From NCBI GenBank assembly GCA_050946555.1, contig JBMNVA010000010.1, positions 5,825 through 69,824 on the forward strand: DNA of 64,000 nt. The letters run 5' to 3'. Source of the stretch: Anaerovoracaceae bacterium. GTDB taxonomy: Bacteria; Bacillota; Clostridia; Peptostreptococcales; Anaerovoracaceae. The notes below the pieces were generated by a model. It did no database searches. It was given only the letters and a program-made list of their open reading frames with translations, and had not been told where the DNA came from. Below are positions 1-64,000 of the stretch, one piece after another. The position numbers were made by a program, and so were the translations under genes. How positions within the stretch are numbered: the first letter of the stretch is position 1; each line of letters begins with the position of its first letter.

Positions 1-19
1 GACAAAATGAAATCTTTAA

Positions 20-517
20 TTAATCGATAAAATGGATCCTCTTCATGTCATATCGATCTGCCTGGGTCTTTTTCTCCGCCGGATATCCGACAGGAAACAG
101 AGAAAACGCCTCCACATCGTCCGGAAGATCCAGGATCCTGCGGACGTTGTCCATGCGTTCCCTAATCGGCGCGATCCCTAGCCACACACCGCCGAGGCCG
201 ATTTCGTCCGCCCGGATCCAGATGTTTTCCTGCGCGATGGAAAGATCGATCTGGGAAAATTCCGGGAACGGCAGTCCCTGCGTCCGGTAAACCGGGACGA
301 TAACGACTTTTGCACCGTCGGCGCAGCGGGCGTATGGACTTGACGTGGACAGCTCTTTGATCTTTTCCTCGTCTGTGACCACATAAAACTCCCACGGCTG
401 CTGATTGCCGGCGCTCGGCGCCTGCATGCCGGCACGGAGGAGCTCGAGGATCTTCTCTTTTTCCACCGGACGGTCTTCATATTTTCTGATACTGGTTCTA
501 TGATAAATACTGCTCAT
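20..517 (-). CDS. nitroreductase family protein (165 aa)
   Basis: ORF 20..850 trimmed to the ATG at 517 (MSSIYHRTSIRKYEDRPV...). An RBS (aaggaaggtagg) lies upstream. SAGNQQPW motif of FMN nitroreductases. ATGA overlap with the stop of the upstream MATE gene. Confidence 0.85.
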   Translation of the reverse strand: MSSIYHRTSIRKYEDRPVEKEKILELLRAGMQAPSAGNQQPWEFYVVTDEEKIKELSTSSPYARCADGAKVVIVPVYRTQGLPFPEFSQIDLSIAQENIWIRADEIGLGGVWLGIAPIRERMDNVRRILDLPDDVEAFSLFPVGYPAEKKTQADRYDMKRIHFID

Positions 518-1926
518 ATTTTTCCTACCTTCCTTTTGTATAGATACGTCGTCAATATCACGGCGACCACGCACGCGGACAGTTCCCCTAACGGGATGGA
601 GAACCAGACCGCGGTCTTCGCCTGCGCCAGGTGCGCGAGGGCGAACGCCGCCGGGAGCGGCACGGCGATCAGTCTGACGAGCGAGATGATCAGGGAAAAA
701 TTCCCGTTCCCGAGCGCCTGGCACACACCCTGAAGGATGATGTTCGCGCCGGCGAAGAAAAATCCCCAGACGATGATCCGAAGCGCTGTGACGCAGATCA
801 CTTCTGTCTCCGGCGTGACGGAAAACAATCCGACGATCGGTTTTGTCCATCCCTCAAGGAGGACGACCCCGATCAGCATGATCACGGTCACATCCGTCAG
901 CGCCCAGCGGATCGCACGCGCGATCCGGTCTTTTTTCCCCGCGCCGAAATTGAACGAGATGATCGGGATGGACGCGTTGTTCAGTCCGTAGCCCGGCATA
1001 AAAATAAAATTCTGCAGTTTGTAGTAGATGCCGTACGCGGTCACGGCCGCCTCGGAAACGCCCACGAGGATCAGGTTCATGGCGTATGACATGAGCGGGA
1101 CCAGAATCTGCATGGCGATCGCCGGGATGCCGATGCGGTACAGCGCCCCGAGGATGTGCTTTCTCGGTCTGAGGTCCGCCCGGCGGATCGACAGGATCCT
1201 TTTTCCCCCAAGATAAAACGTGCCGATCGAGATCAGGGAGACGAACTGCCCGATGACGGTCGCGATCGCCGCTCCTCTCACGCCCAGAGCCGGGAGCCCG
1301 AGCCATCCGTAGATGAGCACCGGATCCAGCAGGATGTTGGTCAGCGCGCCGGCGATCTGCGTGATCATGGTGACCTTTGTCCGTCCGGTCGCGATCGTTA
1401 CCTTTTCCAGGCACATATATCCGAGCGTGCCTAATGACAAGACCGAGATGATCGTGACGTAACGGATCCCGTACGCCGCGATGACTTCGTTGTCTGTCTG
1501 GCTTTCGATGAACGGCTCTGCGCCGAAGATCCCGAACAAAAGCATCGCGAGGTAATACAGCATCGAGACGAACAGCGCGTTCCCCGCGGCGTTTTCCGCC
1601 TCTCTCCTCTGTTTCATCCCGAGCAGCCGGGAAACCAGCGCGTTCACACCGACGCCGGTCCCGACTCCGAGCGCCATGATCAGCATCTGGACAGGAAACG
1701 CCAGTGTCAGCGCGTTGATCGCCATCTCCCCCGCGTTCGTTATGCCGGGCGAGTCCGGGATCCTCGACACAAAGAAGGTGTCGACGACGTTATACAGCGC
1801 CTGCCCGAGCATGGACAGCATCATCGGGAAGCCCATGTTCAGGATCAGCTTCGACACCGGCATCACTGCCATTTTATCTTCTGCAGGCTTTCTCCGTACC
1901 GGATCCGCCCGTTTTACTTCTGCCAT
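514..1926 (-). CDS. MATE family efflux transporter
   Basis: Polytopic membrane protein with a typical MATE N-terminus (PVSKLILNMGFPMMLSMLGQALYNVVDTFFVSRI). Start chosen at MAEVK (1926, RBS caaggaac); an alternative ATG lies at 1872. Confidence 0.85.
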   Translation of the reverse strand: MAEVKRADPVRRKPAEDKMAVMPVSKLILNMGFPMMLSMLGQALYNVVDTFFVSRIPDSPGITNAGEMAINALTLAFPVQMLIMALGVGTGVGVNALVSRLLGMKQRREAENAAGNALFVSMLYYLAMLLFGIFGAEPFIESQTDNEVIAAYGIRYVTIISVLSLGTLGYMCLEKVTIATGRTKVTMITQIAGALTNILLDPVLIYGWLGLPALGVRGAAIATVIGQFVSLISIGTFYLGGKRILSIRRADLRPRKHILGALYRIGIPAIAMQILVPLMSYAMNLILVGVSEAAVTAYGIYYKLQNFIFMPGYGLNNASIPIISFNFGAGKKDRIARAIRWALTDVTVIMLIGVVLLEGWTKPIVGLFSVTPETEVICVTALRIIVWGFFFAGANIILQGVCQALGNGNFSLIISLVRLIAVPLPAAFALAHLAQAKTAVWFSIPLGELSACVVAVILTTYLYKRKVGKI

Positions 1927-2279
1927 TTCGGTTCCTTGATCTCTTCCTCTGCCGGCGGGATGATATATTCCGAGAGGTGCTCTTTGCCCCAGTCGCACAT
2001 CGCCTTCAGGACCGGTGCCAGCGTCTCGCCGTATTCTGTCAGGGAATATTCCGTCTTCGGAGGAACGACCGGGTACACCTCCCGGTGGACCAGCCCGTCC
2101 GCCTCAAGGTCCCGCAGCTGCTGCGTCAGCATTTTCTGCGTGGCCTGCGGCATGATGCGCTGCAGCTCCGAGAACCGCAGTTTCTGGCCGATCAGATGAT
2201 AAAGGATGATCGGCTTGTATTTCCCGCCGATCAGGCTCAATGTCGCCTCGACCGGGCAATGGAACATCGTATCCTTCAT
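1914..2279 (-). CDS. HxlR family transcriptional regulator
   Basis: 121 aa. CPVEATLSLIGGKYKPIILYHL...RFSELQRIMPQATQKMLTQQLRDLEADGLV is the HxlR winged-helix signature. Confidence 0.9.
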   Translation of the reverse strand: MKDTMFHCPVEATLSLIGGKYKPIILYHLIGQKLRFSELQRIMPQATQKMLTQQLRDLEADGLVHREVYPVVPPKTEYSLTEYGETLAPVLKAMCDWGKEHLSEYIIPPAEEEIKEPKWQK

Positions 2280-2794
2280 AGTACTTTCACCACCTCATCC
2301 ATCGAGCGGGACTGTGTGTGCTTCGGCGTCGGCACGGCCGACGGATCCGCGTAGCCGAGCGGCATCAGCAGCACGACTTTCTCATTCTCCGGGATATGGA
2401 ACGCCTCCGCGGCCTTGCTGTTAGGGAACGCGTTGACCCAGCAGGACGCGATCCCGAGATCCCAGGCCTCCAGCATGATATGCGTCGCGATGATGCTCAC
2501 ATCCTCCTGCCCGGAGGCGATCCCCGGCTCCTGCGCGTTTTTCCACTGCTCGTCCTCGTTATATGTCATCAAAAGGACAAGCGGCGCGTTGAACGCACAC
2601 GGTGTGATCCCGCGGATCGTCTCGAGCGCTTCCTTGCTTTTCAGCATGTAGATCCGGAACGGCTGCTGGTTCGCGGCCGTCGGCGCGATCTTCGCCGCCT
2701 TCAAAATCTTTTTCATTTTTTCCGGCTCGATCGTCTTATCCTGATATTTTCTGACGGAAAAGCGTTCTTCCGCCAGCGATAAAAAATCCTTCAT
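2276..2794 (-). CDS. nitroreductase family protein
   Basis: Start at MKDFLSLAEERFSVRKYQ (ATG 2794, ATGA overlap with the upstream stop). TAANQQPFR motif. Confidence 0.85.
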   Translation of the reverse strand: MKDFLSLAEERFSVRKYQDKTIEPEKMKKILKAAKIAPTAANQQPFRIYMLKSKEALETIRGITPCAFNAPLVLLMTYNEDEQWKNAQEPGIASGQEDVSIIATHIMLEAWDLGIASCWVNAFPNSKAAEAFHIPENEKVVLLMPLGYADPSAVPTPKHTQSRSMDEVVKVL

Positions 2795-3363
2795 GTTCGA
2801 TACCCCTTTCCGTAATTCCAGCATTTCGCTGTCACTTCCCCCGTCGACAGGTACTGAGCGCTCTGGAACTCGAACAGCACCGGGCCGACCTTTTCATAAT
2901 CGATTTTACCACGTTCATTCAGATCCTCTTCCTGCACATAGGTGTGGACAGGCTTCAAAATGAAATTGTGGAATGCTCCGACCGTGACCATCTGCTCCAC
3001 TCTGCAGGTCATGCAGACCGGCGCGTTTTCGATCACCGGGGCTTTTTCCAGATCGTCAAAATGCCACGGGAACACGTCCGACTTGTCGGTGTCTTTCGCT
3101 TTTACCATGCCGCACCAGTCCGCAGCCTTCAGCATGTCCTGATCGATCAGACTGACCGATACGACCTCGTTCTTCTGAATGGCGGCGTCATCCAGCTTGT
3201 GCGCCTGGTCCATGCTGATGAGGAAGTGCCCGTGCTCCACGACTCCCACATGCGCGACCGGCAGGAAATTCACTCTCCCGTCCTCCAGGACGGTGCCGAC
3301 GATGGTCGTCGGCATCGGATAAAGTCCCATTACAGCGCCGATATCTTTCTGCATGTCGATCAC
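2791..3363 (-). CDS. flavin reductase-like (FMN-binding split-barrel) protein
   Basis: 190-aa ORF with the PMPTTIVGT...VNFLPVAH pattern of flavin reductase domain proteins. Start is either GTG 3363 (GTGA overlap) or ATG 3354. Confidence 0.75.
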   Translation of the reverse strand: MIDMQKDIGAVMGLYPMPTTIVGTVLEDGRVNFLPVAHVGVVEHGHFLISMDQAHKLDDAAIQKNEVVSVSLIDQDMLKAADWCGMVKAKDTDKSDVFPWHFDDLEKAPVIENAPVCMTCRVEQMVTVGAFHNFILKPVHTYVQEEDLNERGKIDYEKVGPVLFEFQSAQYLSTGEVTAKCWNYGKGYRT

Positions 3364-4043
3364 GCTTCTTTCTTCAGCTCTTTCACGAGCATTTCCGAAA
3401 CTTTACGGATCGACATCGGGTTCTGCCCTGTGATGAAGCGCTGATCCTCGACGGCGAACTCGGTATACGGATCGCCTTTGACAAACTCCGCGCCGTCTTT
3501 TTTCAGTTCGTCTTCCGGCGAGAGCGGCACCAGCTGATCGGTCCCGTTCAGTTTTTCCTCTTCATTCGTAAAGCCGTTCACCTTTTTTCCTCGCACGAGC
3601 GGATTCCCGTCGGCGTCTTTCAGATTGACGAGCCCTGCCTCACCATGGCACACGCTAGCGATATATCCGCCCTTCGCGTAGATCGATTCTCCCAGAGAAA
3701 TCAGCTCCTTGTTGTCCGGGAAATCCCACATGGCGCCGTGACCGCCGCAGAAATAGATGGCCCGGTAGTCTTCCGGCCGGATCTGCGAAAACGGGATCGA
3801 CTGCTGCATCCCCTGCTGGAATCCTTTGGAGTCCACGATCTTCTGTATGTCTTCGCTGACGTCTTTGCTCGCTGGATCCACCGGGATCGAGCCTCCCTCT
3901 GTGCTGGCGAACACGACTTCAAAGCCTTCTTTTGTCAAAACATCGTAAAATGTCGCGGCTTCTTCCAGCCAGACGCCTGTCTTTCTTTCCGGATGCTCAA
4001 GATAATGATCTACATTAGTCAGTGCCATCAATACTTTTTTCAT
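3360..4043 (-). CDS. DJ-1/PfpI family (type 1 glutamine amidotransferase-like) protein
   Basis: 227 aa. Nucleophile elbow SVCHGEAGL and YRAIYFCGGHGAMWDF are typical of the DJ-1/HchA-like family. Confidence 0.85.
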   Translation of the reverse strand: MKKVLMALTNVDHYLEHPERKTGVWLEEAATFYDVLTKEGFEVVFASTEGGSIPVDPASKDVSEDIQKIVDSKGFQQGMQQSIPFSQIRPEDYRAIYFCGGHGAMWDFPDNKELISLGESIYAKGGYIASVCHGEAGLVNLKDADGNPLVRGKKVNGFTNEEEKLNGTDQLVPLSPEDELKKDGAEFVKGDPYTEFAVEDQRFITGQNPMSIRKVSEMLVKELKKEA

Positions 4044-4333
4044 ATCAGAATCCCTTCCTTTCTATTCAATGGTCCTCTTCATTTTCTCTGCATCAGGAAG
4101 CTTCCTTTTTTCTATAGTTACAATTTACACGGTTCCGGCGAAAAATGTAAGTACGCACTTTAATGTGCCATAGTTCCCAAAAAGTAAGTATTGGGATTTT
4201 GAGATCCCATTGGGGCAAAACGTCACTTTATCATCTTGCATGTGCAAGGTGACCGGTAAAGTCCCCAATTATTGAAATCTAAAGGGAGATGACAAAAGAA
4301 AACCTGCCTGACACCAATCATGCCAAGCAGGAA

Positions 4334-4384
4334 TAAAAAAGGCTGCGGTATTCAATAGAGTTCAAACTCATTGGATACTGCAGC
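4334..4384 (-). terminator. intrinsic terminator downstream of the surface protein gene
   Basis: Minus strand reads gctgcagtatccaat-N12-attgaataccgcagc followed by cttttttatt. Confidence 0.7.
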
Positions 4385-4431
4385 TCCTTGATTGTAAATC
4401 TTGCTTTGATTTTCTTTAACCACTCCGAATA

Positions 4432-6046
4432 TTAACCGCTCGTGCTGTAAGAGTTGACCACTATGAAACTGTAATTGCCTCCTTCAGTGGTCGCTTGTGG
4501 GTATAGATCAAAACGATAAAATTTTATATTATCACCTTCCTCCGTTAACGTATAAATGATCTCATTGCCTTGACTATCATATTTCGGAACATCTGTAATA
4601 TCACCCTCCCAGTTGACATCAGCCGAAAGAGTCACTGTTTTATCTGTTAAATTGCCACTCTCATACTCTTTAAGTCGAATGGTTACCGAAGGCTCAAATC
4701 CCTGCGACCATTGTTTTTCAACGTGCACTTTTACTGTCTCAATATACTTCACCGTGAATCCACTGGAAGCATCTCCACTTACATCACCCTCAGTATAGCC
4801 ATCGACCGTATCTGCCGTGAGCGTATAAGTGATCGGATTTCCACTACTGTCTGTCTGATTAAGATCAGTAAAGGTACCGGTCCAGCCAGTTTCCGTTGTA
4901 AACGTTTTGCTATCGACTTCTGTTCCGTTCGCAAGGAGATGCACGGTAGCAGAGCTTCCGGCCGTTTGAATCCAATTAATGGTTACCGGGATGCTGATCG
5001 TCGCTTTCGTATTTGTCACCGTAAAGCCGCTGCTCGCATTGCCTGTTACTTCACTGGTATATCCGTCAACAGCATCTTCCGTCAGAGTATAGCTGATTTC
5101 ATTTCCGCTGCTGTCGTACTTATCAAGACCTGTGAACGTATATGTCCAGTCATTATCCGCGGTAAGCGCTGCGTTCGAAACCTCTGAGCCATTCGCAAGG
5201 AGATGCACGGTAGCCGAATCACCTTCACCGCCGACCCATTTCTTCGTCACCGGGATACTGATCGTCTCCTTCGTGTTCGTCACCGTAAAGCCGCTCTCAG
5301 CATCACCCGTGATGCTGGACGTGTACCCGGTTACAGAATCTTCGGTGAGTGTGTAGCTGATCTCTCCGTCGCTGTCTGCCTGATCCAGATCTTCGAAAGT
5401 ATAGGACCAGTCATTATCCGCGGTAAGCGTTGCGTCCGCGACCTCTGTCCCATTCGCAAGAAGATGAACCGTCGCAGAACTCCCGGTACCGCCGGACCAC
5501 ACCTTCGTGACCGGGATGCTGATCTTCTTCGTATTCGTTACCGTGAAGCCGCTCTCAGCGTCACCGGTAATATCAGATTCATAACCGTCGATCGCGTCTT
5601 CCGTCAGCGTATAAGAGATCTCATTTCCGTCGCTGGCCGCCTGATCCAGATCGGTGAAAGTATAGGACCAGCCATCGTCCGAGGTAAGCGTTTTGCTCGC
5701 GACCTCGGTTCCGTTCGCAAGGAGATGCACGGTCGCTTCCGTTCCTTCATCGCCGACCCATTTCTTCGTCACCGGGATGCTGATCTTCTTCGTATTTGTC
5801 ACCGTGAAGCCGCTCTCAGCGTCGCCTGTGATATCGGATTCATAACCGTCGATCGCGTCTTCCTTCAGCGTGTACTTGATCGTCTTCCCGTTCGAATCCG
5901 TCTTACGGAGGCCGGTAAACGTATAGGACCAGTCGTTGTCCGAAGTCAGCGTTGCGCTTTTTGTCTCATCACCGTTGGCATAAAGATGAACAGTAGCCGA
6001 CGTACCGGCATCGCCGATCCATACCTTGTCGACGTTGATAGAGATC
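4432..6046 (-). repeat. six tandem in-frame Cna-B-like coding repeats (~261 nt each)
   Basis: Directly visible as six successive peptide repeats in the C-terminal half of the 1065-aa ORF. The last copy is the most diverged. Confidence 0.85.
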
Positions 6047-7629
6047 TTTTCCGCGGCCGTAGTATCCGCCGGCACATTCTTCTCTTCCTTTGTTGGAGTA
6101 CCGAAGCTCAGGTAGTGGTTGCTGCCGACACCGCCGCCGTACGTGGCACGGTTGTTCGTGATCCTGACCGTCGCGGAACTCGTCGCCTTGGTCTCCGCTT
6201 TTGCTGAAGGTTTGTTGACGACCGCGCTCGCCTGGAGCAGGCTTGCGGACTCTTTGGTATCCGATGTCGTGTAACGGCTGCTGCTGCTCGACGTCGTCTG
6301 CGTTGATGCGCCGCCGTCCTGATACCAGGAGTTGTTTCCGCCGCCAAGCATCGTGCCGGTTACCGTGACGCCAGTATCCCCGCTTCTCGGTGATACATAA
6401 AGGTCGTCGCCGGCCCCGTCCGTTCCTCTTTTTGTCGTCGTATTGTCAAAGACAGCGATGCCGTCTGTCTTCGCTTCGCTGAACATATCGGCTTCGCCGT
6501 TCGGGCAGAACCAGAGGCCGCCGCCGAGGCTTTCCGCCTCATTGTCGGATACGAGTGTGTTTTTGAAAGAAGCGCCGCCGTAGGCTTTGCCGCTGTCGAG
6601 GAATACGCCGCCGCCTTTGTCGTCAGAGGTGTTCCCGGCGATCCTGCCCGCGGTCAGCACAGCCTTTGTATAGACGTTGCTGAAGATGCCACCGCCGTGC
6701 GTCTCGTTTTTGAGCGACGCCGCGGCTCCTTTGTCGGCACCGGTCCGGAACGCGTTGTTATTCGTGATGCTGCCGCCGCCGAGATAAAGCGAGCTGATCG
6801 CATCGCTGTCAGAAGAATACACGGCGATGGCCCCGCCGTTCCCGGAGCAGACCGTGCTGTCCGCGTCCTTCGCGTTCGCGTTATGAGACCCTGCCGTATT
6901 GTCCGAGATCTCGCCTCCGTTGACCGTGACCGATGCGCCTTCTGTGACCGCGATCGCTCCTCCGAGCGCGTTCGCGGAGACCGTCGAGTCTTCCAGAACT
7001 GCCGCCGAAGACACGACCTGGTTCCCGCTGATCGTACCGTCATTGATGATGACGGAGGCGTTTTTTCCTTCCGCGCGCAGCGCGCCGCCAAATGCGATCC
7101 CCTTTGTCGTCGAATTGCTGTTGCCGGAGATCGTTCCGTCGTTCATGGTGAACGTCCCGTCCACGATACTGATCGCAGGAACGCCGCCTTTGCCGTATTT
7201 GAAACTCGCGAAGCCGGCGCCGGCAGAGGTGCTTTCGAAGTCCTCGACCGAGCCGTCGTTCATGACCATGTCACCGTAAACAGAAAACACCGGCGTCGAA
7301 CGTTCCTTTTTGTCGCTCGCGAGGTTCACATTTTCCAGCACAAGAACGGCGCCCTTCTCGACGATAAAACCGCCTTTTCCGGTCACCGTTACATCTGCGT
7401 CATGATCCTCCTGATCCGACTTGACGATAAGATACGTTCCTTCCGGTACATCCACCATACTGTCCAGTGTGTCTCCATCATGCAGGATGAAGGTTTTCTG
7501 CTGGGCGGGGTCGCTCGCTGATCCGAATTGCAGCAGCAGTCCGATACCGATGGCAGCAGCAAGGACAGCCGCTCCCGCCAGAATGGCGAAGAGGCGCCTG
7601 GAATGCCTCTGGTTAGATATCGCTCTCAT
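4432..7629 (-). CDS. large secreted/surface protein with an N-terminal Pmp-like beta-helix region and six Cna-B-type repeats
   Basis: 1065 aa. N-terminal signal/anchor (RRLFAILAGAAVLAAAIGIGLLL). Repeated GGAI/GGGI/GGGV...N motifs (ALGGAIAV, GNGGAIAV, HGGGIF, KGGGVF, LGGGLW). These are followed by six ~87-aa repeats (ISIPVTKKWVGDEG..ATVHLLANGTEV...DGYES.ITGDAESGFTVTNTKK). No LPXTG and no C-terminal TM segment. Confidence 0.85.
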   Translation of the reverse strand: MRAISNQRHSRRLFAILAGAAVLAAAIGIGLLLQFGSASDPAQQKTFILHDGDTLDSMVDVPEGTYLIVKSDQEDHDADVTVTGKGGFIVEKGAVLVLENVNLASDKKERSTPVFSVYGDMVMNDGSVEDFESTSAGAGFASFKYGKGGVPAISIVDGTFTMNDGTISGNSNSTTKGIAFGGALRAEGKNASVIINDGTISGNQVVSSAAVLEDSTVSANALGGAIAVTEGASVTVNGGEISDNTAGSHNANAKDADSTVCSGNGGAIAVYSSDSDAISSLYLGGGSITNNNAFRTGADKGAAASLKNETHGGGIFSNVYTKAVLTAGRIAGNTSDDKGGGVFLDSGKAYGGASFKNTLVSDNEAESLGGGLWFCPNGEADMFSEAKTDGIAVFDNTTTKRGTDGAGDDLYVSPRSGDTGVTVTGTMLGGGNNSWYQDGGASTQTTSSSSSRYTTSDTKESASLLQASAVVNKPSAKAETKATSSATVRITNNRATYGGGVGSNHYLSFGTPTKEEKNVPADTTAAEKISINVDKVWIGDAGTSATVHLYANGDETKSATLTSDNDWSYTFTGLRKTDSNGKTIKYTLKEDAIDGYESDITGDAESGFTVTNTKKISIPVTKKWVGDEGTEATVHLLANGTEVASKTLTSDDGWSYTFTDLDQAASDGNEISYTLTEDAIDGYESDITGDAESGFTVTNTKKISIPVTKVWSGGTGSSATVHLLANGTEVADATLTADNDWSYTFEDLDQADSDGEISYTLTEDSVTGYTSSITGDAESGFTVTNTKETISIPVTKKWVGGEGDSATVHLLANGSEVSNAALTADNDWTYTFTGLDKYDSSGNEISYTLTEDAVDGYTSEVTGNASSGFTVTNTKATISIPVTINWIQTAGSSATVHLLANGTEVDSKTFTTETGWTGTFTDLNQTDSSGNPITYTLTADTVDGYTEGDVSGDASSGFTVKYIETVKVHVEKQWSQGFEPSVTIRLKEYESGNLTDKTVTLSADVNWEGDITDVPKYDSQGNEIIYTLTEEGDNIKFYRFDLYPQATTEGGNYSFIVVNSYSTSG

Positions 7630-7719
7630 TACAATTCCCCCTACTCCTCCCCATACGCAAAATAGTATGCGGAGAACAAACAGTTGATTTAATTAAACAG
7701 TCGATGCAGTAAAAACAAT

Positions 7720-7749
7720 ATAAAAGCCCGGAACAATCGCCTTCCGGGC
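7720..7749 (-). terminator. intrinsic terminator after ssrA
   Basis: Minus strand reads gcccggaa-ggcgattg-ttccgggc followed by ttttatatt, immediately 3' of the tmRNA CCA end. Confidence 0.7.
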
Positions 7750-7757
7750 CGGAATCG

Positions 7758-8118
7758 TGGTGGAAGTGGCGGGAGTCGAACCCGCGTCCGAAAATATTTC
7801 CATATCACTTTCTCCGAGCGCAGCTGATGGTTTAAGCTTCGCGTTCCCGGGCGTCCATCAGCAGACTCCCGGTTCGGCTATTCCGCATTGGTCCTCAGCC
7901 GGTCCGGAAACCCCGGCTGAGTTTTCCTGCATGATCGATGCCAGGATTCCGGCCTGCAGGTGAACCGGAGCTGACACGCAAAGTCGCTGAACTAAGCAGC
8001 GAGTGCGAGATTATTATCGTTTTTAGCGTTTATATTTAAACGGCCCCTTTTAACGCAGACTGGGCACTGCGGCTCGCTTATGCTACTTCTATATCCCCGT
8101 CGAAACCTTTACACCCCC
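7758..8118 (-). ncRNA. ssrA: tmRNA (SsrA)
   Basis: The minus strand begins GGGGGTGTAAAGGTTTCGACGGGGAT and ends GGACGCGGGTTCGACTCCCGCCACTTCCACCA. The tag frame GCT AAA AAC GAT AAT AAT CTC GCA CTC GCT GCT TAG encodes AKNDNNLALAA* (8027..7992). smpB is adjacent. Confidence 0.95.
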
Positions 8119-8347
8119 ACAATAAGGCGGCCTGAAGATTCGGCCTGTAATTGTTTACACATCTATATTATACCAGAATCCGGAGGGACAAAACATCCCT
8201 CCGTGAATAATTTAACGTAAAAAATCCCCCGGGATTTCCGAAGGGACAAAAAAATCCGCGGCAGGTTTCCTACATCTAATACCGTTTCCTAACAGCTTCT
8301 GAATATCTGCTCATTAACCGCTTCTGATCTCCGCTGATATCTGCGTT

Positions 8348-8815
8348 CTAGTACCGGTTCTTCATCGCGCGGTCCATTTTGCGGGCGGCGTCCTTCTTCG
8401 CGATCGCGTCGCGCTTGTCGTACAGCTTTTTCCCGCGGGCGACAGCGATCTCCACTTTCGCGAGCCCCTTTTCGTTGATATAGATCTGGAGCGGAACGAG
8501 CGTCATGCCCTGCTGCGTCGTGAAGCCGATCAGCTTGCGGATCTCGCGTTTATGGAGCAGAAGGCGGCGCGGCCGGAGCGGGTCCACGTTGAAGCGGTTG
8601 CCCTGCTCGTACGGACTGATGTTCATCCCGTAAAGGATGACCTCGCCGTTCTCGACCTTCGCGTAGCTCTCCTTGATGCTCACCTTCCCGGCACGGACCG
8701 ATTTGATCTCCGTGCCCGTGAGGGAAATGCCCGCTTCATAAGTCTCCTCGATGAAGTAGTCGTGGCGCGCTTTCTTGTTATTCGCTGCAATTTTTCTCGT
8801 GCTGTTTTTCTTCAT
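8348..8815 (-). CDS. smpB: SsrA-binding protein SmpB
   Basis: 155 aa with [24 protein letters not shown]...LLLHKREI, the canonical SmpB sequence. Confidence 0.95.
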
Positions 8816-8821
8816 AGTTCC

Positions 8822-9370
8822 TCAAATGCGGTTGCTTCGAAGATCCCGGTCGATCCGGCCGATCTTTCCCGGCGGAAACACGCGGAACGTGATCCGCCCG
8901 ATGATCTCGGAAAACGGGACATAGCCGACGGCCGGCGAACGGCTGTCCATGCTGTTCTGGCGGTTGTCGCCGAGGCAGAACACGCACCGCTCCGGGACCG
9001 TGCCCTCAAACCCCTGCTCTGTCGTGCGGTCGAAGGTGAAGCTTTCGTCCTGTTCCATGCCGTTGACAAAAACTTTCCCGTCCCGGATCCTCACTTCGTC
9101 GCCCGGGACGGCGATGACCCTCTTCAGGAAGTATTTCCTCCGGCCGCGCCGGTCCTTCAGCTGTGACCGGAACACGATGACGTCGCCCGGCACGGGCTGC
9201 TTCTTACGGTAGGCCTGCCGTTCGATCAGCAGGCAGTCATTCTGGTGGAAGTTCGGCTCCATCGAGATGCCGACGACACGCGTCAGACGAAAGATCTGCA
9301 GGATCCCCGCCGCGGCGCCCGCTGCCAGAGCGGTCTCCAGTGCGAACTCCAGGATCTCGTTGTGATTCAT
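8822..9370 (-). CDS. lepB: signal peptidase I
   Basis: SMEPNF, GDVIVFRS, KRVIAVPGDEV and GDNRQNSMDSRS boxes of type I signal peptidases. Confidence 0.9.
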   Translation of the reverse strand: MNHNEILEFALETALAAGAAAGILQIFRLTRVVGISMEPNFHQNDCLLIERQAYRKKQPVPGDVIVFRSQLKDRRGRRKYFLKRVIAVPGDEVRIRDGKVFVNGMEQDESFTFDRTTEQGFEGTVPERCVFCLGDNRQNSMDSRSPAVGYVPFSEIIGRITFRVFPPGKIGRIDRDLRSNRI

Positions 9371-9416
9371 ACTGCTTTCTGCGCCCCGCGGCGTCGCCGC
9401 CCCGGGCGCTCCTCCA

Positions 9417-9519
9417 TTTATTTTTCCGTGTACGGGTCTTGATCGTTCCGATTATTTATCGTATACGGTTCTTGGTCGTCCCGATTATTTATCCGTGTAC
9501 GGGTTCTTGATGGTCCCGA
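9417..9519. repeat. three tandem ~34-bp copies of the 3' end of the downstream signal peptidase gene
   Basis: Copy 1, 9417-9451: tttatttttccgtgtacgggtcttgatcgttccga. Copy 2, 9452-9484: ttatttatcgtatacggttcttggtcgtcccga. Copy 3, 9485-9519: ttatttatccgtgtacgggttcttgatggtcccga. The last copy is the real stop codon plus the ...IGTIKNPYTDK codons. Confidence 0.85.
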
Positions 9520-10096
9520 TCTCGCTCAGCGGGAACAGCCGGAACACCGCTTTCCCGATGATCTTGTCCTTCGCGACGAGGCCGACGGAACTGTCGCGGC
9601 TGTCGCGGCTGACGATGCGGTTATCTCCCATACAGAAATAGTGTCCTTTTGTCACCTTCAGATTCGTGATCTCTCCGGTCGTCCATTTGTCGTTCGTATA
9701 AGACTGATCGTCCTTCTTGCCGTTGATGTAGACTTCTCCGCTCTTGATCGTGATCGTATCGCCCGGCACGCCGATCACACGCTTGATCAGGCGCTTCCCG
9801 TTGTCGATGTTCGACTTGAACACGATGACGTCGCCCTTCTGCGGATTATGCGTCTTATACGCGAGCTTATATACGAACACGTAGTTCCCGTCCTGGATGT
9901 TCGGGAGCATCGACGTCTCGCGGACGATCGTCGGGCGGATGACCGCCGTGATGGCGAGCGCGATGATCAGTGCGATCACGAACGCCTTCACCCAGTCCAG
10001 GACGATGCTCTTCATGGACGGTTCCTCCTTCGGGTTCTTTTTGTCCCCTGCCGGAGTCATTTCTCCGTGTTTCTCTTCATTCATCTGATTTTCCAT
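9485..10096 (-). CDS. lepB: signal peptidase I (second paralog)
   Basis: SMLPNI, GDVIVFKS, KRVIGVPGDTI and GDNRIVSRDSRD boxes, with an N-terminal TM segment. The start could also be the internal ATG at 10084. Confidence 0.9.
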   Translation of the reverse strand: MENQMNEEKHGEMTPAGDKKNPKEEPSMKSIVLDWVKAFVIALIIALAITAVIRPTIVRETSMLPNIQDGNYVFVYKLAYKTHNPQKGDVIVFKSNIDNGKRLIKRVIGVPGDTITIKSGEVYINGKKDDQSYTNDKWTTGEITNLKVTKGHYFCMGDNRIVSRDSRDSSVGLVAKDKIIGKAVFRLFPLSEIGTIKNPYTDK

Positions 10097-11105
10097 AGAG
10101 TCCCCTTTCTGCCGCCCGGAATCCGTCCGGGCCGAACAGCTCCCCCGCGATCTTCCGGAAGCGGGCCGGCACCTTCATGATGACGGTCTTCCCTTCCAGC
10201 CGCTGATAGTCCGGCGGCATGCCCTCGAAGACGAGCCGGTACGCGTGTAAAAGCTGTGTCGTGAGGCCGAATGTTTCGCTGACAAAACGAACCTCGGCCG
10301 GATCACCGTATTTGCTGTCGCCGATGACGGGATAGCCCGCCGCCTGTGCCTGCGCCCGGATCTGATGCGTCCTCCCGGTCGTGATCTCGACCTCTGCGAG
10401 GGTCCAGTCGTACGGACCGTAGTGTTTCGTCAAAAGCGGACGGATGCGGGTCAGCATCATCCTGCCCTCGCCATCCTCCCGGACGACCCGGGTCCGGTTG
10501 TGCGCCTCGTCCTTTTCCATGCGGCCGCGGAGCATCAGCTCGTGATTGAGCCGCCCCATCAGGATCGTCAGATAGTACTTCCGGATCCCGCGGTTCTCAC
10601 GGATCAGTTCGTTGAAGCACTGGAGCGCCGGGTAGTTTCTGCAGAAGATCACAAGGCCGCTCGTGTTGCGGTCCAGGCGGTTCACCGGCGCCGGGACGAA
10701 CGTTTTCTCCGCGCGCGGATCGTACCCGCCGGTCTCGATCAGGTAGTCGATGACCTGGTTCGTCAGGTGGTTCCGCTTCTCGCGCCCGTCGCCGTGCGTC
10801 AGAAGTCCTGCCGGCTTCCCGGCGATCAGGATGTCGTCGTCCTCGTAGCAGACCTGAAACGTCCGGCGTACGCGGTGATGTTCTTTCTGTTTTCGGAAAT
10901 CGCTGAGCTCGGCGTCGCTCAGGTACAGGCTGAGTGTGTCCCCTTCCTCGAGCACATACTCGCCGCCCTTCCTTTTTCCATTGACCTTCACGTCTTTCCG
11001 GAGGGTGCGGTACACCCGGCTGAGCGGTGCGCCCGGGAGATATTTCCGAAGGAATTTATCCAGACGCTGCCCCTGCTCATTCTTTCCGATTTCAATCTGA
11101 ATCAT
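10077..11105 (-). CDS. RluA family pseudouridine synthase with S4 domain
   Basis: Start chosen at MIQIEIGKNEQGQRLDKFL. S4-like N-terminus, HRLDRNTSGL-type motif (NRLDRNTSGLVIF) and GRTHQIRAQ motif. Confidence 0.85.
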   Translation of the reverse strand: MIQIEIGKNEQGQRLDKFLRKYLPGAPLSRVYRTLRKDVKVNGKRKGGEYVLEEGDTLSLYLSDAELSDFRKQKEHHRVRRTFQVCYEDDDILIAGKPAGLLTHGDGREKRNHLTNQVIDYLIETGGYDPRAEKTFVPAPVNRLDRNTSGLVIFCRNYPALQCFNELIRENRGIRKYYLTILMGRLNHELMLRGRMEKDEAHNRTRVVREDGEGRMMLTRIRPLLTKHYGPYDWTLAEVEITTGRTHQIRAQAQAAGYPVIGDSKYGDPAEVRFVSETFGLTTQLLHAYRLVFEGMPPDYQRLEGKTVIMKVPARFRKIAGELFGPDGFRAAERGLYGKSDE

Positions 11106-11206
11106 AGCCTTTCTATTATACAACACGCCCGTAGCCAAATCAAAAAATTTGTCCTTTCCCCCAAAGTATGTTAGAATAGCACCGATTCCATTCAAAGGAG
11201 AGAAAT

Positions 11207-11686
11207 ATGAAAAAACGCGGATTCCGAGATTTTTACTACGATAATAACGATATTTTTTTAGTCATCCTCATCCTGCTGATCGCGGCCGGCGTCATCGCAT
11301 GGCGGGTCCAGATCATCATGTCCTATCCGGACACGCTCGTCTCCGGTTCCAAGGCGACTTCGCAGAGCGAAGCGATCGCGGGAGGAAACAAGGCGGTGCA
11401 GGACAGCAGCTCGTCCAGTGCCAAAACGACGACGGACGAAAAGGTGACGACGGCCAAATGGGACGGCAGCAAACTCGCAGAGGACATCAAGGTCGAAGTC
11501 GCGGACGGCACGGCGACGGCTTCGGTCGAAAGCCTGGTCCAGGCAAAGATCTTCGACAATTACGACGAGTACAAGAAGCTGTGCAGCTCGCTGAACATCG
11601 ATCCGACGTCGATCAACGCCGGGACGTACACCTTTGACAAAGGGATGACAAAAAAAGACATCGTAAAGGAAGTCACAAAGAAGTAG
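11207..11686 (+). CDS. hypothetical membrane-anchored protein (C-terminal part resembles the YceG/MltG N-terminal fold)
   Basis: AGGAG RBS 6 nt upstream. One TM segment (IFLVILILLIAAGVIAW), a Ser/Thr-rich linker, then LVQAKIFDNYDEYKKL...INAGTYTFDKGMTKKDIV. The family assignment is tentative. Confidence 0.6.
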   Translation: MKKRGFRDFYYDNNDIFLVILILLIAAGVIAWRVQIIMSYPDTLVSGSKATSQSEAIAGGNKAVQDSSSSSAKTTTDEKVTTAKWDGSKLAEDIKVEVADGTATASVESLVQAKIFDNYDEYKKLCSSLNIDPTSINAGTYTFDKGMTKKDIVKEVTKK

Positions 11687-11729
11687 CCGGGCGCCAGGCG
11701 CTCTCAGCAGCTTCACAACTCAGCAGTTC

Positions 11730-11762
11730 CGCTTTCCGGAGATTTCCGGAAAGCGATTTTTT
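11730..11762 (+). terminator. intrinsic terminator
   Basis: cgctttccgga-gatt-tccggaaagcg followed by attttttat. Confidence 0.75.
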
Positions 11763-11938
11763 ATGCTTCGATCATTTCCGGCCTCTTCTAACTTATCCCT
11801 TTTTCTAACATTTACTTGCAAATATACAGAATAGCGTTTACAATGTTTAATATACATAATACAAACATGCACATTGGACAAAACTATCACTTATGCGATT
11901 TAATATTTTAAATGAACTTTTGTGAAAGGGGCCTGATA

Positions 11939-12592
11939 ATGAAAGGACGTGTCACACAAACCGATATCGTTTACAACTATGTCACCCAGAAGATCTCTGC
12001 CGGCGAGCTCCATCCGGATCAGAAGATCAACGAGGTGGAGATCTGCAACGACCTGGACGTCAGCCGCACGCCGGTCCGGGAAGCGCTGATCATCCTGTCC
12101 AGCGAGGGGATCCTGAAGCGCAGCATGCACAAGGGGTTCAGCGTGAACCCGCTGACGGAGAAATCCGCGGAAGAGCTGTACACCATCATGGGTGCCCTCG
12201 ACGGTCTCGCGGCCAGCCTCGCCTGCGACAACATAACGGAGAGCACGCTGGAGGAGATGGACTTCACGACGCAGGTCATCGACCTCGCGCTGAAGAACCG
12301 GAACGAGAAGATGTACTACAAAGAGCAGGAGCGGTTCCACGACTACTATATCGATCTCTGCGGCAACGACATGCTGGCGGATATGATCCACAGCCTGCGC
12401 CGCAAGCTGGTGAAACGGCGCTATGACATGGATACGGAGGACATGTGGTATCAGGTGATGAGCCGGACAAATGAGGATCACAAGGAGATGCTGACCCTGT
12501 TCCGGAACCACGACAAGCAGGGGCTCCGCGATCTTCTGGAGAACCGGCACTGGCTGTCTTCCAAGGCGATCTGGGAATCCTTCTGTAATTAG
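11939..12592 (+). CDS. GntR family transcriptional regulator (FCD-type C-terminal domain)
   Basis: ELHPDQKINEVEICNDLDVSRTPVREAL is a GntR winged-helix-turn-helix. Start chosen at MKGRV (aaagggg RBS); the ORF track start is 11912. Confidence 0.85.
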   Translation: MKGRVTQTDIVYNYVTQKISAGELHPDQKINEVEICNDLDVSRTPVREALIILSSEGILKRSMHKGFSVNPLTEKSAEELYTIMGALDGLAASLACDNITESTLEEMDFTTQVIDLALKNRNEKMYYKEQERFHDYYIDLCGNDMLADMIHSLRRKLVKRRYDMDTEDMWYQVMSRTNEDHKEMLTLFRNHDKQGLRDLLENRHWLSSKAIWESFCN

Positions 12593-12595
12593 AGC

Positions 12596-12630
12596 GTTCG
12601 CCCGGGCAGCGGGACCGGCGAACTGTTTTT
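12596..12630 (+). terminator. intrinsic terminator after the GntR gene
   Basis: gttcgcc-N14-ggcgaac followed by tgttttt. Confidence 0.7.
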
Positions 12631-12668
12631 AGTCTGCAAATTCAAAAAAATCATTCAAACGATTTCAG

Positions 12669-12704
12669 GGCTGCCGGGGCGGATCCGGCGGCCTTTCTCT
12701 TTTT
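12669..12704 (+). terminator. second terminator-like hairpin
   Basis: ggctgccgg-ggcggat-ccggcggcc followed by tttctcttttt, about 40 nt after the first terminator. Confidence 0.5.
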
Positions 12705-12823
12705 GTCGCTCATCTATAAGGCTTGAAATTTCAACAATTTTATCCCATAATGGAAGGAGCCGGGAAGCTGTTTGATTTTTCTATCATAGTCGATTCCGGA
12801 GAGAAATTACATAAAAATTTAGA

Positions 12824-12851
12824 TTGACACGGGAATATTTATAATTATAAT
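12824..12851 (+). promoter_or_regulatory. sigma-A type promoter for the symporter/M20 peptidase genes
   Basis: TTGACA (12824-12829), a 16-nt spacer, then TATAAT (12846-12851), in an AT-rich region about 200 nt upstream of the CDS. Confidence 0.5.
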
Positions 12852-13054
12852 ATGGGTATAAGCATATTGTATATTTTTTGCCAATCTTAATACTGTATTA
12901 TGGTAAAAATTCACGGAGACGGTTCTTCTGCCAAAAAACATAAGTATTTATTTATACGTCACGCCGCCGGAATTTTTCCTTCTACGTACTAACATCCATT
13001 CAATATCCAATATGTTTACGGTATGGTTCCATATTTTATGAAAGGAGAATGGAA

Positions 13055-14503
13055 ATGGCTGTAATTCAAGCAATTACCAATCCGATGATTGCGTTCGCCA
13101 ACTGGTTCTGGGGCATCCCTATCCTGATCCTGATCGGCGGCGGCGGTCTGTTCATGTGTATCTATCTCGGATTCCCGCAGCTCCGCCACGCGCATTACAT
13201 CAACGGACAGACGTTCGGAAAAATGTTCGGCAAGTCGGACACGACAGAGGGGACGGTCTCCCCGTTCGCGGCGGCCTGCACGGCGCTCGCTTCTTCGATC
13301 GGAGCATCCAACATCGTCGGCGTCCCGGTCGCGATCGCACTCGGAGGGCCGGGAGCGGTCTTCTGGATCTGGATCCTCGCGATCATCGGCATGTGCACCA
13401 AGTACGTCGAAGTTACGCTCGGTATCAAGTACAGAGAGAAGAACGAAGTCGGCGAAATGGTCGGCGGACCTTACTACTACTGCAGAAAAGGTCTCGGTGA
13501 GCTCGGCGAAGGCTGGAAAAAGGTCGGCGCTTTCTTCGGGATCTGGTACGCGTTCTTCCTGATGATCGAGCTGTTCCCGTCCATCGCGTCGCAGTCTGCT
13601 TCCGCAACGAGCCAGTTCGTCGTCTTCGGTATCGATGAAAAGATCGTCGCGGTCATCGTCGCGGTCATCGTCGCAATCGTCTGCATCGGCGGCGTCAAGA
13701 GAATCGCGAGCGTCTGCGACAAGCTCGTACCGTTCATGGCGCTGATCTATCTTATCGGCGGCATCATCCTGATCCTGATGAACATCACGAACGTTCCGGC
13801 GGCGATCGCCATGATCTTCGCGGACGCGTTCAAAGGCCACGCGGCAGTCGGCGGTTTCGCCGGCGCAGGTGCAGCAATGGCGATCCGCTGGGGCGCTGCA
13901 AGAGGCGTTTACTCCAACGAAGCCGGTATGGGTACTGCTCCGCAGGGCCATGCTGCTGCAAACGTTGACCACCCGATCCGTCAGGGAATGTGGGGCGTGT
14001 TCGAAGTCATGGTCGATACGATCATCGTCTGCACGATCACCGCGCTCGCTGTCCTCGTGACCGGCGCATGGACGACCGAGAACGCTTCCACGACCGCATC
14101 CGGCTCCCTCGCTCAGAGAGCGTACGCATCGGCATTCGGCTCGGGATTCGCGAACGTGTTCATCGCGATCTGCGTCTTCCTGTTCGTACTCTCCACGATC
14201 ATCGTCATCACGTTCTACGGTCAGAGACAGTCCGAATTCCTCTTCGGAGTCAAGTTCTCCAAGATCTGGGTCTGGGTCTACATCGTCGCGATCATCGTCG
14301 GCGGCATGGGCATCCAGCTCGGAACACTCTACTCGCTGACCGACTTCTTCCTGGGGATCATCGTTATCCCGAACATGATCACGATCATCATTCTGGTCCC
14401 GCAGGTAAAGAAACTGCAAACCGAATTCTTCCACACGCCGGGCAAGTATTATCTCGCCGATGTGGAAGAAAAGAAGGCGAAAAAAGCCGCAAAGGCAAAA
14501 TAA
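13055..14503 (+). CDS. sodium:alanine (alanine/glycine:cation) symporter family protein
   Basis: Polytopic protein with AGCS family motifs (GGPGAVFWIWILAIIGM, RGVYSNEAGMGTAP). The ATG at 13055 has better spacing from the AGGAG at 13043 than the track start at 13049. Confidence 0.9.
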   Translation: MAVIQAITNPMIAFANWFWGIPILILIGGGGLFMCIYLGFPQLRHAHYINGQTFGKMFGKSDTTEGTVSPFAAACTALASSIGASNIVGVPVAIALGGPGAVFWIWILAIIGMCTKYVEVTLGIKYREKNEVGEMVGGPYYYCRKGLGELGEGWKKVGAFFGIWYAFFLMIELFPSIASQSASATSQFVVFGIDEKIVAVIVAVIVAIVCIGGVKRIASVCDKLVPFMALIYLIGGIILILMNITNVPAAIAMIFADAFKGHAAVGGFAGAGAAMAIRWGAARGVYSNEAGMGTAPQGHAAANVDHPIRQGMWGVFEVMVDTIIVCTITALAVLVTGAWTTENASTTASGSLAQRAYASAFGSGFANVFIAICVFLFVLSTIIVITFYGQRQSEFLFGVKFSKIWVWVYIVAIIVGGMGIQLGTLYSLTDFFLGIIVIPNMITIIILVPQVKKLQTEFFHTPGKYYLADVEEKKAKKAAKAK

Positions 14504-14634
14504 CGAAAAGACCATCCGCTGCCGGTAATCGAATGATACTAGCTGCATGATTCTTTTGTCCGGTATGCTCATCAAGGCATACCGGATTTTTTTCACAGCG
14601 GCTGCCGGCAAAGATTTCAAAAGGAGAATGGATC

Positions 14635-16287
14635 ATGACACAGAAAATTTCCCAGGAGCACATCCTGGACACGCTGAAAGGCCTTGTCGCCTGCGAAAGC
14701 GTCAGCTGCACAGAAAAGGAAGTCACCGCGGAGCAGTTCGTGTACGACTTCCTGAAGAACATCCCGTATTTCCAGAAGCACCCGGATCAGTTCGGACTTT
14801 ACAAGATCCCGGACGATCCGTTCGGCCGCATGATCCCGTACGCCGTTGTCCTCGGGAAAAAGAAGGACACGGTCATCCTGTCCGGCCACACAGACGTCGT
14901 CAACACGGAAGTCTACGGCGAAGCGGAGCCCCTCGCCTACACACTGGGCGACGAGCTGGAACAGAAGCTTGCCTCGATGGCCCTGAACGATGTCCAGAGA
15001 GCGGACATGGAGTCCGGCGAATGGATCTGGGGCCGCGGCGCGGCGGACATGAAGGGCGGCGTCACGCTCAACATGTGCCTGACCGAGATGTACGCGGATC
15101 TGGCGGACAAAGGGGAACTGGAAGGTTCGATCTTCTTTGACGCGGTACCGGACGAAGAATCCTACTCCGCCGGCATGCGCGCGATCCTGCCGGTCCTGCT
15201 GGAGACAAAGGAAAAATACGATCTGGATTTCAAGCTCCTGATCTGCCCGGAACCGGCCGCGGAGGAAGGCCCGAAACAGGTCCTCTCGCTCGGTTCCGCC
15301 GGGAAAGTCATGCCGGTCTTCCTGACCCAGGGCGTCCTCGCACACGCGGGCCACGTCTACAACGGCATTTCCGCCCTGAACATGCTGGCGAACCTTTATC
15401 AGAAGACGGCAGGTTCGCTCGATTTTGTCGATACGTACGACGGAGAATCCACGATGCCTCCGTGCTGGCTGAACATGCGGGACACGAAGGACCTGTACGA
15501 CGTTTCCCTCCCGTACCGTGCGTACGGCGTCATGAGCCTCCTGAGCTTTGACACCACGCTGGAGCAGTTCCTGGCCAAGCTGAAAAAACTGGCGGAGCAG
15601 GCGTTCACGGAAGAGGTCACGAAGCTGAACGACCAGTACCAGGAATTCAAGAAGAACAACCGCTTCGAGCGGAAGGAAAAGATCGACTACCCGACCTGCG
15701 TGTACACGGTCGAAGAGCTGCAGTCGAAGCTCCGCGCGGAGGATGCCGCGAAATTCGACGCGTTCTTTAAGAAGATCTACGATCAGGCCGCGGACATGAT
15801 CTCCGCCGGAAAGAGCTTCCCGGACGCGACGGTCTACATGATGAACCAGCTCCTGGACTACGCGGACATCAAGAACCCGGTCATCCTGATCGGCGTCGCG
15901 CCGCCGTACTATCCGGCGACCCACAGCGACATGCTGGAAGGAAAGAAGGGCTTCGGAACAAAAGTCTACGAGCATCTGAAAAAGATCTCGGAGGAGCAGT
16001 ACGGCCAGGAGCTGACGTACGAGAACTACTTCACCGGGATCTCCGACAACAGCTACACGTCCGTCCCGGACATCGATTTTGACTCGCTCGTCAAAAACTA
16101 CCCGATGTGGGGCCGGATCTATGATCTGGACTTCGACGCGATCCGCGGGGTCAATGTCCCGTCGATCCTGTACGGACCGATCGGCCGCGAGTACCACCAG
16201 TGGACAGAGCGCGTGAACAAGCACAGCCTGCTGGAGGTCATGCCGGCGATGATGCAGGAAGCCGTCGAATTCGCCTGGAAGGAATGA
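14635..16287 (+). CDS. M20 family metallopeptidase, RocB-like
   Basis: 550 aa. GHTDVVNT, WGRGAADMKGG and DEESYSAGMR metal-ligand motifs. The length and N-terminus resemble arginine-utilisation protein RocB. Confidence 0.8.
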   Translation: MTQKISQEHILDTLKGLVACESVSCTEKEVTAEQFVYDFLKNIPYFQKHPDQFGLYKIPDDPFGRMIPYAVVLGKKKDTVILSGHTDVVNTEVYGEAEPLAYTLGDELEQKLASMALNDVQRADMESGEWIWGRGAADMKGGVTLNMCLTEMYADLADKGELEGSIFFDAVPDEESYSAGMRAILPVLLETKEKYDLDFKLLICPEPAAEEGPKQVLSLGSAGKVMPVFLTQGVLAHAGHVYNGISALNMLANLYQKTAGSLDFVDTYDGESTMPPCWLNMRDTKDLYDVSLPYRAYGVMSLLSFDTTLEQFLAKLKKLAEQAFTEEVTKLNDQYQEFKKNNRFERKEKIDYPTCVYTVEELQSKLRAEDAAKFDAFFKKIYDQAADMISAGKSFPDATVYMMNQLLDYADIKNPVILIGVAPPYYPATHSDMLEGKKGFGTKVYEHLKKISEEQYGQELTYENYFTGISDNSYTSVPDIDFDSLVKNYPMWGRIYDLDFDAIRGVNVPSILYGPIGREYHQWTERVNKHSLLEVMPAMMQEAVEFAWKE

Positions 16288-16289
16288 TC

Positions 16290-16337
16290 GCTGCTTTCCA
16301 ATGTAACAGAAAAGCTGCTTTCCAATGTAACAGAAAA
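16290..16337. repeat. perfect 24-bp tandem duplication
   Basis: gctgctttccaatgtaacagaaaa occurs twice (16290-16313 and 16314-16337), directly after the stop codon. Confidence 0.9.
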
Positions 16338-16338
16338 G

Positions 16339-16376
16339 CCGGTGCGCGCCGCATGAGCGGCAGCGTGCCGGTTTTT
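16339..16376 (+). terminator. intrinsic terminator (possibly bidirectional)
   Basis: ccggtgcgcgccgc-atga-gcggcagcgtgccgg is flanked by aaaa on the 5' side and ttttt on the 3' side. It lies between convergent genes. Confidence 0.6.
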
Positions 16377-16404
16377 CGATCCTCCGCTGCTTTCACTTTT
16401 TCCC

Positions 16405-16668
16405 CTACGCGCTTTCTTTTTCCTTCTCATACGCGAGCCGCACGGCGCGGGCGAGCTGGTCCGCGCAGGACGTGTCCTTCCATCCGCACGTGATCCCTTT
16501 GAGCTTATCTTCGATCTCCTCCACGGTCATCCCGTCGACGAGGATCGGGATCGCCTTCAGATTGCCGTCGCAGCCGCCCTGATAGACGACGTTCGTCACG
16601 ACATCGCCGTTCAGATCGAACGCGATCTGCGTCGAACAAGTCCCCTGTGTATTGTAAACGTATCTCAT
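16405..16668 (-). CDS. TSCPD domain-containing small protein (TIGR03905-like)
   Basis: 87 aa. GTCSTQIAFDLNGDVV..V.YQGGCDGNLKAI..LVDGM.VEEI..KLKGI.CG.K.TSCADQLA matches the conserved 4-Cys family. Confidence 0.85.
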   Translation of the reverse strand: MRYVYNTQGTCSTQIAFDLNGDVVTNVVYQGGCDGNLKAIPILVDGMTVEEIEDKLKGITCGWKDTSCADQLARAVRLAYEKEKESA

Positions 16669-16799
16669 TTCCTACCTCTTTTCTGTCTAAAGAATTGTAT
16701 CCCGATGCGACAAGCGTGTCAAGCGGTTGAAAATCAAAGGGTTATAAAGTATAATATGCATGCGAATTATTACAAATGAACCATTCGGAGGCACATCCA

Positions 16800-18233
16800 A
16801 TGAATAAAAGAGAAAACCTGACTATGCTGACGGATTTTTATGAAATCACGATGGCAAACGGATATTTTGAGTCAGGGATGATCGACGAGATCGCGTATTT
16901 CGATATGTTCTTCCGGAAGATCCCGGATGACGGCGGCTACGCGATCATGGCGGGGGTCGAACAGGTCGTCGACTATCTGGATAACCTGGAATTCACCGAT
17001 GAGGACATCGAGTATCTTCGCAGCAAGAACAGCTTCAGCGAGGGATTCCTGGATTACCTGAAGCACTTCGAGTTTTCCTGTGACGTCTGGGCTGTACCGG
17101 AAGGCACACCGATCTTCCCGTATGAGCCGATCCTGACCGTCCGCGGTCCGGTCATCCAGGCGCAGTTCGTCGAAACGATGATCCTTCTCACCATCAACCA
17201 TGAGAGCCTGATCGCGACGAAGGCGTCCCGGATCGTCCGGGCAGCACAGGGGAGGCCGGTCATGGAATTCGGTTCCCGCCGGGCACACGGCGCGTCGGCG
17301 GCGATCGAGGGAGCCCGCGCGGCGTACATCGGCGGCTGCTGCGGCACGGCCTGCACGATCTCGGACTGCTACTATGGCATCCCGGCGCTCGGCACGATGG
17401 CGCACAGCTGGGTGCAGACATTTGAAGACGAATACGAAGCGTTCCGGCGCTATGCCGAGATCTATCCGGACAACTGCGTGCTGCTCGTCGACACCTACAA
17501 TGTCCTGAAGAGCGGCGTGCCGAACGCGATCCGGGTGTTCAAGGAGCTCAAGCCGAAAAAGATGGGCATCCGCATCGACAGCGGCGACATCGCCTATCTG
17601 ACGAAGCGCGCACGCAAGATGCTGGACGAAGCCGGCCTGGAGGACTGCACGATCACGATCTCGAACTCGCTCGATGAGTACCTGATCCGCGACATCATCC
17701 TTGAAGGCGCACAGATCGATTCCTTCGGCGTCGGCGAACGGCTGATCACGTCCGGCTCCTGGCCGGTGTTCGGCGGCGTCTACAAGATGGCCGCGCTGGA
17801 GAAAGACGGCGAGATCATCCCGAAGATCAAGATCTCCGAGAACATCGGCAAGATCACGAACCCGGGCTTCAAGAGCGTCTACCGCCTGTACGACAAGGAC
17901 AGCGACAAAGCGCTCGCCGATGTCATCACCCTGAATGACGAGATCGTCCCGGAAGTCGATTCCTATCAGATCTTCGATCCGAACGCGGTGTGGAAAAAGA
18001 AAAAGCTGACGAACTACTACGTCCGCGACATCCGCGTCCAGCTGTTCAAGGGCGGCAAAAAAGTCTATGACTGCCCGCCGATCGAAGAGGTCAAAACGTA
18101 CTGTCAGGAACAGCTCGAAACGCTGTGGGAAGAGACGCTGCGGTTCGAAAACCCGCAGACCTATTACGTCGATCTCTCCCCTCGCCTGTGGAAGGTCAAG
18201 AACGATCTGATCGAGGAGCATTCGGGCAAATAA
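16800..18233 (+). CDS. pncB: nicotinate phosphoribosyltransferase
   Basis: LTMLTDFYEITMANGYF, EFGSRRAHG and GTMAHSWVQ motifs. Start at MNKREN with a GGAGG 8 nt upstream. Confidence 0.92.
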   Translation: MNKRENLTMLTDFYEITMANGYFESGMIDEIAYFDMFFRKIPDDGGYAIMAGVEQVVDYLDNLEFTDEDIEYLRSKNSFSEGFLDYLKHFEFSCDVWAVPEGTPIFPYEPILTVRGPVIQAQFVETMILLTINHESLIATKASRIVRAAQGRPVMEFGSRRAHGASAAIEGARAAYIGGCCGTACTISDCYYGIPALGTMAHSWVQTFEDEYEAFRRYAEIYPDNCVLLVDTYNVLKSGVPNAIRVFKELKPKKMGIRIDSGDIAYLTKRARKMLDEAGLEDCTITISNSLDEYLIRDIILEGAQIDSFGVGERLITSGSWPVFGGVYKMAALEKDGEIIPKIKISENIGKITNPGFKSVYRLYDKDSDKALADVITLNDEIVPEVDSYQIFDPNAVWKKKKLTNYYVRDIRVQLFKGGKKVYDCPPIEEVKTYCQEQLETLWEETLRFENPQTYYVDLSPRLWKVKNDLIEEHSGK

Positions 18234-18252
18234 ACATCTAAGAACATGCACG

Positions 18253-18279
18253 CAGCCGGAGGGCAGGACCCTCCGGCTG
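18253..18279. terminator. hairpin between convergent pncB and uvrA
   Basis: cagccggaggg-cagga-ccctccggctg. The T-tract is weak on both sides. Confidence 0.5.
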
Positions 18280-18328
18280 TTGTTATCCTGTGAAACCCGG
18301 CGCGTTGATTCGGCGCCGGCGTTTCTTT

Positions 18329-21178
18329 TTACTTTTCTCTTTCCTTTTTTCCAAGCACTCTCTTCAGATACTGGCCGGTGTACGACGCTTCGCACTCCGC
18401 GACCTCTTCCGGCGTTCCCTCGCAGACGATCGTTCCGCCGCGTTCGCCGCCGTCCGGACCCAGGTCGATGATGTGGTCGGCCTGCTTGATGACGTCGAGG
18501 TTGTGCTCGATCACGACGACAGTGTTCCCGGCGTCGGTCAGCTTCTGCAGGACGGCGAGGAGCTTGTCGACATCGGCGAAATGCAGGCCGGTCGTCGGCT
18601 CATCGAGGATGTACAGCGTGCGGCCCGTGCTCCGTTTGGAGAGCTCGGTCGCCAGCTTGACGCGCTGCGCTTCTCCGCCGGAGAGCTGGGTCGACGGCTG
18701 GCCGAGCTTGATATAGTCGAGGCCGACCTCGTGGAGCGTGTCGAGCTTCCGTTTGATCGACGGGATGTTCTCGAAGAACTCCAGCGCTTCGGCCACGCTC
18801 ATGTCGAGCACTTCATAGATGTTTTTGCCCTTGTATTTCACCTCGAGGGTCTCGCGGTTGTAGCGGCGGCCCTTGCAGACTTCGCACGGGACGTAGACGT
18901 CCGGCAGGAAGTGCATCTCGATCTTGATGATGCCGTCGCCCTTGCAGGCTTCACAGCGGCCGCCTTTCACGTTGAAGCTGAACCGCCCTTTCTCGAAGCC
19001 GCGGACCTTGGATTCCGGGAGGCTCGCGAACAGGTTGCGGATGTGGGTGAACATGCCGGTGTACGTCGCCGGGTTGGAACGCGGCGTACGCCCGATCGGC
19101 GACTGGTCGATGTCGATCACGTTGTCCAGCTGGTCCAGGCCGATGATATCGTCGAATTCGCCGGCTTCTTCTTTGCTGTGGTTCAGGATGCGCGACGCGC
19201 CCTTGCTCAGGATCTCGTTGACGAGGCTGCTTTTTCCGGAGCCGGATACGCCGGTCACGCAGATGAACTTGCCGAGCGGGAAGTCGACGTCGATGTGCTT
19301 CAGATTGTGCTCTGATGCGCCTTTCACGGTCAGCACGCCGCCGTTCCCCTCGCGGCGGTGCTTCGGCACGCGGATCGACCTGCGGCCGGACAGGTACTGA
19401 CCGGTAACGGATTCTTTGCAGGCCTTGATGTCGTCCACAGTGCCCTGACAGACGAGGTTCCCGCCGTAAATGCCGGCGCCCGGACCGATATCGATGATAT
19501 GATCTGCCGCGTACATCGTTTCCTCGTCATGCTCGACGACGATCAAAGTGTTCCCGAGGTCCGTCAGGTGGCGCAGCGTCGCGAGGAGCTTGCCGTTGTC
19601 CTTCTGATGCAGGCCGATGGACGGCTCGTCCAGGATGTAGAGGACGCCGGTCAATCCGGAGCCGATCTGCGTCGCGAGGCGGATCCGCTGGGCTTCCCCG
19701 CCGGAGAGCGTCGCGGACGCACGGGACAGCGTCAGATAGTCGAGCCCGACATCGGCCAGGAATTTCAGGCGTTCCCGAATCTCCTTCAGGATCTGGCGCG
19801 CAATCATCTCGTCCTTCTCGGACAGTTTCAGATCGTCCACGAACTCGAGCGCCTTGCGGATCGGCATGTCCGAAAGCTCCGCGATGTTCACGTCGCCGAC
19901 GGTCACGGCGAGGACTTCCGGCTTCAGCCTTTTGCCCCCACAGTCCGGGCAGCGACGGGTCACGAGGTACTTCGCGAGCCATTCGTGCATGAAGTCGGAA
20001 TGCGACTCGCGGTAGCGCCGCTCGAGGTTGCTGATCAGCCCTTCGAACGGATGATCGCGCTTCTGGACCTTGCCGCTCCGGGTGACGTATTCGTATTTTA
20101 AATGCTTCTCGCCGGTGCCGTAGCACAGGACCTGCTTGAAGTCCTTCGGAAGGTCCCGATACGGCAGGCTCAGGTCGACATGGTACTGTTCGGCCAGGAC
20201 ATCCACGATCCGGCGGTAGTAGCTGGAATAGTCCATGCTCGCATAGATGCGGTTCAGCGCGCCGTCCGGGATGCTGAGCTCGGTCTTGATGATCTTGTCC
20301 GGTTCGATCTTTTCCGTGAAGCCGAGGCCGTTGCAGGTCGGGCAGGCACCGAACGGGCTGTTAAAGGAAAACGAGCGCGGTTCGAGTTCTTCCAGGCCGA
20401 CGCCATGTTCCGGGCAGGCGAGCTTCGTGGAGAACGTCTGCACCTTATGAAAATCGCCGTGCTGGAAGTCGCATGTCACGAGACCGTCCCCCTCATGGAT
20501 CGCGAGCTCGACGGCTTCCGAGATCCGGCTCTGCTGGCCGTCGCGGACGACGATGCGGTCGACGACGATCTCGATCGTGTGCTTGAATTTTTTGTCGAGC
20601 TTGATCTCCTCTTCATCGAGCAGATGGATCTCGCCGTCAACGCGCACGCGGGTATATCCCTCGCGGCGGATGCGGTCCAGGATCTTCACGTGCTCCCCTT
20701 TCCGGGCGCGGACGACCGGCGCCATGACCATCAGGCGCGTCCCTTCCGGGTACTCCATGATGACGTCGACCATCTGATCCACGCTCTGGCTGGAGATCGG
20801 ACGCCCGCAGATCGGGCAGTGCGGCTTTCCGATGTTCGCGTACAGAAGACGCAGGTAGTCGTGGATCTCCGTCACGGTGCCGACTGTGGAACGCGGGTTT
20901 TTGCTCGTGGTCTTCTGGTCGATCGAGATCGCCGGCGACAGGCCTTCGATGCTCTCGACGTCCGGCTTGTCCATCTGGCCGAGGAACTGCCGGGCATAGG
21001 AAGAGAGGCTCTCGACATAGCGCCGCTGCCCCTCCGCGTAGATGGTGTCAAACGCAAGCGAGGATTTCCCCGATCCCGAAAGACCGGTCAGGACGACGAG
21101 CTTGTTCCTCGGGATCCGGACGTCCATATGGTTCAGGTTGTTCTCGTTCGCTCCTTTGATTACGATTTCATCTGCCAT
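18329..21178 (-). CDS. uvrA: excinuclease ABC subunit UvrA
   Basis: 949 aa. It starts [59 protein letters not shown] and carries two ABC ATPase modules and Zn-finger cysteines. Confidence 0.97.
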
Positions 21179-21218
21179 GCAATCTACTCCAATAAATCAT
21201 GTCATTCCGGCCCGGCGG

Positions 21219-23183
21219 CTATGCCCGGGCGCGGTATTCAAACAGGATGTCACGAAGCTCGGCGGCGCGCTCGAACTGGAGGTCCTTTGCCGCCTGACGC
21301 ATCTCCTGTTCCAGCTTCTTCAGGTATTCCTGCAGCTCTTTCCGCGTCAGTTCTTCCGGCTTCCTGCCCTTGTAATTCTCTTCTTCCGGGATCGTGACTT
21401 CGATGATGTCGCGGACGGATTTCCGGACGCTCTCCGGTGTGATCCCGTGCTCTTCATTGTATTTCTGCTGGATCGTGCGGCGGCGCTCGGTCTCGTCGAT
21501 CGCGGCCCGCATCGCCGGACTGATCTCGTCGGCGTACATGATGACGTGGCCGTCCACATTCCGGGCGGCACGGCCGACGGTCTGGATCAGCGACGTCTCC
21601 GTGCGGAGGAACCCTTCCTTGTCCGCGTCGAGGATCGCGACGAGCGTGACCTCCGGGATGTCCAGTCCTTCCCTCAACAGGTTGATGCCGACCAGCACGT
21701 CGAACTCACCGAGCCGGAGATCGCGGATGATCTGCATCCGTTCGAGCGTGTCGATGTCGGAGTGCAGGTACTTCGCCTTCACACCGGCAGACGTCAGGTA
21801 GTCCGTCAGGCTCTCCGCCATTTTCTTCGTCAGGGTCGTGACAAACGTGCGACCGCCCTTTTCCGTCACGCGGTTGATCTCGCTCAGCAGGTCGTCGATC
21901 TGCCCTTCGGTCGGATGCACCTCGATCGGCGGATCCAGAAGGCCGGTCGGCCGGATGATCTGCTCCGCCGTGATCCCGCCCGCCTGCTTTTTCTCATAGG
22001 CCGCCGGGGTCGCGCTGACGTACAGGATCTGGTTCACCATGCCCTCGAACTCCTCGAATTTCAGCGGCCGGTTGTCGAGTGCCGACGGCAGGCGGAAGCC
22101 GTAGTCGACGAGGGACTTTTTGCGCGACAGGTTGCCGTTGTACATTGCATGGAGCTGCGGCAGCATGACGTGCGACTCGTCGATCATGATGATGAAGTCA
22201 TCCGGGAAATAGTCGATCAGCGTGTACGGCTTCTGACCGGGCTTGAGCCGGCTCAGGTGGCGCGTGTAGTTCTCGATGCCCTTGCACGTCCCGACCTCCC
22301 GGAGCATCTCCATGTCGTAGCGGGTGCGCTGCTCGATCCGCTGCGCCTCCAGGAGCTGCCCGCGGCTCTTGAACCACTTCACGCGCTCCTCCAGCTCGAC
22401 TTCGATGTCGTCCAGCGCCGCTTTCAGGTTCTCCGGCGACGTGACGTAATACGACGCCGGAAAGATCGCGATATGGTTCCGCTGGCCCAGGATTTCTCCG
22501 GTCAGCGGGTTCATCTCCTTGATCGTGTCGATCTCATCGCCGAACAGCTCGACGCGCACCGCGTTGTCCGATCCCGCCGGATAGATATCGATCGTGTCGC
22601 CTCTCACACGGAATGTCCCCCGCTCGAACGCGAGGTCGTTCCTCGTGTACTGGATGTCGACGAGGCGGCGGAGAATATCCTGCCGGGATTTCACCATGCC
22701 GGGACGCAGCGACAGCATCTGGTGCTCGTAGTCGTACGGACTTCCGAGTCCGTAGATGCAGGAAACGGACGCGACGATGATCACGTCCCGCCGCTCGAAC
22801 AGGGCCGCCGTCGCGGAGTGGCGCAGCTTATCAATCTCGTCGTTGATGTCGGAATCCTTCTCGATATACGTGTCCGTCGACGGGACATACGCCTCCGGCT
22901 GATAATAGTCGTAGTAGCTGACAAAATATTCCACGGCGTTTTCCGGGAAAAACTCCTTGAACTCGCCGTGCAGCTGGGCCGCCAGCGTCTTGTTATGGGA
23001 AATCACGAGCGTCGGCCGGTTCAGCTTCGCGATGACATTCGCCATCGTGAACGTCTTGCCCGAGCCGGTGACGCCGAGCAGCGTCTGCGCCCGTTTCCCC
23101 GACCGGAACCCCTCGACCAGCGCGTCGATCGCCTGCGGCTGGTCGCCGGTCGGCTGATAATCGGAATGAAGTTTGAAATCCAT
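21219..23183 (-). CDS. uvrB: excinuclease ABC subunit UvrB
   Basis: 654 aa. [22 protein letters not shown], helicase motifs and the C-terminal UVR domain ([11 protein letters not shown]). Confidence 0.97.
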
Positions 23184-23276
23184 AGAAACCCCTTATCGAA
23201 ACGCGAACTTACGTTCTCATATTATATCACAGGGAAGCGGTTTCCACAAACGAAAAGGATCCTTTTGTCCCTTCCC

Positions 23277-24170
23277 CTACATCGTCATCTGATGGAAATT
23301 CCCGGTCAGCTGCTCGGTCTTCACGACGTTGATGAACGCGTGCGGGTCGATCTCGCGGATCTCGTGGATCACCATGTCGACTTCCTCGGAGGACACGATC
23401 GAATAGATCATCGGCTTCTGGTCATGGCTGTAATAGCCTTCGCCGCTGAAGATCGTCGCGTCGTGATGCGTCAGGAACGTGATCTTCGCGCTGATCGCCT
23501 CTGGCTTGTCGGAGATGATGAACAGCGTGTGCCGGTTGTAGCGCTTGAACAGCGTGTGAATGACCTGCGTCGAGCAGAACTGGTACACGATGGAGTACAG
23601 CGCCTTGTCCCATCCGAACAGAATGCCGGCCACGATCAGGACGACGACGTTGCCGGCCAGGATCGCGTTCCAGACGTCTTTCCCTTTTTCCTGCGAGAAA
23701 AAGATCGAGATGAAGTCGGTCCCTCCGGTCGACGCGCCGACGTACAGGCAGATCGACATCGCCGTGCCGTTGATGATCCCGCCGAAAATGCTGATCAGCA
23801 TCACATCGTACGTGATCGGGATCTTTTCGAACAGGTCGGTCGCGAGGCTGCACAGGATGATGACATAATAGGAAAAGAACGTGAATTTCTTCCCGAGATA
23901 TTTCAGTCCGATGTACAGCGTCGTCAGGTTCAGCGGGATGTAGATCGCGGAGTACGGCACGTGGATGCCGACGAACTTGCTGAACACGCGGGTGATGATG
24001 AACGAACACCCGGCGAACCCGCCCGGGAACAGCCCCGCCGTATCGACGAGACTGCTGTAGTTGAAGCCCATGATGAGCGCCCCGACGGTGCAGAAAAGGA
24101 ACGTCCGCACGGTCCGGGTCCGGGTGCTTTCCAGCACTTCCCCGTTTCGGTACTTTTTGTCCCCCAGCAT
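23277..24170 (-). CDS. YitT family membrane protein (DUF2179 C-terminal domain)
   Basis: Polytopic N-terminus (GGFAGCSFII..., GGTDFISIF) plus a C-terminal DUF2179-like segment. Start chosen at MLGDKKY (GGAGGAG RBS), directly after the upstream stop. Confidence 0.8.
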   Translation of the reverse strand: MLGDKKYRNGEVLESTRTRTVRTFLFCTVGALIMGFNYSSLVDTAGLFPGGFAGCSFIITRVFSKFVGIHVPYSAIYIPLNLTTLYIGLKYLGKKFTFFSYYVIILCSLATDLFEKIPITYDVMLISIFGGIINGTAMSICLYVGASTGGTDFISIFFSQEKGKDVWNAILAGNVVVLIVAGILFGWDKALYSIVYQFCSTQVIHTLFKRYNRHTLFIISDKPEAISAKITFLTHHDATIFSGEGYYSHDQKPMIYSIVSSEEVDMVIHEIREIDPHAFINVVKTEQLTGNFHQMTM

Positions 24171-24171
24171 C

Positions 24172-24660
24172 TCACTTCTCCTCCGGCACTTTGCTGACAT
24201 CGACCCAGTCGAGCGCCCGGGAGTAGCGGAACAGCTCGTCGCACGTGAACTCCGCCGCGCTGTTGTCGCTTCCGCACGCCGGGAAGACCGTTTCGAACCG
24301 CTTCATCGACACATCGCAGTAGATCCGGACGTCCGGGTTCTCGATCCCGAACGCGCAGACGCCGCCGATCGCGTGTCCTGTCTTCTCGAGCACCTCATCC
24401 GGGCTCAGCATCGTCGGCTTGAAACCGAACGTGCGCTTGAACTTTCCGTTGTTGATCTTGGAGTCGCCTGCCGTCTGGATCAGGATGCAGCCGTTCTCGT
24501 TGTCCCGGTCCTTAAAGGAAAGCGTCTTGCAGATCCGTGCGCCTTCCACGCCGACGGCCTCTGCCGCCAGGTCTACGGTCGCACTCGATACGTCGAATTC
24601 CTGGATGCGGTCCTCGATCCCGAGGGTCCGGAAATATTCTCTTACTTTTTCGATCGCCAT
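24172..24660 (-). CDS. YbaK/EbsC-type aminoacyl-tRNA deacylase domain protein
   Basis: 162 aa. ARICKTLSFK...ILIQTAGDSKIN.GKFK...GHAIGGVCAFG is the YbaK/ProX editing-domain pattern. Confidence 0.8.
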   Translation of the reverse strand: MAIEKVREYFRTLGIEDRIQEFDVSSATVDLAAEAVGVEGARICKTLSFKDRDNENGCILIQTAGDSKINNGKFKRTFGFKPTMLSPDEVLEKTGHAIGGVCAFGIENPDVRIYCDVSMKRFETVFPACGSDNSAAEFTCDELFRYSRALDWVDVSKVPEEK

Positions 24661-24720
24661 GGGAACCTCCTTTTGTCCGATTGTCTAGTATATCATTCCG
24701 CGCGGGGAAGTTCAAATACA

Positions 24721-24749
24721 TTGACGCGCCTTTCTCTTCCCGATATAAT
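24721..24749 (+). promoter_or_regulatory. sigma-A type promoter for the NSS transporter gene
   Basis: TTGACG (24721-24726), a 17-nt spacer, then TATAAT (24744-24749). Confidence 0.55.
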
Positions 24750-24831
24750 AATAGGGTCCGTATTTACATAATTCAAACAAAACGGCAGTCAGTACAGCGA
24801 CTGCCGATATCAGCAGCAAGAGGAACGTATC

Positions 24832-26259
24832 ATGACAGAGAGCAAATCTACGACAAAAGGCAGCTTCGGCTCCACCTTCGGTTTCATCATGGCTTCCGTC
24901 GGCTCGGCCGTCGGACTCGGGAACATCTGGGGCTTCCCGTATAAAGCCGGCGCGAACGGCGGGTTCGCATTTCTCATCGTGTATCTCGTGCTCGCCCTCC
25001 TCGTCGGCTACCCGCTGATGCTGAGCGAAGCGAGTCTCGGGCGCAAGACCCGGAAAGCCGCGATCGAGGCGCACCGGGAGTGCAACCCGAAGTTCACGAT
25101 CAACGGCTTTTTCGAGTGTGCGGTTCCGTTCTTCATGCTCTGCTTCTATATCGTCCTCGGCGGGATCGTCATGCGCTACATGGTCGCGAACTTCGGCGAC
25201 ATCTTTCACGCCGGCTTCGGCGTCGGCGACACCGACAGCGAGACGTTCTTCGGGAACTTCATCTCCCACACCGGGGCGTCTGAGATCTATATGCTCGTGT
25301 TCCTGTTCCTCACATCCTTTATCGTCGCGCGCGGGATCAAAAACGGGATCGAACGCTTCAACAACATCGCGATGCCGCTGCTGTTCTTCATGCTGATCGC
25401 GATCGTCATCCGCTGCTGCACGCTGGACGGCGCGGGCGCCGGGCTGGCGTTCCTGTTCAAGCCGGATTTCTCGGTGTTCCGCGGCACGGGATGGATCCGC
25501 GTCATCGCGGTCGCGGGGAGCCAGATGTTCTTCTCGCTCTCTCTCGCGTCCGGCGCGATCATCGCGTACGGTTCGTACATGCGGAAAGAAGACAATATCG
25601 AAAAAAGCTGCATCATCATTCCGGCGATGGATACGGTCGCGGCGCTGCTCGCCGGCATGGCGGTCCTCCCGGCGGTCTTCGCGGCGGGACTCGAGCCGTC
25701 CGGCGGCCCGGGGCTCCTTTTTGTCTCTCTCCAGACGGTGTTTGATTCGATGGGATCGCTCGGACCGTTCTTCGGATTCTTCTTCTATCTGCTCGTCTTC
25801 CTGGCGGCGCTCTCCTCCTCCATCGCGATGATGGAAGGCGGGAACTCCGCTCTGATCGACGCGCTGGAACGCCGCGGGCACAAAAACGCGCGCCTCCAGG
25901 GCACGCTGATCATCACCGTGACGACATTCATCGGCGCGTCGCTCGTGGCGCTGGATCAGCTCGGCGGCTCCGGCATGTGGAAGCCGTTCGGACTCGGCAG
26001 CTGGCTCGACGTGTTCGACATGGTTTCGGAAGGCATCCTGATGCCGCTCGGCGGTCTGCTGATGGCGATCATGCTCGGCTGGACGCGCTACGGCTGGCTC
26101 GACAGCGAGATCGAGCTGAGTTCGCCGTACCGGACAAAAGGTTTCGTCAACACCTGCATGAAGTGGATCGTGCCAGTCTTCATGGCGTTTATCGTGTTCG
26201 TTCAGGTCAGCTCCTTCTTCTTCTCCGGGACCGACTGGTACAAGGCGCTGATCGGCTGA
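24832..26259 (+). CDS. sodium-dependent transporter, neurotransmitter:sodium symporter (SNF/NSS) family
   Basis: FGFIMASVGSAVGLGNIWGFPYKAGANGG is the hallmark NSS N-terminal motif. Polytopic, 475 aa. Confidence 0.92.
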   Translation: MTESKSTTKGSFGSTFGFIMASVGSAVGLGNIWGFPYKAGANGGFAFLIVYLVLALLVGYPLMLSEASLGRKTRKAAIEAHRECNPKFTINGFFECAVPFFMLCFYIVLGGIVMRYMVANFGDIFHAGFGVGDTDSETFFGNFISHTGASEIYMLVFLFLTSFIVARGIKNGIERFNNIAMPLLFFMLIAIVIRCCTLDGAGAGLAFLFKPDFSVFRGTGWIRVIAVAGSQMFFSLSLASGAIIAYGSYMRKEDNIEKSCIIIPAMDTVAALLAGMAVLPAVFAAGLEPSGGPGLLFVSLQTVFDSMGSLGPFFGFFFYLLVFLAALSSSIAMMEGGNSALIDALERRGHKNARLQGTLIITVTTFIGASLVALDQLGGSGMWKPFGLGSWLDVFDMVSEGILMPLGGLLMAIMLGWTRYGWLDSEIELSSPYRTKGFVNTCMKWIVPVFMAFIVFVQVSSFFFSGTDWYKALIG

Positions 26260-26307
26260 TCAGCGGATCACTCCGGATCGACTTCTCCGGACACATTCTC
26301 CCTCAGG

Positions 26308-26345
26308 AGAAAAAAGAATCAGGGCAGGCGACGAACCCTGCCCTG
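26308..26345 (-). terminator. intrinsic terminator T2 (minus strand); also the hairpin just 3' of the NSS gene
   Basis: Minus strand reads cagggcagg-gttcgtcg-cctgccctg followed by attcttttttctcc. On the plus strand the same hairpin has no T-tract. Confidence 0.7.
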
Positions 26346-26400
26346 ACGAAAAAAGAATGAAAAGCAATTGAGGTCCAAACCACAGTTGAAGACGTTCGGA

Positions 26401-26435
26401 AAATACAAAAAGGACTGTGGCTCAGCCCACAGCCC
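26401..26435 (-). terminator. intrinsic terminator T1 (expression platform of the cobalamin riboswitch)
   Basis: Minus strand reads gggctgtgg-gctgag-ccacagtcc followed by tttttgtattt. Confidence 0.7.
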
Positions 26436-26660
26436 GTATTCGCTGATGTTTCGCGCCTTGCCGGTTCATCCGCCAGCTCGCTCTCCCATGCAGTTATCCT
26501 GGCTTACGGATCATCGCAGGTCTCTCTCTCCTTCCCAGCCTTGCAGCCAGTGGATTCTCCAGTTATGAGAGCCCGCTCCCCGATTACAGTGGCGGTACCG
26601 CGCAAGATTCTAACTTGCTTCCCTCTTAGCTCCCTTTCGGGAGAACATGGAACACACATT
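26436..26660 (-). promoter_or_regulatory. cobalamin (B12) riboswitch aptamer
   Basis: The minus strand contains AGAGGGAAGCAAGTTAGAATCTTGCGCGGTACCGCCACTGTAATCGGGGAGC (conserved core). About 90 nt later it contains GTAAGCCAGGATAACTGCATGG (B12 box). Both are in the canonical 5'-to-3' order. Confidence 0.8.
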
Positions 26661-26674
26661 TCAATTGCACATAT

Positions 26675-26702
26675 ATTCTATCATTTATTGCCCGTCCGTC
26701 AA
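26675..26702 (-). promoter_or_regulatory. sigma-A type promoter driving the riboswitch RNA
   Basis: Minus strand has TTGACG (26702-26697), a 16-nt spacer, then the extended -10 TGaTAGAAT (-10 hexamer at 26680-26675). Confidence 0.55.
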
Positions 26703-26761
26703 TAGGAAACAATAAAAAATATCGCAGTTAAGCGTTATTTTTTCAACCGTTCCGGCGGTTT

Positions 26762-26797
26762 CAAAAACAGGAAAAAGCAGCCGCTGGTCCCGGCTGC
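26762..26797 (-). terminator. intrinsic terminator after the 27-codon ORF
   Basis: Minus strand reads gcagccg-ggaccag-cggctgc followed by tttttcctgttttt. Confidence 0.7.
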
Positions 26798-26833
26798 CGC
26801 TTTCCCTTATTCGTCCTTATTCGTTGTTATTAC

Positions 26834-26917
26834 TTATTTTTCTGCTACTTTGTTCACGAGAAACGAAAAGCCCCAGCAAGCAACAAATGCGACGCACACA
26901 ACTACTGTAGAAACCAT
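26834..26917 (-). CDS. candidate small hydrophobic peptide (27 aa)
   Basis: ATG at 26917 preceded by GGAAAGGAG (7-nt spacer). It translates to MVSTVVVCVAFVACWGFSFLVNKVAEK*. It has its own terminator downstream and falls below the ORF-track length cutoff. Confidence 0.35.
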   Translation of the reverse strand: MVSTVVVCVAFVACWGFSFLVNKVAEK

Positions 26918-27088
26918 GACTTTACTCCTTTCCCGACCCCCTCATCGAGGTTCGATTCACATTTCTTTGTTGGCTATATCATAGCCCACGGGTTTCAAGA
27001 AGTAACAGGAATTTACAAGTTGTATCATAGTTCAGGTGATAGGAAAAACCTAACCGCCTTATAGCCCGCCGCAGGAGCCTCCCGTGGC

Positions 27089-27373
27089 TTAATCGCGGTT
27101 CTTTTTTACGATCTCGGCCAGCTCCCCGAACTTGTCCAGGACCTTGTCGTAATTTCCGCGAACGTGCGGGAACATGCAGTTGCTGCAGTCCTTGAACCCG
27201 TTCTCCAGAAAGCGGTAATTCCCGCCGCATTTATCGCCCAGCGCGAACAGCGGGCAGTAACAGAACAGGCAGTTGAAATTCTCCGGATCGTTCGTCTGAT
27301 GGCATGGGAAGAACTCGCATTCCTTATGCTGGAAAAAAGCAAACTTTCTGTTGTCCTGATTCATATCACTCAT
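27089..27373 (-). CDS. cysteine-rich small domain protein (probable metal-binding)
   Basis: 94 aa with 11 Cys in ECEFFPCH...FNCLFCYCPLF...KCGG...DCSNCMFPH. AAGGAG RBS 6 nt upstream. I recall this as the 'cysteine-rich small domain' family, but that needs a database check. Confidence 0.75.
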   Translation of the reverse strand: MSDMNQDNRKFAFFQHKECEFFPCHQTNDPENFNCLFCYCPLFALGDKCGGNYRFLENGFKDCSNCMFPHVRGNYDKVLDKFGELAEIVKKNRD

Positions 27374-27393
27374 TGCGTGCTCCTTCTTTTGAC

Positions 27394-27424
27394 AAAAAGA
27401 GCCCTGCGCCTCAACGCAGAGCTC
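27394..27424 (-). terminator. intrinsic terminator after rplQ
   Basis: Minus strand reads gagctctgcg-ttgagg-cgcagggctc followed by ttttt. Confidence 0.7.
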
Positions 27425-27447
27425 CTTTGCTGCAAATTATCCAGTGC

Positions 27448-27789
27448 TTACACCAGCTCGAGGAATACGACCTCTGCGTTGTCCCCTCTTCTCGGGCCAA
27501 GCTTGAGGATCCTTGTGTATCCTCCGTTCCTCTCCGCGTATCTCGGCGCGATCTCCTCGAACAGCTTCGTAACGACGGATTCATCGTAAACGTAGCTGAG
27601 TACCTGTCTTCTCGCCGCGAGATCGCCGCGTTTTGCCAGTGTGATCATTTTCTCGGCAACTCTTCTTGCTTCCTTCGCCCTCATATTCGTGGTCGAAATA
27701 CGCTCCTCACGGAAGAGATCCGTGACGAGGTTTCTCAGCATCGATTTTCTGTGAGCGGAAGGTCTGCCAAGTTTTCTATATCCCGGCAT
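27448..27789 (-). CDS. rplQ: 50S ribosomal protein L17
   Basis: [21 protein letters not shown]...[15 protein letters not shown]. It is the last gene of the alpha operon. Confidence 0.97.
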
Positions 27790-27886
27790 GTCACTTCTCC
27801 TTTCCTGAGCAGGATCGCCGCCTGATCAGCGGTGTCTGCCCGAACTGACCGGCTCTCATCTCCCGACGGTAACCGGCAGCATCTCT

Positions 27887-28831
27887 TTATTCGTCACTCG
27901 CCTTCAGGCTGAGTCCCAGTTCTTCCAGTTTGTTCTTGACTTCGTCCAGAGACTTCTTACCAAGGTTGCGGACTTTCATCATGTCTTCTTCTGTCTTCTG
28001 CGTCAGTTCCTCGACCGTATTGATCGAAGCGCGCTTCAGGCAGTTGAACGAACGGACGGAAAGCTCCAGTTCCTCGATCGTCATCTCCAGCGCCTTTTCC
28101 TTCTGATCCTCTTCCTTCTCGACCATGATCTCGAAATCATCTGCCGAGTCGTCAAGCTCGATGAAGAGATTCAGATGCTCCTGCATGATCTTGGCGCCGA
28201 TGGAAACGCCTTCTTCCGGCGTGACCGAACCGTCCGTCCAGATCTCGAGGATCAGCTTGTCATAGTCTGTGACCTGACCCACTCGGGTGTTCTCGACCGT
28301 GAAATTCGCCTTGCGGACCGGGGTATAGATGGAATCGACAGGGATGACCGAGATCGGCATGGAATCCGTCTTGTTCTGTTCTGCCGTTTCATACCCGCGC
28401 CCTTTGGCAAGGTTGATCTCCATGATCAGGCTGGCGTTCTCTTCGAGCGTCGCGATGTGAAGATCCTTATTGAAGATCTCGATCTCCGAATCGCCGATGA
28501 TGTCCGCTGCCGTGACCTCCTTCGGCCCGACCGCGTTGATGATCGCACGCTTCGTATCATCGCCGGTCAGCTTGACCGCGAGTTTCTTCAGGTTCAGGAT
28601 GATCTCCGTGACGTCTTCCTTGACGCCCGGGATCGTGCTGAATTCATGCAGGACACCGTCTATGCGGATCGATGTCACTGCCGCGCCCGGAATCGAGCTC
28701 AGGAGGATCCTCCTCATGCTGTTTCCGAGCGTCTTTCCGTAGCCCCTCTCCAGAGGTTCTACGATAAACTTTCCGTATTTGCCGTCTTCGCCGATTTCTT
28801 TCGTGATCGTTGGTTTTTCGATTTCTAACAC
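27887..28831 (-). CDS. rpoA: DNA-directed RNA polymerase subunit alpha
   Basis: 314 aa. [41 protein letters not shown], with a C-terminal domain containing [15 protein letters not shown]. Confidence 0.97.
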
Positions 28832-28889
28832 GTAAAAAAACCTCCTTTATACATCCGATAACGACTTTCTGCAGCTGGCTCAAGCCGCT

Positions 28890-29510
28890 TTATTTGGAGT
28901 ACAGCTCGACGATCAGGTGTTCCGCGATCGGCGTATCGATCTCTTCTCTGGTCGGCAGGCTCAGGACCTTCCCTTCCAGTTTGTCAACATCGACAGAAAG
29001 CCAGGACGGAACCGTAATCTGCATATCCTTGATTTCCTTGAACTTCGGTGAATTCTGGCTCTTTTCCTTGACGGCGATGACGTCACCGGCCTTGATCTCC
29101 TGGCCCGGTGCGTTGACCTTCTTGCCGTTCAGTGTGAAATGACCGTGGGTGACCAGCTGACGCGCTTCTTTTCTGGAAGACGCGAAGCCAAGCCGGTAAA
29201 CGACGTTGTCCAGACGTCTTTCCAGCATGATCAGCAGGTTGTCACCGGTGATGCCTTTGCGGGCATCCGCTTTCTTATAGAGGTTGCGGAACTGCGTTTC
29301 CTGCATTCCGTAGAATCTCTTTGCCTTCTGCTTCTCACGGAGCTGAAGTCCGTATTCTGAGCTCTTTCTTCTGCCCTGTCCGTGCTGTCCCGGAGCGTAC
29401 GCTTTTCTCTCGAGTGCGCACTTCGGGCCATAGCAGCGGTCACCCTTCAGGAAGAGCTTCTGACCTTCTCTTCTGCAGAGTCTGCAGTTCGCACAGGTAT
29501 ATCTTGCCAT
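28890..29510 (-). CDS. rpsD: 30S ribosomal protein S4
   Basis: [26 protein letters not shown]... and an S4 domain ([12 protein letters not shown]). Confidence 0.97.
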
Positions 29511-29528
29511 TGTAACTCCTCCTTTCTG

Positions 29529-29927
29529 TTAGACTCTTCTTCTCTTCGGCGGACGGCATCCGTTGTGCGGAATCGGCGTGATGTCCTTGATCATCGTGAT
29601 CTCAAGACCTGCTGCCTGAAGCGCACGAATCGCGGCTTCTCTTCCGGATCCCGGTCCCTTTACGTAAACTTCTACTGTCTTCAGACCATGCTCCATCGCG
29701 CCCTTCGCTGCGGTTTCCGCTGCCATCTGTGCTGCGAACGGAGTGGACTTCTTGGACCCTCTGAATCCCAGCGAACCGGCTGAGCTCCAGGAGAGCGCGT
29801 TTCCGTCCATATCGGTCAGTGTGACTAATGTATTGTTAAAGGTGGACTGGATGTGAGCCTGGCCTTTGACAATGTTCTTGCGCTGGACGCGCTTTTTTCT
29901 GACTTGCTTCTTCTGATTCTTAGCCAT
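29529..29927 (-). CDS. rpsK: 30S ribosomal protein S11
   Basis: [30 protein letters not shown]...[14 protein letters not shown]. Confidence 0.97.
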
Positions 29928-29930
29928 GCC

Positions 29931-30308
29931 CTACACCTCCTTCTTCTTTGCTCTTCCTACTGTCTTCTTCGGACCCTTCCGCGTTCTCGCGTTGGTCTTT
30001 GTCTTCTGTCCTCTGACCGGAAGACCTCTTCTGTGGCGGATGCCACGGTAGCTTCCGATCTCCATCAGACGCTTGATGTTCAGTGAAACTTCTCTTCTGA
30101 GATCACCTTCCACCATGTATTCCGCGTCGATGATCTTTCTGATTCTTCCAGCTTCGTCCTCGGTGAGGTCCTTGACTCTCGTCGAAGGGTCGACCCCGGC
30201 CTTCTTGAGGATCTCCGCTGCGGATGATCTGCCGATTCCGTAGATATACGTCAGTCCGATCTCTACTCGTTTCTCTCTCGGCAGGTCAACACCGGCTATA
30301 CGTGCCAT
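29931..30308 (-). CDS. rpsM: 30S ribosomal protein S13
   Basis: [26 protein letters not shown]...[27 protein letters not shown]. Confidence 0.97.
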
Positions 30309-30508
30309 ACGTATCCTCCTTCTCCTATCTTGCCATCACTTTTCCGGGAGCGATATAGACAGGCGTTCGTGAAAAAATTATAGGAATTCCGGCCCCGGCG
30401 CCGGTTCCCGTCATCGCTTCGCGCAAATACGCGCACAAACAATCATATCATAAGCGGGCAGAATCTGCCAGCTTTTTGTTCGGAAAATCGATCATTTTCC
30501 GGCGTTTT

Positions 30509-30622
30509 TTAGCCCTGTCTCTGCTTATGCTTCGGGTTCTCACAGATGACCATGACTTTGCCATGTCTCTTGATGACCTTGCACTTTTCACAGATCGGTT
30601 TTACAGATGCTCTTACTTTCAT
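30509..30622 (-). CDS. rpmJ: 50S ribosomal protein L36
   Basis: Not in the ORF track because it is only 37 aa. The minus strand translates to [37 protein letters not shown]. Confidence 0.95.
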
Positions 30623-30639
30623 TTTTAAAACCTCCCATC

Positions 30640-30867
30640 TTACTTGCGATTCACGCCGCGCCAGGTAATTCTTCCTTTTGTGAGATCATACGGTGAAAGC
30701 TCGACTTTGACCGTATCGCCCGGCAGAATCCGGATATAGTTCATTCTGATCTTCCCGGAGATGTGCGCGAGCACCTCGAACCCGTTCTCAAGCTTCACCT
30801 TGAATTCCGCGTTCGGAAGCGCATCAACGACGGTTCCGGTCGCTTCAATGACATCTTTTTTCGCCAT
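30640..30867 (-). CDS. infA: translation initiation factor IF-1
   Basis: [51 protein letters not shown]. Confidence 0.97.
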
Positions 30868-30870
30868 ACT

Positions 30871-31638
30871 TTACTCCTCTTCAAATAAAGTTAACAGTTC
30901 CGGACCATCGTCGGTGATGACGACGGTGTTTTCATAATGAGCCGCCAGCTTTCCGTCGACCGTGACGACTGTCCAGTCGTTGTCCAGGACGCGGCATTCA
31001 TATCCGCCCTGGCAGATCATCGGTTCGATGGCGAAGACCATGCCTTTGGCGATGCGCGGTCCTTTGTGCGGCTTGCCGTAATTCGGGATCTGCGGATCTT
31101 CATGCATCTCCCTGCCCACTCCGTGTCCGACGTAATCGCGGATCACGGAAAATCCGTCTGCCTCCGCTCTGGTCTGAACGGCATGGCTGATATCACTGAG
31201 CCGGTTTCCCGGTCTTGCGAACTTGATCCCTTCGAAAAAACTCTCCCGCGTCGTGTCGATCAGCTGCTGTGCTTCCGGGCTGATCTCTCCGACGGCGTAG
31301 GTCCTCGCCGCGTCGCTGACATAGCCCTTGTATGTCGAGCCGATGTCCACGCTGACGATGTCGCCTTCCTTCAGGATCCTGCTTTTGCTTGGAATTCCAT
31401 GCACGACTTCCTCGTTGATCGAAACGCAGGCACTCGCCGGGAATCCGCCGTATCCGAGGAACGTCGGGATCATATCATGCTCCCGGATCGTATCCTCGAC
31501 AAACCGGTCAACGTCGAATGTCGACATGCCCGGTTTGATAAAATCGGCGAGATCATGCAGGATCTTTCCCGTTACCTTCCCGGATGTGCGCATAAGGTCG
31601 ATTTCTTCATCGGATTTGATGATGATCATGTCACTCAC
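30871..31638 (-). CDS. map: type I methionine aminopeptidase
   Basis: 255 aa with the metal ligand pattern (DIVSVDIG...YVSDAARTY...GHGVG...FAIEP...ENTVVIT). Confidence 0.95.
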   Translation of the reverse strand: MSDMIIIKSDEEIDLMRTSGKVTGKILHDLADFIKPGMSTFDVDRFVEDTIREHDMIPTFLGYGGFPASACVSINEEVVHGIPSKSRILKEGDIVSVDIGSTYKGYVSDAARTYAVGEISPEAQQLIDTTRESFFEGIKFARPGNRLSDISHAVQTRAEADGFSVIRDYVGHGVGREMHEDPQIPNYGKPHKGPRIAKGMVFAIEPMICQGGYECRVLDNDWTVVTVDGKLAAHYENTVVITDDGPELLTLFEEE

Positions 31639-32278
31639 CCAGCGCTTTCACAACGAGATCGAATGTCGTTTCCGGCGTGATCGAGCCGTCGATGTGGACG
31701 ATGTTTCCGGCCTTCTCGTAATACTCGATCAGCGGTTTCGTCTGTTCATTATAGACATCGATGCGGTTCTTCGCGGTCTCTGCGTTGTCGTCTTCTCTCT
31801 GGATCAGCTCGCCGCCGCAGATGTCGCAGATCCCTTCCTTCTTCGGAGGGACGTTGACGATGTGGTAGCTCGCTCCGCAGTTTTTGCAGACACGTCTTCC
31901 GGTCAGACGTTCCATCAGGATGTCTTCCCCGACCTCAAGGTCGAGCACGACATCGAGCTTCTGGCCGTGTGCCGCGAGGAACTCGTCGAGTTTCTGAGCC
32001 TGGTAGACCGTACGAGGGAAACCGTCCAGGAGGAACCCGTTTTTGCAGTCATCCTCCAGGAGACGGGTCGTCGCGATCTCGATGACGAGATCATCCGGTA
32101 CCAGCTCGCCTTTGTTCATATATTCCTGCGCCTTTTTCCCCAGCTCGGTTCCTTTCTTGATGTTGTCGCGGAAGATGTCACCGGTGGAGATATGAGGGAT
32201 GTTGTATTTTTCTACGATACGAACCGCCTGTGTTCCTTTTCCGGCTCCCGGCGGCCCCAGTAAAATTGTTCTCAGCAT
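31631..32278 (-). CDS. adk: adenylate kinase
   Basis: LLGPPGAGKGTQA P-loop and a Zn-lid (CKNCGASYH...CDICGGEL). Confidence 0.97.
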   Translation of the reverse strand: MLRTILLGPPGAGKGTQAVRIVEKYNIPHISTGDIFRDNIKKGTELGKKAQEYMNKGELVPDDLVIEIATTRLLEDDCKNGFLLDGFPRTVYQAQKLDEFLAAHGQKLDVVLDLEVGEDILMERLTGRRVCKNCGASYHIVNVPPKKEGICDICGGELIQREDDNAETAKNRIDVYNEQTKPLIEYYEKAGNIVHIDGSITPETTFDLVVKALGE

Positions 32279-32290
32279 GTTCTTCCCTCC

Positions 32291-33574
32291 CTAATTCAGG
32301 AATCCACGATAGTTTCTCATGATCATCTGGTTCTCGATCTGCTTCATCGTGTCAAGCGCGACACCGACTGCGATCAGCAGGGAGGTCCCGCCGAAGTGGA
32401 GCTCCATCCCCGTGTACTGCGAGATGATCGTCGGCAGCGTTGCGACGACAGCCAGGAAGATCGCTCCGACGATGGAGATCCTGGACATGACTTTGTTCAG
32501 GTAGTCGATCGTCGCCTTGCCCGGACGGATGCCCGGGATGAACCCGCCGTTTGCCTTCATGTTCTGTGCGACTTCCACCGGATTGAAGGTGATCGCCGTA
32601 TAGAAATAGTTGAAGAAAATGATCAGGATCACGTTCAGCGTCGCGTATACCCAGACGCCCGGGCTTCCTGCCGGAGACAGCCACTTCTCACAGAAATCAT
32701 AGAAAGCGGTATCCGGGAAGAAGTACATGATCGTCAGCGGGAACTGGAGCAGTGCCAGTGCGAAAATGATCGGAATGACGCCGGCCTGGTTGACTTTCAG
32801 CGGAATATGTGTAGACTGTCCGCCGTACATCTTCCGTCCGACGACGCGCTTCGCATACTGGACCGGGATCCTTCTCGTGCCCTGCTGGAACAGGACGATT
32901 CCGACAACGACTGCGATCGCGAAGATGATCAGGAGGATCAGAGAAATGAGGGACATCCCTCCGCTCTGATAACGGGTCGCGATCTGGTTGATCTCGCTCG
33001 GGATCCTTGCGACGATGCCGCCGAAGATCAGGAGTGAAATGCCGTTTCCGATCCCGTACTCATTGATCTGCTCACCGAGCCACATCAGGAACGTCGTACC
33101 GGCCGTCAAGATCAATATGATGATGATGAACGTGAACGCGTTCTGATTGATGATCGTCTGGCGGAACAGTCCGACCGTCAGGCCGATCGCCTGGATCAAT
33201 GCCAGGACCACGGTGGAATACCGTGTGATCTGCGCCATTTTCTTCCGGCCTTCCATTCCTTCTTTTGCCAGTTTCTCAAAATACGGGAACGCGACCGTCA
33301 ATAACTGGATGATGATCGTCGCTGTAATGTACGGTGTGACACTCAGCGCGAAAATGGTAAAGTTACTGAACGATCCTCCGGAGAACAGGTTGAATAATTC
33401 AAACAGCCCCATGTTGTCGCTCGTGAACATCTGAGCCAGTGTCGTTCTGTTGATCCCCGGGACCGGGATATTGGACCCGATCCGGAAGACCACGAGCATC
33501 AGCAGGGTGAAGATCATCTTCCTTCGAATCTCCACAATTTTCCACGCTTTGGAAATGGTGCGAAGCATGTCCAT
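32291..33574 (-). CDS. secY: preprotein translocase subunit SecY
   Basis: 427 aa, 10-TM pattern. FRIGSNIPVPGIN, FALSVTPYITATIIIQLL and GGFIPGIRPGK. Confidence 0.97.
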   Translation of the reverse strand: MDMLRTISKAWKIVEIRRKMIFTLLMLVVFRIGSNIPVPGINRTTLAQMFTSDNMGLFELFNLFSGGSFSNFTIFALSVTPYITATIIIQLLTVAFPYFEKLAKEGMEGRKKMAQITRYSTVVLALIQAIGLTVGLFRQTIINQNAFTFIIIILILTAGTTFLMWLGEQINEYGIGNGISLLIFGGIVARIPSEINQIATRYQSGGMSLISLILLIIFAIAVVVGIVLFQQGTRRIPVQYAKRVVGRKMYGGQSTHIPLKVNQAGVIPIIFALALLQFPLTIMYFFPDTAFYDFCEKWLSPAGSPGVWVYATLNVILIIFFNYFYTAITFNPVEVAQNMKANGGFIPGIRPGKATIDYLNKVMSRISIVGAIFLAVVATLPTIISQYTGMELHFGGTSLLIAVGVALDTMKQIENQMIMRNYRGFLN

Positions 33575-33575
33575 A

Positions 33576-34016
33576 TTAAATCACCTCGGCCTTGCCGCCG
33601 GCCGCTTCAATTTTTTCAACCGCGGATTTGCTGAACTTGTCTGCTTTAACTGTGATGCTGTTTTTCAGTTCGCCGTTGCCGAGGATTTTGATCCCGTCCT
33701 TGACCTGCTTGACCAGGCCGGCTTCCCGGAGCAGCTCCGGTGTGACGACGGTACCCGCTTCAAAACGGTTCAGGTCTTCGACGTTGACTGTCTTATATTC
33801 CTTCGCGAAGATGTTCGTGAATCCTCTCTTCGGAAGTCTTCTGTACAGCGGCATCTGGCCGCCTTCGAATCCGAGCCGGACACCGCCGCCGCTTCTGGAT
33901 TTCTGGCCGTTCATGCCTCTTCCCGCGGTCGTCCCCTGACCGCTCGCGCTGCCGCGTCCGATTCTCTTTTTGTTTTTTCTGGAACCTTCCGGTGCTTTCA
34001 GTTCATGCAGTTTCAT
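33576..34016 (-). CDS. rplO: 50S ribosomal protein L15
   Basis: [34 protein letters not shown]. Confidence 0.97.
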
Positions 34017-34032
34017 CTCTCACGCACCTCCT

Positions 34033-34215
34033 TTACAGCTCTTCAACTGTCACAAGATGCGAGACCTTCGCGATCGCTCCTCTTGTCGCAGGAGTGTCGT
34101 CCAGTTCAACTGTATAGTGCATCTTCTTAAGTCCGAGCGCTTCGACAACTTTCTTCTGTTTAGGAGTCGCGCCGATGGTGCTCTTCGTCAGTTCGATTTT
34201 CAGCTTATTCGCCAT
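34033..34215 (-). CDS. rpmD: 50S ribosomal protein L30
   Basis: [33 protein letters not shown]. Confidence 0.95.
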
Positions 34216-34228
34216 TTGCGTCTACCTC

Positions 34229-34732
34229 CTAACCTAAAATTTCTTCCGGGCTCTTGCCTCTCAGGCGGGCGACCTGCTCCACTGTCATCAGGCCGCGGAG
34301 CCCTTCCAGCGTCGCGTAAGCGATGTTGCCGGCATTGCTGGAGCCGACGGATTTCGCACGGACGTCGTGGATCCCGGCTGCTTCCAGCACGGTACGGGCA
34401 GAAGATCCGGCGATGACGCCGCTTCCTTCCGCGCCCGGCATCAGGATGACGCGAGCCGCTCCGAAAATACCGATGTTTTTGTGTGGGATCGTCGTTCCGA
34501 CGGTCGGAACGTAGATCAGATTCTTCTTCGCATCCTCTGTCGCTTTTCTGACGGCTTCCGGGATCTCGGCTGCCTTGCCGAGGCCGACACCGACGTGGCC
34601 TTCATGATCGCCGACGACGACCGTGACGCTGAAACGCATATTTCTGCCGCCCTTGACCGTCTTCGCAACACGTCTGATGTTGACGATGGTTTCCGTCAGA
34701 TCGAGTTTGGATGCATCAATAGTATTACGCAT
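34229..34732 (-). CDS. rpsE: 30S ribosomal protein S5
   Basis: [36 protein letters not shown]. Confidence 0.97.
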
Positions 34733-34745
34733 TCTTTTCCTCCTG

Positions 34746-35117
34746 TTAGAATTTCAGTCCGCCTTCACGGGCCCCGTCTGCAAGTTCTTTGACTCTTCCG
34801 TGATAAAGGAATCCTCCGCGGTCAAAAGCGACCTCGCTGATTCCCTTTTCCAGCGCTCTCTTCGCGATCTCTTCGCCGACTCTCTTCGCAGCGGCTTTGT
34901 TCCCGCCGTATTTGATCTCGTCGCGAAGCGCCTTGTCTGTGCTGGATGCCTGGGCCAGTGTGTTCCCGTTCACATCATCGATGATCTGACAGGAAATGTT
35001 CTTGTTGGACCGGAAAACGCAGAGACGCGGTCTTTCAGGAGTTCCGAACAGGTCTTTTCTTGCTCTGGCGTGTCTTTTGAGACGCCGGTCATTTCTACTC
35101 ATCTTTGCCATGATCAA
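34746..35117 (-). CDS. rplR: 50S ribosomal protein L18
   Basis: [37 protein letters not shown]...[26 protein letters not shown]. The exact ATG (35117, 35111 or 35102) is uncertain. Confidence 0.93.
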
Positions 35118-35128
35118 ATCACTCCTTT

Positions 35129-35671
35129 CTACGCAGTAGCTCCAGTCTTTCCTTCTTTTCTGCGGACGTGTTCATCCTCGTAACGGATTCCCTTGCCCTT
35201 GTACGGCTCCGGCTTTCTCCAGGAACGGATGATCGCGGCATAGTTGCCTACCTGCGCCTTGTCCGCGCCCTTTACGATGATGGTGTTCTGATCCGGCGTT
35301 TCCGTCGTGATGCCTTCCGGGTCTTCCATCTCGACCGGATGGGAGAAGCCGAGCTGCATGACGAGCTTCTTGCCTTTCTTCTCGGCACGGAATCCGACGC
35401 CGTTGATGATCAGTTTCTTTTCAAAACCTTTGGTAACGCCCGTCACCATGTTGTTGATGAGCGCTCTCGCAAGTCCGTGCTGCTCTCTGTCCTGGCGGCT
35501 GTCGCTCGCTCTCTTCAGCACGATTTTGTTGTCTTCAATATCAAATGTGATTCTGTCGCTGATTTCCTGTTTCAGTTCTCCGTTCGGTCCTTTGACGGTG
35601 ACGATGTTGCCGTCTCTTGTGACCTGGACCCCGGCAGGAAGTACAACAGGTTCATTTCCGATTCTGGACAT
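35129..35671 (-). CDS. rplF: 50S ribosomal protein L6
   Basis: [17 protein letters not shown]... Start trimmed from 35689 to 35671 to remove the overlap with rpsH. Confidence 0.95.
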
Positions 35672-35682
35672 TCTTCTACCTC

Positions 35683-36081
35683 CTACCAAACATAACAGAT
35701 AACTTCGCCGCCGACGCCGAGCTCTCTGGCTTTCTTGTCGCTGATGATCCCGCTCGATGTGGAGATGATCGCGATTCCGAGTCCGCCGAGAACTTTCGGT
35801 ACTTCGTTGGCCTTCGCGTAAACTTTTAGGCCCGGCTTCGAGATTTTCTTGATTCCGCTGATGACCTTCTCATCATTCGGACCATACTTCAGTGTCACCT
35901 TGATCGTTCCCTGAACGCCGCTGTCATCCACATCGTATCCCGCGATGTATCCCTCGTCGAGAAGGATCTGTGCAATCGACTTCTTCATCTTGGAAGCAGG
36001 GATCGTGACAGTCTCATGCCCAACGCTGTTGGCATTTCTGATCCTTGTCAGCATATCCGCAATTGGATCTGTCATACTCAT
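35683..36081 (-). CDS. rpsH: 30S ribosomal protein S8
   Basis: [25 protein letters not shown]. Confidence 0.97.
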
Positions 36082-36152
36082 TCTTTTTACTCCCTTTCTC
36101 GCGTGGTTCGGAGCAGGTGCCCCGCCTTCGCAAATCGTGATATCCTATGTCT

Positions 36153-36338
36153 TTACCAGCTTGCTTTCTTCACGCCGGGGATCTCCCCTTTGTAGGCGAG
36201 TTCTCTGAAGCAGATTCGGCAGATGCCGTACTTCTTGAGAACGGAATGCGGACGTCCGCAGATGCTGCATCTCGTATAAGCACGGGTCGCATATTTCGGT
36301 TTTCTCTGCTGTTTGATCTTAAGAGACTTCTTTGCCAT
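36153..36338 (-). CDS. rpsN: 30S ribosomal protein S14, type Z (Zn-binding)
   Basis: 61 aa. [61 protein letters not shown]. Confidence 0.97.
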
Positions 36339-36347
36339 TTCAACCTC

Positions 36348-36890
36348 CTATTTTTCAAACGGCATTCCGAGCAGCTCGAGGAGCGCCATTGCCTCTTCGT
36401 CTGTTTTCGCCGTCGTTGTAAATACAATGTTCATTCCCTTGATCGTATCGACGTCGTCGTAATTGATCTCCGGGAAGATCAGCTGCTCTTTGAGGCCCAT
36501 GGAATAGTTTCCGCGTCCGTCAAAGGAATTCCTGCTGACTCCCTTGAAGTCTCTTACGCGAGGAAGAGAAATGTTGAAAAGCTTATCGACAAAGATGTAC
36601 ATGTTGTCGCCTCTCAGGGTCACTTTGGCCCCGACCGGCATGCCTTCACGAACCTTGAAGTTCGCGATCGACTTCTTCGCTTTGGTCACGACCGGTCTCT
36701 GGCCGGTGATCAGTCCGATCTCCTGGACGGCGGACTCGAGGACTTTCGCGTTTTCCTTCGCTTCGCCAAGTCCCATGTTGACGGTGACTTTGGTGAGCTT
36801 TGGCACTTCCATGACGTTGTCATAGTGGAACTTTTCCTGAAGCGCTTTGAAAATTTCGTTATCGTACGTCTCTTTCAGTCTTGCTGCCAA
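36348..36890 (-). CDS. rplE: 50S ribosomal protein L5
   Basis: [44 protein letters not shown]. Confidence 0.97.
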
Positions 36891-36907
36891 AATCTTCTCC
36901 TCCTTTC

Positions 36908-37213
36908 CTAGTCAATTACGTTTCTGGTCTTCTTATTGACCCGGACTTTTCTGCCGTCGCGGATCTCATAGCCGACCTTGATTACTTCATCTGCTTTGTC
37001 ATCGTAGAGCATGACGTTGGATACGTCGATCGGTCCTTCTTTATGACGGATCTCCGCCGGTTCCGTTCTCGTCTGCTTCTGGTGCTTCGTCTGAACGTTG
37101 ACACCTTCTACGATAACTCTGTGTTCCTTCGGCATCGCCTTCAGGACCTTTCCGGACTTGCCCTTGTCTTTTCCGGAAATAACGATTACCATATCATCCT
37201 TTTTAATACGCAT
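36908..37213 (-). CDS. rplX: 50S ribosomal protein L24
   Basis: [39 protein letters not shown] (KOW motif). Confidence 0.97.
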
Positions 37214-37226
37214 TCGTTACTCCTTC

Positions 37227-37601
37227 CTACAGTACTTCCGGAGCAAGTGATACGATCTTCATGAAGCCTGCGTCTCTGAGTTCTCTGGCCACAGGCCCGA
37301 AGATACGAGTTCCTACCGGAGTTTTATCTTCATTATTATTGATGATGACGGCTGCGTTCTGGTCGAACTTGACGTAGCTTCCGTCTGCTCTTCTCGTTCC
37401 CTTCTTCGTACGAACGATGACGGCACGGACGACGTCGCCCTTCTTGACAACACCGCCGGTCGAAGCATCCTTGACCGTGCATACGACGACATCGCCGATG
37501 TTCGCGTACTGGCGGCCGGTACCTCCCAGGATACGGATGCAGAGAAGCTCTTTCGCACCGGAGTTGTCAGCAACCTTCAATCTTGTTTCTGTCTGAATCA
37601 T
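37227..37601 (-). CDS. rplN: 50S ribosomal protein L14
   Basis: [27 protein letters not shown]. Confidence 0.97.
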
Positions 37602-37615
37602 GATCTGGTGCCTCC

Positions 37616-37876
37616 TTATTTCGCTTTTTCAACGATCTGGACGAGTCTCCATCTCTTGTCTTTGGAGAGAGGTCTCGTTTCCATGATCCTGATGGTATCG
37701 CCTACGCCGCACTCGTTGTTCTCGTCGTGAGCTTTGACTTTCTTCGTCCTTTTCACTGACTTTCCGTAAAGGGAATGCCGGACGGAATCTTTGATCGCGA
37801 CGACGACAGTCTTATCCATTTTGTCGCTGACGACAACGCCGACTTTCGTCTTTCTTCTGTTTCTTTCGTCTGCCAT
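37616..37876 (-). CDS. rpsQ: 30S ribosomal protein S17
   Basis: [22 protein letters not shown]...[30 protein letters not shown]. Confidence 0.97.
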
Positions 37877-37894
37877 GTTACATCCTCCTTTCGG

Positions 37895-38098
37895 TTATGC
37901 CAGAGTTTCTTCCAGTTCCTTCTCGCGGATGATCGTTTTGACCCTCGCGATATCTCTTTTGACTTCTCTCATCTTGACCGGGTTCTCGAGCTGTCCCGTA
38001 ACGTGCTGGAATCTCAGGTTGAAGAGCTCTTTCTTCATTTTGTCCAGTTCAGCGTTCAGCTCAGTATCCGTCATCTGTCTGATCTTATTCATTTCCAT
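37895..38098 (-). CDS. rpmC: 50S ribosomal protein L29
   Basis: ELNAELDKMKKELFNLRFQHVTGQLENP. Confidence 0.95.
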   Translation of the reverse strand: MEMNKIRQMTDTELNAELDKMKKELFNLRFQHVTGQLENPVKMREVKRDIARVKTIIREKELEETLA

Positions 38099-38529
38099 TA
38101 CGCTTCACCGCCTTCTTCCAGTTGTGCCTTTGTGGCAATCTTCGTGCTGATCGGGAGTTTATGCCCGGCCAGTCTCAACGCTTCTCTCGCCTGTGCTTCG
38201 GAAACGCCGCCGATCTCGAACATGACTCTGCCCGGTTTCACGACTGCGACCCAGTATTCCGGAGCACCTTTACCGGAACCCATACGTACTTCTGCCGGTT
38301 TCTTGGTGACTGACTTGTGCGGGAAAATCTTGATGTAGACCTTTCCGCCTCTTCTTGTATATCTTGTCATCGCGATACGAGCCGCCTCGATCTGGTTCGA
38401 AGTGATCCAGCCCGGCTCTTCTGCGACAAGGCCGTACTCACCGTAGGTGATCTTGTTGCCCTTGGTGGCGATGCCTTTCATTCTTCCTCTGTGAACTCTT
38501 CTATGTTTTACGCGCTTCGGCATCAACAT
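38098..38529 (-). CDS. rplP: 50S ribosomal protein L16
   Basis: Canonical [19 protein letters not shown] start at 38529. The 38-codon upstream extension in the ORF track overlaps the rpsC tail and is discarded. Confidence 0.95.
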
Positions 38530-38554
38530 GGCTTCGTTCCTCCTTTCACCCGTA

Positions 38555-39436
38555 TTATTCCTGTGTCTCGGCTGCTTCCGCTGCCGGAGCTTCCTGCGGT
38601 GCCTCCTGAGGGGCTTCCTGCTTCGGCTCTTCCTTCGGTGCAATGCGCTTCCGCGGATTTACCGCCTTCGGCGCCGTCCGGCGGTCGTTTCTGTCACGAC
38701 GGTCGTTTCTTCTGCGGTCTCTTCTCCCGCCACCTCTGCGGTCACGACGGTCGCGGCGGCCGTTTCCGCCCTGCGCGTCTTCGCGGATCGGGCTCTGCAG
38801 ACCCTTCTCCAGGATCTCGCCGTGGTTGATCCAGACCTTGACGCCGATTCTTCCGTAGGTGGTGTTCGCTTCCGCGAAACCGTAGTCGATGTCAGCTCTC
38901 AGCGTGTGCAGTGGAACGTTGCCTTCACTGTATTTTTCGTTTCTCGCGATCTCCGCGCCGCCGAGTCTTCCGGAGCACAGGACCTTGCAGCCCTTCGCGC
39001 CGGCTTTCATCGTGCGGCCGATCGCCTGCTTCATCGCTCTCCGGAACGAAACACGGTGCTCCAGCGCGTCCGCGATGCTTTCCGCAGTCAGCTGCGCGTC
39101 GAGTTCCGCGCGGCGGACTTCCTCGATCGAGATGTTGAGCTCTTTATCCGTGATCTTCGAGAGCGCTTTCTTCAGCTTTTCGATTTCCTCTCCGTTTCTT
39201 CCGATGACCATGCCAGGACGCGCGGTCAGGATGGAGATCTTCATCTTATTCTCCGCCGGCCGTTCGATCAGCACTTTGGAGACGCCTGCGGTATAGAGGC
39301 TCTTCTTGATGAATTTTCTGATCTTGTCGTCTTCCGCGAGGAATTCGGCAAAATGATCCTTGTCTGCGTACCATTTGGAGTCCCAGTCTTTGATAACTCC
39401 TACTCTGAACCCATGCGGGCTAACTTTCTGACCCAT
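38555..39436 (-). CDS. rpsC: 30S ribosomal protein S3 with a long Arg/Asp-rich C-terminal extension
   Basis: [24 protein letters not shown]... (KH and S3-C domains), followed by a ~80-aa tail [27 protein letters not shown]...[26 protein letters not shown]. Confidence 0.95.
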
Positions 39437-39447
39437 CTATGAACCTC

Positions 39448-39786
39448 CTAATCTTCCTTCTCCCTGAGAGTCACGCCGACGTGGCTGGATCTCTTCAGGA
39501 TCATTGATGCTCTGCCCTGCGCACCGGCTCTCCAGCGTTTCATCGTCGGGCCCTGGTTCGCATAGATCTCTGCAACGTATAAATTATCCGGGTTCATGTC
39601 GAAGTTGTTCTCAGCGTTTGCCGCTGCCGACTGAACGACTTTTTCTACGATTTCCGCACCCTTTCCAGGTGTGAACTTGAGAATGTTCAGTGCCTCGCTC
39701 AAGTCTTTCCCTCTTACCAGATCTGTAACAGGTTTCAGCTTAATAGGAGACATTCTGACATACTTTGCAACTGCTTTTGCTTCCAT
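39448..39786 (-). CDS. rplV: 50S ribosomal protein L22
   Basis: MEAKAVAKYVRMSPIKLKPVTDLVRGK. Confidence 0.97.
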   Translation of the reverse strand: MEAKAVAKYVRMSPIKLKPVTDLVRGKDLSEALNILKFTPGKGAEIVEKVVQSAAANAENNFDMNPDNLYVAEIYANQGPTMKRWRAGAQGRASMILKRSSHVGVTLREKED

Positions 39787-39801
39787 TTTTTATCTCCTTT
39801 A

Positions 39802-40074
39802 CTATTTTGCTTTCTTATCAGCGGCATGGCCTCTGTAAGTCCTGGTAGGAGCGAACTCGCCCAGCTTGTGGCCGACCATTTCTTCGGTGATATAGACCGG
39901 AACGTGCTTTCTGCCGTCGTGGACCGCGATCGTGTGTCCGATCATCTGAGGAAAAATCGTGGACGACCTGGACCAGGTCTTCAATACTTTCTTCTCGTTT
40001 GCCGCGTTGAGGTCTTCGATCCTCTTCAGCAGTTTTTTATCGACGAAAGGGCCTTTTTTAACGGATCTGCTCAT
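39802..40074 (-). CDS. rpsS: 30S ribosomal protein S19
   Basis: [23 protein letters not shown]...[35 protein letters not shown]. Confidence 0.97.
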
Positions 40075-40088
40075 TATGATCTCCCCTC

Positions 40089-40922
40089 CTATTTGTCATT
40101 TCTTCTCTTTACGATGTATTTGCTGGACGGATTCTTCTTCTTCCGGGTCTTGTATCCCAGGGTCGGTTTGCCCCAAGGAGTGACCGGGCTCTTCCGTCCG
40201 ACCGGTGCACGGCCTTCACCACCGCCATGCGGATGGTCGTTCGGGTTCATGACAGAACCTCTGACGTGCGGCCGGACGCCCATGTGGCGTTTTCTGCCGG
40301 CCTTTCCGATCTGGATATTCGAGTGGTCGCCGTTTCCGACCTCTCCGATCGTTGCTCTGCACACCTGGAGGACGTTTCTCAGTTCTCCAGAAGGGAGACG
40401 GAGCAGTGCGTATTTTCCTTCTTTTGCCATCAGCTGCGCGCCGTTTCCTGCGGAGCGTACCAGCTGTCCGCCTTTGCCCGGCTTCATCTCGATGTTGTGG
40501 ACGATCGTACCGACCGGGATCTCCGAAAGCGGAAGTGCGTTTCCGACGGTGATGTCCGCGCCGGTTCCGGAAATGATCTCATCTCCGACGTTCAGGCCTT
40601 CCGGCGCGAGGATGTAGGATTTCTCTCCATCCTTGTAGCAGATCAGCGCGATGTTCGCGGAACGGTTCGGATCGTACTCGATGGCCTTGACGGTCGCCGG
40701 GATCCCATCCTTGTTTCTTTTGAAATCGATGATCCGGTATTTCGGACGGACGCCGCCGCCTTTATGACGGACGGTGATCTTGCCGCGGTTGTTTCTTCCC
40801 GCGTGCTTCTTCAGTGTGGTGGTCAAAGCCTTTTCCGGCTTTTTCTTCGTGATCTCCTCAAATGTCGAACCCGTCATTCCTCTGAGACCCGGGGATGTCG
40901 GGTTGTATTTCTTAATTGCCAT
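40089..40922 (-). CDS. rplB: 50S ribosomal protein L2
   Basis: [16 protein letters not shown]...[15 protein letters not shown]...[14 protein letters not shown]. Confidence 0.97.
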
Positions 40923-40940
40923 GTTCGTCAGCCTCCTCTG

Positions 40941-41231
40941 TTACAGCGTCGAGAAGAACTCGATCTCTTTGCTGTCTTCTGTCAGCGTAACGACTGCCTT
41001 TTTATAAGAGGAAGTCGTTCCGACGTTTCTTCCCAATCTTTTCTTTTTGCCGTTTACGTTCACGACGTTGACCTTTTTGACCGTGACGTCAAAGATTTCT
41101 TCGACGGCGTGTTTGATCTCGGTCTTGTTCGCGTCTGTCGCGACTTTAAACGTGTACTTCTTGTCCGGAGCCTGATCCATGCTCTTTTCGCTGATTACCG
41201 GCTTCAGGATCACATCGTATGCTGATCTCAT
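40941..41231 (-). CDS. rplW: 50S ribosomal protein L23
   Basis: [17 protein letters not shown]...[26 protein letters not shown]. Confidence 0.95.
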
Positions 41232-41854
41232 TAGATGTACACCTCCTCGATCTTATCAATGGCTTCCTTCGTCACGATGAAGCTTGTGTAGTTCAGGATC
41301 TCATAAACGTTCATCGTTGTCGCGAGGACGGTCTTGACTCCCGGGATGTTGGATGCGGAGCGGATGACGTTGTCATCGACGTCGGCCGTAACGATGAGGG
41401 CCTTGTCCGCAGCCTTGATGTTTTCCAGTGTCCTGACCATGTCCTTGGTCTTCGGAGCGTCAAACTTGAGCTCGTCGAGTACGATGATCTCCCCGTCCTG
41501 CACCTTCGAGGAAAGCGCGGACTTCATTGCGAGCCGCTTCACTTTCTTCGGGACCTTGTAGCTGTAATCCCTCGGCTTCGGTGCGAAGACGATACCACCG
41601 CCGATCTGCGACGGGTCGGTGGAGCTTCCCTGTCTGTGGCGGCCGGTTCCCTTCTGACGGAACGGCTTTCTGCCTCCTCCTCTAACTTCGCCTCTTGTCT
41701 TAGCAGACTGAGTGCCCTGTCTCTGATTGGCAAGATAATTCTTCACCACTTCATGGACAGCATTTTCATTCGGTTCGATGCCGAAAATTTCATCTTTCAG
41801 ATCGATGGTCCCGGTTTCTTCACCGGCCATGTTGAGCATCTTTACTGTTGCCAT
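41231..41854 (-). CDS. rplD: 50S ribosomal protein L4
   Basis: [45 protein letters not shown]. Confidence 0.97.
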
Positions 41855-41876
41855 CTGCGATTCCTCCTTTCTCAGT

Positions 41877-42515
41877 CTACTTGCTTTCCTGTCCCTTGAC
41901 CGCGTACCGGATCTTCAGCAGGCTGCCGTTTCCGCCCGGGACCGCGCCCTTGACAAGCATCAGGTTTCTGTCGGTATCGACTTTGACTAATTTTACGTTC
42001 TGGATCGTGACGGTGTCGCGGCCCATGCGTCCGGATTCCTTGTTTCCAGGGAAGACACGGGACGGATATGTCGCTGCCGCCAGGCCGCCGGCCAGTCTCT
42101 TGTGCTTGGAGCCGTGGCCCATCGGTCCTCTGTGCTGTCCGTAGCGTTTGATCGGACCCTGCGTTCCTTTTCCTTTGGAGACGCCGGTGATGTCGAGCTT
42201 GCTGCCCTCTTCAAAATCCGCTACGGTGATGACCTGTCCGAGTTCGTAGGTCTCGCCCTCTCCCGGATGGAACTCTGCGAGATGCTTTTTCGGCGTCGTG
42301 CCGCTCTTCTCGAAGTGGCCGGTCATCGGCTTGTTGACTCTCTGCGGTTTCTGATCTTCGAAACCAACCTGGATCCCGTCATAGCCGTCCGTTTCGACGG
42401 TCTTGATCTGGGTGACCGTCTCCGGTCCCGCTTCGATGACGGTTACAGGAATAACTTCTCCGGATTCTGCGAAAATCTGGGTCATTCCGATTTTCTTTCC
42501 TAAAATAGTTTTCAT
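41877..42515 (-). CDS. rplC: 50S ribosomal protein L3
   Basis: ILGKKIGMTQIFAESGEVIPVTVIEAGP...GKGTQGPIKRYGQHRGPMGHGS. Confidence 0.97.
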   Translation of the reverse strand: MKTILGKKIGMTQIFAESGEVIPVTVIEAGPETVTQIKTVETDGYDGIQVGFEDQKPQRVNKPMTGHFEKSGTTPKKHLAEFHPGEGETYELGQVITVADFEEGSKLDITGVSKGKGTQGPIKRYGQHRGPMGHGSKHKRLAGGLAAATYPSRVFPGNKESGRMGRDTVTIQNVKLVKVDTDRNLMLVKGAVPGGNGSLLKIRYAVKGQESK

Positions 42516-42617
42516 ATAGTTTTTCTCCTTTTAAATTACTTACAGCGGTGAAGCCCCGGTTTCGGACCCCTTCCTGAAGGGTCCGGCCCTGAACATCACA
42601 TTCTAAGGGAGAATCCC

Positions 42618-42929
42618 TTACAGTTTGATCTCGATGTCGACTCCTGCCGGCATGTCGAGCTTCGTCAGCGCGTCGGTCGTCTGGATCGTCGCGTTCGTGA
42701 TGTCGATCAGTCTCTTGTGCGTTCTCTGCTCAAACTGCTCACGGCTGTCCTTGTACATGTGGACAGCACGAAGGATCGTCACGACTTCCTTCTCGGTCGG
42801 CAGAGGGATCGGGCCGGACACATCCGCGCCGGTCTTCTTCGCGGTCTCGACGATCTTCGCCGCAGACTGATCCAGCAGAGCATGGTCATAGGCCTTGAGT
42901 CTGATTCTGATTTTCTGTAATTCGCTCAT
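42618..42929 (-). CDS. rpsJ: 30S ribosomal protein S10
   Basis: Start at [35 protein letters not shown] (AGGAGG 6 nt upstream). The track start at 42947 adds 6 unlikely codons. Confidence 0.95.
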
Positions 42930-43171
42930 TTTTTCCTCCTGTTTCATTTTGTACTCTTTTCGCTATTCTCGTACAGGGAGTCCATCATGTTGATTTTCCT
43001 GCGTTTCCCGGTTTCCCGGTGCTTGCACACGCTTCCGTGCGTTTTCATATTTTTCGGCACAAAACAAAAATCAGCGAACTCCTTCGCCCCTGTCCGGCAG
43101 GGACAATTCTCGGCGGAAATTACCTGATAGCTCAGCAACTTCCCGCTTCTTCGCCTTTCGCAAGCCTTTAA

Positions 43172-43200
43172 AGTATATCTCAGAAGACGCTTCAATGCAA
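43172..43200 (-). promoter_or_regulatory. sigma-A type promoter of the S10-spc-alpha cluster
   Basis: Minus strand has TTGCAT (43200-43195), a 17-nt spacer, then TATACT (43177-43172). It is preceded by a long A/T tract (UP-like). Confidence 0.55.
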
Positions 43201-43372
43201 CACTTTTTTTATTTTTTTTCGGGAACTTTTCGCCTGATCCGACGCCCGAAAACATTCATTTCCCGCCCTTTCTCATCCGCCAGCACGTCCACTTACCCAC
43301 GCGTTTTCATGTCAGGGACGACAAAAGGAAAACGAGCCGCCTTTCAGCACTCCCGCCATAGGAAAATAAGAC

Positions 43373-43401
43373 TGTTTAATACCGTATTTATATGGTATAA
43401 A
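43373..43401 (+). promoter_or_regulatory. extended -10 promoter with an overlapping palindrome upstream of desulfoferrodoxin
   Basis: TGgTATAAA at 43393-43401. The inverted repeat ATACC-N10-GGTAT (43379-43398) overlaps it. Confidence 0.4.
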
Positions 43402-43456
43402 ATGAGTAAGTTACATTGCGAAGGAAAAAGAGCCATGTGCTCGAAGGAGGATCAAT

Positions 43457-43834
43457 ATGTTACAGATTTACAAATGCGACATCTGCGGAAACATCTTCAT
43501 CGTAGGATACAAATCCGCAGCGACGCCGCAGTGCTGCGGCCAGCCGATGACACTCGTTGAACCGAACACAGTCGACGCCGCTCAGGAAAAACACGTTCCT
43601 GTCGTGACCGTCAACGGTGACAAAGTCGAGGCCAAGGTCGGAAGCGTAGAACACCCGATGACCGATGAGCATTACATCGCGAGCATCATTCTCGAAACAG
43701 ACCGCAGCCTCCAGGTGAAGTACATGAGACCGACCGACAAACCGGAAGCGTCGTTCGTCGTCGCACCGGGCGAGAAGCCGGTTGCCGTCTATGAGTACTG
43801 CACACTGCACGGACTTTGGAAAGCAGACATCTAA
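43457..43834 (+). CDS. dfx: desulfoferrodoxin (class I superoxide reductase)
   Basis: 125 aa. N-terminal desulforedoxin-like CDICGN...PQCCGQPM, plus a neelaredoxin domain (EKHVPV...EHPM...H...C.LHGLW). Confidence 0.92.
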   Translation: MLQIYKCDICGNIFIVGYKSAATPQCCGQPMTLVEPNTVDAAQEKHVPVVTVNGDKVEAKVGSVEHPMTDEHYIASIILETDRSLQVKYMRPTDKPEASFVVAPGEKPVAVYEYCTLHGLWKADI

Positions 43835-43877
43835 TCCGTTAAATAAAAAAGAACAGCGGTCGACGGGCCGCTAACAG

Positions 43878-43907
43878 CAGGGCTGCCGCAGCGATGCGGC
43901 AGCCCTG
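43878..43907. terminator. hairpin between convergent dfx and the kinase gene
   Basis: cagggctgccgca-gcga-tgcggcagccctg. The T-tract is only weak (gttcgtcatttc). Confidence 0.5.
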
Positions 43908-43948
43908 TTCGTCATTTCTTACATTATTAACAGATCCGGCAGCGGGAA

Positions 43949-45613
43949 TCAGCGCATGAAGATGCTCCCGCCGATGAACTCCCGGATGATCGAGTTGTTC
44001 ACGATCACATCGTCGTCATCGTATTCATCGAAATAATCCAGGAAGCCGAGCATCCGGACCGCCTCGGCATATTCCGGCTCGTCCGGGCCGATCTTCTGGA
44101 GCAGCGGCTCCGCGTACTTCTTCAGCACCGGGATCTCGTAATCGTGATAGGAGTTGAACAGCACATCCGCCTCGCCGCTGTACGGAAAGATATTTTTGTC
44201 CTCCCCGGCGCGCACCTTCGGCCATTCATTGATCGTCATCTTCGCGTCATGCCCGCGGAACTGGCTGTCCCGGACCAGCCGGCGCAGCATCCGTTCGTCG
44301 GTGGACGGGATACGGTTGTACTCGTCGATGTTCGTCTGCGTCAGCGGGCTGATATAGATCTTGAACTTCTCCTCATGCGGGATCGATTTCGTCAGTTCTT
44401 CGTTCAGGCCGTGGATCCCTTCGATCACGATCGGCTGGTTCGGCCGGACGGAAGTGATCCTTTTGCCAAAGTGTTTCTCACCGGAGAGAAAGTCGAACGT
44501 CGGCAGGTCGACCGTTTTCCCGGCCAGAAGGTCGTTCATGTTCTGATTGAACAGATCGATGTCGATCGCGTCCAGTCCTTCATAGTTCGGCTCGCCGTTC
44601 TCATCAAGCGGGGTGTCCTTCCGGTCCACAAAATAGTCATCCGTCCCGAGGTACAGCGGATGGAGTCCGATGACGCGGAGCTGGATGCACAGCCGTCTCG
44701 CGAACGTCGTCTTCCCGGATGAAGACGGGCCGGCGATCAGGACGATCCTTTTTTTCTCCTGCTTGATGCGGTCCGCGATCTCCGCCACCTTTTTCTCATG
44801 GAGCGCCTCGGAAAGCTGAATGAGATCCAGATACTCCCCGTTCGCGATCTTCTCGTTCAGGTCCGACACATAGCTCACCCCGAGCAGCCGGTCCCAGATC
44901 GTCTGCTCACCGAACGCCTTGTACAGCTCGGCTTCGTCATCGAACGGCGGGATCTTGTCCGGCTCCTCCGGTTTCGGGAAGCGGACCAGCACGCCTCTCC
45001 GGTACTTCATCAGTTCAAAATACTGCACGTACCCGGTGGACGGCGCCATCAGGCTGTAGCTCATGGTCTTCGTATTGTCCAGCCCGTAGAACTTCAGGTT
45101 CGTCAGCCTCGGGTTCATCTCCACGAGGCGGACCTTCTCCTCTTCGCCCTGCCGCTGCAGTTCACGGATCCCTTTGTCCCGGTCCATATATTCCTTGACG
45201 ATCGGAAGATCCTCGTCGACGAGGACCCGCATGCGGTCCTCGATCTTTCCGACCTGCTCGGCATCGAGCACGCCGGCGCCCTTGATTTCCGTGTAGAGCC
45301 CCTGGTTCAGAGAGTTCTCGATCTCGACGCGCACATCGCCGAGCACCTGCCGGCAGGCCGCGATGTAGATCAGACTCAGGCTGTGCTGATAGACGTACGC
45401 CGCTTCCTGATTTCTCATGTCCAGCAGCTCGACGCTGCACTCTTCCGTTAAAGAGTAACGGAGTCCTTCATATTTATTATTCACCTTTGCGGAAAGCACC
45501 GTGTACGGCAGCGTTTCCGCCCGGTCCTGATACAGTTTCTCGATCGATGTCCCGCGTTTGATGTCGATCTCCTCGAAATCGCCGCGCGGGTCGGTTTTCA
45601 GCCGGATTTTCAT
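43949..45613 (-). CDS. uridine kinase family / nucleoside kinase-like ATPase with a long N-terminal domain
   Basis: P-loop LIAGPSSSGKTTFARRL followed by a uridine-kinase-like DDYF...NYEGLDAIDIDLF segment. Start at MKIRLK (AGGAGG 7 nt upstream). Confidence 0.8.
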   Translation of the reverse strand: MKIRLKTDPRGDFEEIDIKRGTSIEKLYQDRAETLPYTVLSAKVNNKYEGLRYSLTEECSVELLDMRNQEAAYVYQHSLSLIYIAACRQVLGDVRVEIENSLNQGLYTEIKGAGVLDAEQVGKIEDRMRVLVDEDLPIVKEYMDRDKGIRELQRQGEEEKVRLVEMNPRLTNLKFYGLDNTKTMSYSLMAPSTGYVQYFELMKYRRGVLVRFPKPEEPDKIPPFDDEAELYKAFGEQTIWDRLLGVSYVSDLNEKIANGEYLDLIQLSEALHEKKVAEIADRIKQEKKRIVLIAGPSSSGKTTFARRLCIQLRVIGLHPLYLGTDDYFVDRKDTPLDENGEPNYEGLDAIDIDLFNQNMNDLLAGKTVDLPTFDFLSGEKHFGKRITSVRPNQPIVIEGIHGLNEELTKSIPHEEKFKIYISPLTQTNIDEYNRIPSTDERMLRRLVRDSQFRGHDAKMTINEWPKVRAGEDKNIFPYSGEADVLFNSYHDYEIPVLKKYAEPLLQKIGPDEPEYAEAVRMLGFLDYFDEYDDDDVIVNNSIIREFIGGSIFMR

Positions 45614-45640
45614 AACGTATCCTCCTTGCAAGTCACCCCG

Positions 45641-45669
45641 ATTATAGCATCATAAGCAGAATTTGACAA
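45641..45669 (-). promoter_or_regulatory. sigma-A type promoter for the kinase gene
   Basis: Minus strand has TTGTCA (45669-45664), a 17-nt spacer, then the extended -10 TGcTATAAT (hexamer at 45646-45641). Confidence 0.55.
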
Positions 45670-45794
45670 AAGAAAACGTTCTGAATTTTCCGGCTGTATT
45701 TCCCGACGTTCACACGGCTCGTAAGAGGGCGCTCCGCCGTTGATTTTCTCAGAACGGCATGCTCTCTTCCTAAGCAAAGCCTTTCTTTTTCTCT

Positions 45795-45842
45795 TAATAA
45801 AAGGAAACTGCCGTCCGGGCTGGATATGCCCGGTACGGCAGT
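45795..45842 (-). terminator. intrinsic terminator after the FAD-oxidoreductase gene
   Basis: Minus strand reads actgccgtaccgggc-atatcca-gcccggacggcagt followed by ttccttttatt. Confidence 0.75.
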
Positions 45843-45890
45843 CTCCCTTAAGGTATCGTAACTGTAATCAGCTGATATCGGAATGAAGAA

Positions 45891-47708
45891 CTACAATACA
45901 TCTACGCCGTTCTCGATCACATCCTGGAACTTTTCTTTTAATTCACCCAGGTGGTTCTGATAGATCCCGCGCGGCATCGTATTGTATTTTTTGCACAGGT
46001 TGACCGCGATTCCGACCGCGATCCCGTGCTGCCCGCCATTCCCCATCTCTTTCACGACCGAGGAGGCGATGTGCGTCGCACTGATGTGCTTGCCGACACA
46101 GAAAAGGTTGTCGACGTCAGCGGAGTAGAGGCAGCGATATGGTACATCGAACGGTTTCCCGTCGCGCACATCCCAGTTCCAGCTTCCCAGACGGAAATCG
46201 TACTTCGGATTCCCCGGGTAGTGCAGGCAGAATGCGGTGGAATTACTCACAAACGCGTCTGCGAAGTACGTATGATCGCGGATCTCTTTTTCCGTTAAGA
46301 TATGATCTCCCACGTACCGTCTGAAACCGCCGGTCGCCAGCTGATACGTCAGGTGGGAAAGTTTCAGGTTCCCGTATTTCTCCGGATCCTTGCGGCGGAC
46401 ATTATCATACGTTCCGATAATGGCGCGCAGCATGTGATCGCGGATCTCTTCCTCATCGACATACGGATCGAGCCACTGTCCGTATTCCCAGAAATGTGTC
46501 TTGGACAGGCTCATCGGGTTTACCCACGTGCCGTCCGGATTGCGATGAGGCTTCGGTTTTTCCGGGCCGATGTAAGGCCCCGGCTGGTTTTCGTACGGTC
46601 CCTGTCCATTCAGACTGGTGACATAACCGATCTGACCATTCAGATCCATATGATCGCCCGCGATCTCCGTCGCCCACGGAACCTCCGGGAAATCAACAGG
46701 ACCGTCTGCTTCTTCCGTCCGGAAGAAAACGGTATTCCCGTGATGCATGTCATCTGCCTTTTCCGGCGCCAGACTTTCACCATAATCAGATTTCGCTTCT
46801 TCTCCTCCGGAAGTCGCGGCTCCTGTGAGCAGTGCCAGCTGTGCACGACCCGAACCATCGATAAAATAGGAAGCTTTGAAACGCCGTTCCACGCTTGTCC
46901 GCGCATTGCGGCTGTCAACAGCGAGGATCCGGCTTCCGTCCATGACCGCGTGGAAGACCTGTTCTTCCATGAAAAGGCTGACATTCGGCATCCCGGACAG
47001 GATCTTCGCCGCGCCGATATCCCCGTCTTCCTGACGTTCCGCGATCGCGTCGACAATCGGCCCTCTCGTTCCTTCCGGTACAAGACCGAGTTCCTTGCTG
47101 CCATTTCCTCCGAGGTAAGGACGATTATGCAGGACTGCTACACTGCATCCCGCTTTCGCCGCGATGTAAGCGGCAGTGCATCCCGGGACCCCTCCGCCGA
47201 CAACGACGACATCATACGTTCCACCGTCGACCGGGTCCGCTCCCAGGTGAAGCAGGCGTTTTCTCCAGGCGCGCGCCGCATAATCCGGTTTCTCCGGCGG
47301 GCAGATCGTGGTGTTCGTGATGTAGATCGCATCGCACCTTCCGTCAAATCCCGTCAGATCATGGAGCGCGACCTTGACCGTTCCTGCCGGAAGCTGGACG
47401 TGTTCCACCAGCTGCCAGGACCAGTCCTTTCCGTTCGTCCCGAACGTCACATCGAGCGGTTTGTCATTGAACAGGATCTGGAACTGACCCGGATGATATT
47501 CCGGGACCCAGTCCTTGGATCTGACCCATACACGATACTCACCGGTTTCCGGTATCATTACGTTCGTTACCGCGTCCTCGCACGGCACACCGATTCCATG
47601 GGCAAGCAGATAAGGCGACCCCATCTCATCTTCAAACTGCGAATCCAGCGACCATCCGCCGTAATCCATAAAATGTTCCGCTTCCAGCAGGCATTCGAAT
47701 CTTTCCAT
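45891..47708 (-). CDS. FAD-dependent oxidoreductase with an N-terminal ~150-aa beta-sandwich-like domain
   Basis: 605 aa. Rossmann dinucleotide motif YDVVVVGGGVPGCTAAYIAAKAG. AGGAGG RBS. Substrate unknown. Confidence 0.8.
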   Translation of the reverse strand: MERFECLLEAEHFMDYGGWSLDSQFEDEMGSPYLLAHGIGVPCEDAVTNVMIPETGEYRVWVRSKDWVPEYHPGQFQILFNDKPLDVTFGTNGKDWSWQLVEHVQLPAGTVKVALHDLTGFDGRCDAIYITNTTICPPEKPDYAARAWRKRLLHLGADPVDGGTYDVVVVGGGVPGCTAAYIAAKAGCSVAVLHNRPYLGGNGSKELGLVPEGTRGPIVDAIAERQEDGDIGAAKILSGMPNVSLFMEEQVFHAVMDGSRILAVDSRNARTSVERRFKASYFIDGSGRAQLALLTGAATSGGEEAKSDYGESLAPEKADDMHHGNTVFFRTEEADGPVDFPEVPWATEIAGDHMDLNGQIGYVTSLNGQGPYENQPGPYIGPEKPKPHRNPDGTWVNPMSLSKTHFWEYGQWLDPYVDEEEIRDHMLRAIIGTYDNVRRKDPEKYGNLKLSHLTYQLATGGFRRYVGDHILTEKEIRDHTYFADAFVSNSTAFCLHYPGNPKYDFRLGSWNWDVRDGKPFDVPYRCLYSADVDNLFCVGKHISATHIASSVVKEMGNGGQHGIAVGIAVNLCKKYNTMPRGIYQNHLGELKEKFQDVIENGVDVL

Positions 47709-47833
47709 TTAGATACCTCCTTTTCAGAGCTCCTCTTTCGATTCCATTAAGCGCTCTGACACATTGCTGAAATAATGACTTATACTTTCCTCTTGCTTCG
47801 GATGTTCGTTCAATCAAACCTTTACAAGGTTTT

Positions 47834-49321
47834 TCATTTTTCAAACCCATATGCGGCTTTTTCCATTTTTACATAGTCTTTATGTTTAATGACTTCGCCG
47901 TTTTCTCCTTCATATTCTCTTCCCCAGCCTGTCGCGATCGAGAAGATCATGACGCAGATGAGAATGATCAGGAAGTAGACATGGGTCGGGATCTGCATCG
48001 GCGATACGCTGTTGATGAACGGGAACTGCTTCGCGACATCATTCGCAGCCCCGACGACGATCATGATGAACATACTGGAGAACGGGTTCAGAAGCGGAAT
48101 CGTCGAAGCGAAGATCGACAGCAGGTTCGCGCGGCGATAAGGATGGATGTTCGCTTCCTGTCCCAGTTCATTGGCCACCGGTGAGAACATCAGGCACGCC
48201 GGTCCGTTCGCAGAACCGATCATCAGACCGGTGATGCTGACTCCCAGCGCAATGATGAATTCGGAACCGGTCGCTGACTTTGTGATGCTGAGATGGCTCA
48301 GTTTATTAATGATAGCATCCATCATGCCGGAATCCTGCAGTACACCGACCATTGCCGTTAACATATAGATGAAAATAACTGTTCCCGCAATATTCGTGAT
48401 CCCTTCGACCACGAATCCGCTGATTTCTCCATTCTTCGCGCCGACGATATCGGAGAATTCAAACAGCCCGGTGATGAGTCCGACGATCGAACCGGTGAAC
48501 ACGCCGGCCATCGCCGCCGTAAAAATGCTTGCCGTCTTGAATGCCACGAAGAGCAGCACCGCCATCGGGATCAGCATAAACAGGCCTTTCGGATTGGAAT
48601 ACTGTGCGACGACGCTGTTATCGAACTGCGCCTGCGTACCGTTCCCGCCGATCACGATATAAAGGAGCAGCGCCGGAACAAAAGCGACCCCAACATACTT
48701 GAACCGAGATTTGACAGTATCGATGATATTCGGCAGGCCCTCCCGGTTTTTGTACTCCTGCGTCTGCGATGCGACGAGCGTTACATCGGATACCGGTCCG
48801 ATCATATCGCCGAACAGCGCTCCGCTCATGACCGCCCCGAGGAACGTAGGGACATCCGCGCCGAAAGCAGCGCCCGCCGGAAGAAGTGCCGGGATCAGCG
48901 TCAGGAGCGTCCCGATCGATGAACCCGTGGACGTCGCGATGATCGCGGCGATAACAAACGCGAACACACACATGGTGCTTCCCCCGACATTCAGGACCGA
49001 ATCACCCAGCCAGATGAATCCCTGAGCGACCTGTCCTTTTGTCATCATCTTTCCAAAGACACTGACGATCAGCAGGATCAGTGTCAGCGTATTCGCAATA
49101 TCGCCCGACATCCCATGAATCGCAGCCTCCCAGAATGTCGAGATCTTTTTACTGAAGCAGCAGCCGATGATCAGGGCAACAACCCCGCCGATCGCGAGCC
49201 CGTACATATCGTACACACCCTTGATCACGAAAAAGTAAATGGCAAAAATGACGACGACGACCAATGGTACAAGCGCCATTCCTTTTCCAAAATGGAATTC
49301 CAGATCATATTTTTTATCCAC
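47834..49321 (-). CDS. NhaC-type Na+/H+ antiporter family transporter
   Basis: 495-aa polytopic protein with the repeated GxxxG-rich helices typical of the NhaC family. GTG start at 49321 with a GGAGGGAG RBS. Confidence 0.7.
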   Translation of the reverse strand: MDKKYDLEFHFGKGMALVPLVVVVIFAIYFFVIKGVYDMYGLAIGGVVALIIGCCFSKKISTFWEAAIHGMSGDIANTLTLILLIVSVFGKMMTKGQVAQGFIWLGDSVLNVGGSTMCVFAFVIAAIIATSTGSSIGTLLTLIPALLPAGAAFGADVPTFLGAVMSGALFGDMIGPVSDVTLVASQTQEYKNREGLPNIIDTVKSRFKYVGVAFVPALLLYIVIGGNGTQAQFDNSVVAQYSNPKGLFMLIPMAVLLFVAFKTASIFTAAMAGVFTGSIVGLITGLFEFSDIVGAKNGEISGFVVEGITNIAGTVIFIYMLTAMVGVLQDSGMMDAIINKLSHLSITKSATGSEFIIALGVSITGLMIGSANGPACLMFSPVANELGQEANIHPYRRANLLSIFASTIPLLNPFSSMFIMIVVGAANDVAKQFPFINSVSPMQIPTHVYFLIILICVMIFSIATGWGREYEGENGEVIKHKDYVKMEKAAYGFEK

Positions 49322-49844
49322 AGTATCTCCCTCCTATAATCTGACGAACACCTTAAGAGATTTATGTTGTCTGAATTATATCCCGGTTTTTAATGTACAT
49401 AAAGAGCAATTTAAGTCACTATAAAATGAGATTTAATTCATCTTTACGAGCTGCTTTTCTTGAGAGATTTACTGCCTCGGCGAAACAAATTTATTCCGGT
49501 ATCGATCCGGGATCCCGGCTTTGACGATGTGCGGAAAAGATTGAAATCAGGGAGTTACAAATGAAATCGGGAACAGCAGGCGGAAAGAAGGAGCCGCAGA
49601 CCCGTGCGCAGAACACCAGCCCTGAAAAAAGCGGACTCTGCGTTCAGCCTGAACCATGTTGCTTTTAAGAATATTGCAACATGAAGTTTAGCTCATGTTT
49701 CTGCGAGAAATGGGGATAAATCGGAGAAAAAAATTTAAATTTTTTATTGCCTTTTGCCGCAGATTCCCTTCAGCGGATATAAAAACGACCCCTGAGGGGT
49801 CGTAAAATAGAAAAAGAGCTGCTGATAAGAACGCACTCCGATCA

Positions 49845-50735
49845 TTAAATGTTCATCAGCCCGCTGTCCTCCACGAATCGAAAGATCTCTTTGCGGAAAA
49901 GTTCCGCCGCGAGCGTGATATATTCAGGATAAACGGTAACAAGGCCGATCCTTCGGTAAGCCTCTTTTTCCAGGGGATAGACTTTGATATTCCTTCCTTC
50001 ATAATCGACCGCCATGACCGGAGTAACAAGAAGTCCCAGGCCCTGTTCGACATACGTGATGCATGTCTCATCTGTTTCGATCCGGTAATCCGTATGCAGC
50101 GGAACCCCGATATCCTTGAGATATTTCGCCGGTTCTGTATCATATCCCTCCAGCTGCAGGATCAGCGAAGCCGCTTTGAGATCCTCGGCGGTGACCGTTT
50201 CTCCGTTCAACGGAACATAGTCAATCGGCGCAAAACATTTCATCGGATTTTTATGCAGCGGAAATACCGTCTGATCCGTCAGGGAATCAATGGAGCAGAT
50301 CGCAAGCTCTACATCGCCGTGTTCGATCCAGTCCAGGATCACATCATCACCGGACTGCATGACGACGACCTCAATATCAGGATATTGAGAATGGAACCGC
50401 TTCAAAATCTGCGGCATCCACCGTTTCGCCACACTATTGAATGTCCCGACCCGGACGATTCCACTGTCGGCCGATCGCAGGCTCGTCAACTGCTGATCCA
50501 GTGCTTCGCTGCACTGGATCAGATTGCGGATATACGGCAGCAGCAGTTTCCCGCTTTCTGTCAGTTCCACATTGTTTCGGTTTCGGATAAAAAGCGGGGA
50601 TCCGCACTCCGCTTCCATCTTAGCGATCATGTGGCTCACAGCGGACGGTGTGAGATCGAGGACCCTCGCGGCCTGCACAAAACTCTTCTGCTCGACGATC
50701 GCTTCAAAAACATGCAGGGAATAAATTGATGTCAT
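49845..50735 (-). CDS. LysR family transcriptional regulator
   Basis: N-terminal HTH (FVQAARVLDLTPSAVSHMIAKMEAECGSPLFIR) and a LysR substrate-binding domain. Confidence 0.9.
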   Translation of the reverse strand: MTSIYSLHVFEAIVEQKSFVQAARVLDLTPSAVSHMIAKMEAECGSPLFIRNRNNVELTESGKLLLPYIRNLIQCSEALDQQLTSLRSADSGIVRVGTFNSVAKRWMPQILKRFHSQYPDIEVVVMQSGDDVILDWIEHGDVELAICSIDSLTDQTVFPLHKNPMKCFAPIDYVPLNGETVTAEDLKAASLILQLEGYDTEPAKYLKDIGVPLHTDYRIETDETCITYVEQGLGLLVTPVMAVDYEGRNIKVYPLEKEAYRRIGLVTVYPEYITLAAELFRKEIFRFVEDSGLMNI

Positions 50736-50980
50736 GATTTCCTACTTTGATATTGAGATCCCTCCGGATCCATTCCAATATCAAGCCTCCGGAAACATTT
50801 TACCCCATAAGAAAAATCGTGTAAAGATTTTCCTGTCAGTACACAGAGGACCAAAATCGAGCAGAAAAGTCGCAATAATGCAGAACCGCTCTTCCGGCTG
50901 AATGATGATGGACGGCCACCCGGACTCCGGGAGGGAGAGATCCCGGCTGCTCAGGCGGAAGCCTCACCTCACTTCCTGCT

Positions 50981-51514
50981 TCAGAACGGCATGCTCTCTT
51001 CCGCAGTAGAAGCGGACGCACTGCTGTCCGATACCAGCACCCCGTCCGCGTCGACGGCCAGGAACTCATCCAGCTCAGCGTCATCTTCCGCCACTGCCGA
51101 TCTCCCGCCGGACGATCCGTCCTCTGCCGCGTCCTCCGGATCCTGCGAAGCGAGATCCTCTTCGTCCGCGTTCACCGTGCGCGTCGCCGCCGGACGATCC
51201 GTCACCGTAAAGGATCCGCTCCCTGCCGATCCGTTCCGTCCACCCAGGCCTTCCGCCGCGATCCCGTTCGTCTGGCAGGCATTGTACAGGCCGCAGAGCT
51301 TCTCCATCTCATCCGCGAACAGCGTGAGCCCCTTGCTCATCCTCGTGTGGTCCTCGTTCCAGTCACGGACGTCATACTTCGGCGGCTCCTTGCCGTTCCA
51401 GCAGACCAGATTGAACTCTCTCGTCCACCCGCTCGAGCGGCGGTTCAGGACACCGATGTGCTGGCGGATCTCAAATGTAACCGTTCTTTTCTCACTGTTG
51501 CTTGTCATTGTCAT
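50981..51514 (-). CDS. YdbC/PC4-like ssDNA-binding family protein with an acidic C-terminal tail
   Basis: The N-terminal ~75 aa (VTFEIRQHIGVLNRRSSGWTREFNLVCWNGKEPPKYDVRDWNEDHTRMSKGLTL) resemble the bacterial PC4-like YdbC family. The remainder is low-complexity and acidic. Confidence 0.65.
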   Translation of the reverse strand: MTMTSNSEKRTVTFEIRQHIGVLNRRSSGWTREFNLVCWNGKEPPKYDVRDWNEDHTRMSKGLTLFADEMEKLCGLYNACQTNGIAAEGLGGRNGSAGSGSFTVTDRPAATRTVNADEEDLASQDPEDAAEDGSSGGRSAVAEDDAELDEFLAVDADGVLVSDSSASASTAEESMPF

Positions 51515-51671
51515 CGTTCTCCTTTCTGAACACAGTCTGATTGGTGCCCTGATGTTACTATTTTTGGTAAATTATGTCAATTCAAATGAGTAAGAAAAAA
51601 GCGCCCGGGGAAAAGAAAATGTTTTCCCAAAGCGCCAGTATTTCAATGTGGCTGGACAAAAGGAACTTCCG

Positions 51672-52559
51672 CTATCCCTCCTGCACGAGATCGACAGACA
51701 CCAGCTCCGGCGGGTTGTTCAGACGCAGCGGGAAAGAGCTGTTCCCGAGCCCGCGGCTGATGATCATCGTCGTGTCCCCGATCCGATGCGCGCCCTCCGT
51801 GTATTTCGGCAGCTCCCCCTGCCCCGGCGCGAACAGCCCCTGCCCGTTCGGAAGCCGGAACTGACCGCCGTGCGCGTGGCCGGCCAGCACGACGTCGATC
51901 CCCGGGAGGACATAATAATCAAAATACTGCGGTTCGTGCGCGAGCAGGATGTTCAGATCCCCCGGATCGACCTTCGCGGCGAGCGCGGCAAGATCTGCCT
52001 GTAGGACCTCCGGCTGAAGCGGATCTTTTCTCTGCCGGCGGCCGGTCCCCCACTTCTGGTTCCGCGCGAGGAACACCGTATACTCGGACAGGCCGAGCAG
52101 GTTCACGCGGATCCCCGCCGTTCCCGGGACGTTCCCCGCCGGGAGGACCTTGTTCAGGAGGATCGGAACCCTTTCCTTCTCCAGGGCCTTCAGAAACTTC
52201 CTGTAGTCTTCCCGCGGAAGATCGAGCTCATGATTCCCCGCGATGTAGCAGACCGGCGCGAGCACAGCGAGCCCCCGGACCGCGGTCATCGCCGCCGGAT
52301 AGTTCGTATGGCTCCGGTCGATCAGATCGCCGGTCAGAACGATCTGATCCGGTCCCGCCGCGCGGACAGCGGAAAGAAGATCCCGCTGCGCCTCCCCGAA
52401 GTACTCGCTCTGAAGGTCGGAAACCTGCACGATTCGGTACGAAGAAACGCGCTCCCGTGCCGGACCCGGCCGGCAGGAGCCTGCCTTTTTCCCTACATTA
52501 TATTGATACGTATAGAACGTGATTCCTATTTTTTTGTTGCAGCGGTAGATGAGATCCAA
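51672..52559 (-). CDS. metallophosphoesterase (calcineurin-like)
   Basis: VSDLQSEYF, LTGDLIDR, AGNHELD, LLAHEP and GHAHGGQ motifs. TTG start at 52559 with AGGAGG 5 nt upstream. Confidence 0.85.
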   Translation of the reverse strand: MDLIYRCNKKIGITFYTYQYNVGKKAGSCRPGPARERVSSYRIVQVSDLQSEYFGEAQRDLLSAVRAAGPDQIVLTGDLIDRSHTNYPAAMTAVRGLAVLAPVCYIAGNHELDLPREDYRKFLKALEKERVPILLNKVLPAGNVPGTAGIRVNLLGLSEYTVFLARNQKWGTGRRQRKDPLQPEVLQADLAALAAKVDPGDLNILLAHEPQYFDYYVLPGIDVVLAGHAHGGQFRLPNGQGLFAPGQGELPKYTEGAHRIGDTTMIISRGLGNSSFPLRLNNPPELVSVDLVQEG

Positions 52560-52623
52560 ACGCTCCTCCTACTATAAATTCAAGGTATCGATCACCCGAC
52601 AGCCGGCCGGGTTCTCCTTTTGT

Positions 52624-53376
52624 CTAAAGATCGAGGTCGAGTTCGACCGGGCAGTGATCGCTCCCGAAGATGTCCGTGTGGATCTTCGCGTCGACGATCC
52701 GGTCCCTCAGCCGGTCGCTCACAAGAAAATAGTCGATCCGCCATCCGGCGTTGTTCTTCCGGGCGTTGAAGCGGTACGACCACCAGCTGTACGCGCCGGT
52801 CTTGTCCGGATAGAGATACCGGAACGTGTCCGTGAATCCGGCATCGAGGAGCTCCGTCATTTTCTGCCGCTCCTCATCCGAGAAGCCGGGGTTCCCGCGG
52901 TTCGGCTTCGGGTTCTTCAGGTCGATCTCCTCGTGCGCGACGTTCATGTCGCCGCAGAGGATGACCGGCTTGTCGCGGTCGAGCGAGGTAAGGTACTCCC
53001 GGAGGTCGTCCTCCCACTTCATGCGGTAGTCCAGGCGCTTCAGCTCGTCCTGGGCGTTCGGGACGTACACGTTCATCAGGTAGAACGGCTCGTACTCCAG
53101 CAGGATCGCGCGGCCCTCATCGGTGTGATCCCCGAAGTTGTACACCGCGTGCTCCGGGGCGCGCCGAGCGAACACCGCCGTCCCCGAATAGCCCTTCCGC
53201 TCCGCGCTGCAGAAAAACTCCTCATACTCCGGCAGATCGACCTCCGCCTGGCCCTCCTGCATCTTCGTCTCCTGGATGCAGATGAAGTCCGCGTCCAACG
53301 AGCGGACCGAATCAATGAATCCTTTTTTCAGACAGGCCCTCAGGCCGTTCACGTTCCACGATACGAATTTCAGCAT
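52624..53376 (-). CDS. xth: exodeoxyribonuclease III
   Basis: MLKFVSWNVNGLRA...ICIQETK...GDMNVAHEEIDL...WSYR...GWRIDYFLVS...GSDHCPV. Confidence 0.95.
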   Translation of the reverse strand: MLKFVSWNVNGLRACLKKGFIDSVRSLDADFICIQETKMQEGQAEVDLPEYEEFFCSAERKGYSGTAVFARRAPEHAVYNFGDHTDEGRAILLEYEPFYLMNVYVPNAQDELKRLDYRMKWEDDLREYLTSLDRDKPVILCGDMNVAHEEIDLKNPKPNRGNPGFSDEERQKMTELLDAGFTDTFRYLYPDKTGAYSWWSYRFNARKNNAGWRIDYFLVSDRLRDRIVDAKIHTDIFGSDHCPVELDLDL

Positions 53377-53433
53377 TTTCTCCTCCTCTGGCTGCCTGGC
53401 ATGCGGCTTCTGTCATTATAAAAAGAAGAAGAT

Positions 53434-53616
53434 AGAAATGCAACTCGACCTCATTTTTTTAATGAATAAAAAAGCAGCGCAGCCTCATTTTTTCAACGAA
53501 TGAAAACGCAAATCAGCCTCATTTTTTCAACGAATGAAAACGCAAATCGACCTCATTTTTCAGGCGGGCAGAAATGCAAATTGACCTCTATATTAAATAG
53601 TGCAAAAAGTGCCGAC
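53434..53616. repeat. about five tandem 34-bp iterons (two perfect copies)
   Basis: Units start at 53447, 53481, 53515, 53549 and 53583. Units 53481-53514 and 53515-53548 are identical (agcctcattttttcaacgaatgaaaacgcaaatc). Each perfect unit contains the palindrome TTTTCA-acgaa-TGAAAA. Confidence 0.85.
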
Positions 53617-53634
53617 GCGAGTGCAGTGAAAGCG

Positions 53635-53664
53635 TTGACGTAGACAGAATTATTGTGCTATTAT
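53635..53664 (+). promoter_or_regulatory. sigma-A type promoter of the gcv operon
   Basis: TTGACG (53635-53640), an 18-nt spacer, then the extended -10 TGcTATTAT (hexamer at 53659-53664). Confidence 0.5.
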
Positions 53665-53689
53665 GAATCTAACATAATAAACAGGATGA

Positions 53690-53872
53690 TGGATTTGGGA
53701 GAGACCGCTCACTGCCGAAGCGGAGCCGAAGGGGCAAGAATCTCGAGAAACTCTCAGGCGAAAGGACCAAACTCCGGACAAAACTCTGGAAAGCAGAACT
53801 GCACCGAAGAGGTTATTCTTTCAGGTAACCAGACAGAGCACCGAGGCGAAACCTCCCTGTGCTCTTTTTTTT
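53690..53872 (+). promoter_or_regulatory. glycine riboswitch with terminator expression platform
   Basis: Aptamer 1 has GGGAGAG (53697), CCGAAGGGGCAA (53726) and CTCTCAGGCGAAAGGAC (53751). A second, diverged aptamer-like unit has CTCTGGAAAG, CACCGAAGAGG and TTTCAGGTAACCAGACAG. This is followed by the hairpin gagcac...gtgctc plus T8 (53865-53872). Confidence 0.85.
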
Positions 53873-53976
53873 CAGCCTCCAGCCCCTTTCAGCGCGACCG
53901 GAGATGACTGATGAAAAGATGTCCGCACGGACCCGGCAGGGAGCCATCATTCCAGTTATTAGTGAGGAGGAAAACT

Positions 53977-55077
53977 ATGGCAGAAGAAAAACTGAAGAGA
54001 ACGACTTTATATGACACGCATATAAAGTACGGCGGAAAAATGGTCCCGTTTGCCGGATGGGAAATGCCGGTCCAGTACAAAGCGGGCGTCGTAAAGGAGC
54101 ATATGGCGGTCCGGGAAAAATGCGGACTGTTCGACGTTTCCCACATGGGTGAAGTCTTCCTGAAAGGGCCGGATTCGACAAAGAACCTGAACTGGCTCCT
54201 GACGAACGACTACACCGATCTGAAGGCGGGACAGGCTCGCTACAGCCTGATGTGCAACGAGCACGGCGGTGTCGTCGATGACCTGATCGTGTACAAGCAC
54301 GATGACGAGTTCTTCATGATCGTCGTGAACGCGGCGAACCGCGAGAAGGACTTCAAGTGGATGTGCGATCACAAGATCGGGAACGCTGAATTCACGGACG
54401 TCTCGGACGACTGGGGACAGCTCGCACTGCAGGGCCCGAAAGCGAAGGAAGTCCTGAAGAAGCTCGTACCGGCGGACATGATCCCGGCGGGATACTATGA
54501 GGTCAACTGGGACGCGGAGCTGGACGGCGTGAAGTGCATCATCTCCACGACCGGATACACCGGCGAGGACGGCGTCGAGATCTACATGCCGGCGGCGGAA
54601 GCTCCGAAATTCTGGGAAGACATCATCCAGGCCGGCCAGGAAGAAGGCATCCTCCCGTGCGGACTCGGCGCGCGCGATACCCTGCGTCTGGAAGCCGGCA
54701 TGCCTCTGTACGGCCATGAGATGACCGACGATATCACTCCGAAAGAAGCGCTGATGTCCATGTTCGTCAAAATGGACAAGGACGACTTTATCGGCAAAGC
54801 CGCGATCGAAGCCGGCACCCCGCCGAAGAGGAAAAAGGTCGGCCTGGAAGTCGTCGGCCGCGGGATCATCCGCGAAGAGATGGACGTCTATCGGAACGGC
54901 AAAAAGATCGGCGTGACCCTGTCCGGAACGAAGTGCCCGTACATCAACAAGGCGGTCGCGACCGCACTGATCGACGCGGATCAGCGTGAACTCGGCGAGG
55001 AAGTCGAAGTCGATGTCCGCGGACGCATGGTCAAGGCGAAGATGGTCAAATCACAGTTCTACAAGAGAGAACAATAG
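53977..55077 (+). CDS. gcvT: glycine cleavage system aminomethyltransferase GcvT
   Basis: Start at MAEEKLKRTTLYDTHIKYGGKMVPFAGWEMPVQY (GAGGAGG RBS). The track start at 53911 lies inside the riboswitch 3' flank. Confidence 0.95.
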   Translation: MAEEKLKRTTLYDTHIKYGGKMVPFAGWEMPVQYKAGVVKEHMAVREKCGLFDVSHMGEVFLKGPDSTKNLNWLLTNDYTDLKAGQARYSLMCNEHGGVVDDLIVYKHDDEFFMIVVNAANREKDFKWMCDHKIGNAEFTDVSDDWGQLALQGPKAKEVLKKLVPADMIPAGYYEVNWDAELDGVKCIISTTGYTGEDGVEIYMPAAEAPKFWEDIIQAGQEEGILPCGLGARDTLRLEAGMPLYGHEMTDDITPKEALMSMFVKMDKDDFIGKAAIEAGTPPKRKKVGLEVVGRGIIREEMDVYRNGKKIGVTLSGTKCPYINKAVATALIDADQRELGEEVEVDVRGRMVKAKMVKSQFYKREQ

Positions 55078-55187
55078 AGTTCCTTTTTGTCCCTGCTTCA
55101 GTGTATAATAGACTTGTCAGAATTAGCCGCATCTTTCCCGTGTGAGTGAGGCGGGATGACGCGACATTGATAACGGAGGTAAATAAA

Positions 55188-55571
55188 ATGAGAGATCCTA
55201 AGGAACTGATGTATTCCAAATCACATGAATGGGTAGATTTCGTAGATGACAACACCGCATATATCGGCCTGACCGACTATGCGCAGAAAGAGCTCGGCGA
55301 CCTGGTGTTCGTCAACCTGCCGGAAGAGGGCGATGAAGTCGAAGCGGAAGAGACATTCGCTGATGTCGAATCCGTCAAGGCGGTTTCGGACGTCTATTCC
55401 CCGATCAGCGGCACCGTCGCGGAGATCAACGAAGATCTGCTGGACGCACCGGAAGAGATCAACAACGATCCGTACGAAGCATGGTTCGTCAAAATCACGG
55501 ACATTACGGACAAAGGCGACCTGATCGACGCCAAAGCATATGACGAATATGTTGAGTCGCTCGACGAGTAA
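55188..55571 (+). CDS. gcvH: glycine cleavage system protein H
   Basis: YSKSHEWV...[23 protein letters not shown]...[15 protein letters not shown] (lipoyl-Lys motif). Start at MRDPKEL with a GGAGG RBS. Confidence 0.95.
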
Positions 55572-55612
55572 GGAGCCACCACACGAACTCAAACGGAAAT
55601 CGAGGTGATTTG

Positions 55613-56953
55613 ATGGGTTCATTTGTACCAAATACGAAGAAGGAACAGGAGGAAATGCTGAAGGAAGCCGGGTATTCCAGCTTTGAAGACATGCTTTCCT
55701 GCATTCCGGAAGAAGACAAACTGAAACGGCCGCTGAATCTCCCTTCGGGACTCAGCGAAATGGAAGCGTACCGCAAGGTCGAAGAGATCTCCGAGAAGAA
55801 TGTCGTTTACAAGAGCATTTTCCGCGGTGCCGGTGCGTACAACCATTACATCCCGGCGATCGTGAAGAGCGTCGTCTCCAAAGAAGGTCTCCAGACCGCG
55901 TACACGCCGTATCAGGCAGAGATCAGCCAGGGCGTGCTCCAGTCGATCTTTGAGTATCAGACGATGATCTGCGAGCTGACCGGCATGGATGTCGCGAACG
56001 CATCCCATTACGACGGTTCGACCGCCGCGGCGGAAGCGATCCCGATGTGCAAGGACCGGAAGCGCACGGTCGCGTATGTTTCCTCGACCGTTCATCCGGG
56101 AACGATTCAGGTCATGAAAACGTACTGCTTCGGCAGCGACACGGAGATCAAGGTCGTCGGCGCCAAGGACGGCGTCACGGACCCGGACGAACTCGCGAAG
56201 GCGATGGAAGACAAAAGCGCATGCTGCTTTGTGATGCAGCAGCCGAACTTCCTCGGAAATATCGAAGATGCAGAAAAACTGGGCGAGATCGTTCATGACG
56301 CCGGCGCGAAATTTGTCATGAGCTGCAACCCGATCTCACTCGCCATCCTGAAGACACCGGCAGAGTGCGGAGCGGACATCTGCGTCGGCGACGCGCAGCC
56401 GCTCGGCATGCCGATCGCTTACGGCGGCCCGTATGTCGGATTCATGGCAACAAAGAGCAAGATGATGAGAAAGCTGCCGGGAAGAATCGTCGGCGAGACG
56501 ACGGACGATGCCGGAAACCGTGCGTACGTCCTGACCCTCCAGGCCAGAGAGCAGCACATCCGCCGCGAGAAGGCGAGCTCCAACATCTGCTCGAACGAAG
56601 CGCTCTGCGCTCTCACCGCGTCCTGCTACATGGCCGCGATGGGAAAGAAGGGCATGGAACAGGCGGCAACGCTCAGCATGTCCAAAGCGCACTATATGAA
56701 GAGTGAACTGGAAAAGGTCGGCGTCAAGGGATCTTATGACCAGCCGTTCTTCAATGAATTCACGACGACGAACGAAGGCATGAGCGGGATCATTTCCGTC
56801 GCGCTGGAAAAGAACGGGATCCTCGGCGGACTCCCGGTCAACGCGGACCAGATCATCTGGTGCACGACCGAAATGAACACGAAGGCCGACATCGACAAGG
56901 CTGTCGCGATCGTGAAACAGGCGCTGGAAGACGGGAAGGAGGCTGAATCATGA
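55613..56953 (+). CDS. gcvPA: glycine dehydrogenase (decarboxylating) subunit 1
   Basis: FRGAGAYNHYIPA...YTPYQAEISQG.LQ..FEYQTMICELTGMDVANAS. Confidence 0.95.
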   Translation: MGSFVPNTKKEQEEMLKEAGYSSFEDMLSCIPEEDKLKRPLNLPSGLSEMEAYRKVEEISEKNVVYKSIFRGAGAYNHYIPAIVKSVVSKEGLQTAYTPYQAEISQGVLQSIFEYQTMICELTGMDVANASHYDGSTAAAEAIPMCKDRKRTVAYVSSTVHPGTIQVMKTYCFGSDTEIKVVGAKDGVTDPDELAKAMEDKSACCFVMQQPNFLGNIEDAEKLGEIVHDAGAKFVMSCNPISLAILKTPAECGADICVGDAQPLGMPIAYGGPYVGFMATKSKMMRKLPGRIVGETTDDAGNRAYVLTLQAREQHIRREKASSNICSNEALCALTASCYMAAMGKKGMEQAATLSMSKAHYMKSELEKVGVKGSYDQPFFNEFTTTNEGMSGIISVALEKNGILGGLPVNADQIIWCTTEMNTKADIDKAVAIVKQALEDGKEAES

Positions 56954-58395
56954 AACTGATATTCGAAATCGGAAATGAAGGAAGACAGCTCTCCCTGCTC
57001 CCGGAATGCGATGTCCCGGTCACGGAAGTCCCGGACAAATTCAAAAGAAACAAAGAGCTCCATCTCCCTCAGGTCTCTGAGAATGAGATGAGCCGTCACT
57101 ACACGAAGCTGGAGGAACGCTCCCACGGCGTGAACAACGGATTCTATCCGCTGGGCTCCTGTACGATGAAATACAACCCGAAGGTCAACGAACTCACGGC
57201 GAACCTCAAAGGCTTCACCAACATCCACCCTCTTCAGAGTGAACACTCCGTTCAGGGCTGCATGCAGGTGATGAAGATGACGGAAGATGCGCTCTGCGAG
57301 ATCACGGGGCTGGATGCGTTCACGATGCAGCCGGCAGCCGGCGCGCACGGCGAGTTCACCGGCATCCTGCTGATCAAGTCGTACCACACGGACCGCGGCG
57401 ATACCGCGAGAAAAGAGATCATCGTACCGGACTCCGCACACGGAACGAACCCGGCAAGTGCGGCGATGTGCGGCTATAAAGTCGTCAGTATCGATTCCGG
57501 CGAAGACGGGTGCATCGATCTGGACGAGCTGAAAGCCGCTGTCGGACCGCAGACCGCGGGCCTGATGCTGACGAACCCGAACACGGTCGGGCTTTTTGAC
57601 AAAAACATCAAAGAGGTCACGAAGATCATCCACGATGCCGGCGGCCTCTGCTACTATGACGGCGCGAACCTGAACGCTCTGATGGGCCATGCCCGCCCGG
57701 GCGACTTCGGATTCGACTGCTGCCACCTCAACCTGCATAAAACATTCTCCACTCCGCACGGCGGCGGCGGCCCGGGTTCGGGTCCTGTCGGCTGCAAGGA
57801 GTTCCTGAAGAAGTATCTGCCGGGACACCGTGTCTACGGCAACGAGAAAGACGGTTATCACTACGAGGTCGAGGAAAAGACGATGGGCGCGGTCAAGCAG
57901 TTCTACGGCAACTTCACCGTCATCGTCAAGGCCCTCACGTATATCCTGATGCTCGGCAAGGAAGGCATCCCGGAGGCTTCGCAGAACGCGGTGCTGAACG
58001 CGAACTACATGAGAGTGAAACTCGCGGACGAGTACGATATCGCCTACGATGTGACCTGCATGCACGAGTTCGTCATCAGCTGCGAGAAGCTGAAGCACGA
58101 GACGGGCTGCAGCGCGATGGATATCGCGAAAGGTCTGCTGGACTACGGCATCCATCCGCCGACAATGTACTTCCCGCTGATCGTTGAGGAAGCTCTGATG
58201 GTCGAACCGTGCGAGACGGAGCCGAAAGAAGTCCTCGATGAAGCGATCGAGGTCCTGCGCAAGCTCTACGATGAGGCTCACACGAATCCGGAAGCGCTGC
58301 ACAGCGCACCGCATCACTGCGTGATCGGAAGACCGGATGAAGTCAAGGCTGCCAGAAACCCGGTCGTCCGCTACGATTTCGGCGCGGCTGAGTAA
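56950..58395 (+). CDS. gcvPB: glycine dehydrogenase (decarboxylating) subunit 2
   Basis: ATGA overlap with gcvPA. FYPLGSCTMKYNP...HLNLHKTFSTPHGGGGPG (PLP-Lys region). Confidence 0.95.
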   Translation: MKLIFEIGNEGRQLSLLPECDVPVTEVPDKFKRNKELHLPQVSENEMSRHYTKLEERSHGVNNGFYPLGSCTMKYNPKVNELTANLKGFTNIHPLQSEHSVQGCMQVMKMTEDALCEITGLDAFTMQPAAGAHGEFTGILLIKSYHTDRGDTARKEIIVPDSAHGTNPASAAMCGYKVVSIDSGEDGCIDLDELKAAVGPQTAGLMLTNPNTVGLFDKNIKEVTKIIHDAGGLCYYDGANLNALMGHARPGDFGFDCCHLNLHKTFSTPHGGGGPGSGPVGCKEFLKKYLPGHRVYGNEKDGYHYEVEEKTMGAVKQFYGNFTVIVKALTYILMLGKEGIPEASQNAVLNANYMRVKLADEYDIAYDVTCMHEFVISCEKLKHETGCSAMDIAKGLLDYGIHPPTMYFPLIVEEALMVEPCETEPKEVLDEAIEVLRKLYDEAHTNPEALHSAPHHCVIGRPDEVKAARNPVVRYDFGAAE

Positions 58396-58529
58396 ACACA
58401 GGCGGGTTCTGCCGGAACAGGCTGCAGAACCGACCGGCAGCAACAGCAACGCAACATCATCAAACTGCCTGTCATAGCTCTGTGCTATGGCAGGCACTGT
58501 TTTACCATCTCAAAAGGAGAAATGAAAAT

Positions 58530-59930
58530 ATGGAAAAATATGATCTGATCATCATCGGAGCCGGCCCGGGAGGCTATGAATCCGCGGCCGAGGCTTCTTC
58601 CCGCTACGGCATGAAGACAGCGCTGATCGAGAGCCGCGATCTCGGCGGGACCTGCCTGAACCGCGGGTGCATCCCGACGAAAACCCTGCTCCACACGGCG
58701 TCGATGTACTACTCCGTCCACACACACGGAAGCGAGATCGGCCTGACCGGAGGCGACGGCCTCGGCTACGACATGAAGAAGCTCAACGAGCGGAAGAACG
58801 ATGTCGTCCAGACGCTTCGCGACGGCGTGGCGCAGAGCATGAAAAAAAGCAAGGTCACGGTGTACAGCGGCCTCGGCTCGATCCTCGCGCCGGGCAAAGT
58901 GCGTGTCCGTCTGAACGACGGCGGTGAAGAGATTCTGGAAACGGAACACATCCTGATCGCGACCGGATCCGTCCCGGCGATCCCGCCGATCAAGGGCGCG
59001 GACAACCCGGGCGTTCTGACGAGCGATGAGATCCTGGACCTTTCGGAACCGATCGAAAGCCTCGTCGTGGTCGGCGGCGGCGTCATCGGTATGGAGTTCG
59101 CTTCGGTCTTCAGTTCTCTCGGCGTGAAGGTGACGATCGTCGAAGCACTGGACCGGATCATCGCGAACCTCGACCGCGAGTTCTCGCAGAGCCTGAAGAT
59201 GATCGCGAAAAAATCAAAGGGGATCGACATCCACACGAAAGCAACGGTCACGGAGATCAGCGGCAACGGCGGCCCGGGAACGAACGGCATGATCTGCACC
59301 TATGAGGAAAAAGGCGAGACCTGCCAGGCTTCGGGCGATTACATCCTGATGTCCGTCGGACGCCGCGCCTATACGGAAGGTCTGTTCGATGACGAAGCGA
59401 CAGATGACGTGAAGAACATGGCGCTGGACCGCGGCAAGATCACGGTCAACGACAAATATGAGACGAGCGTACCGGGGATCTACGCGATCGGCGATGTCAT
59501 CGGCGGCATCCAGCTCGCGCACGTCGCTACGGCGGAAGGCCGGACAGCGGTCGCCAACATGTGCGGAAAGGACTCCGGGATCGACATGAAGAATGTGCCG
59601 TCCTGCATCTATACAAGTCCTGAGATCGCGAGCGTCGGCATCACGCAGCAGGACGCAAAGGATCAGGGTATCGATGTGGTCACGAAGAAGTATCCGATGG
59701 GTGCGAACGGGAAATCCGTCCTGTCACAGCAGGAACGCGGATTCATCAAGGTCGTCGCGGACAAGGAGACCGGCGTCGTTCTCGGCGCTCAGATGATGTG
59801 CGCGCGTGCGACGGACATGATCACACAGTTCTCGCAGGCGATCACGAACAAGCTGACGCTGGACAACATGGCGGCGGTGATCTATCCGCATCCTACTTTT
59901 GTAGAAGGGATCGGCGAGGACGTCCGCTGA
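58530..59930 (+). CDS. lpdA: dihydrolipoyl dehydrogenase
   Basis: MEKYDLIIIGAGPGGY, redox-active GGTCLNRGCIPTK, and C-terminal HPHPTFVEG. Confidence 0.93.
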   Translation: MEKYDLIIIGAGPGGYESAAEASSRYGMKTALIESRDLGGTCLNRGCIPTKTLLHTASMYYSVHTHGSEIGLTGGDGLGYDMKKLNERKNDVVQTLRDGVAQSMKKSKVTVYSGLGSILAPGKVRVRLNDGGEEILETEHILIATGSVPAIPPIKGADNPGVLTSDEILDLSEPIESLVVVGGGVIGMEFASVFSSLGVKVTIVEALDRIIANLDREFSQSLKMIAKKSKGIDIHTKATVTEISGNGGPGTNGMICTYEEKGETCQASGDYILMSVGRRAYTEGLFDDEATDDVKNMALDRGKITVNDKYETSVPGIYAIGDVIGGIQLAHVATAEGRTAVANMCGKDSGIDMKNVPSCIYTSPEIASVGITQQDAKDQGIDVVTKKYPMGANGKSVLSQQERGFIKVVADKETGVVLGAQMMCARATDMITQFSQAITNKLTLDNMAAVIYPHPTFVEGIGEDVR

Positions 59931-59956
59931 GAATCCTTTTTTCCATCATTGATCCC

Positions 59957-59999
59957 GCGGGACCCCGGTCGGCTTCGGTTGACACGGGCCCCGCTTTTT
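59957..59999 (+). terminator. intrinsic terminator of the gcv operon
   Basis: gcgggacccc...cgggccccgc is an imperfect stem followed by ttttt. Confidence 0.55.
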
Positions 60000-60091
60000 C
60001 ATATCATTAAGCCATGACCGGAATGGCTTCAGGAGCGCCTGCTGATGCGCCGGGGCGGTTTTTCCGGGTTTCAGAAGGAAAGGGACGATAG

Positions 60092-60940
60092 ATGCAGAAC
60101 AGTACGTTACAGCGTGAATGGCGGCGTGTCTGCCGTGAGGAAGCGAAATATCTGCGCGAGAACAGCAAGGTCAGCGAGTCGCGTTTAAATCGAATGCTGG
60201 AGGACAAGATCCCGGACAATCTGCAGGACACGCTGGATGCCGCGTTCTGCAAGGCGTTCGAGCTGATCTTCCAGAAAGGGACCGGCATCATCGAGAAGAC
60301 GTATGACCGGGACGAGATCGAGAAGGAGTTCCGCCGGGCGCTGGACGGCGAGGATACTTCAGCGCACACGACGAACAACCTGCGCGCGGTGTCGAACCGG
60401 GCGGAGGATTCGGGCGGGCGCAGTTTCCTTTTGTCAGGGATCGAGGGCGTCGGTCTGGGGCTTCTCGGGATCGGGCTTCCGGATATCCCGATTTTTACGG
60501 GCGTACTGCTCCGGAGTGTGTATAAGATCGCGCTGAGCTACGGATATGACTATGAATCGCGGAAGGAAAAATATTTTGTGCTGGCGGTCATTGAGGCGGC
60601 GCTCTCGCACGGCGAAAACCTTAAGGCGACAAATGATGATCTGAACCGCTTTATCGTGAACGGCAAATATCCGCCGCATTACAGCCAGGTCCGTCAGATT
60701 CGGAAGACGTCCGCGACGCTGTCGCAGGAGCTTTTGTACATGAAATTCCTGCAGGGGGTCCCTGTGGTCGGCGCGGTGGGCGGTGCCTATGACGCGATCT
60801 ATATGAAGCGGGTGCAGAAGTTCGCAAATATCAAGTACAAGCGCCGGTTCCTGGCGGATCAGCACCGGGAGGAGGATGAGCGAAACGCCTCCGAAGAGTC
60901 GGATCAAGGCGGGCCGGATGACGGACCTTCGATCGCATGA
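60092..60940 (+). CDS. EcsC family protein
   Basis: 282 aa. ...GIEGVGLGLLGIGLPDIPIFTGVLLRSVYKIALSYGYDY... and GVPVVGAVGGAYDAIYM are characteristic of EcsC-family proteins. Confidence 0.8.
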   Translation: MQNSTLQREWRRVCREEAKYLRENSKVSESRLNRMLEDKIPDNLQDTLDAAFCKAFELIFQKGTGIIEKTYDRDEIEKEFRRALDGEDTSAHTTNNLRAVSNRAEDSGGRSFLLSGIEGVGLGLLGIGLPDIPIFTGVLLRSVYKIALSYGYDYESRKEKYFVLAVIEAALSHGENLKATNDDLNRFIVNGKYPPHYSQVRQIRKTSATLSQELLYMKFLQGVPVVGAVGGAYDAIYMKRVQKFANIKYKRRFLADQHREEDERNASEESDQGGPDDGPSIA

Positions 60941-61270
60941 CGGAGACCTAACCCGGTGAGCCTTGCGAGCCGTTGGTAGGTCCCGTGTCAGGAGCGCAGC
61001 GCTTTAGCGCGTGGCGCTCTACGGCTGGAGACCTAACCCGGCGGGGAGACTTGTCCCGGCGAACGAAGTGAGTCGCAGGAAAGTCCCCCGTCAGAACCAC
61101 AGGAGCTACGCTCCGTGGTGGTTCACGGCGAATGCAATAAGCCGTTGGTAGGTCCCCCGCCAGGCTCACCGGCGATGCGAAGCAAGCCGCTGTGAGCTAC
61201 GGCAAGTTCCGTGGTGGTTCACGGCGAATGAGGTGAGTCGTAGGAAAGTCCACCGTTAGAACCAGACTTA
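60941..61270. repeat. degenerate non-coding repeat array (about 3.5 units of 75-100 bp)
   Basis: Duplicated blocks: ggagacctaacccgg (60942, 61027); gccgttggtaggtccc (60969, 61141); tccgtggtggttcacggcgaatg (61112, 61208; 23/23 identical); gtgagtcgYaggaaagtccMccgtYagaacca (61068, 61233). Confidence 0.8.
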
Positions 61271-61294
61271 TAGGACAAAACGTGTTGCTAATAA

Positions 61295-61343
61295 CCGCTG
61301 CAACCGTTGAAACATCAATGGCTGCAGCGGTTTTATCTTTTTT
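61295..61343 (+). terminator. intrinsic terminator closing the ecsC / repeat-region transcript
   Basis: ccgctgca-N20-tgcagcgg followed by ttttatctttttt. Confidence 0.7.
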
Positions 61344-61552
61344 AATCAACTTACATGTTACAAGGTGGACAAAACGCGTTGGTAAAAATCTACGAAAGCA
61401 TTGAATTTTCAATGCGGATCAGTGTTGTATCTTTATCGTTTTTCCTTTTTCAGATGGCGAAGGGAATTACGCGCCTTGCCAACAGAAATCAAATGCAAGG
61501 CGCCGTCCTGCGCGGCCTCATACAGGCCGCTTGGACCGCTCGCGCCCTATAG

Positions 61553-62117
61553 CGGTCGCTTCCATTCCGCTCTGCTTCGCACTCGCGGGGAAGCTTCGCA
61601 TCAGACCTTCCTCCGCTTCGCTCTTCTCTTGACCTGTTATGCCCGAAGCGGGGATAGGGCTTGACCGGTCGCTTCCGTTCCGCTCTGCTTCGCATTCGCG
61701 GGGAAGCTTCGCATCAGACCTTCCTCCGCTTCGGTCTTCTCTTATCCTGTTTTGTCCGAAGCGGGGATAGGGCTTGACCGGTCGCTTCCATTCCGCTCTG
61801 CTTCGCACTCGCGGGGAAGCTTCGCATCAGACCTTCCTCCGCTTCGCTCTTCTCTTGACCTGTTATGCCCGAAGCGGGGATAGGGCTTGACCGGTCGCTT
61901 CCATTCCGCTCTGCTTCGCATTCGCAGGGAAGCTTCGCATCAGACCTTCCTCCGCTTCGCTCTTCTCTTGACCTGTTATGCCCGAAGCGGGGATAGGGCT
62001 TGATCGGTCGCTTCCGTTCCGCTCTGCTTCGCATTCGCGGGGAAGCTTCGCATCAGACCTTCCTCCGCTTCGGTCTTCTCTTATCCTGTTTTGCCCGAAG
62101 CGGGGATAGGGACTTGA
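61553..62117. repeat. five tandem copies of a 113-bp non-coding repeat
   Basis: Units start at 61553, 61666, 61779, 61892 and 62005, an exact 113-bp period. Copies 1 and 3 are identical. Copies 2 and 5 share a second variant. Copy 4 is intermediate. Confidence 0.95.
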
Positions 62118-62149
62118 TCGGGTTCGATTCCCTTCCTTTTGTCATTCCA

Positions 62150-62180
62150 CAGAAAAAGCCCTCCTTTTGGAGGGCTTTTC
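62150..62180 (-). terminator. intrinsic terminator directly after tRNA-Gly (near-palindromic, possibly bidirectional)
   Basis: Minus strand reads aaagccctcc-aaaa-ggagggcttt followed by ttctgtgg. The plus strand reads almost the same. Confidence 0.75.
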
Positions 62181-62182
62181 TG

Positions 62183-62256
62183 TGGAGCGGGCGAAGGGAA
62201 TCGAACCCTCGATTCGAGCTTGGGAAGCTCGTGTTTTACCATTAAACTACGCCCGC
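62183..62256 (-). tRNA. tRNA-Gly (anticodon CCC), CCA encoded
   Basis: The minus strand is GCGGGCGTAGTTTAATGGTAAAACACGAGCTTCCCAAGCTCGAATCGAGGGTTCGATTCCCTTCGCCCGCTCCA. It folds as a cloverleaf: acceptor GCGGGCG/CGCCCGC, anticodon stem CGAGC/GCTCG, loop TTCCCAA. Confidence 0.95.
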
Positions 62257-62294
62257 AGGTCGTGCCGGGATGGCCGGCACGCTTTATTATACTA

Positions 62295-63524
62295 CTATTT
62301 TTTCATGGCTTCAAGAATTTTCGCCGGGATGATGCGGCACTGGTCTTCGGTCACAGAAGCGACAGAGACACGGAGCCCTTTCCCGAACGGTACGAGGAAG
62401 ATCCCTTCTTCCTCCAGCTTGAGGCCGAGGCCTTTCGGATCGTCGCACGGGACGGTCACAAAGAATCCGGAGTCGTACGGAAGAATCTCCAGGCCGGCTT
62501 CTTCAGCCGCCTTTTCAAACGCTCTTCCGCGCGCATGCAGGACTTTTCCGATCTCGGCACGTTCCCGGGTCACTTCCTTCAGCAGCTCCTCATCCGCAAA
62601 GATCTTCTCGATCAGGCTCTGCCCGATGCGCGGGCTGTTGGACCAGGTCGCACGGCAGGAAAACTCACAGACGCGCACGAACTCTTCCGCGATCTCCTCG
62701 CTCGGCGCCATCGCGATCAGTGCGCCGCAGCGCATTCCGTACATCGTGAACGTCTTGGACAGGCTGAACGCGAGCATCGGGAACACGTTCCCCGGCAGCT
62801 CTTCCAGCTTCGGCAGGAAGCCGCGCACCCGGTCCTCATCACCGGCGAAGTCGATATACGCGGTATCCACCAGCAGAGTTGCTCTTTTGTCCTTCGGAAT
62901 CGCAGACAGGATCGCAACGATCTGATCCCACTCTTCCAGCGTCACCTCGTAGCCTGTCGGGTTCTGCGCCGGCGTGTTGATAATGATCAAAAGATCTTCC
63001 TGTTCGGACAGAAGTTCCTTTATTTTTTCTTCAAATGCTTCCAGGTTGAAGCCGCGGTTCTCGTTGAACAGACCGAACGAGACGACGCTGCGCCCCTGCT
63101 CATCGGCGATCTTGTTATACGGGCCCCAGTGCCAGTCTGTCGTGAGGATACGGTCTCCGCGGTTCGTATAGTTTGCCACCGCGGTGCGGATCGCTCCGGT
63201 TCCTCCCGGCGTCGCGACAACACGCACCTCCGACTTCGGGGTGTAGCTCCGGAACGCCGCGCGTTTGACCGCTGCGCGGTACCCCGGTGTGCCGCCGATC
63301 GGTGCATACGGTGCGAACTCCTCCGCCGAGATCGTCTTGATCTCAGACGCTACCGAAGAAAGCACCATTGGTTTTCCGTCATCCCCCAGAAGCATGCCGA
63401 TCGTTCCATTGATCACCTCGCGTCCTGCGGCCTTTGCCGCGTTTGCGCGCTGGCTGATCCCAAAGATCGCATCTTCCGCAGGGATCGTTCTGTCATTCTG
63501 GTCTGCAAAAATAAACTCAGACAT
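62295..63524 (-). CDS. class I/II PLP-dependent aminotransferase (aspartate/aromatic type)
   Basis: GTIGMLLGDDGKP...YAPIGGTPGYR...SLSKTFTMYGMRCGALIA (PLP-Lys in SxSK). The ATG at 63524 has proper spacing from GGAGGG; the track start at 63530 abuts the RBS. Confidence 0.88.
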   Translation of the reverse strand: MSEFIFADQNDRTIPAEDAIFGISQRANAAKAAGREVINGTIGMLLGDDGKPMVLSSVASEIKTISAEEFAPYAPIGGTPGYRAAVKRAAFRSYTPKSEVRVVATPGGTGAIRTAVANYTNRGDRILTTDWHWGPYNKIADEQGRSVVSFGLFNENRGFNLEAFEEKIKELLSEQEDLLIIINTPAQNPTGYEVTLEEWDQIVAILSAIPKDKRATLLVDTAYIDFAGDEDRVRGFLPKLEELPGNVFPMLAFSLSKTFTMYGMRCGALIAMAPSEEIAEEFVRVCEFSCRATWSNSPRIGQSLIEKIFADEELLKEVTRERAEIGKVLHARGRAFEKAAEEAGLEILPYDSGFFVTVPCDDPKGLGLKLEEEGIFLVPFGKGLRVSVASVTEDQCRIIPAKILEAMKK

Positions 63525-63628
63525 ACTCATCCCTCCTACGTGAATCTCCGATCTTAACTGAAACGTTTCTCCAAATCTCTTGTCCCAATTAAAAAAAATC
63601 AGTTAATTATATAATAATCGGGGGATAA

Positions 63629-64000
63629 TTACAATATTTTCACCCGAATATAGTTGATGTTTTTCCCCTGCGAAGAAAATTTTTCCTCATACTCCGTCAT
63701 GATGATGTCTTCCGCCGGGACATCGCGGTGCAGGTCGTAGGTCAGATAGTCGACCGCCATCCCGTCCTGCCTGCGAAACTCCCGCTCGGTAAACTCGAAA
63801 AGCGAGTCGTTGTCGGTCTTGAACTCGATCGTGCCGCCCGGCCGGATGACGTCGGCGTACTCCTGAAGATGCCTCCCCGCCGTCAGACGCCGCTTCGCGT
63901 GGCGCGCTTTCGGCCAGGGATCGCTGAAATTCATGAAGATCCCGTCCGCCTCATTTTTGTCAAAAAAATCCCGGATGTCTCGGACATAGCCGAGCACGAA
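63629..64000 (-). CDS. trmB: tRNA (guanine-N7)-methyltransferase TrmB (C-terminal part; the gene continues past the window end)
   Basis: FSDPWPKARHAKRRL...GGTIEFKTDN..LFE is the TrmB signature. The ORF is open at the window edge. Confidence 0.85.
   Translation of the reverse strand, partial: FVLGYVRDIRDFFDKNEADGIFMNFSDPWPKARHAKRRLTAGRHLQEYADVIRPGGTIEFKTDNDSLFEFTEREFRRQDGMAVDYLTYDLHRDVPAEDIIMTEYEEKFSSQGKNINYIRVKIL

Follow-up and report, generated by a model that had tools for sequence, protein, structure and literature searches.

A stand-alone cobalamin riboswitch unit conserved in three Anaerovoracaceae-like Clostridia: a candidate B12-sensing non-coding RNA

The window (the whole 64-kb stretch of DNA analysed here) carries on its minus strand, from 26702 to 26308, a sigma-70 promoter, a full-length cobalamin aptamer, an intrinsic terminator (T1), a short spacer and a second intrinsic terminator (T2), in this order (Table 1). 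The unit is situated at the end of the ribosomal alpha operon region, beside a zf-like gene, and is convergent with an SNF transporter gene whose stop codon lies 50 nt past T2. The initial annotation of this DNA had described the same features on the same strand, and we located all of them where it had placed them, including the convergent transporter gene ending at 26259, which corresponds to a PF00209 ORF.

Table 1. Features of the riboswitch unit and of the convergent gene, in window coordinates
Feature	Position	Strand	Remarks
Sigma-70-type promoter	26675..26702	-	TTGACG (26702-26697), 16-nt spacer, TGaTAGAAT (26683-26675)
Conserved 5' leader GUGCAAUUGAAAU	26658..26670	-	11/13 positions invariant in three species
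Cobalamin riboswitch aptamer	26472..26665	-	RF00174; P6 extension typical of AdoCbl class I
Hairpin GCUGG-CGGAUGAA-CCGGC	26460..26477	-	Probably P13/L13 of the expression platform
Invariant switching sequence CAGCGAAUACGGGCUGUGG	26427..26445	-	Flank plus 5' arm of T1
Terminator T1	26400..26435	-	9-bp stem, 6-nt loop, UUUUUGUAUUUU
Variable spacer	26371..26399	-	23% of columns invariant in three species
Invariant linker CAAUUGCUUUUCAUUCUUUUUUC	26348..26370	-	23/23 identical in three species; candidate effector module
Terminator T2	26308..26346	-	10-bp GC-rich stem, 8-nt loop with CGUC, UUCUUUUUUCU
Convergent transporter ORF	24832-26259	+	PF00209 (SNF), Na+ symporter

The whole series from promoter to T2, again without an ORF, is also present at two further loci, L168 and L181, from uncultured Anaerovoracaceae-like species. 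These loci and the window, all metagenome-derived, make up the three-species comparison used throughout. The window promoter, read in the initial annotation as TTGACG, 16 nt and a TG-extended TAGAAT, was found as described and matches 10 of 12 consensus positions in addition to the TG extension. At the equivalent place, L168 has TTGACA-17-TAAAAT and L181 has TTGACG-17-TACAAT. Upstream of the -35 element identity is 37%, although the three promoters correspond in position. The region contains more promoter-like sites (3 vs 0.9) and terminator-like sites (5 vs 2.0) than shuffled sequences. The recurrence of promoter, T1 and T2 in two other species is a stronger argument against chance.

No ORF was found behind the riboswitch unit in the window, L168 or L181. 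Between the aptamer and T2 there are only two ATG frames, of 7 and 15 codons, the same two short frames that the initial annotation had reported downstream of the aptamer, and the T1-T2 interval has no reading frame common to all three species. A 29-codon ATG frame begins right after T2. This frame was rejected as a hidden small ORF, because a second haplotype of the same species has ACG in place of the ATG.

The identity of the aptamer, originally recognized from its core and B12 box, was borne out by the Rfam covariance model RF00174. The match at 26665-26472 covers the whole model (positions 1-189 of 189) with a score of 96.7 bits (gathering score 31.5; E = 7e-23), and the orthologous aptamers scored 105.1 bits (L168) and 116.9 bits (L181). 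The conserved core in the model alignment includes the GCCACUG junction and the B12 box AGCCAGGA..CUGC. With its P6 extension, the window aptamer probably belongs to AdoCbl class I. Compensatory changes were detected in 21 of the 92 pairs predicted for the whole RNA in the three species, most of them inside the aptamer.

The hairpin at the 3' end of the aptamer is probably P13/L13 of the expression platform. Its loop, CGG(A)UGAA, is conserved, while the stem varies between homologues (ACUGG/CCGGU in L168, CCGG/CCGG in L181, and CGUGU/ACACG in the cis-acting relatives L156, L099 and L090 described below). It is followed by the switching sequence, CAGCGAAWACGGGCUGYGG, which recurs in 7 of 7 homologous platforms, stand-alone and cis-acting alike, and which can fold a small CAGC/GCUG hairpin competing with T1. 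T1 forms the stem-loop GGGCTGTGG-GCTGAG-CCACAGTCC (26435-26412), followed by TTTTTGTATTTT, in agreement with the hairpin plus T-tract proposed earlier; 20 of its 24 stem-loop positions (83%) and 9 of 12 U-tract positions are invariant in the three species. Since the platform is homologous to leaders that precede genes (L090, L099, L156, L158), T1 can be regarded as a working riboswitch terminator, presumably B12-controlled and giving rise to a short isoform of ~265 nt. Folding of truncated platforms offered no alternative to T1 other than the small CAGC/GCUG hairpin and, for some platforms, a 4-bp pairing with the B12 box. These predicted antiterminator candidates are not convincing.

Between the two terminators, the initial annotation had singled out a segment of ~55 nt as a possible trans-acting seed or protein-binding module. 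The last 23 nt of this segment, a pyrimidine-rich linker just 5' of T2, are invariant, but its 5' part is variable. The variable spacer contains a second CUGUGG (26385-26380), a potential partner for the 3' arm of T1; this motif sits 5-9 nt upstream of the linker in all three species. For the window and L168, folding predicts a local spacer hairpin whose stem sequence differs between the two. At the other end of the RNA, GCAAUUG of the 5' leader (26668-26662) is complementary to CAAUUGC in the linker. RNAalifold pairs the leader with linker positions 26370-26364 through 7 invariant pairs, and MFE folding of the window and L181 RNAs gives the same 5'-to-linker helix. The linker can also pair with the L13 loop in the centroid structure. 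Its remaining 16-nt U/C-rich part is mostly unpaired by prediction (P 0.58-0.94).

The second terminator of the initial annotation was confirmed as a stem-loop, TCAGGGCAGG-GTTCGTCG-CCTGCCCTGA (26346-26319), followed by the T-tract TTCTTTTTTCT. Its arms in L168 and L181 read UGAGGCAGG/CCUGCCUCA, which differ from those of the window by one C-G to G-C flip and one paired deletion, with the U-tract retained. The plus strand is without a T-run, indicating that T2 is not the terminator of the transporter gene. T2 would form the 3' end of a long isoform of ~360 nt. No complement of the linker was found elsewhere in the 64-kb window, and neither an exact scan of viral contigs with the linker nor a plasmid BLAST of the region returned a match. 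An Rfam scan of the extension gave only a sub-threshold match to gltS RNA on the opposite strand (32.7 vs 47.5 bits), which we judged to be due to chance. Note that counting pairs of hairpin 2 in a MAFFT alignment of the two leader types provided no usable signal, as the stems were misaligned.

The gene order around the orthologous units is L17, zf-like, convergent Na_Ca_ex, riboswitch unit and pcrA in L168/L169, and L17, zf-like, two enzyme genes, riboswitch unit and pcrA in L181-L183. The downstream neighbour differs: the window has a convergent SNF transporter, and L168 and L181 have a co-directional pcrA. The sequence past T2 is not conserved among the three loci. Four-fold degenerate sites showed 48%, 49% and 37% identity in the three pairwise comparisons. 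Against this background, the linker (23/23), the T1 stem-loop (20/24) and the 5' leader (11/13) are conserved far more strongly than expected of neutral sequence. The layout noted initially (promoter, riboswitch, T1, short segment, T2, no ORF) is thus kept in three species with different downstream neighbours, which argues for a maintained non-coding RNA rather than a decaying remnant. The unit is absent at the same locus in close L17 relatives (L174, L177-L180, L184-L187), and six look-ups of further L17 or zf-like relatives revealed no additional copy; the stand-alone unit was found in three species only.

More distant relatives provide an indication of its descent. At five related Clostridia loci (L090, L099, L104, L156 and L158), a homologous riboswitch precedes a gene for a 95-aa protein and/or a Cys-rich zf-like gene. 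These cis-acting leaders resemble the window unit in their aptamer, in the CAGCGAAWACGGGCUGYGG sequence plus T1, in the linker core CUUUUCAUYC (found in L090, L099, L156 and L158) and in a GC-rich hairpin directly after this core. In contrast, they continue into genes, whereas nothing coding follows the hairpin of the window unit, which has gained a U-tract to become T2. Only the stand-alone clade has the CAAUUG pair and the second CUGUGG. Some of the cis leaders have one further terminator before the gene, as in L156, and in L090 a second promoter copy serves the zf-like gene. The initial annotation had considered that an ordinary B12-related ORF directly downstream in orthologous loci would mark the element as a deletion remnant. 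Distant relatives do have a B12-linked ORF in this position, but the stand-alone unit is kept in three species. As the distant homologues precede ORFs and have the same T1 and linker core, we conclude that the window unit is a former cis leader retained after gene loss. A plausible route is that the leader lost its gene and the internal hairpin acquired a U-tract, resulting in a stand-alone RNA. Through this leader family, two small uncharacterised proteins, the 95-aa family and PF04071, are also connected with B12 sensing.

In reverse complement, the linker is ...AAGA-ATG-AAA-AGC-AAT-TGG, and proteins of the 95-aa family begin with MN[VI]NW (ATGAATGTTAATTGG). By hand, 13 of 15 positions of the linker pair with the start of the L104 95-aa gene. 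However, the duplex energies of the linker with seven start regions of the 95-aa family, from other species, ranged from the 7th to the 80th percentile of 591 background start regions, and none of 72 clusters of the family starts with MKSNW. These energies, no better than background, give no support to a role of the linker as antisense to the 95-aa start, and neither the window nor L168 or L181 contains the gene.

We propose that the unit is transcribed independently as a non-coding, B12-sensing RNA and descended from the leader of a B12-regulated operon, a reading to which we assign a probability of roughly 0.55. Transcription would begin at ~26670-26668 on the minus strand, judging from the distance to the -10 element. 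With AdoCbl bound, the aptamer and the P13 hairpin would permit T1 to form, and the RNA would stop at ~265 nt. When B12 is absent, an alternative pairing through the invariant segment CAGCGAAUACGGGCUG may let the polymerase past T1. The RNA would then gain ~95 nt and end at T2, which would shield any downstream gene. The invariant linker would thus be carried by the long form only. Pairing of its first 7 nt with the conserved 5' end would leave the 16-nt U/C-rich part as a single strand beside the T2 hairpin, as in a typical sRNA 3' module. This strand would be the likely effector, pairing with purine-rich start regions of one or more unlinked mRNAs or binding a protein, and some B12-related function would be tuned under B12 scarcity. 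The comparison shows the sequence features, their conservation in three species, the lack of an ORF and the homology to cis leaders; promoter activity, the response of T1 to B12, the two isoforms and action in trans are predictions.

More tentatively, the unit may represent a second, independent origin of a riboswitch-gated regulatory RNA, in which the leader of a B12-regulated operon lost its genes in an Anaerovoracaceae lineage and the 23-nt module of the B12-free long isoform came to control unlinked mRNA(s) or to titrate a protein. One candidate partner is the Cys-rich zf-like protein, whose gene accompanies the riboswitch lineage in many genomes. The invariant 23-nt sequence provides a concrete, testable object for which a partner can be sought.

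The linker core is also found in the cis leaders, and its role could be intramolecular, in platform folding or RNA stability, rather than that of a trans seed. In an alternative that builds on such a role, the unit would be a functional stand-alone RNA whose linker acts only within the molecule, by 5'-3' closure stabilising the long form or by resetting the platform; the RNA would serve in B12 binding or buffering, or through the act of its transcription, with no target in trans. The presence of CUUUUCAUYC in cis-acting leaders, the ability of the linker to pair with the 5' end and the L13 loop, and the failure to find a target in the 64-kb window or among the start regions of the 95-aa family are consistent with this alternative. 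We nevertheless consider it unlikely, because a 7-bp helix alone hardly explains 16 invariant nucleotides that are predicted to be unpaired, and a B12 'sponge' would need no second isoform. We know of no precedent for such a 'sponge' RNA.

The position of the unit in L168 and L181, 70-130 nt upstream of pcrA-ligA and in the same direction, raises the question of whether it regulates these genes in cis. L168 and L181 would then show the ancestral arrangement, in which the riboswitch and two serial attenuators tune read-through into pcrA, and the window copy would have been orphaned recently by rearrangement and not yet have decayed. Several observations make this explanation quite unlikely. In each of the three species T2 has a U-tract and is a strong terminator, and an identical -10 element, TATGCTATAAT, after T2 in L168 and L181 points to a separate pcrA promoter. 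Moreover, L174 has pcrA-ligA at the same place without a riboswitch, and promoter, T1, linker and T2 of the window are intact even though pcrA is absent from the 64 kb. To our knowledge, neither PcrA nor LigA has a link to B12.

Could the unit instead be a non-functional, slowly decaying remnant of a deleted operon leader? The homologous riboswitches preceding 95-aa and zf-like genes in relatives would fit this explanation, as would an 11-nt vestige, GGAGAATGTGT, just past T2 in the window that matches the L156 leader. However, promoter, aptamer (97-117 bits), T1, the linker (23/23) and T2 with its compensatory changes have been retained in three lineages whose neutral sites are near saturation, whereas the spacer and the region past T2 have diverged freely, showing that decay was possible. 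We therefore regard a remnant as improbable.

Riboswitches known to gate non-coding RNAs (Rli55/EutX and AspocR) number just a handful, all of them from well-studied pathogens. Rli55, EutX and AspocR are produced as short and long isoforms (PMC8079631). In AspocR, an RNA of Listeria antisense to pocR, a B12 riboswitch chooses between a short terminated and a longer RNA, as proposed for the window unit (PMC8079631). The initial annotation had suggested that leaky transcription past T2 could run antisense into the transporter gene, and the convergence of the unit on the SNF gene, together with the AspocR precedent, would be compatible with antisense control of, or transcription interference with, this Na+ symporter gene. 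As a conserved role this idea is not supported. AspocR runs 1.4 kb antisense through its target, whereas the window unit has two intrinsic terminators between riboswitch and gene, with T2 reached before the stop codon of the transporter gene. Downstream of the orthologous units lies pcrA and no convergent transporter, and the sequence past T2 is unconserved. In addition, we fetched 80 SNF-homologue loci from reference genomes and found no cobalamin riboswitch in the closest 17, which were examined for one, indicating that the riboswitch is not tied to the SNF gene. Regulation of the transporter is thus very improbable.

The analogy with Rli55 (Listeria monocytogenes) and EutX (Enterococcus faecalis), also drawn in the initial annotation, holds for the layout, which likewise consists of an own promoter, a 5' B12 riboswitch, a terminator, an extension and a second terminator without an ORF, and in which the long form carries the effector module, as we propose for the window unit (PMC8079631). 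It does not extend to the effector. That of Rli55/EutX is an ANTAR dual hairpin that titrates EutV, defined by two hexaloops with A at position 1 and G at position 4 (PMC3369931), and the candidate in the window unit is an invariant pyrimidine-rich strand. Rli55 and EutX lie in eut loci, unlike the window unit, which comes from another taxon, Anaerovoracaceae-like Clostridia. A decoy of this type, sequestering an ANTAR response regulator, is the least probable explanation despite the shared layout, since no pair of ANNGNN hexaloop hairpins occurs in the extension of the window, L168 or L181, Pfam scans of 43 window ORFs detected no eut, microcompartment or ANTAR domain, and eut-linked cobalamin riboswitches are of class IIb (PMC11477304), whereas the window aptamer, with its P6 extension, looks like class I. 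The window unit suggests that this gating logic arose separately in uncultured gut-type Clostridia, with another aptamer class and another effector module.

Other riboswitch transcripts that, like the window unit, have a role beyond cis or are without a gene are SreA/SreB and an orphan of C. difficile. The latter is a c-di-GMP-I element between CD2517 and CD2517.1, with no downstream gene (PMC11477304 Table 1). No function has been assigned to it, and its conservation has not been analysed to the extent given here for the window unit. SreA and SreB control their own downstream genes, and their terminated short form acts in trans. In the window unit, in contrast, it is the long form that is proposed to be the effector.

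The initial annotation had described an orphan cobalamin riboswitch with its own promoter and two successive terminators, convergent on a transporter gene, and each of these parts was recovered (see table). The aptamer scored far above the RF00174 gathering score of 31.5 bits (E = 7e-23), and the unit is a bona fide RF00174 riboswitch. As claimed, the stretch between the aptamer and T2 has no ATG frames beyond two short ones, 7 and 15 codons in length. A 29-codon frame starts past T2, but a second haplotype of this species reads ACG in place of its ATG.

Features of the riboswitch unit, its neighbourhood and the 95-aa family genes; the last column gives positions invariant in three species (window, L168, L181)
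Feature	Location	Strand	Details	Invariant
zf-like gene	27089-27373	minus	94 aa, Cys-rich, PF04071 (Pfam)	
27-codon ORF (MVSTVVVCVAFVACWGFSFLVNKVAEK)	26834-26917	minus	strong AAAGGAG RBS	
Intrinsic terminator of 27-codon ORF	26776-26798	minus		
Promoter -35 TTGACG	26702-26697	minus	16-nt spacer to -10	
Promoter -10 TAGAAT, TG-extended	26683-26675	minus	promoter at 10/12 consensus positions	
5' leader				11/13
Cobalamin aptamer	26665-26472	minus	RF00174, entire model, 96.7 bits	54%
T1 stem-loop	26435-26412	minus	then UUUUUGUAUUUU	20/24
Variable spacer				23%
Linker CAAUUGCUUUUCAUUCUUUUUUC	26370-26348	minus		23/23
T2 stem-loop	26346-26319	minus	then UUCUUUUUUCU	55%
Convergent ORF	24832-26259	plus	PF00209 sodium symporter (Pfam)	
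95-aa family genes	L104 2012-2302; L156 2562-2849; L099 2571-2858			

The best-supported reading of the unit, in five steps, is that of a B12-gated RNA. It would be an independent transcription unit whose RNA, judging from family behaviour and precedent, ends at T1 (~265 nt) with B12 bound and extends to T2 (~360 nt) without B12. The invariant linker would be present in the long form only, single-stranded between the closing helix and the T2 hairpin, where it may act on an mRNA start region or a protein. The complement of the linker is a purine-rich sequence with an AUG in it. Tested for antisense pairing with the 95-aa gene start, for which start regions from other species were used, the linker performed no better than background.

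RNAalifold analysis of the three species paired the 5' GCAAUUG (26668-26662) with CAAUUGC of the linker (26370-26364), and single-sequence folds reproduced this helix for two of the three. All seven pairs are invariant and hence uninformative for covariation. The remaining 16 nt of the linker (UUUUCAUUCUUUUUUC) were predicted to be mostly unpaired (P = 0.94, 0.58 and 0.65 in the three RNAs). The linker also occurs in cis-acting leaders, which suggests that its role may be purely intramolecular. The hairpin between aptamer and T1 is probably P13/L13; its loop, CGG(A)UGAA, is conserved and its stems covary. No convincing antiterminator for T1 could be derived; each of the seven platforms has an invariant block of 16-19 nt overlapping the 5' arm of T1, as would be expected of a switching sequence.

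The same unit, with T1, spacer and T2 and without an ORF after the riboswitch, occurs in two other uncultured Anaerovoracaceae-like species. In L168/L169 (zf-like 72%, L17 95% identical to the window) the promoter is TTGACA-17-TAAAAT, the aptamer scores 105.1 bits against RF00174, and the flanking genes are a divergent Na_Ca_ex gene and pcrA. The corresponding values for L181-L183 (zf-like 62%, L17 90%) are TTGACG-17-TACAAT and 116.9 bits, with a beta-eliminating lyase gene and pcrA as neighbours. All three species have the L17-then-zf-like order. Other L17 relatives (94-88% identical) carry no copy of the unit at the rplQ locus and have different genes after rplQ, and seven same-species contigs, with identities to the window of 98% or more, contributed little beyond it. 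The position in these two species would suit a cis regulator of pcrA-ligA. However, the strong T2 is conserved, and a conserved pcrA -10 element lies past it; the identical TATGCTATAAT after T2 and ahead of pcrA in both species is consistent with a separate pcrA promoter. Moreover, the L17-relative locus L174 has pcrA without the riboswitch, and the unit is intact in the window, which lacks pcrA.

Four-fold degenerate sites in five shared genes were 48%, 49% and 37% identical in pairwise comparisons, and the DNA upstream of the -35 element was 37% identical between the window and L168. Against this background, conservation of the unit exceeds the neutral expectation. In T2, one C-G pair is flipped to G-C and one deletion is paired, so that the helix is kept across species. 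This pattern is contrary to a decaying remnant: promoter, intact aptamer, two terminators and a perfect 23-mer are kept while the spacer and both flanks are randomised, arguing that the unit is not unselected.

Antisense control of the transporter, which the initial annotation had raised, is opposed by the two intervening terminators and the lack of conservation of the neighbours. No cobalamin riboswitch was found near transporter homologues in 17 related loci; the transporter is not what the riboswitch is linked to. On the Na+ symporter strand, just past the stop codon and overlapping the T2 complement, the gltS RNA motif RF02982 gives a match below threshold (26266-26364, plus; 32.7 bits, gathering score 47.5; E = 0.002 in a short search). 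It is probably due to chance, given that neither L168 nor L181 conserves this stretch.

The earlier comparison with EutX and Rli55 holds for the layout, which is the same, but not for effector and locus. An ANTAR decoy would require a hexaloop pair that is absent, and a Pfam scan of 43 window ORFs detected no eut, ANTAR, cob or btu gene. Lacking the defining effector and locus features, the unit is not a Rli55/EutX member. Precedent for riboswitch-gated non-coding RNAs already exists; this one would differ in having a class-I-like aptamer, a new candidate effector module and a new taxon, and its descent from a cis leader can be traced.

This origin was approached through 80 metagenome loci gathered via zf-like homologues (~60% identical). 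The window aptamer was matched in 47 of them (nhmmer, E < 1e-6), nearly always upstream of the zf-like gene, and of 20 loci scanned with Rfam, 13 proved to have a cobalamin riboswitch. The window expression platform is common to the related Clostridia loci L090, L099, L156 and L158, in the order invariant CAGCGAAWACGGGCUGYGG with T1, CUUUUCAUCC core and GC-rich hairpin. In L099, L156 and L158, the leader is followed by a further terminator immediately before the 95-aa gene and then by a zf-like gene with a promoter of its own; in L090, the leader is followed by the zf-like gene, ahead of which stands a second promoter copy. In L104 and L098, the riboswitch lies 3' of the zf-like gene, directly ahead of the 95-aa gene. 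The window retains an 11-nt vestige, GGAGAATGTGT, just past T2 that matches the L156 leader. On this evidence the stand-alone unit is the derived state. The leader was left without its gene and the hairpin after the linker gained a U-tract (T2), the stand-alone form having been fixed prior to divergence of the window, L168 and L181 species.

The L090 promoter-like sequence, TTGATT-17-TATATT with TG, occurs identically ahead of the riboswitch (2517-2545) and again past the riboswitch leader, before the zf-like gene (2943-2971), so that the riboswitch RNA may be a separate transcript there too. In the cis-type leaders (L156 2350-2500, L099, L158, L090), GGAUGGAU(C), which follows the P13-like hairpin, and (G)AUCCAUCC, which comes 3' of hairpin 2, are perfectly complementary. 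A helix formed by them would have T1 and hairpin 2 inside it and, with the additional terminator, points to a multi-step attenuator not yet described. Lysine riboswitches lie shortly 3' of the riboswitch-zf-like pair in L129 (3446-3628) and L167 (4932-5130), from one common human-gut species.

No Pfam model matches the 95-aa family (92-103 aa; proteins P0241-P0312; pattern MN[VI]NWFKNPDNVVYAD...YECYC.YW), whose members fall into only 72 clusters; those few with a name come from Anaerovoracaceae-type Clostridia (Aminipila, Clostridium aminobutyricum, Eubacterium, Anaerovoracaceae). In L104, L156 and L099 its genes lie directly behind cobalamin riboswitches, beside zf-like, cobW-like or CbiQ genes, and the product is probably a B12-related protein not yet characterised. 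The gene is absent from the DNA at hand of the window, L168 and L181 species.

The strand of the unit carries, upstream of it, rpsM, rpsK, rpsD, rpoA, rplQ and the zf-like gene, which starts ~20 nt past the intrinsic terminator of rplQ (L17; region 27089-27447, minus). No promoter of its own was recognisable, and its expression would therefore depend on read-through of that terminator. In most relatives the zf-like family stands behind a cobalamin riboswitch, unlike in the window. Between this gene and the riboswitch promoter, the 27-codon ORF encodes a hydrophobic product resembling a small membrane peptide or a type-I toxin; the ORF carries one non-synonymous and one synonymous change in the second haplotype and is absent from L168 and L181. 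L17 homologues at 88-89% identity (Hornefia, Aminicella, Emergencia) place the organism among Anaerovoracaceae, with no close genome in the collections searched.

Elsewhere in the window, a glycine riboswitch (RF00504, 61.5 bits; 53686-53779, plus) precedes a gcvT aminomethyltransferase gene (53911-55077, plus), an ordinary arrangement. A tmRNA gene (7758-8118, minus; 176 bits) and a tRNA gene (62186-62256, minus) are also present. A probable surface adhesin of 1065 aa (4432-7629, minus) contains six Cna_B repeats and matches CBM60 weakly.

Follow-up and report, generated by a model that had tools for sequence, protein, structure and literature searches.

A 113-bp tandem array beside tRNA-Gly(CCC), probably the amplified interior of a small tRNA-linked element

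The repeat array and its units

The locus raises the question of what a tandem array of near-identical, non-coding 113-bp units next to a tRNA gene represents and where it came from. In the window, i.e. the whole analysed stretch of 64 kb from an Anaerovoracaceae bacterium, the array at 61553-62117 comprises five head-to-tail units with 94% match and no indels. The five exact-period repeats reported in an earlier sequence-only reading were recovered by TRF (61553-62121, period 113, 5.0 copies, 94% matches, 0% indels, score 1017) as well as by a separate repeat scan with a spacing of exactly 113 nt. A 15-mer of the unit occurs five times in the 64-kb window, each time inside the array, compared to 0.35 occurrences expected by chance. 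The unit is composed as follows:

61553..62117, minus strand: five 113-bp units, u1 to u5, numbered in plus-strand coordinates (TRF, repeat scan, unit alignment, folds)
Unit part 1, read on the minus strand: degenerate antisense-T-arm segment GCGGAAUGGAAGCGACCG
Unit part 2, read on the minus strand: tRNA-3'-end-like segment CCCUAUCCCCGCU, which opens the long hairpin H2
Unit part 3, read on the minus strand: spacer
Unit part 4, read on the minus strand: second hairpin H1, GCUUCCCCGC...GCGGAAUGGAAGC

Four distinct unit sequences are present. Units u1 and u3 share one sequence, the B variant is represented by u2, u4 corresponds to A with three changes, and u5 is B-like. The order A, B, A, A', B given before holds in general, except that u5 is not identical to u2, from which it differs at position 90 and by a 1-nt insertion near its end. 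The whole unit is conserved to 90-100%, and the copies are 94-100% identical to one another, which indicates a young array. The stem CCGCTTCG...CGAAGCGG is indeed invariant in all units, and its loop holds 5/8 substitution sites; altogether 7/8 of these sites fall on unpaired positions, compared to 45% expected. The interpretation that conserved stems with variable loops suggest selection nevertheless carries little weight, since it is based on about eight linked substitutions in five near-identical units, among which no compensatory change occurs. The second stem formerly proposed, GCGGGGAAG/CTTCCTCCGC, is possible, but it competes with the pairings of the minimum-energy folds. Two hairpins per unit are also predicted on the plus strand; the z-scores of the unit folds are -1.4 and -2.8 for the plus strand and -2.5 and -4.0 for the minus strand. 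The description of the repeats as tandem, non-coding and hairpin-rich was confirmed.

Between 61333 and 62182, no credible gene was found. The minus-strand ORFs of 68, 96, 106 and 59 aa all represent the unit read in shifted frames and, as already stated from the sequence and supported by the ORF list, no repeat protein; a protein search with the 106-aa ORF gave no homolog among 5.8 billion proteins. That the array encodes small minus-strand ORFs, one per unit, is hardly conceivable. Each unit contains the pattern GGAGG, 8 nt, ATG and a frame of 25-37 aa (MRSFPA[NS]AKQSG[TM]EAT[DG]QALSPLRA), so that Shine-Dalgarno sequence, spacing and start codon are found in 5/5 units, and the stop of a B-type unit overlaps the next start (TGATG). 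However, these frames have 0 homologs in the 5.8 billion proteins, the differences between units are nearly all non-synonymous with varying stop positions, the GGAGG sits within the H2 stem, the array lies downstream of a terminator without a promoter, and 113 is not a multiple of 3. The locus is nonetheless liable to be miscalled as several small ORFs.

The five-unit count originates from the window assembly and should be taken as provisional, because two JGI contigs of the same species comprise only two units each and are 339 bp shorter than the window form. Each of these contigs is a different chimera of the window units, as would be expected from a de Bruijn/short-read collapse of a longer array, and two Logan contigs end inside the array. 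The existence of two independent contigs with exactly two units, together with the Logan contigs stopping inside the array, could be explained by a true locus of one or two units and a mis-assembled five-unit form. This is regarded as very unlikely, as the four distinct unit sequences mean that more than two unit types exist, and as two different chimeras are what a de Bruijn collapse gives; the main conclusion would be the same even with two units and the flanks. In practice, the locus breaks short-read assemblies or gets collapsed by them, and the array could be used as a strain marker if its copy number truly varies.

The tRNA-Gly(CCC) locus and element E

The surroundings of the array comprise the following features, in which antiT stands for an inverted copy of the T-arm of the tRNA, DR for a direct copy of its 3' end, R1 for a covariance model, and E for a small structured element described below:

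61293..61332, plus strand: terminator-like hairpin, then a T-run (inverted repeat of 18 nt, 89% complementary; sequence)
61452..61570, minus strand: conserved 3' part of E (R1, covariation, folding energy), starting with a degenerate antiT (the leftmost unit end), a small hairpin and GCGAGCGGUCCAAG
61456..61467, minus strand (tRNA orientation): DR, displaced-fragment-like direct repeat of the tRNA-Gly 3' end, ATTCCCTTCGCC, 12 nt (exact-match scan)
61471-61503, minus strand: helix P5 of E, then GCGUA and the displaced tRNA end
61512-61530, minus strand: helix P4 of E, a stem of 5-7 bp with the loop UGUAUGA, then CGCAGGACGGC
62118..62139, minus strand: intact antiT, copied in inverted orientation from the T-arm and the acceptor 3' strand of tRNA-Gly (inverted repeat, pattern search)
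62147..62182, both strands: bidirectional intrinsic terminator, core GCCCTCC-TTTT-GGAGGGC, with T-runs on both strands (sequence reading, folds)
62183..62256, minus strand: tRNA-Gly(CCC) with encoded CCA (ARAGORN; Rfam tRNA, 71.8 bits)
62286..62314, minus strand: sigma-70-like promoter TTGAAG-17-TATAAT upstream of tRNA-Gly (promoter scan)

The array does not abut tRNA-Gly, as had been assumed, but is separated from it by 65 nt containing the inverted T-arm copy and the bidirectional terminator. Read from the sequence, this terminator would end the tRNA-Gly transcript and part the tRNA from the element; it forms a strong hairpin in the folds and is taken in by an Rfam SpF41-like tRNA-plus-terminator alignment. 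The promoter of tRNA-Gly is the only promoter-like site that the scan found in 60800-62400. On the other side, the hairpin at 61293-61332 forms the end of the upstream EcsC-side unit, and the region holding the element extends no further left than this.

Both flanks of the array carry a copy of the 3' end of tRNA-Gly. On the right, the core of antiT is a perfect 16-mer (62120-62135, GGGTTCGATTCCCTTC on the plus strand) with 100% complementarity to 62193-62208. On the left, DR spans from the tRNA T-loop into the acceptor strand and pairs with the right flank in a 746-nt fold; since it comprises 12 nt and stops 7 nt short of the tRNA end, without CGCTCCA, it is not a clean displaced tRNA end. 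The periodicity of the array runs about 20 nt beyond the TRF edge into antiT, which is identical to the unit at 21/27 positions, a value reached by 0/2000 shuffles. Over its whole length, the similarity of the unit to tRNA-Gly is not significant (156/500 shuffles), while the antiT-like segment alone is significant.

The aminotransferase/tRNA-Gly(CCC) neighbourhood is conserved in relatives, and homologs of E with 137-186 nt and the same two ends were found at tRNA-Gly(CCC) in two other Anaerovoracaceae species or lineages (loci L074-77 and L093). The left flank of the array matches the sequence directly after tRNA-Gly at these loci, where the order is tRNA, antiT (13-48 nt after the tRNA in L074 and L093), conserved motifs with hairpins, and a direct tRNA-end copy of 16 nt in L074-77 and 19 nt in L093. 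The covariance model R1, built from L074, L075, L076 and L093 only and leaving the window out, matched 61452-61570 on the minus strand with 66.6 bits (E of about 6e-17 locally and 2e-14 over 637 kb), using the end of the leftmost array unit as 5' arm, and found one copy of E only in the 64-kb window. It also aligns the intact antiT and GUCCCUAUCCCCGCU, the tRNA-end arm, as two arms. By sequence comparison, the left flank and the array ends were shown to belong to a small structured element E directly downstream of tRNA-Gly(CCC) on the minus strand. In the structure models, antiT (covariance-model match 62099-62137, minus strand) and DR are shown to pair as 5' and 3' arm of a stem closing the multi-helix fold of E.

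The linker motifs of E are almost invariant among lineages with just 56-63% aminotransferase identity, and its hairpins covary. In P4 and P5, 9/17 pairs are compensatory over three lineages, which was reached by 0/500 shuffles, and 96% are paired compared to at most 49% in slid controls; as E occurs in just three lineages, these statistics are limited to three sequences and a structure derived from those same sequences. The covariation evidence proper is provided by this flanking 3' domain compared across species and not by the unit loops. The folds of E showed z-scores of -6.5 and -4.4. Folding of its tRNA-sense strand is favoured over that of the antisense strand by 6-12 kcal/mol, the difference being 6 kcal/mol for the 3' part of the window element. 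Homology and folding energies point to the minus (tRNA) strand as the sense strand of E and the array, for which the sequence-only reading had named none. The window copy contains neither the P3 arm nor the CAUGAGCGUGAAGC motif, both of which are kept in both relatives. Its interior aligns poorly with the P2-P3 region of the relatives in MAFFT, an alignment that is ambiguous because GCGAAGC occurs three times in each unit.

The lead idea of the sequence-only reading, an array of structured sRNA or decoy units, here taken as read on the plus strand up to the bidirectional terminator, is highly improbable on these data. The unit does form two hairpins on the plus strand, pairing of its pyrimidine-rich loop and CCUCC tract with Shine-Dalgarno regions is conceivable in principle, and the terminator at 62147-62182 works on the plus strand too. 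However, 61333-61552 contains no plus-strand promoter-like site, there are no per-unit terminators, the plus-strand folds are less significant than those of the minus strand, the homologs put the sense on the tRNA strand, and no Rfam match was obtained. Neither this role nor the centromere-like one was supported; no promoter, per-unit terminator, partner gene or further copy of the unit was found.

Origin of the array

Altogether, the array is probably the tandemly amplified interior of the tRNA-Gly-linked element E, an insertion remnant resembling a miniature island or att scar. Judged from the sequence, this assignment is well founded at the ends and in the antiT-like segments, while the remainder of the unit gives it less support. 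Alignment shows each 113-nt unit as an apparently decayed copy of a module consisting of a tRNA-end-like segment, a hairpin and an antiT-like segment, the intact version of which would be the real tRNA 3' end with the terminator and antiT. The R1 match on the minus strand and the decayed tRNA-derived segments in each unit point to an amplification of the interior of E in situ. Presumably, the short tRNA-derived direct repeats and hairpins drove unequal recombination or replication slippage, multiplying one already diverged module five-fold. Most likely, the extra units add nothing functional and constitute a lineage-specific minisatellite that arose from a structured element.

E itself resembles a miniature island or an att scar that has no integrase but retained a folded RNA, and it may have begun as, or behave like, such an element. 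This view derives from the fact that tyrosine integrases inserting at the T-loop characteristically leave a regenerated tRNA accompanied by a displaced 3' fragment that begins in the T-loop. After island integration, the tRNA is restored and a displaced fragment stays behind (PMC4383910), and attB cores in the tRNA T-loop are documented (PMC1762012). The regenerated tRNA with a displaced copy is found here, and an empty site is represented by L081, where tRNA-Gly is followed by 27 nt and the same downstream exo/endo-phosphatase gene without E; the aminotransferase of L081 is 82% identical to that of L074. Strain L073, which is 98.9% identical to the window, diverges 5 nt past the tRNA CCA, with 12 nt of alternative sequence seen; in the alternative allele of strain SRR11702762, the tRNA is followed by CAAAAGGACACCCTCAA. 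L093 contains a partial tandem duplicate of the DR-terminator-antiT module, and partial second copies differ among strains L074, L075 and L076. No integrase, excisionase or any other gene was found inside the 0.7-kb segment, and no integrase was seen within 3-4 kb at the loci of the relatives, where the gene calls of L074 and L093 comprise housekeeping genes only. A parent mobile element was not found either; unit and E motifs are absent from the IMG/VR, phage and plasmid collections. If the island or scar view holds, the attP of a matching tyrosine integrase would carry ATTCCCTTCGCCCGCTCCA and antiT. Among the roles offered before, the recombination scar at a tRNA integration site comes closest to the evidence.

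Another reading, which is considered unlikely, describes E as a very small mobile element of about 0.14-0.2 kb that carries no gene and targets the T-loop and 3' end of tRNA-Gly(CCC). It would be inserted by a recombinase supplied in trans, with antiT folding back onto the tRNA-end copy of E to rebuild the target duplex or an RNA mimic of it and arrays arising via repeated insertion or unequal exchange; the conserved multi-helix core would be the part seen by the machinery. If E were mobile, it would be among the smallest site-specific insertion elements known.

For the amplified-interior explanation, the source of a transcript has to be considered. Any E transcript in the window would be a trailer of tRNA-Gly, the likeliest source being terminator read-through from the tRNA promoter, while in L074, which has no intervening terminator, E would be directly co-transcribed with tRNA-Gly. 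The strong conservation of the linker motifs at 56-63% aminotransferase identity argues, at the level of sequence, for a selected RNA over a mere scar. A further explanation, which is considered unlikely, takes the array for a functional multi-module minus-strand RNA in the tRNA-Gly trailer. Its repeated hairpin modules, each with a tRNA-end-like and an anti-T-arm-like segment, would present a multivalent platform or decoy to a factor recognising the 3' half of tRNA-Gly. This explanation agrees with the almost invariant linkers and covarying hairpins of E, the markedly better folding of the sense strand, the 7/8 unpaired inter-unit substitutions and a 3' arm bearing the tRNA acceptor 3' strand. 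On the other hand, a strong terminator separates tRNA and element in the window, the promoter scan revealed no promoter of its own, the units are young and without compensatory change, P3 arm and CAUGAGCGUGAAGC are gone from the window copy, other assemblies of the same species contain two units, and no partner protein gene lies nearby. If E is a functional RNA, it would represent an undescribed structured RNA family whose closing stem is formed from copies of the neighbouring tRNA 3' end.

Outside this species, none of the collections searched contained a sequence similar to the array. An Rfam scan of the whole window at gathering thresholds and one of 60800-62400 at E <= 10 gave nothing for the array, and blastn of the array plus flanks gave 0 matches in phages or plasmids, where for E of L093 the tRNA-end part alone matched. 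A stem-based pattern gave 60 matches in genome contigs, all single chance ones in GC-rich genomes and none unit-like. A unit 20-mer had 0 matches in metagenome contigs and in IMG/VR; the E motifs had 12 matches in IMG/VR, each of them either in coding sequence or due to chance, and none was obtained with a gapped motif of 20 bases. Dispersed copies, as expected for REP/BIME or MITE, were found neither elsewhere in the 64-kb window nor in the other collections.

That the array is unusual for a compact chromosome was an overstatement, since several related genomes contain long-period intergenic arrays with periods of 73-98 bp, e.g. L067 (97 and 98 bp), L078 (91 bp), L113, L126 and L151. The downstream spacer of tRNA-Gly was rejected as an array hotspot, as among about two dozen species only the window species, L067 and L151 (about 840 nt away) provide examples, which is a weak basis. 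The recurrence of such repeats at various sites, the lack of a unit homolog in the searched collections and a possibly variable copy number would fit a neutral minisatellite produced by slippage in junk DNA, with an incidental resemblance to tRNA and E. We consider this decidedly unlikely, because R1, matching with 66.6 bits, takes the unit end for the 5' arm of the element, the periodicity enters the perfect T-arm copy, and the two arms of a conserved closing stem enclose the array precisely. The favoured explanation itself includes the minisatellite mechanism; what the R1 match and the similarity of antiT to the unit largely refute is the lack of a relation to E.

Further candidates were rejected. 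The earlier exclusion of CRISPR, REP/BIME and IS elements stands, as the whole unit is conserved to 90-100% without unique spacers and no other copies were found. The claim that the array matches no element class does not, since the array lies inside a tRNA-3'-end-flanked element with homologs in other species. A type III antitoxin array or per-unit sRNA genes would require promoters in or upstream of the array, internal T-runs or a downstream toxin ORF, none of which was found on either strand. For a CsrB-like sponge, the GGA motifs are paired instead of being located in loops. HDV-like or hammerhead ribozymes gave no Rfam match, the resemblance being limited to a GCGAAUGG-type motif, and for an IS110-type bridge RNA or a retron there is no recombinase or reverse transcriptase gene.

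Comparison with known systems

LhrC1-4, NsiR1 and ToxI are tandem sRNA or antitoxin arrays. They share with the window array tandem units of tens to about 110 nt, each folding into hairpins, whereas the window array shows no per-unit promoters or terminators, no toxin gene and no conservation of the unit in other genomes.

Bacterial intergenic minisatellites or VNTRs, for which the mycobacterial MIRU loci are an example, are closer. The array has the head-to-tail arrangement of such loci in non-coding DNA, with a unit above their minimum of 10 bp; its units of about 100 bp are near-identical with few variant positions, the copy number may differ between assemblies, and similar arrays occur in related genomes. 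In contrast to such repeats, it is a single locus without a dispersed family, and its unit derives from a tRNA-linked structured element and lies inside the closing stem of that element.

E weakly resembles, according to model matches, the Clostridiales-1 RNA (Rfam RF01699; Weinberg et al. 2010, PMC2864571), whose function is not known and which would be the only known relative of E as an RNA. Both occur in Clostridia and gut-type metagenomes and appear to share a large multi-stem architecture with a terminal closing helix, together with a core in which tandem G-A pairs lie between two helices around a hairpin (CAUGAGC...GCGAAUG). For the core AUGAGCAU-hairpin-AUGCGAAUG, L074 and L093 have CAUGAGCGU-hairpin-UAGCGAAUG in a P1-closed fold, an arm missing from the window copy. 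The Clostridiales-1 model scored 26.6 bits on the L074 element (E = 6e-4), below the Rfam gathering threshold of 48 bits, and gave no match for L093 and none for the window even at E <= 10. Unlike E, it is not described as tRNA-linked, the 3' domains differ, and the Rfam alignment borrows part of the tRNA for the first helix and hairpin.

The ends and scars of tRNA-integrated islands, including CIME-like remnants, provide the nearest comparison (for tRNA-island ends, T-loop sublocation and integrase-less remnants see PMC4383910, PMC1762012 and PMC5704250). Differences are the length of the E segment of just 0.14-0.7 kb without integrase or gene, an inverted T-arm copy that pairs with the displaced fragment, and an interior with a conserved covarying fold for which no parent element was found. 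Like these scars, the locus shows a complete tRNA with a second 3' end from the T-loop in the same orientation, a terminator supplied by the tRNA-proximal end of E, an empty site in a close relative, strains differing right after the tRNA, and partial tandem copies. An apparently orphan 565-bp repeat thereby becomes readable as the probable remnant of an insertion at a tRNA site, with a core conserved in distant relatives and expanded here.

The 113-bp array and its gene neighbourhood

The tandem 113-bp repeat reported in the sequence-only reading was borne out by TRF (61553-62121, period 113, 5.0 copies, 94% matches, no indels), by a unit spacing of exactly 113 nt in the repeat search of the window, and by a unit 15-mer whose 5 occurrences in the window all lie inside the array, compared to 0.35 expected by chance. 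Equally real are the invariant stem CCGCTTCG/CGAAGCGG and the variable loop of 23 nt. The five units (u1 to u5 in plus-strand direction) show identities of 90-100% to each other: u1 equals u3, the B variant is found in u2, u4 is an A unit with three changes, and u5 resembles B but carries one more change and, near the unit end, a 1-nt insertion. Two conspecific JGI contigs contain 2 units, not 5, and are two different chimeras of the window units, as expected from the de Bruijn graph collapse of a longer array, and Logan contigs end within the array. Since four distinct unit sequences are present in the window, more than two unit types exist; the count of five is that of this assembly. No match to the unit was found in phages, plasmids, IMG/VR, the metagenome collection or the GTDB representative genomes.

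The minus-strand ORFs of 59-106 aa are, as had been proposed, the unit read in shifted frames, and the longest of them has no relative among 5.8 billion proteins. The minus strand of each unit shows GGAGG, 8 nt, ATG and then an ORF of 25-37 aa. An array of small ORFs was rejected, because the unit differences are nearly all non-synonymous, stops fall at varying positions, the unit hairpin H2 buries the Shine-Dalgarno sequence, and homologs are absent. CRISPR, REP/MITE, type III antitoxin arrays and per-unit sRNA genes were ruled out on their defining features. The earlier description of the array as non-coding, hairpin-rich and tRNA-linked is supported, while its direct contact with the tRNA is not: 65 nt separate the two. 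The surroundings are as follows.

Features around the array
up to 60940, plus strand: glycine-cleavage genes, lpdA and an EcsC-family gene
62147-62182, directly after the tRNA: bidirectional terminator hairpin (from sequence and fold)
62183-62256, minus strand: tRNA-Gly(CCC)
62295-63524, minus strand: aminotransferase
also on the minus strand: trmB

The neighbouring genes are Clostridia-like. Since the closest relatives of the aminotransferase (Anaerovoracaceae: Emergencia, Hornefia, Zhenpiania, Aminipila) are only 64% identical and a protein search found no close relative of the EcsC protein, the comparative power is limited. In a promoter scan of 60800-62400, the sole promoter-like site was the one preceding the tRNA.

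Further repeats were observed apart from the array. Four related segments of about 46 nt (e.g. GCCGTTGGTAGGTCCCGTGTCAGGAGCGCAGCGCTTTAGCGCGTGGCGCTCTACGGC) lie at 60940-61265, just after the EcsC stop, with no match in Rfam or to the covariance model R1 of the element described below. In the tuf-ecfA spacer of another species (L069), a 50-nt motif at 1272-1321 is 88% identical to these segments, and a further partial copy occurs at 1499-1519; the motif has the look of a dispersed family in Anaerovoracaceae, of REP/MITE-like or ncRNA type. It occupies the place at which a sister species (L078) carries a 91-bp x3.7 intergenic tandem array upstream of ecfA (22-358), another long-period minisatellite in the family. 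Within the window, a 34-bp x3.3 tandem repeat (53449-53560) precedes, at a distance of about 125 nt, a single-aptamer glycine riboswitch match (53686-53779, 61.5 bits) located ahead of the glycine-cleavage genes. A 261-bp x3.1 repeat at 5069-5957 (77% match) probably represents repeated protein domains. A tmRNA (7758-8118, tag AKNDNNLALAA) and a cobalamin riboswitch (26472-26665) are ordinary features.

A structured element behind tRNA-Gly(CCC) in relatives

Both flanks of the array carry tRNA-derived sequence. At its right edge, the 16 nt of 62120-62135 perfectly repeat the tRNA T-arm and acceptor 3' strand in inverted orientation, and to its left the 3' end of the tRNA recurs at 61456-61467 as a direct copy of 12 nt beginning in the T-loop; the two copies pair together in the fold of the whole region. 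In a low-stringency blastn search against the syntenic loci of relatives, the left flank matched the sequence just after tRNA-Gly(CCC) in L074-77 and L093. In these relatives, an element of 137-186 nt, here called E, lies on the tRNA strand and comprises ten parts.

Parts of element E, in order
1: antiT (AGGGAAUCGAACCC), the inverted T-arm copy
2: CCC-GAAA-GGG hairpin
3: CAUGAGCGUGAAGC
4: hairpin P3
5: GUAGCGAAUGGUCC(A/G)AG
6: hairpin P4
7: CG(A/C)AGGACGGC
8: hairpin P5
9: G(U/C)GUA
10: 16-19-nt direct copy of the tRNA 3' end

Between lineages, the linker motifs are nearly identical and the hairpin sequences wholly different. The predicted fold is a junction, with antiT paired to the direct tRNA copy as closing stem. 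Folding z-scores were -6.5 and -4.4, and the tRNA-sense strand exceeded the antisense strand in stability by 6-12 kcal/mol. In the 3' domain, aligned from L074, L093 and the window, compensatory changes occur in 9 of 17 pairs (n=3, with the structure derived from the same sequences), and 96% of the cells are paired compared to at most 49% in slid controls; none of 500 shuffles reached the observed values.

The array as a probable part of the element

The covariance model R1 was built from L074, L075, L076 and L093 only, leaving the window out. It matched the minus strand of the window at 61452-61570 with 66.6 bits (E-value about 6e-17 locally, 2e-14 over 637 kb of loci plus window). The closing stem of this alignment takes its 5' arm, GCGGAAUGGAAGCGACCG, from the end of the leftmost array unit; P4, P5 and the copy of the tRNA end are all there, and P3 is missing. 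The arms of a weaker second match (62099-62137, 12.4 bits) are the intact antiT and GUCCCUAUCCCCGCU, the start of the first unit. Furthermore, the intact antiT flank is identical to the corresponding unit part at 21 of 27 positions, which was equalled in 0 of 2000 shuffles. Based on the model matches and this similarity, the whole stretch can be read on the minus strand as E with the array inside. The order is tRNA 3' end, terminator, antiT, five times linker-H2-linker-H1, a small hairpin, P4, P5 and the displaced tRNA end.

Hairpin H1 of the unit consists of a tRNA-end-like strand paired with an antiT-like strand, and H2 begins with a tRNA-end-like strand. The units are read as decayed copies of the module whose intact version comprises the real tRNA end, the terminator and antiT. 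They are only about 75% identical to this intact module, compared to 90-100% among themselves, which suggests that they were multiplied from one already-diverged copy; as mechanism we infer, most simply, unequal exchange or slippage.

Distribution of the element and comparison with known systems

In L093 (4655-4740), a complete copy of E is directly followed by a repeat of the module of tRNA 3' end, terminator, antiT and the initial 30 nt of E. This partial duplication in tandem, at a period of about 186 nt, shows that E-bearing sites tend toward tandem growth. Within one species, the strains L074, L075 and L076 are distinguished by a partial second copy and by sequence exchanged between proximal and distal spacers. 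An empty site was found in L081, where the same downstream gene follows 27 nt after the tRNA without E and the aminotransferase is 82% identical to that of L074. E is also absent after the same tRNA in L067 (76% identical to L074; aminotransferase 62% identical to that of the window). There, the spacer after tRNA-Gly(CCC) (6589-7203) contains two degenerate tRNA-end-like 21-mers (CTTCCCTTTCGCGCCGGCCGC), followed by two unrelated tandem arrays, one of 97 bp x2.2 and one of 98 bp x2.9; the unit of the latter carries the palindrome GTGCTACC-CA-GGTAGCAC. The strain L073, 98.9% identical to the window over 1.8 kb, departs from it beginning 5 nt past the CCA of tRNA-Gly, with the differing sequence CAAAAGGACACCCTCAA at 1796-1812 (about window 62166-62182) up to the contig end. 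In L132 (4440-4520), tRNA-Gly(CCC) and a terminator are followed by a 13-nt inverted copy of the tRNA's own 3' end (GGTGAAGGGAATC) and then by an XRE-type gene, without the E core; the arrangement of terminator and inverted tRNA-end copy therefore recurs even where the remainder differs.

Altogether, E was found in three lineages with only 56-63% aminotransferase identity and with E-less relatives between them, and its distribution is patchy. The site as a general hotspot for arrays was rejected, because among 80 more distant syntenic loci the tRNA is present in 18, and only 1 of these 18 has a long-period repeat within 1.5 kb.

The array is judged to be an expansion, specific to this lineage, of a small structured element that is linked to tRNA-Gly(CCC) and had not been described before. 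While the distribution is narrow, the fold and the tRNA-derived closing stem merit a wider search. No Rfam family matched the window region. For E with the adjoining tRNA 3' half of L074, Clostridiales-1 (RF01699) scored 26.6 bits at a threshold of 48, and E of L093 gave no match to this family, so that membership was rejected in favour of a resemblance. Clostridiales-1 has been described as a large structure with four stems, common in human gut, with unknown function (PMC2864571). Its published alignment and E of L074 and L093 have the core CAUGAGC...GCGAAUG in common, where a helix that includes tandem G-A pairs surrounds a hairpin.

By its accepted signature, site-specific insertion at a tRNA gene leaves a regenerated tRNA and a displaced 3' fragment that starts in the T-loop (PMC4383910); attB cores in the T-loop are documented (PMC1762012), and att-flanked remnants without integrase are known (PMC5704250). 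E shows the same regenerated tRNA and displaced T-loop-starting fragment and fits as a miniature remnant; the array is therefore taken to be, most likely, an in-situ amplification within such an element. E itself might be a selected RNA, as a trailer of the tRNA transcript, and might still be mobile. Among the roles proposed in the sequence-only reading, a scar at a tRNA integration site comes closest, while the interpretation as a whole is only partly supported. E is akin to known kinds: tRNA-site insertion remnants on the one hand, Clostridiales-1-like folds on the other. Contrary to the former, E is tiny and gene-free, and it keeps a conserved, covarying fold in which the displaced fragment serves the closing stem.
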